Notes under the pieces: model-generated
Databases searched by the model: none
Told to the model about the DNA's origin: nothing
The model's input: only the letters and a program-made list of their open reading frames with translations
Made by a program: the position numbers and the translations under genes
Shown here: in pieces, positions 1 to 35,970 of the stretch
Position numbering within the stretch: position 1 is the stretch's first letter
How the letters are laid out: every line of letters starts with the position of its first letter
DNA from: Lawsonibacter sp.
Lineage (GTDB): Bacteria > Bacillota > Clostridia > Oscillospirales > Oscillospiraceae
Direction: 5' to 3'
Assembly (NCBI GenBank): GCA_022793355.1
Contig: JAAWCR010000111.1
Span: 1-35,970 of the forward strand
DNA: 35,970 nucleotides

Positions 1-443
1 CCGGTGGCTGTAACTTTGGTTCTCTGGATGCGGATCTTGTGGATGAAATTGTGTTTGAGGAAATGAGGAAGAAACTGGCCGAGTTTAACACGCTGACCAA
101 GCAGAAGCAGGAGAGCTGTGACTTACAGACAATCAAGCTGAAAACCCGAATAGAGACTATTGACCAGGAGATCGGTTCGCTGCTGGATAAAATTCCGCTG
201 GCGAATGGAGCTGTTATGGAGTACATCAACAACCGTGTAGCTGTCTTGGATGTTGAAAAAAAGGAGCTGTACGCTGAAATCGTACGGCTCACAGAAGGCA
301 AAGGATATAGTCTGGAGAAAATCACAGGATACCTGGATAATTGGGAAAAAATCTCCATGGGCGACAAGCTAACTGTTGTGGATAGCCTGATAGAAAGTAT
401 TTATGCTTCACAGGAAAAAATCAAAATAAACTGGAAAATATAA
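1..443 (+). CDS. Large serine recombinase, C-terminal part (5' end outside window)
   Basis: The frame is open from the window start: GGCNFGSLDADLVDEIVFEEM, a coiled coil, then KLTVVDSLIESIYASQEKIKINWKI. This matches the post-zinc-ribbon/coiled-coil/terminal-strand layout of large serine recombinases. GC is lower than in the flanking genes. Confidence 0.75.
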   Translation, partial: GGCNFGSLDADLVDEIVFEEMRKKLAEFNTLTKQKQESCDLQTIKLKTRIETIDQEIGSLLDKIPLANGAVMEYINNRVAVLDVEKKELYAEIVRLTEGKGYSLEKITGYLDNWEKISMGDKLTVVDSLIESIYASQEKIKINWKI

Positions 444-476
444 ATCGCAAATCCATTCGCTTTTGTTTGTAATGGT
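1..476. mobile_element. Right end of an integrated element inserted in the 3' end of cotJC
   Basis: The recombinase stop (443) lies ~33 bp from the point where CotJC similarity ends abruptly (..HFQRFGE|PLQTK..). Base composition shifts at the same point. Confidence 0.65.
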
Positions 477-1003
477 TCGCCAAACCGCTGGAAGTGGACA
501 ATTTCCCGCTCCCTTAGAAAACGGATCACGTTATTTACATCTGGGTCATCAGACAGGCGCAGGATATTGTCGTAGGTGAGGCGGGCTTTTTGCTCGGCGG
601 CCAGGTCCTCTGTCAAGTCGGCAATAACGTCGCCAGTAGACTGGATAGAGCCAGCGCTCCAAGGGAATCCGGAGGCTGCGGTGGGATAGATCCCGGTGGT
701 GTGATCCACAAAGTAGGGAGCGAAGGCAGGATTGTTCCGCACTTCCTCGTCGGTAAGGTTTCGGGTCAGTTGGTGGACAATGGCCGCGACCATCTCCATG
801 TGCCCCAGTTCTTCAGTACCGATATCTGTAAGCAGCCCCTTGGCCTCGGCGTATGGCATGGAATAACGCTGGGACAGATAGCGCATCGAGGCGCCCAATT
901 CCCCGTCGGGTCCACCATACTGGCTGATGATGAAGGCGGCGAGTTTGGGATTGGGGGTGGAGATTTTTACCGGAAATTGCAGCTTTTTCTCGTAATGGAA
1001 CAT
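401..1003 (-). CDS. cotJC: Spore coat manganese catalase CotJC with C-terminus replaced by element sequence after ~aa 176
   Basis: Motifs QYGGPDGELGASMRYLSQRY, TEELGHMEM, DLAAEQKAR and REREIVHFQRFGE. Lies directly downstream of cotJB. The last 24 aa are not family-like and run antisense into the recombinase. Confidence 0.9.
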   Translation of the reverse strand: MFHYEKKLQFPVKISTPNPKLAAFIISQYGGPDGELGASMRYLSQRYSMPYAEAKGLLTDIGTEELGHMEMVAAIVHQLTRNLTDEEVRNNPAFAPYFVDHTTGIYPTAASGFPWSAGSIQSTGDVIADLTEDLAAEQKARLTYDNILRLSDDPDVNNVIRFLREREIVHFQRFGEPLQTKANGFAIYIFQFILIFSCEA

Positions 1004-1004
1004 C

Positions 1005-1490
1005 TCATTTCACCTCATTCTGCGCAAAATTCCAGGGCCAGGGCTCTGATAGCCACTGGTAGCTGTCACCGGCGGCGGCTGTTTCCTTTGTAATGGGGCC
1101 GTACTTAGATTCATAGGCCGCTTTAGCCGCCTTCTCCATAGCGGAGAACTGTTTAAATAAGCTGAACGCTTCGGTATCATCCTTATGGGTATCCAGGTAG
1201 ATCCCTAGTTCCAGCACCACAAATTCCAGGGCCTGAAGCTCGGCCAAGGGGGTGTCGGGCAGGGAGGAGCCCTGCACAGCAAGACGGAAGGGCAGGTTAA
1301 GCCCGGGAAACAGAGTACCATTGCTCAGAGCCTCAGACTGGGAATATTTTTGGGGGCTGTTCTGCTGAAAAGGCACATAGGGCACCGCCAGCCCGGCGCA
1401 GGATGGCAAAGTGCCATTGCTGTCCGGGCAGCTGGCCGCAGTCTGGGCGGCTGGACGACCGCTGTTGCTGCCATTATTTTCGATCAACAA
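1005..1490 (-). CDS. cotJB: CotJA-CotJB fusion spore coat protein
   Basis: N-terminal LAVPYVPFQ..Y..EAL.NGTLFPGLNLP (CotJA motif), then LQALEFVVLELGIYLDTH..YESKYGP..WLSEPWPW (CotJB). RBS AAGGAGG upstream. Confidence 0.85.
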   Translation of the reverse strand: MLIENNGSNSGRPAAQTAASCPDSNGTLPSCAGLAVPYVPFQQNSPQKYSQSEALSNGTLFPGLNLPFRLAVQGSSLPDTPLAELQALEFVVLELGIYLDTHKDDTEAFSLFKQFSAMEKAAKAAYESKYGPITKETAAAGDSYQWLSEPWPWNFAQNEVK

Positions 1491-1558
1491 GGGAAATTCC
1501 CTCCTTCACTAAATAAAGGAGGACGGGCGCGGGGAGCGCACAGCGTCCCCCTCAATCC

Positions 1559-1618
1559 ATTCTATGACTGGGGCCGCAGATCGGTACACGCATACCAGCC
1601 CAACCACTTCCATAGGAT
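1559..1618. promoter_or_regulatory. Divergent sigma-E-type promoters for cotJ (minus) and the amidase (plus)
   Basis: -10-like boxes CATAGAAT (minus, 1559-1566) and CATAGGAT (plus, 1611-1618) resemble the sigma-E consensus CATAcanT. Both targets are mother-cell-type genes. Confidence 0.55.
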
Positions 1619-1627
1619 AGGAGGGAG

Positions 1628-2335
1628 GTGGTCATATTGAAAAAAGGAATTTTGCTGGCCGGAGCGCTGGTAGCAACCATTCTTCTGCTGGCGCTGGCCC
1701 TGAACCGGCTGAGCAGCCTTGTGGAACCGGTCATGGAACCGTCGGCAATGCAGCATACCAGGCCATTGATTTTGGATGCGGGCCATGGTGGGGAGGACGG
1801 CGGTGCGGTTTCCCTTACCGGAGTGCCAGAGAGCCAAATCAACCTGGCCATTGTCCTCAAACTGCGGGATGTACTGGGGCTATATGGCGTTGACCCCGTT
1901 TTGCTGCGGGAGAAAGACATTTCTCTTCACGACGAAGGAGCGAATACATTGCGGGAGAAGAAGCGGTCTGACCTGAAAAACCGGGTTGAGACCATTGAAG
2001 CCGTTGAAGGGGGCGTCCTTTTGAGCATCCACCAGAACACCTATCCCGGTAGCCGCTACCACGGGACTCACGTGTTTTACGCCCCTACGGAAGACTCCCA
2101 ATCTCTGGCGGAACACTTTCAAACCAGCATAAAAGACGCTCTCCAGCCGGACAATGAGCGGGTTATCAAGCGGATTCCCGATACAGTCTATATTATGAAC
2201 CACGTTACCTGCCCCGCCATTCTAATAGAGTGCGGCTTTCTCACGAACCCAGGGGAGGAGGCTATGCTCCGGGACGAGGACTACCAGCGCAAGCTGTCTG
2301 CCGTCATCGCCGCTGCCTGGCTGACTGCCCCTTGA
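1628..2335 (+). CDS. cwlD: N-acetylmuramoyl-L-alanine amidase (Amidase_3, CwlD-like)
   Basis: N-terminal TM segment; ILDAGHGGEDGGA, ESQINL, LSIHQN and ILIECGFLTN motifs; REKKRSDLKNR is typical of CwlD. Confidence 0.8.
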   Translation: MVILKKGILLAGALVATILLLALALNRLSSLVEPVMEPSAMQHTRPLILDAGHGGEDGGAVSLTGVPESQINLAIVLKLRDVLGLYGVDPVLLREKDISLHDEGANTLREKKRSDLKNRVETIEAVEGGVLLSIHQNTYPGSRYHGTHVFYAPTEDSQSLAEHFQTSIKDALQPDNERVIKRIPDTVYIMNHVTCPAILIECGFLTNPGEEAMLRDEDYQRKLSAVIAAAWLTAP

Positions 2336-2397
2336 ATCCATGGTGGTTTTGTGATAAAATCAGAAGCGTAAACCAAAATTTACAGAGGCAGTTTAAA

Positions 2398-2649
2398 ATG
2401 GACAAATATCCAATGATTAAAAAATATATTGACGAACTGGATTACTTAAATTTGTTGAAGAATTATGCTCCGGGAGATGAATTTGATGTAGAATCGAAAG
2501 AGATTGCCGCTAAAGTCACCGAATTATTGCCTGTGCAGGAAATCGCATGGATAATCGCAGGAGTATTTAACAAGCATTTTAATGATAACAACTCACCGGA
2601 TATGTTTATGGACTGTGCTAAAAAAATTTATGACGAGTTACATCATTAA
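2398..2649 (+). CDS. Small helical protein, DUF1871/YugE-like
   Basis: AT-rich 83-aa ORF; the pattern IDELDYLNLL..APGDEFDVES.EI..IA.IIAGVFNKHF resembles DUF1871. Confidence 0.55.
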   Translation: MDKYPMIKKYIDELDYLNLLKNYAPGDEFDVESKEIAAKVTELLPVQEIAWIIAGVFNKHFNDNNSPDMFMDCAKKIYDELHH

Positions 2650-2695
2650 GTTCCAGCTGATTGAGTAGGTTACGTATAGACAAAGGAGAACAACC

Positions 2696-4066
2696 ATGAA
2701 GGCAAGGACCTTATTTTATTGTACTGAGTGCGGCAATGAGCTGCCCAAGTGGGCGGGCCAGTGCCCGGCCTGCCGGGCCTGGAACACCATTGTAGAACAA
2801 CCGGCCGAAAAGCCCGCCAAGCGGTCCGGGCCAGTGAAGGGGGGTTCGACCCTTGGAGTAGCCGTAAACCGGCCCCGGCCCATGAAGGATGTGGAAATTA
2901 CCGATGAACTGCGCTTCGCCACCGGTATGGGGGAGCTGGACCGGGTGCTTGGGGGCGGCGCGGTGAGAGGCTCCCTGGTGCTGGTGGGGGGCGCACCGGG
3001 TATCGGCAAGTCCACCCTGATGCTGCAAATCTGCGATAATCTGTGCCGCTTCGCCAAGGTACTGTATGTATCCGGGGAGGAGTCGGAGCGGCAGATTAAG
3101 CTGCGGGCAGATCGGCTTCGAGTGCGGGGCGAGGGCCTCTATCTACTGGCCGAGACCAATCTGGAAAACATGGTAGATGCAGTTCACCAGCTGCAGCCCG
3201 ACGTTCTGATTGTCGATTCCATTCAGACGCTGTACCATGGAGATGTAACCTCTGCGCCGGGCAGCGTAAGTCAGGTAAAGGAATGTACCTTAACACTGAT
3301 GCAGCTGGCAAAGGGCGAGAACATTACCGTCTTTGTTATCGGTCACGTAAACAAGGAGGGCTCTATTGCCGGGCCAAAAGTGCTGGAACATATGGTAGAC
3401 TGTGTGCTTTACTTCGAAGGGGAGCGGCATATGGCCTACCGTATTCTCCGAGCAGCGAAAAACCGGTTTGGAGCCACCAATGAAATCGGTGTCTTTGAGA
3501 TGGAGGAGGGGGGACTTGCCGAGGTGCCAAACCCCTCTGAGGCCATGCTGGCCGGGCGTCCCGCCGGAGCGCCCGGAACCTGTGTCACCTGTGTCATGGA
3601 GGGGATACGGCCGGTGCTGGCGGAAATCCAAGCCTTGGTGGTACCCTCCAGCTTGGGGAATCCCCGGCGGGTAAGCAATGGCTTTGAATACAGCCGCTCC
3701 ATGCTGCTGCTGGCAGTATTGGAGAAGCGGGGTGGCCTGATGGTGGGGAATTGTGACGCCTACATCAACGTCATTGGTGGGCTCTATTTGGAGGAGCCCG
3801 CCGCCGACCTGGCCGCCGTGCTGGCATTGGCTTCCAGCTTCCGGGACAAGCCGGTGCCCCATGACTTGGCCGCCGTAGGCGAAGTTGGGCTGACAGGAGA
3901 ACTCCGCGCCGCCAGCGCCTTGGGGCAGCGTTTGGCAGAGGTTCAGCGGCTGGGCTTCACCAAATGCCTTATCCCCAAGCGAACCCAAGGGAAGCTGGTG
4001 GTCCCAGAGGGGCTAGAGCTGATTCGAGTGTCCAACATCCGGGAAGCTATGGCCGCACTGCTGTGA
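2696..4066 (+). CDS. radA: DNA repair protein RadA/Sms
   Basis: CTECG..CPAC zinc finger, Walker A GAPGIGKS, KNRFG motif, Lon-like C-terminal domain. Confidence 0.98.
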   Translation: MKARTLFYCTECGNELPKWAGQCPACRAWNTIVEQPAEKPAKRSGPVKGGSTLGVAVNRPRPMKDVEITDELRFATGMGELDRVLGGGAVRGSLVLVGGAPGIGKSTLMLQICDNLCRFAKVLYVSGEESERQIKLRADRLRVRGEGLYLLAETNLENMVDAVHQLQPDVLIVDSIQTLYHGDVTSAPGSVSQVKECTLTLMQLAKGENITVFVIGHVNKEGSIAGPKVLEHMVDCVLYFEGERHMAYRILRAAKNRFGATNEIGVFEMEEGGLAEVPNPSEAMLAGRPAGAPGTCVTCVMEGIRPVLAEIQALVVPSSLGNPRRVSNGFEYSRSMLLLAVLEKRGGLMVGNCDAYINVIGGLYLEEPAADLAAVLALASSFRDKPVPHDLAAVGEVGLTGELRAASALGQRLAEVQRLGFTKCLIPKRTQGKLVVPEGLELIRVSNIREAMAALL

Positions 4067-4192
4067 TGGCTGTGCGGGCACAAAGTTTACGCATTTAGAC
4101 TGTCCAGGCTCTCCCGCAGAGGCCGCCCGGGACAGGGAACAATAGCCGTCTTTCTGGTAAACGCAGGGGTCGATGCAGACAATGAGGCTCAT
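4013..4192 (-). CDS. Small cysteine-rich protein (59 aa, absent from the ORF track)
   Basis: AAGGAGG RBS, then MSLIVCIDPCVYQKDGYCSLSRAASAGEPGQSKCVNFVPAQPSQQCGHSFPDVGHSNQL*. Overlaps the radA 3' end convergently by 54 nt. Confidence 0.65.
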   Translation of the reverse strand: MSLIVCIDPCVYQKDGYCSLSRAASAGEPGQSKCVNFVPAQPSQQCGHSFPDVGHSNQL

Positions 4193-4266
4193 GGTTTATT
4201 CCTCCTTAAGATTCTTTTGCTTGAGAAAAGAACCAAAGAAAAACCTTACAAAAAACTTCGTTTTTC

Positions 4267-4295
4267 TAGTATGCCAGAAACATTCCGAAAAATAC
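4267..4295 (-). promoter_or_regulatory. Sigma-G/F-type forespore promoter for the small Cys-rich ORF
   Basis: Minus strand GTATT-N17-CATACTA resembles the sigma-G consensus (GnATr ... CATnnTA). Confidence 0.5.
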
Positions 4296-4330
4296 AAACG
4301 GTGCTGGTCCGTTGGACTGGCACCGTTTTT
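4296..4330. terminator. Intrinsic terminator hairpin downstream of tcdA
   Basis: AAACGGTGCTGGTCC-GTT-GGACTGGCACCGTTT with A/T tails. Confidence 0.7.
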
Positions 4331-4333
4331 GTA

Positions 4334-5077
4334 TCAAAATTCACCTAATTCCCGCACAACTGTGGAGGCCAGGAGCAGCCCGGCAGCGGCGGGGACAAAG
4401 GGCATGGAACCCGGCGTATCCCGTCGGGCGGTGGAAGCGGGGCGGGTGCCGGTATCCTCCGGAGCCTCGCAGTCTGCAGAGCGCAGAGGAGAGGTGGGAA
4501 GCTCGGTAGAATAGACCACCTTCAGGTGGTGGATTCCCCGTCTCCGCAGTTCTTTCCGCATCGTACGGGCCAGGGGGCAGCCCTGGGTTTTGGAGATGTC
4601 GGTGACAACAAAAGCGGAGGGGTCAAACTTGTTGCCGGTGCCCATGGCACTGATAATTTTTACTTGTAAGGTGCTACACCTTGTCACTAACTCCAACTTG
4701 GCGGTCACCGTGTCGATGCAATCAATTATATAGTCGTACTGCGCTAAATTTACTTTGTCCGCGTTTTCTGGTAGGTAAAACATGCGAAAAGACCTTACTG
4801 CGCAATCCGGATTGATGTCCTGAACCCGCCGGACCATTACCTCTGCTTTGGACTGACCGATTGTGGAGTGGAGGGCGGCAAGCTGACGATTCAAGTTGCT
4901 TTCGGACACCGTATCGTCATCATAGAGGTGTAAAGTTCCTATACCTGACCGTGCTAGCGCCTCAACGCAATAGCCGCCTACGCCACCTACGCCAAAGACA
5001 GCCACTTTGGCTTTTTTTAAGCGATCCAGCGGTTCGTCTCCCACAAGCAACCGGGTGCGGATAAATTGGTCAGACAT
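4334..5077 (-). CDS. tcdA: tRNA threonylcarbamoyladenosine dehydratase (ThiF family)
   Basis: Start MSDQFIRTRLL after GGAGG; VFGVGGVGGY, SNLNRQ, CPLAR.MRKELR and GSMPFVP motifs. Confidence 0.92.
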   Translation of the reverse strand: MSDQFIRTRLLVGDEPLDRLKKAKVAVFGVGGVGGYCVEALARSGIGTLHLYDDDTVSESNLNRQLAALHSTIGQSKAEVMVRRVQDINPDCAVRSFRMFYLPENADKVNLAQYDYIIDCIDTVTAKLELVTRCSTLQVKIISAMGTGNKFDPSAFVVTDISKTQGCPLARTMRKELRRRGIHHLKVVYSTELPTSPLRSADCEAPEDTGTRPASTARRDTPGSMPFVPAAAGLLLASTVVRELGEF

Positions 5078-5097
5078 AGTGCGCCTCCGTTTCTGTT

Positions 5098-5682
5098 CTA
5101 TATCAGTTGTTGAAAAAGTCCGTGCTGTGTGCAGTACCACAGTAAAATCCCGTGGCCAAAGCAGGGGATACGGGTTTGCAGATCCCATTCGGGGTAGAGC
5201 CGCCGGAGAAACAGCGTGTCTCCGGTGAGTAGAGCCACAAAAGAAATAGCGTGGTCCTTGGTCATGGGGTGAGGGGAGGAGACAAACCAGCTGTCGTCTA
5301 TTTTTTCCACAGACAGCTTGTCCTCGCCTTCCGCCTTTTTTGGCTCCAGCGGGAGTATCGTCCTGCCGCAGCAGGACACGTCCGCCTCGGACGCAGCGGT
5401 AATAAGGTTGCCGCAGTCGGGACAGACGTAACATTTCAGCTTTTTCATATTTCCTCTTTCCTGGTCGTTGGCGTCCAGTTTGCCGGAGAGCAGCGCCTCC
5501 AGCCTGACGCCCAAAACCCTTGATAATTCCGGAAGGAGGGACACTTCGGGGCACCCAAGGCCCCGCTCCCATTTGCTGACCGCCTTGTCACCGACCCCTA
5601 TGGCCTCGGCCAGCGCCTTCTGGGTCAGTCCCTTTTGGGTGCGCAGGGCCCGGATGAGCCCGCCGGTTTTCACCTGGTCCAT
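5098..5682 (-). CDS. XRE helix-turn-helix regulator fused to a desulfoferrodoxin-like domain
   Basis: LTQKALAEAIGVGDKAVSKWERG HTH; YVCPDCGN..CCG, HPMTKDH and YCTQHGL (superoxide reductase-like). Confidence 0.85.
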   Translation of the reverse strand: MDQVKTGGLIRALRTQKGLTQKALAEAIGVGDKAVSKWERGLGCPEVSLLPELSRVLGVRLEALLSGKLDANDQERGNMKKLKCYVCPDCGNLITAASEADVSCCGRTILPLEPKKAEGEDKLSVEKIDDSWFVSSPHPMTKDHAISFVALLTGDTLFLRRLYPEWDLQTRIPCFGHGILLWYCTQHGLFQQLI

Positions 5683-5791
5683 ATGTCCTCACCTCCTGAA
5701 AACAGGGTAGCAGTTTTTTAGGGGAAAATCAATCGCCGTACCGTAGAGTTCTGCTTATTGGGTGTAACTTTGCTCCATAACCTCTTTATGT

Positions 5792-5827
5792 AAAAAGCGC
5801 CTCTGCTTCATAAAACAGAGGCGTTTT
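5792..5827. terminator. Terminator after dapB
   Basis: AAAAAG-CGCCTCTG ... CAGAGGCG-TTTT hairpin. Confidence 0.7.
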
Positions 5828-5830
5828 CAC

Positions 5831-6586
5831 TTATTTCACTAAATAGCTCATGTCATACAGCCCCGGCTTTTCCACACCGGCGATGAACTTAGCAGCCTCC
5901 ACCGCCCCCTGGGCGAAGATTTCCCGAGAGAGGGCGGTGTGCTTGATCTCCATAATCTCGTCGTGCCCGGCGAAAATGATCTCGTGCTCGCCCACGATGG
6001 TGCCGCCTCGAACAGCGGAGATACCAATCTCCTTCTTGTCACGGGGATGGCGGGTGGAATGGCGCTCATAGATGTACTGCGCCTGATAACCGCAGGACTG
6101 GGCCGCTACATCGGCGATCATCAAGGCCGTGCCGGAGGGAGCGTCCACCTTCCGGCGGTGGTGGCGCTCCACAATCTCAATATCATAGCTGTCCCCAAGG
6201 ACGGCGGCGGCCTTTTTCACCAGCTCCAGTAGCACGTTAATGCCCAAAGACATATTGGCGGAGCGGAAGATAGGCACCTCCAGAGCGGCGGAACCCACTT
6301 GAGCCTCCTGCTCGGGGGAGTAGCCGGTGGTGGCAAGAATCAGAGGGATTTTGCGGGCTTTGGCAAATTCCAGCAGGCCGTCCAGCGCGGCGGGGGAGGA
6401 GAATTCAATCAACGCATCTGCCTCGCCGGCAAACTTGGCAGGGGAGTTGTAGACCGGAAACTCCCGATCGCCTGTTCCCAGAACGTCGAAGCCGGCGCAC
6501 ACCTCCACTGCGGGATCGCCGGCGCACAACGCCTCCACCACCCGGCCCATATGGCCGTTACAGCCGGATATGATTATCTTCAGCAT
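5831..6586 (-). CDS. dapB: 4-hydroxy-tetrahydrodipicolinate reductase
   Basis: IISGCNGHMG, ERHHRRKVDAPSGTA and RGGTIVGEHE; start MLKIII. Confidence 0.97.
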   Translation of the reverse strand: MLKIIISGCNGHMGRVVEALCAGDPAVEVCAGFDVLGTGDREFPVYNSPAKFAGEADALIEFSSPAALDGLLEFAKARKIPLILATTGYSPEQEAQVGSAALEVPIFRSANMSLGINVLLELVKKAAAVLGDSYDIEIVERHHRRKVDAPSGTALMIADVAAQSCGYQAQYIYERHSTRHPRDKKEIGISAVRGGTIVGEHEIIFAGHDEIMEIKHTALSREIFAQGAVEAAKFIAGVEKPGLYDMSYLVK

Positions 6587-6673
6587 TATTTTTGTTCCTT
6601 CCGTAGGGCGTGACACCCCCCAGCGCACCGTATGACGAGATTTGCGGCGTGCCAATGGTTACGCCCTGAAAAT

Positions 6674-7561
6674 TTACAGCAGCCCCATCCGCTCCATGGA
6701 GGCACGGAGGACGGCCAGATTTTTGTCCGAGATGTCACACAGGGGCAGGCGCAGAGGACCGGCCTCCATGCCTATCAGGTTCATGGCCGCTTTGATGGGG
6801 ATGGGGTTGACCTCGCAGAAGAGGGCGTCGATCAGATCCATGTACTTGATTTGAAGCTGAGAGGCAGCGGCGAAGTCGTTTTCCAGGCACAGATGGCTCA
6901 TTTTCACCATAATCTCTGGAATGATGTTGGAAGCCACCGAGATTACACCCTTGGCCCCCAGAGCCATCATGGGCACCACCTGGTCGTCGTTGCCCGACCA
7001 GATGTAAAAGTCGTTGGGGCAGAGGCAGCGGGTGTGGGCCAGGAGGGAGAAATTGCCGCCGGCCTCCTTCACACCGTTGATTTTGGGGTTCTCGGACAGC
7101 ACCTTGTAAGTATCGGCGGTGAAGGATACACCGGTGCGGCCGGGTACATTGTAGAGGATGATAGGCAGATCAGTGCGGTCAGCGATGTATTCATAGTGCT
7201 TGATAAGACCGGTCTGGCTGGCCTTGTTGTAGTAGGGGGTAACGTGGAGCAGGGCGTCAGCCCCGGAGTCCTGAGCGTGCTGGGACAGGTAGACGGCGGC
7301 GGAGGTATCGTTGCTGCCCGCTCCGGCGATGACCTTTACCCGGTGGTCCACCCGCTTAACGCAGAATTCCACAGCGGCGATGTGCTCCCGGATGGACATG
7401 GTGGCCGACTCGCCGGTGGTGCCGCAGACGCACACCGCGTCCACCCCCGCCTCAATCTGAGCGTCAATCAGCTTGCCGAAGGCGTCGTAGTTGATGGTGC
7501 CGTGCTCGTCAAAGGGGGTCACCAGGGCGGGGCAGGAGCCGGTAAAGACGGGAGTTCTCAT
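6674..7561 (-). CDS. dapA: 4-hydroxy-tetrahydrodipicolinate synthase
   Basis: ALVTPF, CGTTGES, TPYYNK, YNVPGRTG, GVKEA and NPIPIK. Confidence 0.97.
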   Translation of the reverse strand: MRTPVFTGSCPALVTPFDEHGTINYDAFGKLIDAQIEAGVDAVCVCGTTGESATMSIREHIAAVEFCVKRVDHRVKVIAGAGSNDTSAAVYLSQHAQDSGADALLHVTPYYNKASQTGLIKHYEYIADRTDLPIILYNVPGRTGVSFTADTYKVLSENPKINGVKEAGGNFSLLAHTRCLCPNDFYIWSGNDDQVVPMMALGAKGVISVASNIIPEIMVKMSHLCLENDFAAASQLQIKYMDLIDALFCEVNPIPIKAAMNLIGMEAGPLRLPLCDISDKNLAVLRASMERMGLL

Positions 7562-7585
7562 AAAAAAGCATCCTTTCCAAAAAAT

Positions 7586-8176
7586 TTAAAATGTCACAGA
7601 ATCCAATATTGCGTACGCGCTGGCAAGTAGCTCCTCAGAAGGCTGATAATAACTGGAAATTTCCACCGAAAATACATTGCCGCTTTGTTCCGTCACATAA
7701 ATCTCTCCGACAGCGTACTGTTCGTTATAAGCCAAGTGGGTTGCGGAGTAGTCTCCAGAGCCGAATGTCACTTCCTCACGGATTGCTTCATTACGGATAC
7801 CTACTTCATGGGCTGTGTCCAGGTTCATTGAGCCGCACATTTGATTTACCGCTTCCTCAACAGAAGAGGCGTCCAGGAGGGTTACCCGGACGTTAAGCAT
7901 AAAGCCAGCGTTTTCCCAGCTAGACTCCACAATAAACTGCGTGATGCGCTTCTGGTACTCATCCTCATAATCCCTTGCCGTAAAAAGCTCGGGGTCATAG
8001 GTGACCGAACAACCCAACTCACTGTTGAACTGGACGGCAGGGGCGGATTTGCTCAGTTCAGAATCTGATCCGATCGAAGTGTCCACAGGGCTGGAGCTGC
8101 TACTGCTTCCCACGCTGCGGGGTGAGCAGGAAGTCAGCAGCAAAGCCAGCACCAAGATTGGTATTATCCGTCTCAT
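7586..8176 (-). CDS. Hypothetical lipoprotein
   Basis: MRRIIPILVLALLLTSC lipobox, Ser-rich linker, acidic domain ending ILDSVTF; ATGA overlap with the asd stop. Confidence 0.7.
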   Translation of the reverse strand: MRRIIPILVLALLLTSCSPRSVGSSSSSSPVDTSIGSDSELSKSAPAVQFNSELGCSVTYDPELFTARDYEDEYQKRITQFIVESSWENAGFMLNVRVTLLDASSVEEAVNQMCGSMNLDTAHEVGIRNEAIREEVTFGSGDYSATHLAYNEQYAVGEIYVTEQSGNVFSVEISSYYQPSEELLASAYAILDSVTF

Positions 8177-9273
8177 ACTCTGTGGTCGATATACCCCTCG
8201 GCGCACAGCAGCTCGGCCAGCAGGACCCCGCCGCCGGCGGCGCCACGGAGGGTATTGTGGCTCAAGCCCACAAACTTGTAGTCGTACTGGCTGTCGGGGC
8301 GGAGGCGTCCGGCGGAGATGGCCATGCCACCCTCCAGATCTCGCTCGGTGTGGGCCTGGGGGCGGTCGGGCTCCTCGAAGTAGTGGATAAACTGCTTGGG
8401 AGCGGAGGGAAGGTCCAGCTCCTGGGCCCGGCCCTTGAAGTTCTTCCAGATTTCCTTGATCTGCTCCTCAGTGGGCTTTTTGCCCTCCTTAAAGCGGACA
8501 AAGACGGCAGCGGTGTGGCCGTCGGACACAGGCACCCGCAGACACTGGGTCGTAATGGCGGGACCGTCAGCCTTGACAATTTTTCCGTCCTCAATATGTC
8601 CCCACACCTTCAGCGGCTCCTGTTCGCTCTTTTCCTCCTCGCCGCCGATGTAGGGGATCAGGTTGTCCACCATCTCGGGCCAGCGCTCAAAGGTCTTGCC
8701 CGCACCGGAAATGGCCTGATAGGTGCAGGCCAGAACGCAGTCAATATCGTAGCCCTCCCGCATCAGGGGGGTAAGGAGGGGGGTATAGCTCTGAATGGAG
8801 CAGTTGGATTTAACGGCGATAAAGCCCCGCTTGACGCCCAGGCGCTTTCGCTGGGCGTGGATGATCTCGATATGCTGGGCGTTGAGCTCGGGGACCACCA
8901 TGGGCACATCGTCGGTCCAGCGGTTGGCGGAGTTGTTGGACACCACGGGACACTCCGCCTTGGCGTAGCGCTCCTCCAGCGCCTTGATTTCTTCCTTTTT
9001 CATGTCCACTGCGCAGAAAACGAAGTCCACCATTCCGGCGATCTGCTCCACGTTGGCTGCGGCGTCCATGACAACCAGCTTTTTCGCCTCCTCCGGGATG
9101 GGGGATTTCATGGCCCAACGACCGGCCACAGCCTCTTCATAGGGCTTACCCGCCGAGCGGGGGCTGGCGGCCAGGGCGGTGAGCTGAAACCAAGGGTGGT
9201 TTTCCATCAGGGTAACGAACCGCTGGCCCACCATGCCGGTAGCGCCGATGATACCTACTTTGTATTTTTCCAT
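8173..9273 (-). CDS. asd: Aspartate-semialdehyde dehydrogenase
   Basis: VGIIGATGMVGQ, KSNCS, YQAISGAG and SHNTLRGAAGG. Confidence 0.97.
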   Translation of the reverse strand: MEKYKVGIIGATGMVGQRFVTLMENHPWFQLTALAASPRSAGKPYEEAVAGRWAMKSPIPEEAKKLVVMDAAANVEQIAGMVDFVFCAVDMKKEEIKALEERYAKAECPVVSNNSANRWTDDVPMVVPELNAQHIEIIHAQRKRLGVKRGFIAVKSNCSIQSYTPLLTPLMREGYDIDCVLACTYQAISGAGKTFERWPEMVDNLIPYIGGEEEKSEQEPLKVWGHIEDGKIVKADGPAITTQCLRVPVSDGHTAAVFVRFKEGKKPTEEQIKEIWKNFKGRAQELDLPSAPKQFIHYFEEPDRPQAHTERDLEGGMAISAGRLRPDSQYDYKFVGLSHNTLRGAAGGGVLLAELLCAEGYIDHRV

Positions 9274-9504
9274 AACAAACAACCTCCATATCAGTCCAGA
9301 CCATTCTATGCTTCCGGGGAAAAAGGAATGTTTTTTTCGGAATAAATTGACCGGACGAAAAAAATAAATCAGCGGCTTTTCAAGCGGCTGATTTTGTACT
9401 ATAATGTCGGGGAGGGCAATTTTGCTCACGCAAGCCGCAGCCCTCAATATTTTTGATTATCCTATCATGTTTTCCGATACATTGTCAAGAGAATACCGAG
9501 AGAA

Positions 9505-11307
9505 ATGGAGTACATTATGCACAAAAGATTTATGCAGCTTGCCGCCGCCGTCCTGGCCGTCTGTCTGACCGTTCCATCCGCAGGAGCAGTCACCACCAAC
9601 CGAGACGGCGACACGATGATCCGGGTGGGGCTGGCCTCCACCAGTCCCCATGTGCCTACCGGAGAGCTGGAGGCGGCCCATCTCCAGAATGAGCACGGAG
9701 CGGGCTACCGCTTCGGCTACTACGACAGCAACCTGAATTTTGTGGAGCTGGCCCGTACCAGCAGGGATGTGGAGAAGGCGGCGGTGCTGAAAACGGAGAA
9801 TCTTTACTATGGCAAATCTACAACGCTGAATAAATATACTTATTCCGCATCTATTTCCAGTAGCATTCTGGTGGGGTGTGTCCATATTCAGCTGCCCGGA
9901 AGTTATGGCTCCTACGCCGAGGCAGCGGCCGTGGCCACCGGATATCGGGACGGCTTTGTTGCATGGATTGATGGGCAGTACCAGGTCCGGGTAGGGGCCT
10001 ACGCCACCGGAGCAGAGGCGCGGGAGGTGCAGGGCACCCTTGGGGGGATTGGCAGCATTGTGGGCACCAGCGCCTACGGTATGAGCGTCGTGGAGACAGG
10101 GACCGACCATATCCTGTTCCAGTACGACAACGGCGCCTCCGGAGCCCTGGCCATCCAGCCCGACGTCACCGGGGCAGGGGAGGTTCAGACCTGGTTTTCC
10201 GGGTATAAATACCGGGGGGGCTTCCAGTACCACAGGCGTACTGGAGGAAACCTCACCGTGGTCAATGTGCTGCCCCTGGAGGACTATATCAACGGAGTGG
10301 TCTGCTATGAGATGGGCCGGGAGTGGCCCTTGGAGGCCCTGAAGGCCCAGGCCCTGTGTGCCCGCACCTATGTGCTGAAAAACCTGGGGACGCACAACAG
10401 CCACGGCTTTGATATCTGCCCCTCAGACAGCTGCCAGGTCTACCGCGGCATGGGCAGCGAACGGCCTGACTACGGCCCCAGCGAGGCCAGTATGCGGGCA
10501 GTGGCCGAGACGGCGGGCATGGTAGTCAAGTACAACGGCAGACTGGCCGAGGTCTTTTACGTCTCCAGCTTCGGAGGGGCCAGCGAGGATGCCAAAAATA
10601 TTTGGGGGTCCGACACGGTCAACGAATATCCCTACCTTCGAGGGGTGGAGGACCCCTACGAGGCCGACCTGGACTACGCCAACGCCTTTTCCCCCTGGAC
10701 GGTGACCTATACCACCTCTCAGCTGACCCAGCAGCTTCAGAAGAGCGGCCTGGGTGTGGGGACTTCGGTGAAATCGCTGGAACTGCACTATTCTGATTTA
10801 GGCAATGTGATTCAGGCAACCGTCCATTGGGCCAACGGCCAAAACAGTACCATCAGTGCTAGCAACATCCGCAGCCGGTTTGATGTGCGGTCCATCCGCT
10901 TTACCGTCAACGGATCGGGGACAGGCGGTACAGGCGCACCATCTGACCCCGAAAATGGTGGAGAGGTCTATATCAACGGCTCCGCAGTGTCCGGCGGGAT
11001 AGAGGGCAAATATGCCATCTCCGGCTCAGGGGCAGTGTCGCAAGTAGGGGACAAGCCCTACGCCATCAGCGGAACCGGCTCCATATCCGCGGTGGGGACC
11101 GGCGGCGGGCCAAACAACAGCACAGCCACTCAGCCGGGGGGCGGGACAGTCACCGTCACCGGCAGCACCTACACCTTCAACGGCGGTGGGTGGGGCCATC
11201 AGGTGGGCATGAGCCAGTACGGCGCAAACGCCATGGCCCGCCGGGGCTTTACTGGCAGTGAAATCGTTGAGTTCTATTTCCCGGGTGTCCAGGTGGCACA
11301 CTATTAA
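9505..11307 (+). CDS. Secreted SpoIID/LytB-domain peptidoglycan lytic transglycosylase with SPOR-like segment
   Basis: Signal peptide; [34 protein letters not shown] and [13 protein letters not shown]. The start may be 9517. Confidence 0.9.
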
Positions 11308-11329
11308 AAATGAAGAAGGATGTACGCTT

Positions 11330-12367
11330 TTGAAAACCGCCGATTTTGATTTTCAGCTCCCCGAAGAGCTGATTGCCCAAACGCCCCTGGAGCGGAGGGA
11401 CGCCTCCCGTCTGCTTACCCTGGATAAGACCACCGGGGCCGTAGGCCACCGCCATTTTTATGATCTGCCTCAATTTCTCCGGCCGGGAGACTGCCTGGTG
11501 CTCAACGATTCCCGTGTGCTGCCCGCCCGGCTCATCGGTCACCGTCCTACCGGTGGGGCCTGTGAAGTATTGCTCCTTGTCGATAAAGGGGAAAACCTCT
11601 GGGAATGCCTGGTTCGTCCGGGCCGGAAGCTGAAGCCCGGAACCCAGGTGTTGTTTGGGGACGGCCAGCTGACCGCCACCGTGGAGGCGGAGCTGGACGA
11701 CGGCAAACGGGAGGTCCGGTTTCACTATCACGGCATCTTCCTGGAGATTCTGGAGCAGCTGGGCAAAATGCCCCTGCCGCCTTACATCAAGGCGGAGCTG
11801 GAGGACCAGGAGCGATATCAAACCGTCTACTCCAAAGTGGTGGGTTCCGCCGCCGCCCCCACCGCCGGGCTCCATTTTACACCAGAGCTGCTGGAGCAGA
11901 TACGAAAACTCGGTGTAAAGGTATGTTACGTTACACTTCATGTAGGGCTTGGAACCTTCCGTCCTGTGAAGGCGGAGGATATTCAGGACCACGAGATGCA
12001 CTCTGAGTTCTGTATGATTTCGCAGGCAACCGCAGATACCATCAACGAGACCAAACGAAACGGCGGTCGGGTTATCTGTGTGGGCACCACCTCCTGCCGC
12101 ACTGTGGAGAGCTTTGCGGAGAAAGATGGAACCCTGGCGGAACGCTCCGGCTGGACCAGTATTTTCATCTATCCGGGTTACCGCTTTAAGGTGCTGGATG
12201 CTCTGGTCACCAACTTTCATCTGCCCCAGTCCACCTTGATTATGCTGGTGTCCGCTCTGGCGGGACGGGAGCGCGTTCTGGCCGCCTATGAAACGGCAGT
12301 GCAGGAAGGTTACCGTTTCTTCTCCTTTGGAGACGCCATGATGATCGCGGATTTTACGGAGTACTGA
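11330..12367 (+). CDS. queA: S-adenosylmethionine:tRNA ribosyltransferase-isomerase
   Basis: [45 protein letters not shown] and FFSFGDAM. Confidence 0.98.
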
Positions 12368-12368
12368 T

Positions 12369-13154
12369 ATGCCGCAACTGAGCTTTACTAATGAACGTAT
12401 TCTGGAGGTTGCGCTTCGGCAGTCCGCTGTTGACGCCGGCTGCCAAAGGGATGATTTTTTAAGGGATAAAAACGTTATTGTCGCCTCTCAGAAAAGTCCG
12501 GGGGCCAGAAAATATTTAGAGCTTCCCTTTTCCTGCCATCTGATTTCCTACGGGAGCAATGTTGTGGCTTCCGTCTCCAATCGGTATTGGGACATTGTGT
12601 CAGCCTACATCGCACGTTTTCCGGCGGAACATTGTTTTGAAACACCGAATCTGCATATTCTGAACGACGCCCTGGAGCAGGAAGGGCAACGGGTCTGCTT
12701 TATGGCGGAGTATTTTCTTCCGGATTTGGAGCGGCTGACCGCGCACGAGTGTCCCTACCCAACAAAGCTGCTTGGACCGAAGGATTTTGGACCGCTGTAC
12801 CTCGACACATGGAGCAATGCCCTGTGTGAAAAACGCAGGGAACTGGATGTGTTGGGCATTGGCGCTTACGATGGGAGGCAGTTAGTCGGTTTTGCGGCCT
12901 GTTCCGCAGACTGTGAAGAGATGTGGCAGATTGGCGTGGATGTACTTCCAGATTACCGAAAGCGGGGGATTGCATCTGCGCTGACCAGCCGGCTGGCGTT
13001 GGAAATTTTGAAGCGGGGCAAGGTGCCTTTTTACTGCTGTGCCTGGTCTAACGTAAAATCCGCCCGCAACGCGGTGAAGAGCGGCTTTCATCCAGCCTGG
13101 GTGGAACTAACGGCAAAAGAAATTCCTTTTGTGGAAAACTTAAACCAAAGATAA
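12369..13154 (+). CDS. GNAT family acetyltransferase
   Basis: QIGVDVLPDYRKRGIASAL acetyl-CoA motif; WSNVKS..NA.KSGF. Confidence 0.88.
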   Translation: MPQLSFTNERILEVALRQSAVDAGCQRDDFLRDKNVIVASQKSPGARKYLELPFSCHLISYGSNVVASVSNRYWDIVSAYIARFPAEHCFETPNLHILNDALEQEGQRVCFMAEYFLPDLERLTAHECPYPTKLLGPKDFGPLYLDTWSNALCEKRRELDVLGIGAYDGRQLVGFAACSADCEEMWQIGVDVLPDYRKRGIASALTSRLALEILKRGKVPFYCCAWSNVKSARNAVKSGFHPAWVELTAKEIPFVENLNQR

Positions 13155-13186
13155 TTACCAGTGAAGAGACAAAAAGGAGTAAATTC

Positions 13187-13309
13187 ATGGAACTGAACAA
13201 GCTGCCCAATATTGGTCCGGAGCTGACCCGGCTGCTGAACGAGGTGGAAATCCGTGACTCGGAAGAGCTAAGGGAGCTGGGGGCGTTTTTTGACGGTCTG
13301 CCCAAATAA
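13187..13309 (+). pseudogene. TfoX C-terminal-domain gene with probable internal deletion (40 aa)
   Basis: AAGGAG RBS; MELNKLPNIGPELTRLLNEVEIRDSEELRELGAFFDGLPK. The LPNIG HhH start typical of ~85-aa TfoX_C proteins is joined to a short tail. Confidence 0.6.
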
Positions 13310-13321
13310 TGGGAAAATGCT

Positions 13322-13642
13322 ATGGTTTTTACGTATAAGGAGCTAAAAGAGTATGTGAGGGGGGATTTTGAGCGGTTTTATGAGATGGGATTTCAAGAAG
13401 AACAGATTTTTCTCGCTGTTTTGGATGAATATAAATACGGGAAAGATTTTTGTCCCATAGAAAATCTTTGTATCCATATTTTTTTAGCACTTAATTATTT
13501 ACGAAAGGGCTTGAACACGGACGTAGTAGCCGAGCATTTAAGGCGACTGCTAACTGAAGTGTCAGAGTATCTTATTAAGTCAGATTTGGGAAATGAGTAC
13601 CCAAATTACATTACAGATTTGAAGGAGATTTTGCGTGTTTGA
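13322..13642 (+). CDS. Hypothetical AT-rich helical protein (weakly Imm3 immunity-like)
   Basis: 106-aa ORF with lower GC that overlaps the tgt start; the family resemblance is by eye only. Confidence 0.45.
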   Translation: MVFTYKELKEYVRGDFERFYEMGFQEEQIFLAVLDEYKYGKDFCPIENLCIHIFLALNYLRKGLNTDVVAEHLRRLLTEVSEYLIKSDLGNEYPNYITDLKEILRV

Positions 13643-14768
13643 AGTAATAAAACAAGAGGGCCGAGCCCGGAGAGGGGTATTCATCTGCGCCCACGGGGCG
13701 GTTCAAACCCCCGTATTTATGAATGTAGGCACTCAGGGGGCCATCAAAGGGGCGGTATCCGCCCACGATTTAAAGGAGATTGGCTGCCAGGTGGAGCTGT
13801 CCAACACCTACCACCTCCATCTGCGCCCTGGTGACGAGGTGGTCCGCCAAATGGGTGGTCTCCACAAATTTATGGGCTGGAACGGCCCAATGCTTACCGA
13901 CAGCGGAGGGTTCCAGGTCTTTTCTCTGTCCAAGCTGCGAAAAATCAAGGAGGAAGGTGTCACCTTCGCTTCCCACATCGACGGGCGGCACATCTTTATG
14001 GGCCCGGAGGAGTCTATGCAGATTCAGTCCAATCTGGGCAGCGATATCGCCATGGCATTCGACGAATGTGTGGAAAATCCATCTCCCTACGAGTATGTAA
14101 AGGCTTCCTGTGAGCGGACAGCCCGGTGGCTGGAGCGCTGCATCGCAGAGCATGACAGGTTAAATGCCTTGCCGGAGACAGTCAACCCTCAGCAGCAACT
14201 GTTTGGTATTAACCAGGGGGGAACTTACGCCGATTTGCGTGTGTGGCATATGGAGAAAATTGCCAGTCTTCGTTGCGATGGCTATGCCATCGGCGGGCTG
14301 GCGGTGGGGGAGCCCACCCAAGTGATGTATGATATTATTGACGCAGTGGAACCCCATATGCCGAAGACAAACCCCCGGTATCTGATGGGGGTGGGCACTC
14401 CCTCCAACATCATCGAGGGGGTAGCCCGGGGGATTGATTTCTTCGACTGCGTTATGCCCGCTCGCAACGCCCGACACGGTAAGCTGTACACATGGGAGGG
14501 GACCATCAACATCAAAAATGAAAAATTCAAGCTGGATGAGCGCCCCATTGACTTTGCCTGTGACTGCCCCGCCTGCCGCTCCTTTTCCCGAGCCTATCTG
14601 CGCCATTTGCTGACGGCGGGGGAGATGCTGGCCATGCGGCTGGCGGTGCTCCACAACCTTCACTTCTATAACGAACTGATGGCCCGCATCCGGGAAGCGC
14701 TGGATAACGGAACCTTTGAGGATTTCCGCACCCGGTACTCTGGTTTGCTGGACCGACCCGCTCCGTAG
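13635..14768 (+). CDS. tgt: tRNA-guanine transglycosylase
   Basis: TPVFMNVGT, NTYHL, TDSGGFQVFS, GGLAVGE, DFFDCVMP and CDCPAC. Confidence 0.98.
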   Translation: MFEVIKQEGRARRGVFICAHGAVQTPVFMNVGTQGAIKGAVSAHDLKEIGCQVELSNTYHLHLRPGDEVVRQMGGLHKFMGWNGPMLTDSGGFQVFSLSKLRKIKEEGVTFASHIDGRHIFMGPEESMQIQSNLGSDIAMAFDECVENPSPYEYVKASCERTARWLERCIAEHDRLNALPETVNPQQQLFGINQGGTYADLRVWHMEKIASLRCDGYAIGGLAVGEPTQVMYDIIDAVEPHMPKTNPRYLMGVGTPSNIIEGVARGIDFFDCVMPARNARHGKLYTWEGTINIKNEKFKLDERPIDFACDCPACRSFSRAYLRHLLTAGEMLAMRLAVLHNLHFYNELMARIREALDNGTFEDFRTRYSGLLDRPAP

Positions 14769-14823
14769 GACTTCGGTTCACGCGCAGTGGTTTATCAGGA
14801 TGTGAAAAATTTGACAAAAGGGC

Positions 14824-14852
14824 TTGTCAATTTAGGAAATATCCGCTATAAT
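14824..14852 (+). promoter_or_regulatory. Sigma-A promoter of yajC
   Basis: TTGTCA-N17-TATAAT. Confidence 0.7.
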
Positions 14853-14920
14853 ATTTTTCACTGCGTCAAATGATATTTGTTGACAAGTTCGATTATGCAG
14901 TAGTTTTGGAGGAAAGATTT

Positions 14921-15202
14921 ATGACCGATCCTAGTTTGATCCTTATGCTCGTGCTGATGTTCGCCATGCTATATTTCTTCATGATTCGCCCGGAGAACAA
15001 GCGGAAGAAGGAGGCCCAAAATCTGCGGGACTCCCTGAAGGTTGGCGATGTCATTACCACTATCGGCGGCATTGTGGGCACCATCTGCAAGGTGGACGAG
15101 AGCACCATCGTTATTGAGACCAGCGCCGACCGGGTGCGCATTGAGTTTACCAAGTGGGCGGTGTCTAGCAAGAACGTGGCCCCCGCTGAGCCCAACGCTT
15201 AA
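14921..15202 (+). CDS. yajC: Preprotein translocase subunit YajC
   Basis: YFFMIRPENKRKK..LKVGDVITTIGGIVG; tgt-yajC synteny. Confidence 0.95.
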   Translation: MTDPSLILMLVLMFAMLYFFMIRPENKRKKEAQNLRDSLKVGDVITTIGGIVGTICKVDESTIVIETSADRVRIEFTKWAVSSKNVAPAEPNA

Positions 15203-15269
15203 AAAGTTACAGGCATGTCTTTTGCCCTCCCCGCATAGGTTTTATCAAACCATGGGGGAGGGTGTTTTT

Positions 15270-15692
15270 ATGAAAAAGAAGGAGCGGCGTCCGGAGGAAT
15301 CCGGTAACCAGTGGCTCAATACCATGTGCGAGGTGCTGAAAGGCGGCGTGCTGGCTGGAGTGGCCTCCATTCTGGCACTGCTGCTCTGCGCGGTTCTGGT
15401 GTCTGCGGGCGTGCTTCCGGTGAATGGCATGTACGGGGCGGTGCTGGCCTGCTGTGTGCTGGGCGCGATGGCGGGCGGGACCTATGCTGTTCGCCGGGTG
15501 GGCGGACGGACGCTGCTGGCGGGACTGGGGGTGGGTGGCGTGCTGTTTCTGCTGCTGCTCACCGCGGGGCTCATCGCCTATGAGGGGGCAAGTATCGCCA
15601 ACGGCGGAGCCGGAATCCTGTGCGCTTGCCTGTGTGGTGGGGCTATCCCGGGACTTTTGGCAAGAAAACCCAAGAAAAAACGCAGAAGATGA
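15270..15692 (+). CDS. TIGR04086-like membrane protein
   Basis: Four Gly/Ala-rich TM helices; conserved position between yajC and scfA in clostridia; sigma-E-like CATAGGTT at 15234-15241. Confidence 0.75.
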   Translation: MKKKERRPEESGNQWLNTMCEVLKGGVLAGVASILALLLCAVLVSAGVLPVNGMYGAVLACCVLGAMAGGTYAVRRVGGRTLLAGLGVGGVLFLLLLTAGLIAYEGASIANGGAGILCACLCGGAIPGLLARKPKKKRRR

Positions 15693-15721
15693 TTGAAATT
15701 TTTTTGCAGCTGTGTTATAAT
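15693..15721 (+). promoter_or_regulatory. Sigma-A promoter of scfA
   Basis: TTGAAA-N17-TATAAT with extended TG. Confidence 0.7.
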
Positions 15722-15774
15722 AAATCTCACTATAGCAGAATCTGCTGTAAGCTACCAAACAGGAGGAGTAACCA

Positions 15775-15915
15775 ATGAAACATATCCAGACTTTGAATGG
15801 GGCCACTTTGAAGGCCAGCGCCGCTACGGGCGGCTGCGGTGAGTGCCAGACTTCTTGCCAGTCCGCCTGCAAGACTTCCTGCACTGTCGCCAACCAGAAG
15901 TGCGAGAACAAGTAA
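15775..15915 (+). CDS. scfA: SCIFF six-cysteine ranthipeptide precursor (46 aa, absent from the ORF track)
   Basis: AGGAGG RBS; MKHIQTLNGATLKASAATGGCGECQTSCQSACKTSCTVANQKCENK. Confidence 0.97.
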   Translation: MKHIQTLNGATLKASAATGGCGECQTSCQSACKTSCTVANQKCENK

Positions 15916-15930
15916 ATCCAAAAGCCTGAA

Positions 15931-15959
15931 AGGGCGGGCGCGTTTGCGCCTGCCTTTTT
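15931..15959 (+). terminator. Stem-loop/terminator after scfA
   Basis: AGGGCGGGCGC-GTTT-GCGCCTGCC followed by TTTTT. Confidence 0.65.
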
Positions 15960-16008
15960 GCTGTCCGTTCCTTTTACAATTCCGAAACTGCTCAAAGGGG
16001 TGCTGTAT

Positions 16009-16413
16009 ATGGGAACTTATAGCCTGATCATTCTCCTAGTGTTTGGCGTTGTAATTTACTTACTCTACGGTCGGGGCCTGGCGGTAACGAAAAATATCGC
16101 TGCTGTCCTGTTTGTGTTTCAGCCTGGACGGGAAGCTGACCGGGTGAGACTGAACTCCTGCACCGGCTGGATCCGGCACGTAGGCCGGTTCCGGGGAGCG
16201 CGAATTTGCCTGTTTGACTTCGAGGACCGGCTTTCGAATGGGAAAGCGGAGGTACTTCTGTTAGACCGAAACAAGCGGCCGTTGCTGAGGCTGAACCGGC
16301 AGTCGCCTAGAGGAAGGATTCAAGTAGAGGAAGGCAGCAGATATTATCTGAGTTGGGAATTTCAAAATGCAACCGGACAGTGCGAGCTGCGCTGGAAAGA
16401 GCTGAAACCGTAA
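16009..16413 (+). CDS. Hypothetical protein with N-terminal TM helix
   Basis: AAGGGG RBS; MGTYSLIILLVFGVVIYLLY followed by a beta-rich domain. Confidence 0.6.
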   Translation: MGTYSLIILLVFGVVIYLLYGRGLAVTKNIAAVLFVFQPGREADRVRLNSCTGWIRHVGRFRGARICLFDFEDRLSNGKAEVLLLDRNKRPLLRLNRQSPRGRIQVEEGSRYYLSWEFQNATGQCELRWKELKP

Positions 16414-16432
16414 ATGAGAGGAGACATTTAAA

Positions 16433-17854
16433 ATGACAACGGTACATACCTTTACCGCCCTGGGGCAATATCTGGCGGCGGACGTGAACAGCGGAGCGGT
16501 CCACGTGCTGGACAGGCTCACCTATGATCTGCTCAGCGGGGCAGGGGAAAGGCCCTTGGTGGAAACACTGCCCCAGGAGGTTGCGGACAAGCTGCCCCAG
16601 TATGATCGGGCGGAGCTGGAGGAAGGCTGGCAGGAGCTGCTGGAGCTGCAAAAGAGCGGGCTTCTCTTCACTGCCGACGACTACTTGGACCCAGAGGCGG
16701 CCATGGCTCTGCCTAAAGCCGCAGTGGTGAAAGCGCTGTGTCTCCACGTGTCCCACGACTGCAATCTCCGGTGCAAATACTGCTTTGCCTCCACCGGAGA
16801 CTTCGGTACCGGCCACCGGATGACCATGGATCTGGATACGGCTAAAAAGGCCATCGATTGGGTGGTAGCCAAGTCGGGGAGCCGACGGAATATTGAGGTG
16901 GACTTCTTCGGCGGCGAGCCGCTGATGGCGATGGACGTGGTGAAAGGGACCGTGGAGTATGCCCGCTCTTTGGAGCAAACCCATAATAAGGTGTTCCGCT
17001 TCACCATTACCACCAACGGTGTTCTGCTGGATGACGAGACCATCGACTACGTAAACCGGGAGATGTCCAATGTGGTGCTCTCTCTGGACGGCCGGCAGGA
17101 GGTCAATGACCAGATGCGCCCCACGGTAAACGGGAAGGGGAGCTATGAGGTGATTGTGCCCAAGTACCAGAAGCTGGTGGCTCAGCGGGGAACCAAGGAC
17201 TACTACGTACGGGGCACCTTCACCCGGGACAACTTGGACTTCGCCGGGGATGTTCTGCACATAGGGGACCTGGGCTTCCGCCATGTGTCGGTGGAGCCAT
17301 GCAGCGGTTCTCCCGAGGACCCTCACGCCATCCGGGCCGAGGATTTGAGCAGGGTAGAGGAGGAGTACGAGAAGCTGGCCGGGTTGCTGCTTGAGCGCAA
17401 GGACATTAACTTTTTTCACTTCAATGTGGACCTGACCCAGGGGCCCTGCGTCATCAAACGGCTGCGGGGCTGCGGCGCGGGGTGTGAGTACGTTGCCATC
17501 ACCCCCGACGGGGACATCTACCCCTGCCATCAGTTCGTGGGGAAGGAAGAGTACCGCATGGGCAGTGTCCACGACGGCTCCTTCGATAGGGCGATTTCTG
17601 GTCAATTTGCCCAACAGAATGTGTATACCCGCCCGGCATGCCGGGAGTGCTGGGCCAGGTTCTATTGCAGCGGCGGCTGTTCCGCCGCCAATTTACTTGC
17701 GAATGGCGACATAACAAGGTCAAATGAGGTCGCCTGCGCAATGGAACGCAAGCGTCTGGAGTGCGCCATCGCGCTGAACGCCATTGCGGCGGGGATGGGG
17801 GAATGCCCCAATACAGTTTGTAATAATACAGATTGTAATCTCTGCGGCTGCTGA
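16433..17854 (+). CDS. scfB: SCIFF radical SAM/SPASM maturase
   Basis: HDCNLRCKYC, DFFGGEPL, CGAGCEY..IYPCHQF and CRECWARFYCSGGC. Confidence 0.96.
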   Translation: MTTVHTFTALGQYLAADVNSGAVHVLDRLTYDLLSGAGERPLVETLPQEVADKLPQYDRAELEEGWQELLELQKSGLLFTADDYLDPEAAMALPKAAVVKALCLHVSHDCNLRCKYCFASTGDFGTGHRMTMDLDTAKKAIDWVVAKSGSRRNIEVDFFGGEPLMAMDVVKGTVEYARSLEQTHNKVFRFTITTNGVLLDDETIDYVNREMSNVVLSLDGRQEVNDQMRPTVNGKGSYEVIVPKYQKLVAQRGTKDYYVRGTFTRDNLDFAGDVLHIGDLGFRHVSVEPCSGSPEDPHAIRAEDLSRVEEEYEKLAGLLLERKDINFFHFNVDLTQGPCVIKRLRGCGAGCEYVAITPDGDIYPCHQFVGKEEYRMGSVHDGSFDRAISGQFAQQNVYTRPACRECWARFYCSGGCSAANLLANGDITRSNEVACAMERKRLECAIALNAIAAGMGECPNTVCNNTDCNLCGC

Positions 17855-17913
17855 GCTTCCGGGCGTTTGTTCAATATTTAGCCGTCAGCCTCAAAACGAA
17901 CACCATATTTAGC

Positions 17914-17951
17914 CGCAACCGAAGTCCTCGCTGGGTCTTCGGTTGCGTTTT
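17914..17951 (+). terminator. Terminator after scfB
   Basis: CGCAACCGAAG ... CTTCGGTTGCG followed by TTTT. Confidence 0.75.
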
Positions 17952-18029
17952 GGTTTCTAGGTTTACATAATGCTGTTAACATAAGAAATTGAAAGAATTG
18001 ACAAAAGTGGAAAAACTGCAAAAAACCCC

Positions 18030-18121
18030 TTGCTAAAAAGCGCAAATAGGGATATAGTAAGTACTACCCTAAAAACAGACTTTTGCGTTCACGTCTATTC
18101 TTTTTCCCCCCTGCATAGGCT
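18030..18121 (+). promoter_or_regulatory. Tandem sigma-A and sigma-E-like promoters of spoIIM-xerD
   Basis: TTGCTA-N17-TATAGT (18030-18058) and CATAGGCT (18114-18121). Confidence 0.5.
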
Positions 18122-18130
18122 GATACTGAG

Positions 18131-18760
18131 GTGAAGCCTATGGAAATGAGGATTCGTGAAAAGTGGGACTTGCTGTCGGAGCAGACCGGTGCGCTGGCAA
18201 TTCTGGCCGTGATATTCCTGCTGGGCGGGGCGGCAGGGTGTCTGTTCGCATCTCTGTCCGGCGAGGCTGGAGCCCAGGAGCTGAGCAGCTACCTGGCCGG
18301 TTATTTGGCGCTGGCTGGGGAGGAGGGGCTGCCGCGAAGCCTGTGGCCGGTGCTGTGGGGCCAGCTGAAATTTTCCCTGGCTGCCATAGTGCTGGGTCTG
18401 ACAGGACTGGGCGTGGTTGGGCTGCCAGTACTGTTCGGCGTGCGGGGTTTTTTTCTCGCCTTTCCGTCGGCCTGTTTTGTCCGGGTGTTCGGCGTCAGAG
18501 GTTTTTTTCCTTCGTTTCTCCTGTTCGCCCTTCCCGCCCTGCTGTGGGTACCAGGCCTGTTTCTGATGGGAACTCCCGGTTTTCTCTCCGCCCAACGGCA
18601 GCTACGCCGCTCTTTGGGTGAGGGACGGGGGGAGTTTCCCCTCAACGGCTCCTACTGGTCCCGGGCGGGCCTGTGCTTAGGGCTGAGCCTGGCGGCGGGG
18701 CTGTTGGAATACTGGGTGGTCCCGGTCCTGCTTCGTGCGGCGGCCCAGGTGGTTTTGTAA
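18131..18760 (+). CDS. spoIIM: Stage II sporulation protein M-like membrane protein
   Basis: Multi-TM; FLLGGAAG, GLPVLFGVRGFFLAF and AGLLEYWVVP; spoIIM-xerD synteny. Confidence 0.75.
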   Translation: MKPMEMRIREKWDLLSEQTGALAILAVIFLLGGAAGCLFASLSGEAGAQELSSYLAGYLALAGEEGLPRSLWPVLWGQLKFSLAAIVLGLTGLGVVGLPVLFGVRGFFLAFPSACFVRVFGVRGFFPSFLLFALPALLWVPGLFLMGTPGFLSAQRQLRRSLGEGRGEFPLNGSYWSRAGLCLGLSLAAGLLEYWVVPVLLRAAAQVVL

Positions 18761-18778
18761 CGTTGAATCTTAGGAGTT

Positions 18779-19666
18779 TTGGAAGTGTTGGAATTGCTGT
18801 CGGTCTATGAAGATTTTTTAAAAATTGAAAAACAGGCCTCAGCAAACACGGTCAGTTCCTATCTCCGCGACGTTCACCAGTTTGCCGAGGCTATGGACGG
18901 GAGAGGGGTTACCCTCACTCAGGTCATGACCCGGGATGTGGAGGAGTATGCCAACTCCCTGATTAAGCGGGGCAAGTCCCCGGCCACAGTGACCCGGTCG
19001 GTGGCCTCTATCAAATCGCTCTACGCCTGCCTGATCAACAAGGGCTACATGGATCAGAACCCGGCTAAGGGGGTGTCTCCGGCTAAGGTGGAGCGCAAGC
19101 TGCCCCAGGTGCTCACCGGGAAGGAGGTGGAGCTGTTTCTGGAGCAGCCTGAGTGTACCGACCTGAAGGGATACCGGGACCGGGCCATGCTGGAGCTGCT
19201 CTATGCCACCGGCATTCGGGTTAGCGAGCTTATTGAGCTGGATGTGGACGACCTGAATCTGCCTGGCGGCGTGCTCAAGTGCTATAGCAAAGGGAAGGAG
19301 CGCGTCATTCCCCTTTACCCTGCGGCCATTCGGGCACTGAGTGAGTACATAACCAATATCCGGCCCCAGCTGGTGGACTCGATCGATGAGACGGCGCTCT
19401 TTGTCAACATGAACGGCGAGCGCATGAGCCGTCAGGGCTTCTGGAAGCTGATCAAATATTATCAGGAGAAGGCGGGCATCCAAAAGGACATCACTCCCCA
19501 TACCCTTCGCCACTCCTTTGCTGCCCATCTGCTGGAAAATGGAGCGGATTTGCACTCCATTCAGGAAATGCTGGGCCATGCGGACATCTCCTCCACGCAG
19601 ATATACTCTAAGCTTATCAACCAGAAACTCAAGGACGTCTATAAAAAGGCTCACCCCAGGGCCTGA
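18779..19666 (+). CDS. xerD: Tyrosine recombinase XerD/RipX
   Basis: SANTVSSYLRD, RDRAMLELLYATGIRVSE, TPHTLRHSFAAHLLENGAD and MLGHADISSTQIY. Confidence 0.93.
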   Translation: MEVLELLSVYEDFLKIEKQASANTVSSYLRDVHQFAEAMDGRGVTLTQVMTRDVEEYANSLIKRGKSPATVTRSVASIKSLYACLINKGYMDQNPAKGVSPAKVERKLPQVLTGKEVELFLEQPECTDLKGYRDRAMLELLYATGIRVSELIELDVDDLNLPGGVLKCYSKGKERVIPLYPAAIRALSEYITNIRPQLVDSIDETALFVNMNGERMSRQGFWKLIKYYQEKAGIQKDITPHTLRHSFAAHLLENGADLHSIQEMLGHADISSTQIYSKLINQKLKDVYKKAHPRA

Positions 19667-19705
19667 AAAACCCGACCGGCGAAATGCTTCACCGGTCGGG
19701 TTTTT
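19666..19705. terminator. Terminator after xerD
   Basis: AAAAACCCGACCGG ... CCGGTCGGGTTTTT. Confidence 0.8.
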
Positions 19706-19772
19706 GATTGAATTATCCGGAGAAATATGGTAATATAGTAAATTAGAAAAATCAATGGAAGGAGGACGTTCT

Positions 19773-21158
19773 ATGTCCACCACATCTGAATATTTCGAGA
19801 CCCTGCGGGGCCGGTCCATTGCTGTTATCGGCATGGGGGTGAGCAATACCCCTCTGATCCGTATGCTCCTGCGGGCCGAGCTGAGAGTCACTGTCTGTGA
19901 CAAGTCCCCCCGCGAACGGGTGGAAGAGCAGGCGTCTGAGCTGGAAAGCCTGGGCGCAAAGCTGAAAATGGGGCCGGATTACCTTTCCAAAATACACAAA
20001 TTTGATGTAATTTTCCGTACCCCTGGCCTCAGCCCCAACACCCCGGAGCTAAAAAAAGCCGTGGAGGGAGGAAGTATCCTTACCTCGGAGATGGAGTTGT
20101 TTTTCAAGCTGTGTCCCTGCAAAATCATCGGCGTGACCGGAAGCGACGGCAAGACCACCACCACAACCCTTATCAGCGAGTTTTTAAAGGAGGCCAGGCG
20201 CAACGTCTATCTGGGCGGCAACATCGGCCGGCCTCTTCTGCCAGATGTGGACGGCATGACGGCGGAGGACATGGCCGTGGTGGAGTTGTCCTCCTTCCAG
20301 CTGATGAGTATGGACCGCAGCCCAAGCGTGGCGGTATTTACCAATCTGTCTCCCAACCACCTGGACTACCACCACACCATGGAGGAGTATACCCAGGCCA
20401 AGCTGAATATCTTCTGCCACCAGAAGCCGGAGGACCGGGCTATCTTTAACTACGACAACGACATTACCCGGTCTCTGTCCAAGGCCGCTGTGGGACACAC
20501 CATGCTGTTTAGCCGCAAGCAGAGGTTGGAGGAGGGAGTGTACCTCCGGGATGGCGCTATCTGGCTCACCAACAACATGGGCAGCCGGGAGGTCCTGCCG
20601 CTGGCGGACATCCATATCCCCGGTGCGCACAACATCGAAAACTACATGGCGGCCATCGCTGCGGTGGACGGCATCGTGCCGGACAAGTGTGTCCGGGCAG
20701 TGGCCCAGCGGTTTATCGGAGTGGAACACCGTATCGAGCTGGTGCGGGAGCTGGATGGGGTAAAATACTACAACGATTCTATTGGTACCAGTCCCACCCG
20801 AACCATGGCATGCCTGGATTCCTTTGAGCAAAAGCTCATCCTCATTGCGGGTGGATACGACAAGGGAGTTCCCTTTACACAGCTTGGCTTGGCTATGGTG
20901 GAGAAGGTAAAGGTACTGATTCTCACCGGAGACACAGCCACTGCCATCAAAAAGGCAGTGGAGGAGGCCGAGGGCTATGCGGAAAGCGGCCTTCAGCTCA
21001 TTGAGACTAAGGACCTGGCTGCCGCTGTGTCTGCCGCCTGGGAGATTGCCCGGGAGGGAGATGTGGTGGTGCTGTCTCCAGCCTGTGCCGCCTTCGATCG
21101 GTTCAAAAACTTTATGGAGCGGGGCAAGGTGTTTAAGCAGTTGGTGAATGCACTATAA
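19773..21158 (+). CDS. murD: UDP-N-acetylmuramoyl-L-alanine--D-glutamate ligase
   Basis: GVTGSDGKTTT, GGNIG, ELSSFQL, NHLDYH, YNDS and LSPACAAFD; RBS GGAGGA before ATG 19773. Confidence 0.96.
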   Translation: MSTTSEYFETLRGRSIAVIGMGVSNTPLIRMLLRAELRVTVCDKSPRERVEEQASELESLGAKLKMGPDYLSKIHKFDVIFRTPGLSPNTPELKKAVEGGSILTSEMELFFKLCPCKIIGVTGSDGKTTTTTLISEFLKEARRNVYLGGNIGRPLLPDVDGMTAEDMAVVELSSFQLMSMDRSPSVAVFTNLSPNHLDYHHTMEEYTQAKLNIFCHQKPEDRAIFNYDNDITRSLSKAAVGHTMLFSRKQRLEEGVYLRDGAIWLTNNMGSREVLPLADIHIPGAHNIENYMAAIAAVDGIVPDKCVRAVAQRFIGVEHRIELVRELDGVKYYNDSIGTSPTRTMACLDSFEQKLILIAGGYDKGVPFTQLGLAMVEKVKVLILTGDTATAIKKAVEEAEGYAESGLQLIETKDLAAAVSAAWEIAREGDVVVLSPACAAFDRFKNFMERGKVFKQLVNAL

Positions 21159-21185
21159 TTGAAACAGATAGGACTGACAAGTAAA

Positions 21186-22436
21186 ATGCACTTACAGATT
21201 AACGACCGCATCAAGGCTCTGGGCAGCCAGGCTCAGAGTCAGTTGACAGAGGAATTTTCCCGCATCGACGCCATCGCGGAAGGGAATACCGCCCGGGTTT
21301 TGTCCGCATTCCAGAAGCATCGGGTAGCCGACGGCTATTTTGCCGGCACAACTGGTTATGGCTACGACGACTTAGGACGGGATAAGCTGGACGAGATTTA
21401 TGCTGATCTTTTTGGCACAGAGGCGGCGCTGGTACGTATCCAGTTTGTCAACGGAACCCACGCCATCGCCTGCGCCCTGTTCGGAGCGCTGAAAAGCGGT
21501 GATGTACTGCTGTCTGCCGTGGGCGCACCCTATGATACCCTGCTGGGTGTGGTGGGGGCGGTGGACAAAGGCCCGGGCTCCTTAAAGGACTACGGTGTAG
21601 AGTATCGGCAAGTAGAACTCCTTGACAATAAACCCGACCTGGAGGGGTTGGCAAGAGCCGCCGCCGACCCCCAGGTGAAGGCGGTGCTCATTCAGCGCTC
21701 CAAGGGCTACTCCACCCGTGTATCCCTGTCTGTGGCGGAAATTGGGGAGATGTGTCAAGTTATAAGAGGTGCTAACCCTGGCGCCGCCATTCTGGTAGAC
21801 AACTGCTACGGCGAGTTTGTGGAGGCCCTTGAGCCCACCCATGCGGGGGCCGACCTGGTGGTGGGCTCCCTAATTAAGAATCCGGGGGGCGGTCTGGCCC
21901 CTACCGGAGGCTACATTGCCGGCCGGCGGGACCTGGTGGAGGGGGCTGCTATGCGGCTCACTGTCCCTGGCATTGGGGGGGAGTGCGGCTGTACCTTGGG
22001 TCAAAATCGACTGCTCTATCAGGGGCTATTCCTGGCCCCCCATACGGTGGCGCAGGCAGTAAAAACCGCAGTCTTCGCCGCTAAGGTGATGGAACTGCTG
22101 GGGTATGAGACGGAGCCCCACTCCTCAGCGATACGCCACGATATCATTCAGATGATTCACATGCGTCAGCCAGAGGCCTTGCGGAAATTCTGCAAGGGGA
22201 TCCAGTTCGGTGCGCCGGTGGACTCCTATGTCACTCCAGAGCCCTGGGATATGCCGGGTTATGACTGTCAAGTGATTATGGCTGCCGGGGCCTTCATTCA
22301 GGGGGCCTCCATCGAGCTGTCCGCCGACGCCCCCATGCGTGAGCCCTACACCGTCTACCTCCAGGGCGGTCTGACCTTTGAGTCGGGCAAACTGGGCGTT
22401 CTTCTGGCGGTTCAGGAGCTGCTGGGGAACTCATGA
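21186..22436 (+). CDS. Methionine gamma-lyase-like / aluminium resistance (YnbB-type) PLP protein
   Basis: GYGYDDLGRD, GTHAI, DNCYGEFVE, GSLIKNPGGG and SIELSADAP. Confidence 0.9.
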   Translation: MHLQINDRIKALGSQAQSQLTEEFSRIDAIAEGNTARVLSAFQKHRVADGYFAGTTGYGYDDLGRDKLDEIYADLFGTEAALVRIQFVNGTHAIACALFGALKSGDVLLSAVGAPYDTLLGVVGAVDKGPGSLKDYGVEYRQVELLDNKPDLEGLARAAADPQVKAVLIQRSKGYSTRVSLSVAEIGEMCQVIRGANPGAAILVDNCYGEFVEALEPTHAGADLVVGSLIKNPGGGLAPTGGYIAGRRDLVEGAAMRLTVPGIGGECGCTLGQNRLLYQGLFLAPHTVAQAVKTAVFAAKVMELLGYETEPHSSAIRHDIIQMIHMRQPEALRKFCKGIQFGAPVDSYVTPEPWDMPGYDCQVIMAAGAFIQGASIELSADAPMREPYTVYLQGGLTFESGKLGVLLAVQELLGNS

Positions 22437-22463
22437 GACCGATAAATTGGAATCTCTGGAGGT

Positions 22464-22685
22464 ATGGATATGAAAAATATTTGGCGATATATTTTGTCAG
22501 GCATTGCAGTCGCGATTGGCGGAATGTTTGTATCTGATATCGCGGGGAATTTTTTTAATGGTATGGGGGGCTATGGCTTTGGATGTATTTTGGGCATCTG
22601 TATGTACCTGTGTGTAGTCATTGTGACTTGCACAGGAATCATTATAACAAAGTTCAATAAAGACACGCATTCTAAGAAGGAATAG
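22464..22685 (+). CDS. Small two-TM membrane protein
   Basis: GGAGG RBS; two hydrophobic helices; AT-rich. Confidence 0.6.
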   Translation: MDMKNIWRYILSGIAVAIGGMFVSDIAGNFFNGMGGYGFGCILGICMYLCVVIVTCTGIIITKFNKDTHSKKE

Positions 22686-22737
22686 GTCAAGCCGCTTCAC
22701 GAATATCCTTACCTTATAAATAATAGGAGGTGAGGGT

Positions 22738-23442
22738 ATGAGGCCGTGGCGGCGAGAATTTGCCAGGTATGTGCGCAGGCCGCTAAATCGAAGAAGTCAG
22801 ATCTGGACAGGACCAGGTCCTACTTGGCGTATCCCTCCGACCCTTATCACCTTGGCCGTGGCCCTGCTGGTGGCCCTGTCTATAATCTCCCTGCTGGAGG
22901 CCAAGCTGCGCCCAGTGGTGGCCGAGATTGCCTCCGCCCAGGCGCAGAACACCATGACCGCAGTGATAGAAAACGCCGTCACTGCCGACCTGGCCGACCG
23001 TCAGGTGGGTTATGTTGATTTTGTATCTATCCAGCGGGATGAGGGGGGCGCTATCACCGCCCTTACCACTAACATGGCGCAGATGAATCTGCTCCGGGTG
23101 GAGCTCACTGCCGCTATTCTGCGGGCCCTGGACGGGGTGGATGTATCGGACATTCAGGTTCCCCTGGGCAGTCTTTTTGACTTGGAGCCGCTTTGGGCCA
23201 AGGGCCCCACACTGAGAGCCCGGGCCATGACCGTTGGAACGGTACGGGCGGAATTTGACAGCCAATTTACCTCCGCCGGTGTGAATCAGACCCTTCACCG
23301 TATTTGGATGGAGGTTGTGGTGCCCATGACTCTGCTGCTGCCTGGCGGCGAGGTGGAGGTTTCGGTCAATACCCGGCTGTGCGTGGCGGAGACTGTGATT
23401 GTAGGCCGGGTTCCAGATACCTATTTGCAGTTAGCCCAGTAA
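22738..23442 (+). CDS. yunB: Sporulation protein YunB
   Basis: N-terminal TM; VPLGSL, FTSAGVNQTLHRI and ETVIVGRVPDTY. Confidence 0.92.
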   Translation: MRPWRREFARYVRRPLNRRSQIWTGPGPTWRIPPTLITLAVALLVALSIISLLEAKLRPVVAEIASAQAQNTMTAVIENAVTADLADRQVGYVDFVSIQRDEGGAITALTTNMAQMNLLRVELTAAILRALDGVDVSDIQVPLGSLFDLEPLWAKGPTLRARAMTVGTVRAEFDSQFTSAGVNQTLHRIWMEVVVPMTLLLPGGEVEVSVNTRLCVAETVIVGRVPDTYLQLAQ

Positions 23443-23468
23443 TAAACGAAGGACAGGAGTATATTGGT

Positions 23469-26118
<2,650 letters not shown>

Positions 26119-26144
26119 GGCGGATAGAAAAGGGGAGAGGCGCG

Positions 26145-27089
26145 TTGAAAAAGGGATATTTTTATATCGCCGTGGCGGTGGTAATGTTCACCTCCTTCGA
26201 GGTGGTGCTGAAGTTTATCGCCGGACAAATCAATCCGGTCCAGCTGACCCTGTGCCGGTTTGCCATTGGTTTCGTGTTTCTGTTGCCGGTGGCCCTGCAC
26301 AACCTAAAAAAGCGCGGAAGGAAGCTGGACCTGAGGAGTATGGTTTATTTCGCTTTGCTGGGATTCATTGGAATCGCCCTGTGTATGCCAATTCTGCAAA
26401 TGGCGGTGAACTACATCGGCTCCTCAGTGTCGGCGCTGATGTTCAGCTGTAACCCGGTTTTTGTGGCGTTTCTGGCCTTTTTCCTGTTGAAAGAGCCCAT
26501 TAAGCCCCGACATATTGCCGCACTGGCCCTGGAGATTGCCGGTACGGTGGTCATTATCAGCCCCTGGGATACTGAGCTGAACTTGACCGGCGCGGCATTG
26601 GCCCTGCTGTCTACCCTGCTGTTTTCCATCTACGGTGTGCTGGGAAAGCGGAAGGTCGCTGAGTTCGGTGGGGCAGTGGTCACCTGTTTCAGTTTCCTGT
26701 TTGGCAGCTTGATTGTTCTGGTATTTATTTTCCTCACCCATATTTCAGCGGTGTCCCATATGTTTCAGAGCATGGGACTGAACAGCTTTGCGGATATCCC
26801 CGTTTTTGCCGGGTACACCCCGGAAAATCTGCCCTATGTGCTCTTTGTGTCTGTGGGCGTGGCGGGCATTGGGTTTTGCGCCTACTTCTTGGCAATGGAG
26901 TATGAGCCGGCCAGCGTGGTGTCGCTGGTATACTTTTTCAAGCCCGCCCTGTCTCCCATTCTGGCTTGGATGGTTCATGGAGAGGAGATATCCCAAACCA
27001 TGCTTTTCGGCATAGTCCTCATTGTGGCCGGATCCCTGTGCTCCATCATTCCGGGGATTCTGGAGTCCAAGCGGATAAAAACCTCTTGA
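26145..27089 (+). CDS. DMT/EamA family transporter
   Basis: About 10 TM helices with two EamA-like halves (NPVFVAFLAFFLLKE; PILAWMVHGE). Confidence 0.88.
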   Translation: MKKGYFYIAVAVVMFTSFEVVLKFIAGQINPVQLTLCRFAIGFVFLLPVALHNLKKRGRKLDLRSMVYFALLGFIGIALCMPILQMAVNYIGSSVSALMFSCNPVFVAFLAFFLLKEPIKPRHIAALALEIAGTVVIISPWDTELNLTGAALALLSTLLFSIYGVLGKRKVAEFGGAVVTCFSFLFGSLIVLVFIFLTHISAVSHMFQSMGLNSFADIPVFAGYTPENLPYVLFVSVGVAGIGFCAYFLAMEYEPASVVSLVYFFKPALSPILAWMVHGEEISQTMLFGIVLIVAGSLCSIIPGILESKRIKTS

Positions 27090-27116
27090 CTTAAAGGGTA
27101 CTTTATGTGATATAGT
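27086..27116 (+). promoter_or_regulatory. MerR-type promoter/operator
   Basis: TTGACT-N19-TATAGT with dyad TAAAG-GGTA-CTTTA in the spacer. Confidence 0.65.
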
Positions 27117-27149
27117 TCTGATATCATTATGTAAAAAGGAGACTCAACC

Positions 27150-28280
27150 ATGGAGAGAGCAAAGGTTTATTTTACCGATTTTCACACAGAGGCCTTTGGC
27201 GACAGCCTACCTACCAAACTGAAAAAGCTTATTTTGAAAGCGGGCATACAAGAGCTGGAGCTGGATGGCAAATTTGTGGCCATTAAAATGCACTTTGGTG
27301 AGCTGGGCAATATCAGCTATCTGCGGCCTAACTATGCCCGTGTGGTGGTGGACGTGGTCAAGGAGCTTGGGGGAAAGCCCTTCCTCACCGATTGCAACAC
27401 CATGTACCCCGGCAGCCGGAAGAACGCTCTGGAGCATCTGGAGTGTGCATGGCAAAATGGCTTTACACCCCTTACCGTAGGCTGCCCCATCCTGATTGGC
27501 GACGGCTTGAAGGGCACTGACGATGTGGAGGTCCCCGTGGAAGGCGGCGAGTATGTGGATAAGGCCAAAATCGGCCGGGCCGTGATGGATGCCGACGTTT
27601 TTATCAGCCTGACCCACTTTAAGGGACACGAAATGACTGGTTTTGGCGGGACAATTAAAAACATCGGAATGGGCTGCGGCTCACGGGCGGGGAAGAAGGA
27701 GCAACACGCCAGCGGCAAACCTAAAATCAGTCAGAAAAAGTGCCGGGGCTGCATGCGCTGTCAAAAGGAATGCGCGAACAGCGGACTGATATTTGATGAA
27801 CAGACCCGGAAAATGTGTGTGGATGATGCCCACTGTGTAGGCTGTGGCCGTTGTCTGGGAGCCTGTAATTTTGACGCTATCTATTTTGAAAACGACAACG
27901 CCCAAGCGGCGCTCAATTGTCGCATGGCGGAGTATACCAAGGCGGTAGTATCCGGCCGTCCTCAGTTCCACATCTCCTTGATTGTGGATGTATCCCCCAA
28001 CTGCGACTGTCACGCTGAAAACGATGTGCCCATCCTGCCCAATATTGGCATGTTTGCCTCGACCGACCCTCTGGCCCTGGATCAGGCCTGTGTGGATGCC
28101 TGTATGGCAGCCGAGCCCATGCCAGGCAGTCAGCTGGCCAAGCACCTGGCTGACCCGGAGTTCCACGACCACCACGATCACTTCACCAACTCCACCCCAG
28201 AGTCAGAGTGGCGCAGCTGCCTGGCCCACGCCGAGAAGATTGGTCTGGGCTCTCGGGAATATGAGCTGATTAAAATGTAA
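27150..28280 (+). CDS. DUF362-domain 4Fe-4S protein
   Basis: KMHFGE.GN, HFKGHE..GFGG.IKN.GMGC, two CxxCxxCxxxC clusters, CDC. Confidence 0.9.
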   Translation: MERAKVYFTDFHTEAFGDSLPTKLKKLILKAGIQELELDGKFVAIKMHFGELGNISYLRPNYARVVVDVVKELGGKPFLTDCNTMYPGSRKNALEHLECAWQNGFTPLTVGCPILIGDGLKGTDDVEVPVEGGEYVDKAKIGRAVMDADVFISLTHFKGHEMTGFGGTIKNIGMGCGSRAGKKEQHASGKPKISQKKCRGCMRCQKECANSGLIFDEQTRKMCVDDAHCVGCGRCLGACNFDAIYFENDNAQAALNCRMAEYTKAVVSGRPQFHISLIVDVSPNCDCHAENDVPILPNIGMFASTDPLALDQACVDACMAAEPMPGSQLAKHLADPEFHDHHDHFTNSTPESEWRSCLAHAEKIGLGSREYELIKM

Positions 28281-28319
28281 AGGGGAATAGCCTGTCAGTA
28301 AATCCTCATGAAAAACAGA

Positions 28320-28349
28320 GGACACCGCAAGTTTTTGCGGTGTCCTTTT
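28320..28349. terminator. Bidirectional terminator between convergent genes
   Basis: GGACACCGCAA ... TTGCGGTGTCC followed by TTTT. Confidence 0.8.
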
Positions 28350-28371
28350 CTTGTCTATCCAACAATGTGCT

Positions 28372-28737
28372 TCACTTCTTTTTTCCACTATCCTCCTCTG
28401 TGAAGGTATTTTTCAGCAACAAGTCTATCATAAATACCGACACGCAAAACAGCACCATCTGACCTATGATAAGCCATAGCCAAATGGAGGCGTAATTCGC
28501 CTGAAAGAGGACCATTAAAAAAGCGCTGGCTCCACCGCTGATGACCCCGATACGCACCCATAATCTGGCACAGTGGTGATGGGCCGCCATCCAGGCATCC
28601 GGGTCCTTTCGGGTTAGTTCTGTGTTGTAGGCCAATCCGGTGGACTGATAGGGGGGAGGTGAAATTTTCCACAGCAGCCCCACAAGCAGCATAGCAGCTG
28701 GAGACAGCATGACGACAATAAAATATGGGATATACAT
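28372..28737 (-). CDS. SdpI-like small membrane protein
   Basis: Three TM helices; P...GLAYNT....DPDAW.AAH resembles the SdpI motif GYRT..W..AH. Confidence 0.7.
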   Translation of the reverse strand: MYIPYFIVVMLSPAAMLLVGLLWKISPPPYQSTGLAYNTELTRKDPDAWMAAHHHCARLWVRIGVISGGASAFLMVLFQANYASIWLWLIIGQMVLFCVSVFMIDLLLKNTFTEEDSGKKK

Positions 28738-28761
28738 CTGCCTGCCTCACTTTCTGGTGAA

Positions 28762-29757
28762 TCACTGAGAATCCGGCTCTTTTTCCGGCTTTTTTTTCTG
28801 GCGCACACGGCTTAGCGGATTGGCCCGGGCGGCAGTACGCAAATCCTCGTTGTCCACATGGGTGTAAATTTGGGTGGTGTTCAGGTGGTCGTGGCCCAGC
28901 ACCTCCTGAAGGGTGCGTACATCCACACCGTTCTGGAGCATCAGGGTGGCGGCGGTGTGTCGCAGCTTGTGGGAGGAGTATTGGCTGCTGTCCAGTCCGG
29001 CTGCGGCCAGATGCTTTTTGACCAGCTTGTGGACCGCAGCCGTAGAGATACGCCTCCGGTTCTGAAGGGTAACAAAGAGGGCGTTTTGGTCTACCAGCGT
29101 CAAGGAATCCCGTTCAGTGAGCCAGTTCTCCAGCGCCCGCTGACAGGCGTCGTTGAGATACAGCATTCGCTCCTTGTTACCCTTGCCCAGCACTCGGAGC
29201 TGATCGCCCCGAACATCTGTTTTGTTCAACCCTACCAGTTCAGAAATACGTAGACCGCAATTGAGGAACAGTGCCAGAATGCAATAGTCCCGGCTGAAGT
29301 TTTTACCGTCAACACTGTCCAAAAGCTCCAAACTTTCTTCTAAATTCAGATATTTGGGTAAGGATTTTTTCAATCTGGGCGAATCCAAGTCCTGGACCGG
29401 GTTGACTTCAAGTAGCTTGGCCTTATTGGTAAGATACTTGTAGAACGACCGGATAGTGGCAACTTTGCGGGCTCGCGAGGTGTTGTTCAGCCCACGGTCT
29501 CGAGACAGATAGTTCATATAGGAATAGATATCCGTCAGTGTGATATTTCGGGCCAGATCCAAGTCAACGTCGGCGATGGAGATATCATCCAGCGGAACAT
29601 CCTTGGAAACCAACTGTTTACTCTGCTTGAGGTAGCGGAAAAAATTCCGGAGGTCTAAATAGTATTCGTCAACCGTCCGCCGTGAGTGACCTTGGATGGT
29701 CTCATGGTAAACAAGGAAATCCCGAAGGATAGGCGGTGCTTCCGTACGGTAGTCCAT
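28762..29757 (-). CDS. Chromosomal Xer-family tyrosine recombinase (clostridial XerC/XerS-like)
   Basis: LRDFLVYHETIQGHS..TVDEYYLDLR, RDYCILALFLNCGLRISEL, GKGNKER, HKLRHTAAT and LGH...NTTQIY. Confidence 0.9.
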   Translation of the reverse strand: MDYRTEAPPILRDFLVYHETIQGHSRRTVDEYYLDLRNFFRYLKQSKQLVSKDVPLDDISIADVDLDLARNITLTDIYSYMNYLSRDRGLNNTSRARKVATIRSFYKYLTNKAKLLEVNPVQDLDSPRLKKSLPKYLNLEESLELLDSVDGKNFSRDYCILALFLNCGLRISELVGLNKTDVRGDQLRVLGKGNKERMLYLNDACQRALENWLTERDSLTLVDQNALFVTLQNRRRISTAAVHKLVKKHLAAAGLDSSQYSSHKLRHTAATLMLQNGVDVRTLQEVLGHDHLNTTQIYTHVDNEDLRTAARANPLSRVRQKKKPEKEPDSQ

Positions 29758-29808
29758 ATAAGGTAAATGGCTTGTCAGACGCAAAATGAGTGGTTCTACC
29801 TCCACTCA

Positions 29809-29836
29809 GGTCAACAAAATTTTTATTTTGTTGACC
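29809..29836. other. Palindromic 11-6-11 dif-like recombination site (candidate attL)
   Basis: GGTCAACAAAA-TTTTTA-TTTTGTTGACC has perfect inverted arms (extendable with TCA/TGA) and lies ~50 bp upstream of the xer gene. Confidence 0.7.
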
Positions 29837-29948
29837 TGACATAATGCGCTAATCTGAGTGCCATCGTTCCTCCCCTCTGCTTTCGCAGTAATTTGGAACT
29901 AAGTATAGCACGCTTTTCCCGTCAGGTCAACAAAACATGAAGTTACCG
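29826..29948. repeat. Direct repeat copy 1 (~123 bp) containing a sigma-A promoter facing xer
   Basis: Aligns by hand to 35708-35829 at 93/123 identity. Minus-strand TTGACC (29925-29930)-N17-TATACT (29902-29907). Confidence 0.85.
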
Positions 29949-30797
29949 TTACCGACTTCGACACCGTTTTACCTTCCGAATTAGTTTCCGCCAAAACCTC
30001 ACCAGGATGAATGGCCGCCGTGGAGCTGCCAGGACGGCTAGTTCCCGCTGGCGGACCCGCAGCACCGAGATCATATCCAGCACCAGGGCTTTTTTCAGCT
30101 CTTGGTCATCCTCGGCGGCGACGCCGTTCCCCGGGGCCCCACCGCTTGCGCGGTTCCCCCCGGCACAGACATCGCCGCCTGCGGTGACCATATCTGAAAA
30201 CAGCTTGTAGCTATCATAGACCTCAGCGTAACGTTTCCGGTACGGGAAAACTGTCTGCCCCAGCTTCAGGCGATTCCCACCGTACCAGTATTGAATGGCA
30301 ATAAACCAAGTACGCCCCAATGTGAGTAAGGACAGCATGCCACCTCCAAAGCCGTAATTGTTCAGCTTGCGGTGTTTTATCTCCTCCTCCACCAGTGATC
30401 TAATCTGCCGGTCCAGCATCCGGTCGGACTGCGTGATTAAGATCACGTTGAAGCCCAGCTTGCGGTGCTGGGCAAAGAAAGTTACCCAGGCGTTGCGGTC
30501 CTTCCGTCCGAAGTCCCGGCAGTTAAAGATGATCTGGCACTCGTCTATCACCACCAGCGTCTGGCCTTCTTTTCCGATCTTATGCCGGTCCAGTGCATAG
30601 GCCACCAGACGCTCCGCCGTCAGCTCCGAGTTGTCCCAATACTCCACATGGGCTTTCAGCTTCTTTCCGACAAAACCTTCATTGACCGGGAAATTGCAGA
30701 TCAGTCCCCTATCCCGCTTCATCCACCGGACGATATCTTTTGCCGCATGAAAACTCTTACCGCTGCCGGGAGTACCGGTATACAGTTGGATACTCAT
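29949..30797 (-). CDS. Zot/pI-like morphogenesis ATPase
   Basis: IQLYTGTPGSGKSFHA (Walker A), LVVIDECQ (Walker B) and QHRKLGFNVILITQ..LDRQIR. Confidence 0.92.
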   Translation of the reverse strand: MSIQLYTGTPGSGKSFHAAKDIVRWMKRDRGLICNFPVNEGFVGKKLKAHVEYWDNSELTAERLVAYALDRHKIGKEGQTLVVIDECQIIFNCRDFGRKDRNAWVTFFAQHRKLGFNVILITQSDRMLDRQIRSLVEEEIKHRKLNNYGFGGGMLSLLTLGRTWFIAIQYWYGGNRLKLGQTVFPYRKRYAEVYDSYKLFSDMVTAGGDVCAGGNRASGGAPGNGVAAEDDQELKKALVLDMISVLRVRQRELAVLAAPRRPFILVRFWRKLIRKVKRCRSR

Positions 30798-31036
30798 TCT
30801 ATCACCTTCACCCAGCGGAACACGATCTGGTACACATAATAGACCGCCACGCAGGACAGCCAAGTTTCCAGGATACCCACAAAGGTGTTGATAGGGATAA
30901 ACCAGTTCACCATTTGCAGCCACTCGTAAAACTCCGAGCTGGCCATGTCGTCCAGGATCACGAAGGGACTGGTGGGAAACAGCTCCACCACGCCTACCGC
31001 GAAGGACACCAGGGCGTCAGACAGCACGTCCCACAT
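30794..31036 (-). CDS. pVI-like minor virion protein
   Basis: Hydrophobic 80 aa with FPTSPF..VNWFIP..RWVKVIE; ATGA-coupled to Zot. Confidence 0.75.
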   Translation of the reverse strand: MWDVLSDALVSFAVGVVELFPTSPFVILDDMASSEFYEWLQMVNWFIPINTFVGILETWLSCVAVYYVYQIVFRWVKVIE

Positions 31037-31054
31037 GTAAAGCCCCTCCCCTGT

Positions 31055-32386
31055 TCACGCCGTCCATATCAGGCGTTTGGTGGCCCCGACCAGCATCAGG
31101 CAGAAGCCTATGGTGCTTGTCCACCGGCTGATCTGGCCGATGATTGCGTACTCAGCAAAATCCAACACAATGGTTGTATCACCCTGCCACTCCCCTACTC
31201 TGTGTTCTATCGGCTGCATAAAGTCCACCTTGAACCGTGGAGCTTTCGCCGGTGCGGCCAGGAGCTGTACAGCCCTGAAAAAGTCCCAGGGGATGGAGAA
31301 AGGGAAACGGCTTATCAGCGCCTGTCCCAGAGCGGGTAAGCCCAGGTTGTCTACATCGGTTATCTCCCCCGCTGGCGGGTCTACCACAGCCTCTCCCGCA
31401 ACTTCCATGGTTGACGTCAGCTCACCGGCCAGCACATCCTCCAGCACCCCTTGAAGAACCAGGTCAAGGTCCATCGTCGCCGCTGCGCCTACGTCCAGCG
31501 CTATCCCCTGTTCTGCTGCTATGCCATCTGGAATATAGGACATGGAAGGAGCACGGTCAATGGAAAGGGATTCATCAGATGAGACTACAGCACCAAAATT
31601 AAAGTCACGCAGAGAAACAGCAGAACAATACTTGAAAACCCCATTAGAATCCCAAAACAGAAAAAGAGTATCATCATAAAAAGAAAAGCAAAAATTAGTG
31701 GCCCCCCAAAATTTATTACCGGTAATTTTAGTGCCCTGAGGATTAAAAAAAGCAACCCAATAGGAAGAATCACCTGCTGGGTCATTAGCAAAATAATAAC
31801 CACTAGAGAAAACGATTGGAGAATCAATAGGAAAATGAAAAATTGTTCCTAGAGAAACAACAGTAGAATTATTGCCATTATAATTCATTGAAGAAAGGTA
31901 CAATTTGCTACCATCTTTCAATGTAATATAATCATCAGCATCATAATAAACTCGATTCTCCCCCGCCTGCGCCGCATACTTCCCCACAACCCACTGTGCA
32001 AAGGAAACAAATTCCTCGGTAAGGGACCGCCCCAGGAGGAGCTTTCCCGCCATAACTGTGAGGTCCCAAACGCCGCCCAGCCAGTCCTGGATGGAGATAC
32101 CGCCAAGTTCCGTGTCAAGGAATTCCTGAAGCAGCCGCTGCACAGAGCTGACCAGGGCATCCTTGTCCATCCCCTTTGTGATAAACGGCAGGCCGCAGGC
32201 TCCCAGGTAAGCCGCCGCCACCGAGGCCACAGCGGTCATGGACAGCTCCGCCACCAGGGCCTCCGCCCTTTGCTGGGGGAGCATCAAGCCCAGCACCAGC
32301 GAGAAGCACACCAGCCAGCAGCCCAGCCGCATGAGCAGCTTGTCCCGCCGGGCGGCGAGGAACCGTATTACCAGATTCATTTCCAT
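31055..32386 (-). CDS. pIII-like attachment/minor coat protein
   Basis: Signal peptide (..RAEA), C-terminal RFPFSIPWD motif and TM anchor; lies between the coat gene and pVI. Confidence 0.78.
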   Translation of the reverse strand: MEMNLVIRFLAARRDKLLMRLGCWLVCFSLVLGLMLPQQRAEALVAELSMTAVASVAAAYLGACGLPFITKGMDKDALVSSVQRLLQEFLDTELGGISIQDWLGGVWDLTVMAGKLLLGRSLTEEFVSFAQWVVGKYAAQAGENRVYYDADDYITLKDGSKLYLSSMNYNGNNSTVVSLGTIFHFPIDSPIVFSSGYYFANDPAGDSSYWVAFFNPQGTKITGNKFWGATNFCFSFYDDTLFLFWDSNGVFKYCSAVSLRDFNFGAVVSSDESLSIDRAPSMSYIPDGIAAEQGIALDVGAAATMDLDLVLQGVLEDVLAGELTSTMEVAGEAVVDPPAGEITDVDNLGLPALGQALISRFPFSIPWDFFRAVQLLAAPAKAPRFKVDFMQPIEHRVGEWQGDTTIVLDFAEYAIIGQISRWTSTIGFCLMLVGATKRLIWTA

Positions 32387-32400
32387 ACCTCCCTATGAAG

Positions 32401-32424
32401 TGAGCCCCGGAGAACCGGGGCTCA
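32401..32424 (-). terminator. Hairpin after the major coat gene
   Basis: TGAGCCCCGG-AGAA-CCGGGGCTCA between the coat gene and pIII, as in Ff phages. Confidence 0.65.
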
Positions 32425-32435
32425 TTTGCGCTGTG

Positions 32436-32717
32436 TTACTGACCCATGGATTTAAACCAGCTCATAGCCTTCCGGGACAGCCAGATCACGCCGGCCACAC
32501 CGACGGCAATGGGCACGATCACGGCAATCATGCTCATGGCGTCTGACGCCATGCTCTGGAAACCGCTCTGGAACGCCGAGATCACCGTGGCGGACGTGCC
32601 AGAAGCACCAGACGACGCACCCTCAGCCGCAAAAGCGGAGATGCACATAACCGACAAGATCATAGACACTCCCAACAGCACAGCCAGCCGTTTCTTGATA
32701 GACTTCATCCTTTTCAC
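32436..32717 (-). CDS. Major coat protein (pVIII-like)
   Basis: Signal peptide ending SAFA|AEG, amphipathic segment, one TM (IAVIVPIAVGVAGVIWL) and basic C-terminus SRKAMSWFKSMGQ. Confidence 0.85.
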   Translation of the reverse strand: MKRMKSIKKRLAVLLGVSMILSVMCISAFAAEGASSGASGTSATVISAFQSGFQSMASDAMSMIAVIVPIAVGVAGVIWLSRKAMSWFKSMGQ

Positions 32718-32878
32718 CTCCCCATGATTTTAATCAATGCCTTAAAGCAGCCGACCAAAAGACCAGCCGCCAGGACAACGAAACAGGCGGATGTCATGCC
32801 TATCACCAGGACCTCGGGCACGGCATCCAGAATATCCAGGCTGATTGTGTACAGCTCTGCTACTTCCAAAAACTCCAT
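32714..32878 (-). CDS. Small TM protein (pVII/pIX-like)
   Basis: 54 aa with an acidic N-terminus, a single TM and basic end; overlaps the coat gene start. Confidence 0.65.
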   Translation of the reverse strand: MEFLEVAELYTISLDILDAVPEVLVIGMTSACFVVLAAGLLVGCFKALIKIMGR

Positions 32879-32879
32879 A

Positions 32880-33107
32880 CTACACCTGCCATATCCGGGA
32901 GAACATAAAACCAATTGCGCAGCCTAACACTACGCCAATGAGTAGCACAACAGCCAGAAACACTAGGCTGACGTCAGCATGAAGCTGTTCTAATCCGCAG
33001 TTGGCTTTGTCCAAGGACTGCTGCATAACTTCCAAGGCCTCCAACACCGGTGTCAGGTCTGTTGGTGATACCAGGGTTTCATAGATCACGCTGCCGCTCT
33101 CCTCCAT
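32880..33107 (-). CDS. Small TM protein (pVII/pIX-like)
   Basis: AAGGAGG RBS; 75 aa with a coiled segment and C-terminal TM. Confidence 0.65.
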   Translation of the reverse strand: MEESGSVIYETLVSPTDLTPVLEALEVMQQSLDKANCGLEQLHADVSLVFLAVVLLIGVVLGCAIGFMFSRIWQV

Positions 33108-33975
33108 GGGCCTCTCCTCCTTCCAGCCACCCACTGATGGTTGTTTGCTCTATCTCTGCATTGGACAACAGTACCGGGATGTCCTCCGGATACTCCAACG
33201 GGGGCAGCTCACCGTCTACCGGGATGTATTCCATCCAAAAGGACCAATCTACATCCCGTACCCAGCCGGTGGAACAGAATGTGCCATCATGCTCCAAATA
33301 GGCATCCAGGCTTGCATAGGATTGATACACATATCCCATGGGCATGGCACGGGCCAGGCCGATGGAGCAGCGGTACATATGTACCCCATAGTCCGAAACA
33401 CACCGGGCCAGGTCCTTCGACACATACTTGGTGATATACCCCGCTGCAAGCTCCGGGTCCTTGATATAGGCCAGGGAGCAGAAACCGAATTTTTTCTGAT
33501 ACTCCGGCCAATTCAGATAACCTTTGGCTACCAGGTCTTGGGGTTCCAGGCCAGGGATGAACAGGCGCAGCCGGTCTTGCGGGATACCCTTGACAAAGCC
33601 GTGGATATGCCACGCTCCATCCTCATGGAGCTCCGGGACAAACAGGTATTGGAGGTTGCAACCGTATTTCTTCCGGTAATCCCGCAGCCATTGGGTGAAG
33701 GACTTATAAAATTCCTTCAGGTGGTAACGATTATATTTAGCTGGGTCTATGGTGCCAGTAAAGAAAAAGTCCCAATCATTGCAGAAAGCCACCTGGAAGA
33801 TCACCGACCGGGCCCGGCAGATCGCCTGGGAAAGTTTTTCCTCCGGAGTGCCCTCCCCTTCCTCACGTTTGGGTGGCAGATGGGGAAACAGCGCCCGCTT
33901 GAACCGGATAAGCTCATACACGCCATCCCTGTAAAACTTGACCGAATATCTTGGAGCCAGTACGCCAGACATCAT
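33079..33975 (-). CDS. HUH rolling-circle replication initiator
   Basis: Motif I FFTGT, motif II ELHEDGAWHIHG, motif III YITKYVSK. Confidence 0.9.
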   Translation of the reverse strand: MMSGVLAPRYSVKFYRDGVYELIRFKRALFPHLPPKREEGEGTPEEKLSQAICRARSVIFQVAFCNDWDFFFTGTIDPAKYNRYHLKEFYKSFTQWLRDYRKKYGCNLQYLFVPELHEDGAWHIHGFVKGIPQDRLRLFIPGLEPQDLVAKGYLNWPEYQKKFGFCSLAYIKDPELAAGYITKYVSKDLARCVSDYGVHMYRCSIGLARAMPMGYVYQSYASLDAYLEHDGTFCSTGWVRDVDWSFWMEYIPVDGELPPLEYPEDIPVLLSNAEIEQTTISGWLEGGEAHGGERQRDL

Positions 33976-34159
33976 TTTTTATGCCCCTTCCCGACTTACG
34001 TTACCTTGTCAAGTGCCCTCGTCGGTAACCCCTGCGGCTACCGAAAAAGGCACTAAACTCTGCGTGGGGAAAGGGACGTCTCCCGACGTGCCTGTACTTT
34101 GTAACACAACGGAGGCGGCGGAGCGGAGCTGATCAACGACGCTGCCATGCTAAGCTGTG

Positions 34160-34468
34160 TTACGGTTTCTTCCGCTGGAACATGTACTTGGGGACCTCTA
34201 CCCCCTGCTCCCGGCACAGGTCGATCAGGAGGTTGTTCAGATAAGACTCATCTGCAAAGAGATTTTCGGCTTTTATACGGATTGCCTTCTCCGCCTCCAG
34301 CTCGCTTTCCAGCAGCCGGACACGGTTTTTTAGGACCTGAACCTCCACCGTATCGCAGACGCTGACCGAGAGCTCCAACCGCCCCTCCCCTACCCTCTCC
34401 AACACTTTGGACAGAGCCGGGACCAGGGACGTAAACTCAGACCGGGACAATGTCTGCGACACGTCCAT
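34160..34468 (-). CDS. Phage hypothetical coiled-coil protein
   Basis: ORF between SSB and Rep; heptad pattern LKNRVRLLESELEAEK. The start is uncertain. Confidence 0.55.
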   Translation of the reverse strand: MDVSQTLSRSEFTSLVPALSKVLERVGEGRLELSVSVCDTVEVQVLKNRVRLLESELEAEKAIRIKAENLFADESYLNNLLIDLCREQGVEVPKYMFQRKKP

Positions 34469-34673
34469 ACTTGTTGTACCGAATCTCGCACTGGTTGCCA
34501 ATCTCAGGCATAAAGGTCAAATTCATAAACCGGTTGGAGCTTATGAAAACGCGATCTGTTGCCTCGCCGTCAACCTCTGGGTCCTCATACGTGAAGTACA
34601 GATTCATTCCATTGACCTGCGCACCATCGGAGCCCTTGAAATCTACGTTCTTTGTTCCTACAAGTGTGTACAT
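34437..34673 (-). CDS. pV-like single-stranded DNA-binding protein
   Basis: AAAGGAG RBS; 78-aa beta-rich MYTLVGTKNVDFKGSDG..NG..LY..YNKYGRV; size and position match. Confidence 0.65.
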   Translation of the reverse strand: MYTLVGTKNVDFKGSDGAQVNGMNLYFTYEDPEVDGEATDRVFISSNRFMNLTFMPEIGNQCEIRYNKYGRVADIVPV

Positions 34674-34692
34674 GAATACCGCTCCTTTCTTT

Positions 34693-34899
34693 TTATTTAT
34701 CTTCACCCTCAAAGGGATTAGACACCGAAACATCAGGAAGAATTTTGTCCATAAGGTGAAAGATAAACTTTCCTCTAGACCAACAAGCTTAACGGGCCAG
34801 TTCATCTAACCGTTCCCGCATCTCCACCGGACAGTTAAAAGACACCGAGCACCATTTAGGAGAAGATTCACATTCATCTACTTTCAGAACAAACGGCAT
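34693..34899 (-). pseudogene. Ribbon-helix-helix regulator with an in-frame TAA
   Basis: GGGAGG RBS; MPFVLKVDECESSPKWCSVSFNCPVEMRERLDELAR*ACWSRGKFIFHLMDKILPDVSVSNPFEGEDK; stop at 34789-34791. Confidence 0.6.
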
Positions 34900-34985
34900 C
34901 TATATACCCTCCCTTTAAATTCGGGGGAGAGGCAAGGAAGATATAAGCAGCCCCTCCCCCATGCCCTAGTGCCAACCCGGGCAGC

Positions 34986-35062
34986 AACAGACCTATAAGT
35001 CTGTTACTTAATCAAAACTATAACAGACTTATAGGTCCGCTGTCAAGAGGGACTTATAAGTC
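34986..35062. promoter_or_regulatory. Phage switch: three palindromic operators and a leftward sigma-A promoter
   Basis: GACCTATAAGTC (34990-35001), GACTTATAGGTC (35026-35037), GACTTATAAGTC (35051-35062); minus-strand TTGACA (35041-35046)-N18-TATAGT (35017-35022). Confidence 0.8.
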
Positions 35063-35094
35063 CTATGGTAAATTTATTCTGAGGTGACTTTACA

Positions 35095-35313
35095 ATGAAC
35101 ATTGGTGATAGGCTAAAAGACACGAGGATCGACCACGATCATGAACAGAAAGACACCGCAGAAATATTACAAATATCGGAAAAGCAAGTTATGCGCTACG
35201 AGAAGGACCGCCAAGAAATGGGCATAAGAAAACTAAGAGATTTTTGTCTTTACTACCAAGTTTCCGCCGACTACATTCTAGGCCTCCCCCGTGGCCTGGA
35301 CTGGCCACGGTGA
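35095..35313 (+). CDS. XRE-family HTH prophage repressor
   Basis: RLKDTRID...Q..AEILQIS..QVMRYE...L.DFCLYYQVSADYILG; divergent from the phage operon. Confidence 0.88.
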   Translation: MNIGDRLKDTRIDHDHEQKDTAEILQISEKQVMRYEKDRQEMGIRKLRDFCLYYQVSADYILGLPRGLDWPR

Positions 35314-35599
35314 ACCATCGCCAGCGGGCGGGACGGTGGATTCTGTTTTGAAGGGTGCCCCCTGGCCAGCTGGGCCCGACTGCAAACCCGGACCCTCGCT
35401 CTGATGGGCGACCGGCTGCGGGTATCGGGGGCTGTCTTGATGCGACCCGGACCTATGGGTCCTCTCGCATATTACCTCTGCCCCTTGCTTGCGCCGAAAC
35501 CAACCCGCAAGGGGACTTGCAAAAAGATACCTTCAGTAAGCCAGATCGGCCCAGGCCTACCAGGTAATCGCGCAAGACAACTGTCATTTCCATGCAAAA

Positions 35600-35718
35600 C
35601 GGGGAGCGATCACCGCTCCCCGCTTCTCTTTCAAAAGTTATAGAAAAGGCATCGTGTGCGCCAGCACACGCAACAAAACCTAAAAATATTGGTACAATAT
35701 TTTTAGGTTTTGTTGACC
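35600..35718. repeat. Three consecutive hairpins ending in the candidate attR
   Basis: CGGGGAGCG/CGCTCCCCG (35600-35622), CGTGTGC/GCACACG (35653-35670) and a perfect 21-bp inverted repeat 35671-35691/35695-35715 that overlaps the arm TTTTGTTGACC (35708-35718). Confidence 0.8.
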
Positions 35719-35829
35719 TAGTAGCGTACACTATTCTGCGGAAAGCCTGTCCTCCTTCCTGCTTTCGCAGTAGTTTTGAACCAGTATAGCACGGTTTCCC
35801 CGGCAGGTCAACAAAACATGATTTTACCG
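35708..35829. repeat. Direct repeat copy 2 (probable original host xer promoter)
   Basis: Minus-strand TTGACC (35806-35811)-N17-TATACT (35783-35788); homologous to 29826-29948. Confidence 0.85.
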
Positions 35830-35970
35830 CACGGAAATCAATTTTGCAAAATTGGATTCAAAGAGATAAAATAGGAAATATGAGAAAGAACATAGTAGAA
35901 TATTTTGATGAAGTAGAAACAAGGCGGGAATACAAGGGATATTTTTGTAGTATTCCAGAAGCAATCAGCA
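35830..35970 (+). mobile_element. Left end of a probable ISAs1-family IS with partial transposase (ATG 35880)
   Basis: MRKNIVEYFDEVETRREYKGYFCSIPEAIS.. resembles the N-terminus of clostridial ISAs1-type transposases; candidate terminal repeat CACGGAAATCAATTTTGC at 35830; AT-rich; truncated by the window end. Confidence 0.55.

Follow-up and report, generated by a model that had tools for sequence, protein, structure and literature searches.

An inovirus prophage in a likely dif site carries a predicted promoter that may serve the adjacent host xer gene

Gene content of the locus

We analyzed a stretch of 35,970 nucleotides from Lawsonibacter sp. (GenBank assembly GCA_022793355.1, contig JAAWCR010000111.1, positions 1 to 35,970 of the forward strand), called the window below. 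It contains a 5.9-kb element that is an inovirus without an integrase, located at a likely dif site just before an xer gene (Table 1). The element has the traits of Inoviridae: a pI/Zot ATPase, a rolling-circle initiator and a length within the range of 4-12 kb. Its Zot protein is 87.5% identical to a protein of PQ006161 and 84.5% identical to one of PQ006170. The virion-type genes matched no Pfam or PHROG family and are 44-73% identical to unnamed ORFs of two Inoviridae records. No integrase was found among 10 phage ORFs compared with Pfam or 8 compared with PHROGs. A search of IMG/VR returned only distant relatives, with no close Zot and no dif.

Table 1. Features of the xer-prophage region, with positions in the window
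Feature	Position	Strand	Remarks
xer-type tyrosine recombinase gene, host	28762..29757	-	331 aa from ATG; Pfam Phage_integrase + SAM_1
Purine box GAGTGGAGG	29799..29807	-	adjoins dif arm
Intact dif-like site	29809..29836	.	intergenic; 11-bp arm, 6-bp core, 11-bp arm; perfect dyad
Copy 1, phage-borne end segment	29826..29948	-	same segment 3' of zot in G347, G508, L153
Hairpin and upstream purine box	29867..29888	-	CTGC-GAAA-GCAG hairpin 29877-29888; box 29867-29878
Predicted sigma-A promoter	29902..29930	-	TTGACC-N17-TATACT with TG; aimed across dif toward xer
pI/Zot-family morphogenesis ATPase gene	29949..30797	-	282 aa; PF05707 E 3e-20; phrog_1675 M13 pI E 7.5e-17
Virion-type genes	30794..33134	-	80, 443, 93, 66, 84 aa; by size, order, likeness to free inovirus genomes
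Rolling-circle replication initiator gene	33079..33975	-	298 aa; PF23343 E 2.6e-11; phrog_3419
Small HTH repressor-like gene	35095..35313	+	72 aa; RstR-like, below cut-off
Two terminator-like hairpins	35600..35670		35600-35622 plus, 35653-35670 minus
Perfect 21-bp hairpin	35671..35715	.	3-nt loop; partial arm, CC, dif core, 5 bp of second arm
Copy 2, displaced resident segment; likely end of an earlier phage	35708..35829	-	same promoter motif at 35811-35783
Left end of multi-copy insertion sequence	35830..35970	+	truncates copy 2, ends contig

The xer gene belongs to the host and is not carried along with the phage. Orthologue-level matches in 37 of 41 relatives rule it out as the phage's own integrase; the earlier note had named an xer that travels with the phage genes as an outcome that would speak against its proposal. 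The reading frame stays open from a GTG at 29805. The protein scored below the cut-off of each of four Xer models in NCBIfam: XerS (142.8, cut-off 267), XerC (229, cut-off 335), XerD (212, cut-off 330) and XerA (200, cut-off 220). The perfect dyad of the dif-like site suggests that one recombinase suffices, yet the same host also encodes a separate XerD above cut-off (18779-19666), so either recombinase may be the one that acts.

The dif-like site is a 28-bp palindrome 50 nt upstream of xer. Among 112 genomes of the genus, 93 contain it with at most three mismatches; 88 of the 93 have a single copy, and 73 have the exact 26-mer. A reversed-pattern control gave 0 matches. Relative to dnaA, the palindrome lies at 48-53% of the chromosome in four closed genomes (1.808 of ~3.6 Mb in G014, 1.79 of 3.7 Mb in G009, 1.43 of 2.72 Mb in G312 and 1.146 of 2.2 Mb in G033). 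A further genome, G442 (7 contigs, 39% from dnaA), was left out of this test as unusable. The breadth of occurrence and the position opposite dnaA make it likely that 29809-29836 is the chromosomal dif, the site for chromosome unlinking. In all loci listed, xer follows this site. The purine box that adjoins the dif arm stays at dif also in loci with dif inverted with respect to xer. An upstream purine box, as at 29867-29878, is found in 72 of 93 genomes at a distance of 20-52 nt from dif, and two free phage circles have one as well. When the purine box was tried as a KOPS in G014, 28 of 41 copies were on the leading strand and 12 of 41 fell within 1.76-1.99 Mb.

The earlier note had placed the phage target between xer and its promoter. 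The genus survey agrees with this placement, as a promoter lies between dif and xer in only 3 of 93 genomes, each time a weak one. No promoter scoring at least 10 was found upstream of dif in 51 of the 93, so xer may need little transcription. Where radA is adjacent, a promoter is present upstream of dif in 6 of 34 hosts, and in 0 of 17 in a second genus (at least 30 loci from 49 matching genomes, with 4 of 30 dropped for having no xer or no dif upstream). A terminator follows radA in 4 of the 6 radA-adjacent hosts with the promoter versus 1 of the 28 without it. RNA-library contigs from two studies extend from xer across its leader and into dif, a weak observation as DNA may be present. The ends of RNA contigs X15 and X19, at 29828 and 29827, were rejected as a transcription start: DNA contigs also break at 29826-29838, so these ends reflect a graph break at the palindrome. 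RNA contigs from four runs left zot uncovered, which strain or depth may explain.

Direct repeats at the two ends of the prophage

Two collinear direct repeats, copy 1 and copy 2, bracket the prophage. They are identical at 93 of 123 columns with one gap, as the earlier note had counted by hand, and their alignment score of 152 compares with 7.7 +/- 9.1 (maximum 41) in 1000 shuffles. An identity of 76% rules out an att core or a target-site duplication as their source, which upholds the same judgment in the note. Each copy has the 11-bp arm at its left end, CTGCGAAAGCAG on the minus strand (at 29877 and 35759) and the predicted promoter with an extended -10 (TG). The promoter part is 86% identical between the copies and the 34 nt from purine box to arm 56%, in line with the contrast first described between a conserved arm, hairpin and promoter and a drifted stretch between arm and hairpin. 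A second arm copy encloses the -35 hexamer (29925-29935 in copy 1, 35806-35816 in copy 2). Copy 1 abuts the zot stop codon (29949-29951), as had been observed, and from there runs through a spacer, the second arm with the -35, the promoter, the hairpin and the purine box to the dif arm. Transcription from its promoter is predicted to start at ~29895. A 13-codon frame inside copy 1 is not conserved across the aligned segments, and an Rfam search of 28000-35970 gave no match. We also considered an invertible promoter, given the inverted arms that flank it, and rejected it: no flipped form occurs in the loci listed, and no such joint is among those listed.

The ends of the element differ, with an intact dif at the xer side and an altered dif-like relic, the 21-bp hairpin, at the far side. 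The left arm of copy 2 continues into this hairpin (fold z -9.6). Of 401 genomes in the family, two have the hairpin and both carry a prophage; L172 has it too, and G347 shows a compensatory change in it. The hairpin is likely the relic of a folded attP, and the dif at the xer end was likely regenerated at integration. The core in the hairpin starts with CC, which would not pair with the host core as in a CTX-type exchange; L172 has TG at this place. Both terminator-like hairpins would insulate the phage end, and they recur in G347 and L172 with some bases changed. An empty site or circle junction of this strain was absent from the joints listed (15 of 19) in four DNA runs, where contigs can show presence only.

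Promoters at the ends of related elements

In four of four close prophages that reach xer, copy-1-type DNA lies 3' of zot. Copy 1 is thus phage-borne, as the earlier note had supposed. G347 and L153 have near-identical xer genes and differing tails. We scored promoters within 200 nt upstream of dif at 19 element ends, which include kin and hence are not independent counts: 14 scored at least 10 and 18 at least 9. As background, a score of at least 10 occurred in 5 of 227 windows from phage interiors and in 33 of 1500 windows taken at random. The count leaves out G298 and G312 (dif inverted relative to xer), L167 (motif not matched) and elements not reaching xer (G051, G416, G440, G274, G011:C167 and metagenome fragments). 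Strong promoter-bearing ends span about four lineages, and two of these have the promoter built into the final codons of a phage gene; the G457 prophage end has no promoter (score 7). The free circles PQ006161 and PQ006170 have promoters scoring 10 and 9, followed by the box, the arm and a CTX-like hairpin attP, and the next annotated gene is on the other strand. A promoter at this place in other element lineages and in two free circular inoviruses supports the proposal of the note. We did not find a free circle of this exact zot-end type, and neither copy 1 nor the Oscillibacter-type tail had a match in the phage collection searched.

All six phage-type segments retain the -35, the 17-nt spacing, the TG and the -10 intact, with an identity of only 38-74% to either copy in the neighbouring 34 nt. 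Decayed prophages retain this tail as well (G508, G493, G509, G055 and G438); in G493, ~100 nt of the phage rep end are left behind a host gene, and these are the promoter-bearing part. As far as sequence can tell, copy 1 likely keeps xer switched on, and several other elements inserted here likely sustain xer through their ends in the same way.

Tails do recombine, since L153 has the same 34 nt before dif as the prophage-free genomes G016, G491 and G511. Such exchange would also be expected of neutral hitch-hiking, with tails swapped among tandem elements and hosts and xer either fed by phage-operon read-through or needing almost no transcription. zot is co-directional with xer, so read-through could serve it, and the G457 end lacks a promoter, as do half of the genomes. 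We nevertheless consider hitch-hiking very improbable: the promoter elements are intact in all six phage-type segments despite the divergence of the adjoining 34 nt, and different gene ends yield promoters at the same place.

Copy 1 might instead be retained for the phage's own use, as a single-strand origin or a hairpin for packaging, as an additional Xer arm of attP, or as a promoter that acts antisense to the repressor in the circle, with xer expression as a by-product. Single-stranded copy 1 folds into a 15-bp stem in which the -35 arm pairs with the dif arm (z -5.3), and conservation of the purine box extends to loci that lack a promoter. The next annotated gene past attP is on the opposite strand in both PQ006161 and PQ006170 and is a repressor in one of them. 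RNA-polymerase-primed origins with -35 and -10 boxes are known in Ff phages. The 15-bp stem, however, shows no compensatory change among the six phage-type segments, the arm is missing from other lineages in which the promoter is present, and the terminator-like hairpins come after the attP hairpin. The promoter part alone persists in the replication-dead remnants G508 and G493, and we regard retention for phage use as improbable.

Origin of copy 2 and the insertion sequence

Copy 2 had been taken for the host's ancestral promoter, and this claim was not supported. In the 18 nt upstream of the -35, copy 2 shares 12-16 positions with four phage ends and 2-11 with 16 host-type segments. Its best matches in the genus are G021, G508, copy 1 and G347. 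The far sides of the G509, G055, G438 and L143 prophages are earlier phage ends, and among the far sides seen there was no clear host-native homologue of the incoming tail. Copy 2 is the displaced resident promoter segment and was likely left behind as a scar when an earlier phage from the same group decayed.

In an unlikely alternative, this host lineage had copy 2 as its native promoter, the phage once captured it, and copy 1 is a diverged version with the function unchanged. The zot-free genome G021, with no phage-like gene upstream, matches both copies (89/111 and 88/108), is the best match to copy 2 (17/18) and shares upstream synteny with contigs C123, C8 and C4 of the genome studied here. 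A promoter at -86 to -100 is also present in sixteen further zot-free genomes, mostly TTGAC-N17-TATACT. However, the G021 segment resembles the zot ends in opening with TGA and a spacer of 20 nt, as expected of a scar, and the four far sides named above are ends of earlier phages. The nearest hosts by ligA (82%) have other promoters or none, with G021 (78%) and G508 (77%) more distant. Copy 2 resembles phage ends and not these nearest hosts. Trees of the segment lacked resolution (p-AU 0.085 and 0.127), as largely did those of xer and ligA.

Copy 2 stops exactly where an insertion sequence, possibly ISAs1-like, starts (35829/35830), so its right limit here was made by the insertion sequence and need not be its natural extent. 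Read depth rises from 8-18 to 85-332 in the insertion sequence, and other flanks also join at 35829/35830. A match to its inverted repeat on contig C160 is another copy. No matching flank that would continue copy 2 past the insertion sequence was found among the contig ends.

Discussion

We consider it fairly probable that the inovirus occupies a likely dif site that it likely entered through a host Xer, that copy 1 likely feeds xer, and that copy 2 is likely the end of an earlier phage. The course of events would begin with a host xer with a single-copy palindrome 50 nt upstream and opposite dnaA. Transcription of xer would cross dif, from ancestral radA read-through or from a promoter upstream of dif. 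The anatomy of the ends suggests that a folded single-stranded attP then recombined by one crossover at the arm/core border, so that dif was regenerated on the xer side and the hairpin stayed at the other end. This would sever xer from everything upstream, with terminators at the far end of the phage. The phage tail landing before dif, which reads as promoter, purine box and arm, could compensate for the loss. Relatives indicate that decay of the prophage would leave the tail; because the tail outlasts decay, later arrivals would displace a promoter left by an earlier phage.

More tentatively, dif placed between xer and its source of transcription may act as a host guard that inoviruses and small satellites of Oscillospiraceae have beaten repeatedly and independently by means of promoter ends. 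In many species the xer promoter might then be a domesticated phage scar, replaced by each arrival. If so, chromosome dimer resolution would run on phage-supplied promoters, and an element would sustain the host enzyme on which it depends. The locus gives a dominant gut family a candidate dif system linked to xer. It also points to candidate inoviruses of Firmicutes that exploit Xer, whose free circular relatives are in GenBank, and to a candidate site for neutral integration in organisms where genetic tools are few.

We compared the locus with known systems. As described for CTXphi (PMC5357621), an integrase-less filamentous phage sits at dif with an intact dif at one end and a non-functional relic at the other, uses a folded single-stranded attP and forms tandem arrays with other elements. 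The relatives L045, PQ006161 and PQ006170 have the two-site, long-loop attP fold of CTXphi. The attP of CTXphi has two inverted sites ~90 nt apart, whereas the hairpin here has a 21-bp stem, a 3-nt loop and a partial second arm. The host here is a Firmicute with a perfect-palindrome dif beside xer. In Vibrio, xerC/D lie far from dif, so the CTXphi-type IMEX of Vibrio cholerae has no promoter to replace.

In the XerS/difSL system of streptococci and lactococci, dif likewise lies directly upstream of its xer at the terminus (PMC1914069). Le Bourgeois et al. proposed in 2007 that dif between xer and its promoter might block insertions by separating the two (PMC1914069). Our literature search returned no demonstration of this proposal. 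The present locus is a natural test of it: insertions are common here and bring promoters, with a junction promoter motif at 18 of 19 element ends. It differs from XerS/difSL in its Xer, far below the XerS cut-off, in its 28-bp perfect dyad, which is not difSL, and in a host that also has XerD. XerL/dif and LME-1 of Legionella resemble our system in their symmetric dif arms and in an exploiting element that leaves one intact and one altered site (PMC9765430). Unlike here, xerL lies >400 kb from dif and LME-1 has a 22-bp identical att core; as far as the account in PMC9765430 goes, LME-1 is not shown as an inovirus.

Bajarodino virus 34 and 24 (PQ006161 and PQ006170), both circular Inoviridae, share the virion gene block and the order of promoter, box, arm and hairpin at attP. 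They differ in a long-loop attP and in another rep, which adjoins attP, and their records annotate no attP or promoter. Replacement promoters are already known: the ends of SXT at prfC and IMEVchUSA3 at dusA give a severed host gene a new promoter (10.1101/2021.06.18.448947, PMC4482086), and at the level of motifs the element end here faces its severed gene in the same way. In our literature search we found no published replacement promoter serving the exploited recombinase, which would be the new aspect. SXT and IMEVchUSA3, as described there, integrate by an integrase of their own and provide a housekeeping gene with a replacement 5' coding end. At the xer locus, in contrast, the crossover lies upstream of the start codon and the frame stays as it was, and the phage likely exploits the same recombinase whose gene it would serve.

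The xer-linked dif-like site

Coordinates of the features discussed are collected in the table. The xer gene has an orthologue-level match in 37 of 41 relatives, and the four others are assemblies that are 70-89% complete. Its protein scores under the cut-offs for XerC, XerD, XerA and XerS, and a true XerD gene is present in the same genome. Fifty bases 5' of xer lies a 28-bp palindrome. Of 112 genomes in the genus, 93 have a match to it, a single one in 88 of them; the control gave zero matches. In four closed genomes it sits 48-53% of the chromosome away from dnaA. The palindrome satisfies every sequence criterion for dif, and we infer that it is active.

Features of the window
Feature	Position	Remark
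True XerD gene	18779-19666	
xer	28762-29757	
Purine boxes	29799-29807, 29867-29878	flank dif in the same orientation
dif-like palindrome	29809-29836	
Copy 1 of the repeat	29826-29948	
zot stop codon	29949-29951	
Phage	29826-35707	
Inverted repeat	34985-35042	22 nt; between leftward phage genes and repressor
Strong promoter motif	35046-35017	overlaps the inverted repeat
Far-end hairpin	35671-35715	perfect, 21 bp
Copy 2 of the repeat	35708-35829	

Both purine boxes accompany dif where it is inverted relative to xer (loci L021 and L043). At three loci of other genera (L021, L026, L137), a promoter motif lies between dif and xer, with its -35 box within the dif arm in two of them. This arrangement suggests that Xer regulates its own gene. 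A degenerate second dif-like site occurs within the 3' end of a gene downstream of tyrS (G000:C115:2802-2831, locus L248), and genomes G009, G403 and G513 have comparable sites. In several relatives tyrS is found 5' of the main dif instead, a hint that the two sites have taken part in rearrangements with each other. G009 also has a second exact dif core beside an integrase-like match (C1:537214-537231), 137 kb from its xer-linked dif.

The repeated segments

The earlier note described two long direct repeats, and alignment bears this out: 93 identities in 123 columns with one gap, scoring 152 against 7.7 +/- 9.1 for shuffled sequences. Both copies contain the dif arm, a CTGC-GAAA-GCAG hairpin and, on the minus strand, the promoter motif TTGACC-N17-TATACT. 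Three features had been overlooked. The -35 box sits within another copy of the arm; in copy 2 the arm continues into the far-end hairpin; and copy 2 breaks off precisely where a multi-copy IS starts. The IS runs to the end of the contig, all of which is the window. In four DNA sequencing runs of mouse gut, from four studies, depth is 8-18 before the IS and 85-332 within it, and the junction at 35829/35830 is shared with other flanks; one of these may be where the window's DNA came from.

The prophage and its probable attachment site

The phage encodes a pI/Zot ATPase, a rolling-circle initiator, a small repressor and virion-type genes; no integrase gene was found between its ends. The inverted repeat beside the repressor gene is likely the repressor's operator. 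We found Zot relatives in 11 of 401 genomes of the family and 5 of 112 of the genus, and the close relatives, with duplicated loci counted once, mostly adjoin xer. At one locus (L167:900-1031), a Zot relative lies beside a xer gene whose palindrome is different, and a promoter motif stands between that palindrome and xer.

Two of the 401 genomes, both phage carriers, have the far-end hairpin, and that of G347 shows a compensatory change. Relatives such as L045 have the long-loop two-site fold at attP that a review describes for CTXphi (PMC5357621). If attP is folded, a single crossover where arm meets core would leave a relic hairpin at the far end and an intact dif next to xer. This model has one difficulty: the core of the window's hairpin begins with CC, which would fail to pair with that of the host. 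At L172:2288-2340 a hairpin variant has TG-AAAAAA in place of CC-TAAAAA and is joined to a Rep_trans-type phage end, a junction that shows, at the level of sequence, that phage types mix. The TG variant is possibly the active form. Because the CC core would not pair and L172 has TG there, the window's perfect palindromic hairpin may be a later, corrected form.

Predicted promoters at element ends

The core idea of the earlier note was that the phage supplies a promoter for xer. Predicted promoters in several lineages match this idea at the sequence level. Copy 1 is phage-borne: copy-1-like DNA follows zot in all four close prophages that reach xer (the window's, G347, G508 and L153). G347 and L153 have near-identical xer genes and different tails, the terminal phage DNA before dif. 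The promoter score counts matches to TTGACA and TATAAT, with one added for TG and a half subtracted where spacing was not 17. Among 19 element ends upstream of dif, which represent about four lineages rather than 19 independent trials, 14 scored at least 10 and 18 at least 9; a score of at least 10 was reached by 5 of 227 windows from phage interiors and by 33 of 1500 random ones. These ends include four of the zot-end type, eight from other genera with the promoter at the end of the last gene, the Rep_trans end of G509 and five from small integrase-bearing elements. The exception, G457, scored 7.

Two free circular Inoviridae records, PQ006161 and PQ006170 (Zot 87.5% and 84.5% identical), have the same order, with a promoter motif (scoring 10 and 9), then purine box, dif arm and a hairpin attP. 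In both, the gene annotated next lies on the opposite strand. Both belong to the Rep-end type; no free circle with the zot end seen in the window was found.

The small elements at this site (L131 in G022, L089 in G471, L099, L110 and L112) are likely satellites. They lie 2.5-2.9 kb upstream of dif and carry a catalytic-domain-only tyrosine recombinase of 171-178 aa together with a rep-like frame; 60-80 nt ahead of the true dif they have a degenerate one.

Origin of copy 2

Copy 2 is, as a motif, the displaced resident promoter, because it stood before dif up to the most recent integration. Transcription from it would be halted by terminator-like hairpins at the end of the phage. The earlier note took copy 2 for the host's own promoter, which now appears less likely than a scar, the promoter-bearing remnant of an earlier phage. 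Over the 18 nt upstream of the -35 box, copy 2 shares 16, 15, 14 and 12 positions with four phage ends and 2-11 with 16 host-type segments. The hosts closest by ligA have different promoters or none.

At this site, the far side of a prophage is often the end of an earlier phage. About 100 nt of the last gene is repeated there in G055 and G438, an older rep end in G509 comes with a promoter of its own, and L143 and G347 hold tandem phages. Remnants keep the predicted promoter even when short: all that is left in G508 is the tail with the 3' part of zot, and in G493 a piece of a rep end of about 100 nt (75%, E 1e-14). The promoter spacers of G009 and G513, identical to that of a free phage at 14 of 17 positions, may be even shorter scars. 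G021 is a counter-case: it lacks zot, yet matches copy 2 at 17 of 18 positions and has synteny in common with the window genome. Its segment may be a scar or the donor. Trees do not decide the origin of copy 2; we favor a phage scar.

Possible sources of xer transcription

A predicted promoter lies upstream of dif in 42 of 93 genomes and between dif and xer in 3, where even those are weak. The most frequent upstream neighbor is radA (34 of 93 genomes, from 108 of 155 candidate frames scanned). Promoters occur in 6 of the 34 radA-adjacent genomes, and a second genus has them in 0 of 17. Downstream of radA, a terminator-like hairpin is present in 4 of the 6 with a promoter versus 1 of the 28 without. 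This pattern fits radA read-through as the ancestral source of xer transcription, with promoters found where read-through is cut. Between radA and dif, a short conserved Cys-rich frame lies on the opposite strand (L013, L012, L103, L252-L281).

Half of the genomes have no promoter, which counts against a need for one, and read-through from zot could supply xer instead. RNA-library contigs from two studies extend from xer into dif, as a transcript across dif would, but they stop at the same place as DNA contigs and do not give a start site.

Comparison with known systems

Replacement promoters are known from other integrating elements. One was measured for IMEVchUSA3 at dusA (10.1101/2021.06.18.448947), and that paper and PMC4482086 cite another for SXT at prfC. 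In Legionella, a Xer-exploiting element (IMEX) uses a symmetric single-recombinase dif with xerL far from dif (PMC9765430). Inoviruses of gut Firmicutes are known from Enterocloster, in a paper that does not use the word Xer (PMC10061712). The difSL-xerS layout was proposed as a possible block to insertion, as insertions would part xerS from its promoter (PMC1914069). The accessible portions of PMC3025954, PMC6212727 and 10.64898/2026.07.08.737213 contain nothing on the present dif site. A literature search at the level of listings, in a library with few subscription papers, returned neither a description of this dif nor a case in which an element brings a promoter for the recombinase that it exploits.

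The repeated promoter motif is real, and we propose its functions. The element resembles a CTX-type IMEX combined with the promoter restoring of SXT and the dusA islands, although it lacks one defining feature of the former and one of the latter. Unlike the replacement promoters of SXT and IMEVchUSA3, this one would serve what is likely the recombinase that the element exploits.

What the first reader, a model, noticed from the sequence alone, without database searches (positions are those of the whole stretch)
29809..29836. Perfectly palindromic 11-6-11 dif-like site just upstream of a clostridial Xer gene: possible single-recombinase (XerS/XerH-style) system
Seen: GGTCAACAAAA-TTTTTA-TTTTGTTGACC ~50 bp upstream of the recombinase ORF. 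Established: dif sites are 11-6-11, and streptococcal XerS acts alone on difSL located next to its own gene. As I recall it, the difSL arm is TTTTCTTGACA, close to TTTTGTTGACC here. Inference: identical arms imply a homomeric recombinase rather than XerC/XerD, even though a separate xerD lies 10 kb away. This may be the chromosome dimer-resolution site of this lineage. The mostly plus-strand genes at 9.5-28 kb would fit a replichore ending here.
Basis: partly seen in the sequence, partly recalled or inferred. Interest (0 to 1): 0.82.

Follow-up and report, generated by a model that had tools for sequence, protein, structure and literature searches.

The report
Clostridial dif site hijacked by inovirus
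This 28-base palindrome, conserved across many gut Clostridia opposite the replication origin, is likely the site where the single recombinase encoded beside it separates fused daughter chromosomes, and here a 5.9-kb filamentous phage sits in it, carrying a predicted spare promoter that would keep the recombinase gene switched on.

Summary
The palindrome is real (11-6-11, extending to 14-6-14), 51 bp upstream of an intact Xer-type gene. Its pattern occurs once per genome in 60 of 151 Clostridia genomes (control 3 of 151), with compensatory arm changes. The gene lies 0.46-0.52 of the circle from dnaA in 8 of 8 closed genomes, and the site is 3 and 10 kb from the GC-skew peak in the two tested. 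Arm bases track residues in this recombinase's two recognition helices, while XerD's helix is invariant; 18 of 60 site-bearing genomes have no XerD hit. Best reading: the chromosome dif of a one-enzyme system, in a clade apart from CodV, RipX and XerS, so XerS-like in logic but not an XerS member. No recombination assay exists. I found no paper on it in 9 searches; this scan noted the same system before on other Clostridia DNA (8 notes).

The parts
29809..29836 (.). dif-like core, 11-6-11, identical arms, directional spacer (TAAAAA on the xer-sense strand); perfect arms reach 29806-29839; also the xer-proximal prophage junction
28762..29757 (-). Clostridial Xer-type tyrosine recombinase, 331 aa, catalytic R170, K192, H263, R266, H289, Y298 invariant in 8 aligned orthologues; E31 and A240/H243 are the predicted site-reading residues
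29826..35707 (-). Integrase-less filamentous (inovirus-like) prophage, 5,882 bp between two 12-bp arm repeats
   Evidence: empty-site joint 29825 to 35708 in run X13
29902..29930 (-). Phage-borne sigma-70-like promoter (TTGACC-17-TATACT) pointing through the site into xer; its -35 lies in an extra half-site (29922-29935)
   Evidence: phage side shown by the joint and by L073, L085
29949..30797 (-). Inovirus morphogenesis ATPase (pI / Zot family)
   Evidence: PF05707 E 4e-20; phrog_1675 M13 protein I E 7.5e-17
31055..33134 (-). Block of small and membrane-type ORFs in the position of inovirus coat and adsorption genes; no family hit, role inferred from position
33079..33975 (-). Rolling-circle replication initiator
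   Evidence: PF23343 E 2.6e-11; phrog_3419
35095..35313 (+). HTH repressor, RstR-like (below the family cut-off)
   Evidence: NF041951 E 2e-9
35671..35715 (.). 21-3-21 perfect hairpin whose base is an arm duplex; predicted single-stranded attP structure; spans the far junction
   Evidence: z -8.0; one compensatory pair change in L073
35708..35829 (-). Host arm plus the host copy of the xer promoter/leader (TTGACC-17-TATACT at about 35811-35783, half-site 35806-35816), 77.5% identical to the phage copy
18779..19666 (+). XerD/RipX orthologue; candidate partner in the rival reading, likely not part of this system

Best explanation
The palindrome is likely the chromosome dimer-resolution (dif) site of this Oscillospiraceae bacterium, recombined by the neighbouring Xer protein alone, and an integrase-less filamentous phage lies inserted at one of its arms. 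Shown: sequence, conservation, terminus position, one copy per genome, covariation with the neighbouring protein, prophage ends and an empty-site joint. Inferred: one monomer binds each identical arm, four monomers synapse two sites and swap strands at the edges of the 6-bp spacer, whose fixed T...A direction sets resolution rather than inversion; an FtsK/SpoIIIE translocase brings the sites together (by analogy with XerS and XerH); because the site lies between promoter and gene, binding would also repress xer. The phage would integrate through host Xer using a folded single-stranded attP, leave an intact site next to xer, and supply its own copy of the xer promoter in place of the host promoter that insertion pushes 5.9 kb away. 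My odds: dif 0.88, this protein reads it 0.9, no second recombinase needed 0.8, phage uses host Xer 0.85, promoter replacement functional 0.6.
For: Once per genome in 60 of 151 class genomes, control 3 of 151. Site found within 700 bp upstream in 121 of 158 loci against 5 in a downstream control, and 61 of 80 named GTDB loci against 2 (loci overlap in part and are kin). Gene 0.455-0.52 of the circle from dnaA in 8 of 8 single-contig genomes. Cumulative-skew peak 10.0 kb (G014) and 3.1 kb (G009) from the site in 200-kb stretches. Residue 31 is E with T at arm position 4 in both arms in 103 of 104 loci, and 17 of 17 non-E proteins have a non-T there; 4 of 4 independent pairs go the same way. R240 goes with G7 in 22 of 22 against 1 of 99; position 240 aligns with the Q of XerD's RQ motif. 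XerD's RQGFWK is unchanged in 13 of 13 although host arms differ. 18 of 60 site-bearing genomes have no XerD-model hit at E 1e-70; in 4 of 5 checked (97-99% complete) the only XerD-like hit is this Xer. Site is uncoupled from the gene start in 20 of 58 genomes. FtsK-gamma domain present in the own assembly. Prophage: no integrase, 12-bp shared arm, empty-site joint; 8 of 12 related prophages lie at the site beside xer; attP folds as a 21-bp hairpin (window, L073) or a CTX-like forked hairpin (L076, L077).
Against: No binding, cleavage or recombination data. The 4 independent pairs give p 0.125, and the residues were picked after the fact as top covarying columns. XerD is present here and in 42 of 60 site-bearing genomes, and B. 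subtilis RipX can bind both dif arms (PMC5357621 section 10). No site was found near the orthologue in 37 of 158 loci, including closed genomes G033 and G148, and 42 of 151 genomes lack the orthologue at E 1e-60. Only 9 of 20 same-genus loci show a consensus promoter upstream, so xer may often be read through from a neighbour. The empty-site joint rests on one contig with 30 letters on its short side. The first phage base after the arm (C) differs from the host's (T), which simple homology-checked strand exchange does not explain. A second, imperfect site lies elsewhere in the genome. The own assembly is 79% complete, so a canonical dif or CodV could be missing from it.
Confidence: 0.74

Rival explanations
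1. The site is the dif, but XerD/RipX acts on it, alone or as a mixed tetramer with the neighbouring Xer.
For: XerD over its cut-off 10 kb away and in 42 of 60 site-bearing genomes. Arms resemble a RipX-type arm at 7-8 of 11 positions. RipX binds both arms of B. subtilis dif (PMC5357621).
Against: Site and Xer persist with no XerD-like second protein in G059, G120, G147, G116. XerD's recognition motif is invariant in 13 of 13 while arms change, and the neighbouring Xer's residues follow the arms. Both arms change together.
Confidence: 0.1
2. The palindrome is only an autoregulatory operator of xer and a phage attachment site, with dimer resolution done elsewhere or not by Xer.
For: It lies between promoter and start codon here and within 300 bp upstream in 38 of 58 genomes; an extra half-site overlaps the -35. 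No site found near the gene in G033 and G148.
Against: Site is downstream, 0.4-12 kb upstream or on another contig in 20 of 58 genomes and still single-copy. Fixed 6-bp spacer with conserved direction. Terminus position in 8 of 8 closed genomes. An intact site is kept after phage insertion.
Confidence: 0.08
3. The true dif is a RipX-type site read by XerD, and this site plus gene is a second, domesticated mobile-element module parked at the terminus.
For: In 7 of 151 genomes (control 3) a symmetric RipX-arm palindrome exists, in 4 of them 7-22 bp behind the xer orthologue, and all 7 have XerD.
Against: None in the own assembly or in 200 kb round the G014 site, only weak matches in G009. A canonical pattern with 2 mismatches hits 44 of 151 genomes against about 36 for the control (counted by eye) and never exactly. 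The predicted canonical C. acetobutylicum dif excised a marker no better than a random repeat, 36% against 37% (PMC10312008 passages; my reading, not the authors').
Confidence: 0.06
4. The palindrome is an RNA hairpin (terminator or leader structure) with no DNA-recombination role.
For: Perfect palindromes of this size are common in the assembly, 31 with a 6-bp spacer, and arms covary as a stem would.
Against: A/T-rich inner stem, no U tail, not called by the terminator scan; spacer always 6; prophage ends fall on the arm edge; covariation with a DNA-binding protein.
Confidence: 0.02

Closest known systems
XerS/difSL of Streptococcus and Lactococcus (PMC1914069 sections 5 and 11 read; PMC2965235 passages)
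   Same: One recombinase gene with the site directly upstream, at the terminus; inner AAAA-N6-TTTT geometry; site between promoter and gene, which Le Bourgeois et al. proposed would autoregulate xer or block phage insertion.
   Different: 28-bp site with identical arms against a 31-bp asymmetric site; protein 331 aa, 143 bits against a cut-off of 267, own clade, joined to the XerS-family rows only at support 85; a RipX orthologue is often kept; phages do insert here.
XerH/difH of Helicobacter and Campylobacter (PMC5241119 passages; PMC5357621 passages)
   Same: Single enzyme, 6-bp centre, inner 5 bp read by the N-terminal helices and outer arm by a catalytic-domain helix, matching where covariation falls here.
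   Different: difH arms are unequal and this orders strand exchange; here arms are identical, so any order must come from the spacer or flanks. XerH is a weaker match (E 5.6e-19) than E. coli XerD (E 2.7e-34).
XerL/dif of Legionellales (PMC9765430 passages)
   Same: A missed single-recombinase dif system exposed by a mobile element that integrates in it; palindromic, terminus-located, variable flanking genes.
   Different: XerL was tested experimentally; relationship of the proteins not tested here.
CodV/RipX at B. subtilis dif; XerC/XerD (PMC5357621 section 10; PMC3025954 passages and supplement 2 rows)
   Same: 11-6-11 layout, terminus, arm similar to the RipX/XerD arm.
   Different: No distinct XerC arm; protein below both cut-offs and outside the CodV (trmFO-xerC-hslVU) and RipX clades. 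Kono et al. failed for two Clostridium genomes and placed four C. botulinum sites 137-176 degrees from the skew shift.
IMEX filamentous phages CTXphi, VGJphi, TLCphi (PMC5357621 passages and section 11 part 2)
   Same: No integrase, pI/Zot, rolling-circle Rep, RstR-like repressor, insertion at dif with a functional dif left; forked-hairpin attP in L076/L077; arm-plus-spacer repeats in L074, L080, L083.
   Different: Gram-positive host and a one-enzyme symmetric site; a short perfect hairpin attP in this phage; a phage-borne copy of the recombinase promoter. The Enterocloster and global inovirus papers (PMC10061712, PMC6813254; term searches) have no occurrence of 'xer'.

Membership tests
XerS/difSL | Site directly upstream of the recombinase gene | tested here: met
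   51 bp here; within 300 bp in 38 of 58 genomes
XerS/difSL | 31-bp asymmetric difSL sequence | tested here: not met
   28-bp symmetric core; 6-9 of 11 identity to the difSL right arm depending on lineage
XerS/difSL | XerS protein family (about 356 aa, NF003462 cut-off, clade) | tested here: not met
   331 aa, 142.8 bits against 267; separate clade; the XerS rows in the tree were NF003462 members from an unnamed family, not streptococcal XerS itself
XerS/difSL | One recombinase sufficient, FtsK-dependent | not testable with these tools
   Indirect only: genomes lacking XerD; FtsK-gamma present
XerH/difH | XerH protein and unequal arms | tested here: not met
   Weak match to 5jjv; arms identical; XerH not in my tree
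XerCD (CodV/RipX)/dif | 11-6-11 site, single copy, at the terminus | tested here: met
   one imperfect second site in 5 of 61 same-genus genomes in the tyrS-type form
XerCD (CodV/RipX)/dif | Distinct XerC and XerD arms | tested here: not met
   Arms identical and co-changing
XerCD (CodV/RipX)/dif | A CodV/XerC orthologue | tested here: not met
   229 bits against 335; outside the clade holding the trmFO/hslVU-linked proteins; only two recombinases in the 79%-complete assembly
IMEX (Xer-exploiting element) | No own integrase; ends at a dif arm; intact dif left | tested here: met
IMEX (Xer-exploiting element) | dif-mimicking attP (folded single strand or duplex) | tested here: inconclusive
   One arm duplex rebuilt by a 21-bp hairpin here, second arm truncated; both arms rebuilt in L076/L077
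IMEX (Xer-exploiting element) | Integration needs host Xer | not testable with these tools
   needs an xer mutant
Inoviridae | pI ATPase, rolling-circle Rep, 4-12 kb genome | tested here: met
   5.9 kb
Inoviridae | Filamentous virions, circular single-stranded genome | not testable with these tools
   no circular joint in 8 of 8 contig sets laid, which cannot show absence

The most novel reading that the evidence does not exclude
Most Clostridia resolve chromosome dimers with their own one-enzyme Xer system on a fully symmetric site, with a readable residue-to-base code (31 to base 4, 240 to base 7, 243 to base 8). Gut inoviruses hijack it through folded single-stranded attP sites and carry a replacement xer promoter, defeating the 'dif in front of its gene blocks insertion' guard proposed for XerS in 2007. 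In some families a second symmetric site for RipX flanks the same gene, giving two homomeric systems side by side.
Probability: 0.45. Interest if true: 0.83.

Novelty: new variant of a known kind. Interest (0 to 1): 0.7.

Why it matters
How Clostridia resolve chromosome dimers is open: profile searches failed or gave sites far from the terminus (PMC3025954), and a predicted canonical site did no better than a random repeat in C. acetobutylicum (PMC10312008). This gives a concrete site, enzyme and predicted specificity residues to test, a fully symmetric natural dif for asking how strand order is set without arm asymmetry, a likely neutral integration site and marker-excision tool for gut Clostridia, and the first case I could find of Xer-exploiting filamentous phages in Gram-positive hosts, with a direct test of the 2007 insertion-guard hypothesis.

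Tried and rejected
IMG/VR scans: the pI protein found no relative; the site pattern found one contig (L072) with a different spacer and no related genes. Canonical dif pattern: near noise. GC skew within the window flips near 28-29 kb but was set aside because of the prophage. The careful tree did not finish; quick trees were used, without XerH, XerL, XerA or streptococcal XerS. H/Y243 and R240 covariation have only 1 and 2 well-supported independent pairs. The idea that the extra half-site 88 bp away is the attP partner was not supported by folding, which prefers the 21-bp hairpin. The element at the window's right end gave no Pfam hit. Nine literature searches found no description of this site or system; subscription papers are not covered, Table 1 and Fig. 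1 of PMC1914069 and the Carnoy and Roten paper (listing only) were not seen, and supplements of the inovirus papers were not read. No structure prediction or complex job was run.

Full report
Observation. The sequence at 29809-29836 is as described; the perfect arms extend to 14 bp. It ends 51 bp before the ATG (29757) of a 331-aa tyrosine recombinase on the minus strand, whose catalytic residues are invariant in 8 aligned orthologues. Such palindromes are not rare in themselves (31 with a 6-bp spacer in the assembly). The closest named relatives of the protein are Flintibacter, Lawsonibacter and Pseudoflavonifractor (Oscillospiraceae) at 75-91%.

Conservation. All 20 same-genus loci examined (own included; 30 of 37 hits were returned as loci) carry the site 33-114 bp upstream. 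The orthologue is found in 109 of 151 class genomes at E 1e-60. The pattern TNNACAAAAT-N4-ATTTTGTNNA occurs in 60 of 151, exactly once each, against 3 of 151 for the reversed control. 58 of the 60 have the orthologue: 38 within 300 bp upstream, 9 further upstream (0.4-12 kb), 4 downstream, 7 on another contig. A looser test (at least 9 of 11 pairs, AAA-N6-TTT) finds a site within 700 bp upstream in 121 of 158 loci against 5 downstream, and in 61 of 80 named loci against 2. The test demands pairing, so the pair counts are partly built in, but 39 distinct arm pairs appear, with all four pair types at outer position 8. The spacer is always 6 bp, TAAAAA in 78 of 121.

Position. In 8 of 8 single-contig genomes the gene lies 0.455-0.52 of the circle from dnaA (exact lengths in 45, 51; two lengths rounded). 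A site was found in 6 of these 8, not in G033 or G148. In 200-kb stretches centred on the site, cumulative GC skew peaks 10.0 kb (G014) and 3.1 kb (G009) from it. A Bacillus-type pattern with 2 mismatches finds nothing in the own assembly (79% complete) and is near noise class-wide.

Which enzyme. The protein is below the cut-offs for XerC, XerD, XerA and XerS. In quick trees it forms its own clade (support 95-98), apart from CodV-type proteins (trmFO/hslVU context) and RipX-type proteins (deoB context), which include the window's XerD; the link to XerS-family rows is weak (85). Among 121 loci the columns that covary most with arm bases are residue 31 (N-terminal helix) and 240/243; 240 aligns with the Q of XerD's RQ motif, and in XerH the N-terminal helices read the inner 5 bp while a catalytic-domain helix lies on the outer arm (PMC5241119 passages). 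E31 goes with T at position 4 of both arms in 103 of 104 loci, and 17 of 17 non-E proteins have another base there; on a tree without those columns 4 of 4 independent pairs agree, p 0.125. These columns were chosen after the fact. XerD's RQGFWK is the same in 13 of 13. 18 of 60 site-bearing genomes have no XerD-model hit at E 1e-70; of 5 checked with the XerD protein, 4 give only the site-linked Xer and the fifth nothing above 34% identity; 3 of 5 checked with PF00589 have a single match. An FtsK-gamma domain is present in the own assembly. Against this, XerD is present in 42 of 60, and RipX can bind both arms of B. subtilis dif.

The prophage. Right of the site lie a pI/Zot ATPase, small ORFs, a rolling-circle Rep and an HTH repressor, with no integrase. 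A 135-bp repeat of 77.5% identity (29814-29948, 35694-35829) bounds it; each copy has an arm, a leader, TTGACC-17-TATACT and a half-site over the -35. One contig of run X13 joins 29825 to 35708 with 12 shared letters (short side 30), the predicted empty site; so the right copy is the host's and the left the phage's. The prophage is present in runs of several mouse-gut studies. pI homologues occur in 11 of 400 other family genomes and one more in the genus search; 8 of these 12 lie just upstream of xer with the site between, 2 more have arm-bearing ends without xer in the stretch fetched, 2 have neither. The joined ends fold into a 21-bp hairpin here and in L073 (one compensatory change), and into a forked hairpin rebuilding both arms in L076 and L077, as described for CTXphi; L074, L078, L080 and L083 instead share arm plus spacer at both ends. 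Where the site lies 24-79 bp from xer, 6 of 7 prophages carry a sigma-70-like promoter on the phage side; the 2 with a reversed spacer and a longer gap carry none, and one of them has a promoter between site and gene. Le Bourgeois et al. proposed that a dif between promoter and gene blocks insertion (PMC1914069 section 11); these phages look like the counter-move. Caveats: only 9 of 20 same-genus loci show a consensus promoter, no RNA data, and the C/T mismatch at the first exchanged base is unexplained.

Mechanism. Shown: site, conservation, position, covariation, prophage ends. Inferred from the Xer family: a homotetramer synapses two sites, exchanges strands at the spacer edges, the directional spacer enforces resolution, a translocase licenses it, binding represses xer, and the phage integrates by one host-Xer strand exchange at the arm edge followed by replication.

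Literature. Nine searches found no description. Kono et al. failed for C. perfringens and C. beijerinckii and placed four C. botulinum sites 137-176 degrees from the skew shift (passages and 19 supplement rows). PMC10312008 (passages) used a predicted canonical site that did no better than a random repeat. PMC8138268, PMC10061712, PMC6813254 and bioRxiv 10.64898/2026.07.08.737213 were read as term passages and add nothing on this site. The scan's own notes report the same system on other Clostridia DNA; they are not independent support, and my reading was fixed before I saw them.

Verdict. Real, likely the missing Clostridia dif with its own single recombinase; works like XerS/XerH/XerL, not a member of XerS or XerH; new variant of a known kind; interest 0.70.

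Noticed in passing
G000:C115:2803-2830; G009:C1:350990-351015 (L110): Second, imperfect site (one arm TTTTCTTGACC, different spacer) between tyrS and an HTH gene in both genomes, 49 kb from the main site in G009; similar in G483, G589, G627. Role unknown.
   Followed up: partly
L132 (G136), L142 (G110), L143 (G162), G186:C27:1336: xer orthologue flanked by two palindromes: a variant site upstream and a symmetric RipX-arm 11-6-11 site 7-22 bp downstream; all 7 genomes with the RipX-type palindrome have XerD, and the two f24 genomes without XerD lack it.
   Followed up: partly
window 29795-29808 and orthologous loci: A purine-rich GGAGG-type tail follows the arm on one side in most loci, even when the site is far from or downstream of the gene; a possible source of asymmetry.
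   Followed up: no
L078 (G414:C1:349500-363000): At least six degenerate arm-plus-spacer copies in 13.5 kb round an inovirus, like an array of successive integrations, plus a 72-bp tandem repeat.
   Followed up: no
L002-L020 upstream flanks: Genes upstream of the site vary far more than those downstream of xer (19 against 102 similar pairs of 190); other alleles diverge at 29838-29839 in metagenome contigs: an insertion hotspot.
   Followed up: partly
window 35830-35970: Multi-copy element starting right after the host promoter copy (about tenfold depth, many contigs diverge at 35829/35830); the ORF start looks like an ISAs1-type transposase from recall, no Pfam hit.
   Followed up: partly
window 35671-35681; L195: The 3' arm of the phage hairpin (TTTTGTTGCGT on the minus strand) equals the chromosomal arm of another Oscillospiraceae host, L195, hinting at a former host.
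   Followed up: no
L126, L128: XerS-family proteins over the NF003462 cut-off in large-genome Bacillota outside Streptococcaceae, with near-symmetric RipX-type dif-like sites 924 bp upstream or 177 bp downstream.
   Followed up: no
window 29787-29808 (-): Terminator-like hairpin between the site and the xer start codon, not evident in relatives.
   Followed up: no
window 34990-35037: Inverted repeat between the divergent Rep-side genes and the HTH repressor, likely the phage operator.
   Followed up: no

What the first reader, a model, noticed from the sequence alone, without database searches (positions are those of the whole stretch)
35671..35718. Hairpin-type attachment site suggesting CTXphi-like single-stranded integration in a Gram-positive host
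Seen: a perfect 21-bp inverted repeat, CAACAAAA-CCTAAA-AATATTG gta CAATATT-TTTAGG-TTTTGTTG(ACC), whose right arm runs into the same TTTTGTTGACC arm as the left site. The two 6-bp spacers (TTTTTA and TTTAGG) share only the first 3 bases. Established: CTXphi attP is a folded ssDNA stem, and only one strand pair is exchanged, so full spacer identity is not needed. Inference: empty host site = GGTCAACAAAA-TTTAGG-TTTTGTTGACC. The phage attP would be a hairpin pairing CCTAAA opposite TTTTTA (3 mismatches), with CCTAAA complementary to the host spacer. Caveat: the loop-side arm is only 7 bp.
Basis: inference. Interest (0 to 1): 0.8.

Follow-up and report, generated by a model that had tools for sequence, protein, structure and literature searches.

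The report
Filamentous prophage hairpin at chromosomal dif
A perfect DNA hairpin marks the right end of a 5.9-kb filamentous prophage that sits in a conserved palindrome beside a host Xer recombinase gene in a Gram-positive gut bacterium; the palindrome is likely the chromosome-separation (dif) site, and the phage likely enters it as folded single-stranded DNA, as cholera phage CTX does, while carrying a copy of the promoter that its insertion would otherwise cut off.

Summary
The 21-bp hairpin is real, recurs in independent assemblies, and is conserved with one compensatory pair in a second prophage. It is the right junction of an integrase-less inovirus (Zot/pI, rolling-circle Rep) inserted at GGTCAACAAAA-TTTTTA-TTTTGTTGACC. 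That site lies next to a host Xer gene, at 176-183° from dnaA in two complete relatives, where GC skew flips. The left site is the intact host site, the whole hairpin is phage-borne, and the crossover lies right of the spacer, on the phage coding strand. The broader idea holds for the family: sister phages and satellites at this site have CTX-like forked attP stems, and a circle/prophage pair shows the same polarity. In 17 of 19 elements the base next to the crossover matches the host. This hairpin and its G097 twin are the two exceptions (host spacer plus GG), so their own route is unsettled. The phage carries a copy of the xer promoter that insertion displaces. The scan earlier noted this dif module and a dsDNA-type inovirus in it on other DNA. 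I found no paper on it.

The parts
28762..29757 (-). Host Xer-family tyrosine recombinase (331 aa); starts 51 bp from the palindromic site
   Evidence: PF00589 and PF02899 over cut-off; XerC, XerD and XerS NCBIfam models hit, all below cut-off; conserved with the site in relatives without phage
29809..29836 (.). attL = intact host site GGTCAACAAAA-TTTTTA-TTTTGTTGACC (11-6-11 perfect palindrome; inferred dif)
   Evidence: Same site in relatives; 183° and 176° from dnaA in complete G014 and G009, with the GC-skew switch within 10 kb and 3 kb
29837..29948 (-). Phage-borne copy of the host xer upstream region, with promoter-like TTGACC-17-TG-TATACT (29930-29902) whose -35 lies in an extra half-site (29925-29935)
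   Evidence: 77.5% over 138 bp to 35694-35829; promoter scan; aligns with flanks of phage-free relatives
29949..30797 (-). Zot/pI morphogenesis ATPase (inovirus hallmark)
   Evidence: PF05707 E=3e-20; PHROG 1675 'protein I of M13' E=7.5e-17
30794..33113 (-). Small hydrophobic ORFs and a 443-aa ORF in the order expected for coat, pIII-like and pVI-like genes
   Evidence: ORF list; no Pfam hits; role inferred from position and size only
33079..33975 (-). Rolling-circle replication initiator
   Evidence: PF23343 E=2.6e-11; PHROG 3419
34437..34676 (-). 79-aa ORF, likely single-strand DNA binding protein
   Evidence: Position and size only; weak unnamed PHROG hit
35095..35313 (+). HTH repressor, divergent from the phage operon
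   Evidence: PHROG 8 E=1.6e-11; Pfam HTH hits below cut-off
35653..35670 (.). Small G+C hairpin abutting the att hairpin
   Evidence: G097 has CGTGGGC-GCTA-GCCCACG, with a compensatory change
35671..35715 (.). Perfect 21-bp hairpin = attR; phage-derived up to 35707; contains the host spacer TTTTTA (35700-35705) plus GG (35706-35707)
   Evidence: G097 copy with one compensatory pair
35708..35829 (-). Host right arm and original xer upstream region (promoter-like TTGACC-17-TATACT at 35811-35783; half-site 35806-35816)
   Evidence: 79% to the flank of phage-free G021
35830..35970 (+). Start of a multi-copy element (insertion-sequence-like) that breaks the contig
   Evidence: Depth jump and many different left neighbours at 35829/35830; no Pfam hit

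Best explanation
The hairpin is the phage-derived right junction of an integrase-less filamentous prophage inserted into a host palindrome that is likely the dif site of the adjacent single Xer recombinase, and it likely works as a folded single-stranded attachment site. Shown: the left junction is the unchanged host site, and the phage spacer and hairpin end up on the right, so the crossover lies between the spacer and the right arm (or inside the shared 12 bp). Inferred steps: (1) the incoming coding (+) strand, which is the window's minus strand, folds into the stem; (2) the host Xer synapses it with dif and exchanges only that strand at the right edge of the spacer; (3) the CC/GG pair and the stunted loop-side arm block the second exchange, and replication resolves the junction; (4) dif is regenerated, and the phage's copy of the xer promoter replaces the one pushed 5.9 kb away. 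This hairpin has no base pairing at the 6-bp edge, so I infer that cleavage falls 1-2 nt inside the A-tract (as in the wider centres reported for XerS and XerH) and that the swapped strands pair through the conserved TAAAAA/TTTTTA with a 2-nt bulge.
For: Empty spacer TTTTTA in 20 of 21 xer-adjacent sites and in 67 of 75 listed genus sites, with no TTTAGG. Terminus position and skew switch in 2 complete genomes. Both arms change together in at least nine palindrome variants, as expected for one recombinase. G097 repeats the layout with a compensatory pair. The phage clade is mobile: G097 and L188 have 99.6% identical xer but 84.5% identical Zot. Sister elements at the same site have forked stems with 9-12-nt versus 6-7-nt centres (L110, L111, L114, L115, L189, L192, G114, G022, G072); CTX has 12 versus 5-7 (PMC4246890). 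Circular L211 versus integrated L210 (93-97% identical) shows the phage spacer at attR and CTTTTA, absent from the circle's att, at attL. 17 of 19 elements match the host at the first base next to the right arm and 16 of 19 have no mismatch in three bases; G114 has host spacer TTTTCA and attR ending TTTCA. In the elements checked, Rep and Zot lie on the strand that must be exchanged. XerS prefers bottom-strand exchange; difSL has an 11-bp and difH a 6-10-bp centre (PMC5357621).
Against: The window and G097 are the only 2 of 19 elements with three mismatches at the crossover edge, and CTX integration needs pairing there. In relatives the CC/GG pair marks the side that is not exchanged. The stem is perfect with a 3-nt loop and only a 5-7-bp inner arm, unlike CTX. 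No exact circle joint and no empty site were seen for this strain in the runs laid (4 over the whole prophage; 4 over the right end; 6 distinct runs; contigs only), and depth over the phage equals host depth. One contig of a related phage (X15 record 22) joins right-end to left-end sequence apparently without the hairpin. The cleavage position, the enzyme and the promoter activity are all untested. A second Xer gene (XerD over cut-off, 18779-19666) could take part.
Confidence: 0.55

Rival explanations
1. The site began as a full-identity attP (degenerate left arm + TTTTTA + right arm, as in L143, L112, L237, L164) used as double-stranded DNA or as a bulged hairpin. The GG was added later by template-switch palindrome correction, which perfected the hairpin and locked the prophage in.
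For: Removing GG gives 6/6 identity to the host spacer; 4 of 19 elements have that full-identity form; no excision product seen; X15 record 22 lacks the hairpin.
Against: The GG is present in two hosts that are only 83% identical at xer, together with a compensatory pair, and the clade re-integrates within a species. A one-off lock would need long co-inheritance of an intact prophage.
Confidence: 0.22
2. Integration and excision go by homologous recombination in the ~120-bp promoter copy. The hairpin then serves another single-strand function (packaging signal, minus-strand origin, or a Xer decoy).
For: Any crossover right of the GG gives the observed junctions. Flank repeats of 108-362 bp at 91-99% exist in L110, L114, L115 and L143. 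L188's phage-left flank starts with 43 nt identical to the empty flank of G016, suggesting exchange inside the repeat.
Against: In the window the two copies are 77% identical, with no perfect run over 18 bp. G097's two flanks share only 14 bp in the BLAST test. The hairpin is built from the Xer arm and the host spacer.
Confidence: 0.12
3. One reading: host spacer TTTAGG, exchange at the left (loop-side) edge through TTT, attP with three mismatches.
For: TTT is shared at the left edge in the 6-bp register (pattern xxxWWW).
Against: No TTTAGG in any listed host site. A left-edge exchange would leave the host spacer at attR and would need the non-coding strand as substrate.
Confidence: 0.03
4. 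The repeat is a bidirectional transcription terminator or a chance palindrome at the prophage edge.
For: Many AACAAAACC...GGTTTTGTT hits elsewhere in the family are G+C-rich terminator-like stems; 6 perfect repeats of >=21 bp occur in this genome.
Against: The stem is A+T-rich and is not called by the terminator scan. It sits exactly on the junction and contains the host spacer and Xer arm.
Confidence: 0.05

Closest known systems
CTXphi-type IMEX of Vibrio cholerae (attP(+); PMC4246890, PMC5357621, passages read)
   Same: Integrase-less filamentous phage at a dif-like site; coding strand folds into a Xer substrate; one strand exchange leaves an intact dif; sister elements have the same long/short bulged centre and two sites 50-110 nt apart.
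   Different: Gram-positive host; perfectly palindromic site, probably one recombinase instead of XerC+XerD; this hairpin is perfect, has a 3-nt loop, stays whole at attR (so it could refold) and lacks pairing at the 6-bp edge.
XerS/difSL of Streptococcus and Lactococcus (PMC1914069, PMC2965235, passages read)
   Same: Site directly upstream of a single tyrosine recombinase gene, at the terminus, with AAAA...TTTT inner arms; site between promoter and ORF.
   Different: The protein scores below the XerS cut-off (143 versus 267 bits); the arms are perfect 11-bp repeats; mobile elements do insert here. PMC1914069 proposed that this layout blocks such insertions by cutting the gene from its promoter; this phage brings a promoter copy.
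VGJphi/TLCphi-type IMEX (double-stranded attP; PMC4246890)
   Same: Sister phages L143, L112, L237 and L164 have full spacer identity and a degenerate arm, like TLCphi; the window site equals that form plus GG.
   Different: The window's attP has no identity at the exchanged edge and carries a conserved hairpin.
LME-1 at dif/XerL of Legionella (PMC9765430, passages read)
   Same: An IMEX that uses a single-recombinase system with long perfect arms; the dif was found through the element.
   Different: Gram-negative host; xerL lies far from dif; 'hairpin' does not occur in that paper's main text.
Inoviruses of gut Clostridia (Enterocloster, PMC10061712; pig viromes, PMC9723715; passages read)
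   Same: Zot/pI-bearing 5-8-kb prophages flanked by direct repeats in Gram-positive gut hosts.
   Different: Those papers name no Xer/dif mechanism in the text searched.

Membership tests
Inovirus (filamentous phage) | pI/Zot ATPase in a 4-12-kb genome with Rep and small structural genes | tested here: met
   5,882 bp between the right arms
Inovirus (filamentous phage) | Filamentous particles with circular ssDNA | not testable with these tools
   Circular contigs exist for relatives (22 of the fetched loci), none for this phage
IMEX | No own integrase; inserted at the host dif and regenerates it | tested here: met
   The only recombinase is the host gene, conserved in phage-free relatives; attL equals the host site
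IMEX | Integration needs the host Xer | not testable with these tools
   Needs genetics or in vitro assay
CTXphi-type IMEX | attP formed by folding of the coding (+) strand | tested here: inconclusive
   The stem forms in silico on the coding strand and covaries; use as a substrate not shown
CTXphi-type IMEX | Two inverted sites about 90 nt apart with 12-nt and 5-7-nt centres | tested here: not met
   Window: perfect stem, 3-nt loop. Met by sister elements
CTXphi-type IMEX | Base pairing with dif next to the cleaved arm, none on the other side | tested here: not met
   Window and G097 read xxxWWW from the crossover edge in the 6-bp register; 16 of the other 17 meet it
CTXphi-type IMEX | XerC catalyses, XerD is structural | not testable with these tools
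   Symmetric arms suggest one enzyme; a xerD gene exists
dif site | About 28 bp, two 11-bp arms, non-coding, single copy | tested here: met
   81 of 112 genus genomes match, 77 of them once; reversed-pattern control 0
dif site | Opposite the origin at the GC-skew switch | tested here: met
   183° (G014) and 176° (G009) with skew switch; 172° in G042 (7 contigs); 143° in G135, skew not tested there
dif site | Resolves chromosome dimers, FtsK-dependent | not testable with these tools
   GGGNAGGG counts were too few to be clear
XerS/difSL | Site immediately upstream of the recombinase gene | tested here: met
   51 bp in the window; same linkage in relatives
XerS/difSL | Protein is an XerS orthologue | tested here: not met
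   NF003462 142.8 bits, cut-off 267; no tree built
VGJphi/TLCphi-type IMEX | Single double-stranded attP with spacer identity at the exchanged edge | tested here: not met
   met only if GG is removed
Intrinsic terminator | G+C-rich stem followed by a T run | tested here: not met
   Not called

The most novel reading that the evidence does not exclude
Gut Clostridia host a whole guild of filamentous phages and Rep satellites that hijack a one-enzyme Xer/dif module through folded single-stranded attP sites and defeat its built-in guard (dif placed between xer and its promoter) by carrying a spare promoter. This phage is a derived form whose perfect hairpin recombines with no pairing at the canonical edge and stays whole after insertion, so it could refold and excise like an integron cassette.
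Probability: 0.3. Interest if true: 0.85.

Novelty: new variant of a known kind. Interest (0 to 1): 0.62.

Why it matters
Folded-strand integration at dif is known from Vibrio and enterobacterial phages that use XerC and XerD. Here it appears in Gram-positive gut bacteria with what looks like a single recombinase, which asks how one enzyme performs only one exchange. The locus also gives a direct test of a published hypothesis (PMC1914069): placing dif between the promoter and the recombinase gene should keep mobile elements out, and this phage carries the counter-measure. The site and its natural attP variants are a ready set of substrates for mapping cleavage, and a candidate neutral integration tool for Oscillospiraceae.

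Tried and rejected
IMG/VR gave nothing close with the single Zot protein (4 pattern hits, none confirmed). Two DNA pattern scans of viral contigs (71 and 52 loci) looked like chance matches in large unrelated contigs and were not analysed further. A family search with the hairpin region found only G097 among 400 genomes, plus one weak 28-bp hit. Read laying showed no empty site and no exact circle joint for this strain; contigs cannot show absence. X8 record 23 runs from the host site into a G019-like flank; I did not use it, because a shared 31-mer can join species. I considered the 15-bp repeat between 29826 and 29935 as a CTX-like attP2 and rejected it: phage-free G021 has the same 15-bp repeat, the arm overlaps the -35 box, and its outer arm does not pair. 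I considered the right flank as a second tandem prophage; it matches phage-free host flanks and stops at a multi-copy element, so this is unlikely but cannot be excluded on 120 bp. A 2-nt-shifted register with full identity would put GG at attL, which is not seen. KOPS counts were uninformative. The own-genome search for the terminal ORF found only itself. G113's prophage is a deletion remnant without attR. The contigs of L188, L113 and G102 end before attR.

Full report
Observation. The inverted repeat is as described: arms 35671-35691 and 35695-35715, perfect, 3-nt loop, with folding z = -8.4. The 11-mer TTTTGTTGACC occurs five times in the window, all at the two ends of one segment. Contigs from five public runs carry the same letters across the hairpin (X6, X8, X10, X13; X12). 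X15 has a near-identical copy with two differences outside the stem.

The element. Between 29837 and 35707 lie, on the minus strand, a Zot/pI ATPase, small structural-type ORFs, a rolling-circle Rep and an SSB-sized ORF, with an HTH gene on the plus strand. This is an inovirus with no integrase. The tyrosine recombinase to its left (28762-29757) is a host gene, found in 30 of 41 genomes by DNA search, some of them only as weak hits to other recombinases. It scores below the XerC, XerD and XerS cut-offs, while a separate gene at 18779-19666 passes the XerD cut-off. Named records of close relatives are Oscillospiraceae, and the runs that hold the DNA are mouse gut metagenomes.

The host site. 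Of 29 relatives' loci returned, 21 contain the palindrome beside the gene: 20 with spacer TTTTTA and one with TTTTCA. The other 8 are weak recombinase matches with no arm. A pattern scan matched 81 of 112 genus genomes (85 sites), with no hit for the reversed control. Of the 75 sites listed, 67 read TTTTTA, 2 TCTTTA, 2 TTTTCA and 4 are second sites with other spacers; 10 sites were not listed. In complete genomes G014 and G009 the site lies 183° and 176° from dnaA, and the local cumulative GC skew peaks 10 kb and 3 kb from it. G042 gives 172° (not closed) and G135 143°. In the window the cumulative skew peaks at 29793, though the phage genes contribute to the fall. Across hosts both arms change together (GGTCAAC, AGTCAAC, GGTAAAC, ACTCAAC, ATTGAAC, ATTAAAC, ACGCAAC, ATTATAC, TTTATAC), as expected if one protein binds both. 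I infer a single-recombinase dif module laid out like difSL-xerS.

Polarity of insertion. attL keeps the host spacer and attR holds phage sequence up to the right arm, so the crossover is right of the spacer. By tyrosine recombinase chemistry (PMC4246890, passages), that is an exchange of the bottom strand, which is the phage coding strand. That this is the packaged (+) strand is recalled knowledge of inoviruses. Direct support comes from a relative: circular contig L211 carries two inverted sites with 10-nt and 6-nt centres, and the 93-97% identical prophage in L210 has CTTTTA at attL and the phage's 10-nt spacer at its right site. Circles L209 and L214 carry the same two-site structure.

The family. 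I tallied 19 elements for which both junctions were in fetched DNA. They were picked from 239 Zot loci and from pattern hits; several are kin, so they are not independent, and five came from a pattern that fixes the CC start but not the end. Four have full spacer identity and no stem seen (double-stranded type). Thirteen have 9-12-nt spacers: 12 of them have no mismatch in the three bases next to the right arm (wobble allowed) and all 13 match at the first base. In G114 the host spacer is TTTTCA and attR ends in TTTCA. For L110, L114, L115 and G114 the whole forked stem lies at attR. For G022, G072, L210, L207, L217, L224 and L118 the partner site lies 48-110 nt inside the left end (folded in silico for G022, G072 and L211). 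G381 and G384 gave no clear stem. CTX has 12-nt and 5-7-nt centres 90 nt apart. So the CTX-like mode is well supported for the family. One circle, L209, has a spacer ending AC and an unknown host, which may be another exception.

This hairpin. The window and G097 are the two outliers. G097 has the same stem with one compensatory pair, and a covarying small G+C hairpin next to it. Their attR is the host spacer plus GG, giving three mismatches at the 6-bp edge. The clade moves between hosts (xer 99.6% versus Zot 84.5% for G097 and L188), so the form is probably transmissible. My best reading is cleavage slightly inside the A-tract, as the 11-bp centre of difSL and the 6-10-bp centre of difH allow (PMC5357621, passages), with slipped pairing through TAAAAA. 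Against it: in many relatives CC/GG marks the side that is not exchanged; no circle of this phage was seen; and one contig of a related phage in run X15 (depth 7.8) runs from right-end sequence into sequence matching 29845-29874 at 26 of 30 bases, apparently without the hairpin. That shows an end-to-end join, but may be a polymerase skip or a deleted variant. A late GG gain that locks the prophage is the main rival.

The spare promoter. The site lies between xer and a promoter-like TTGACC-17-TG-TATACT whose -35 sits in an extra half-site, which suggests autoregulation. Phage-free G021, G012, G005 and G002 have this flank. The prophage's left end carries a 77% identical copy, so xer keeps an upstream promoter. 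Of 13 lysogens compared, 6 repeat 45 bp or more of flank at both ends, and 7 share 20 bp or less. G097 is among the 7, but its left end has the promoter copy while its right flank lacks the boxes. PMC1914069 (passages) speculated that difSL sits between xerS and its promoter, and that this might prevent insertions at the site. Activity of the copy is untested.

What is in print. Ten searches found no paper on dif-integrating inoviruses in Clostridia or on this site. I read passages only, of PMC10061712 (plus a term search of 12 of its 14 supplementary files, where one Enterocloster phage table lists an 'integrase' that may be the host Xer; untested), PMC2965235, PMC5357621, PMC3025954, PMC9765430, PMC6813254, PMC9723715, PMC13371034, PMC1914069, 10.1101/2021.09.09.459576 (its supplements are closed), PMC13342612, PMC8138268, PMC4246890 and PMC7062461. 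The dif table in the supplement of PMC3025954 was not checked and may list clostridial sites. Subscription papers (the primary CTX papers, Leroux 2011, IMEX reviews) are not in the library. Earlier notes of this scan describe the same dif module, a double-stranded-type inovirus and a microvirus in it on other genomes; I tested the module independently here.

Verdict. A real, phage-borne attachment hairpin in a probable single-Xer dif. It works like CTX at family level but fails two defining CTX features itself. New variant of a known kind; interest 0.62.

Noticed in passing
L399 (G022) and L524 (G072); halves in G086, G100, G102: 2.5-2.8-kb satellites at the same site: Rep plus a 160-180-aa protein resembling a tyrosine recombinase catalytic domain, with a forked attP split by the crossover and a promoter-like stretch after it.
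   Followed up: partly
L523:1989-9445 (G114): A 7.4-kb inovirus-like element with an unrelated Rep uses the same site; its attR ends in TTTCA, matching that host's variant spacer TTTTCA.
   Followed up: partly
L393, G042:C2:221770-221880: Three different dif-like palindromes within 110 bp, with arms of three host types and no xer hit in 20 kb; possibly a multi-host attachment array.
   Followed up: no
run X15 record 22 on window 35633-35676: A related phage contig joins right-end to left-end sequence apparently without hairpin and arm.
   Followed up: partly
window 18779-19666: A second Xer gene (XerD over cut-off) about 10 kb from the site; its target is unknown.
   Followed up: no
L152, L158, L166, L173, L181: Zot phages next to an ACGCAACAAAA palindrome with the xer gene pointing the other way relative to the phage; no exact second arm copy found.
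   Followed up: no
L188 left flank versus G016 (L107): The first 43 nt after the site are identical to another species' empty flank, suggesting the phage captures host promoter DNA on excision.
   Followed up: partly
L134: A Zot prophage at 2.75 Mb of a 5.63-Mb complete Lacrimispora chromosome, about halfway along the record; no site of this pattern was detected by my scan.
   Followed up: no
window 35830-35970: Multi-copy element inserted just beyond the displaced host promoter; ends the contig.
   Followed up: partly
G005:C90:18118, G113:C1:144782, G014:C1:2235129 and 2427865: Extra dif-like palindromes away from the xer gene, with other spacers.
   Followed up: no
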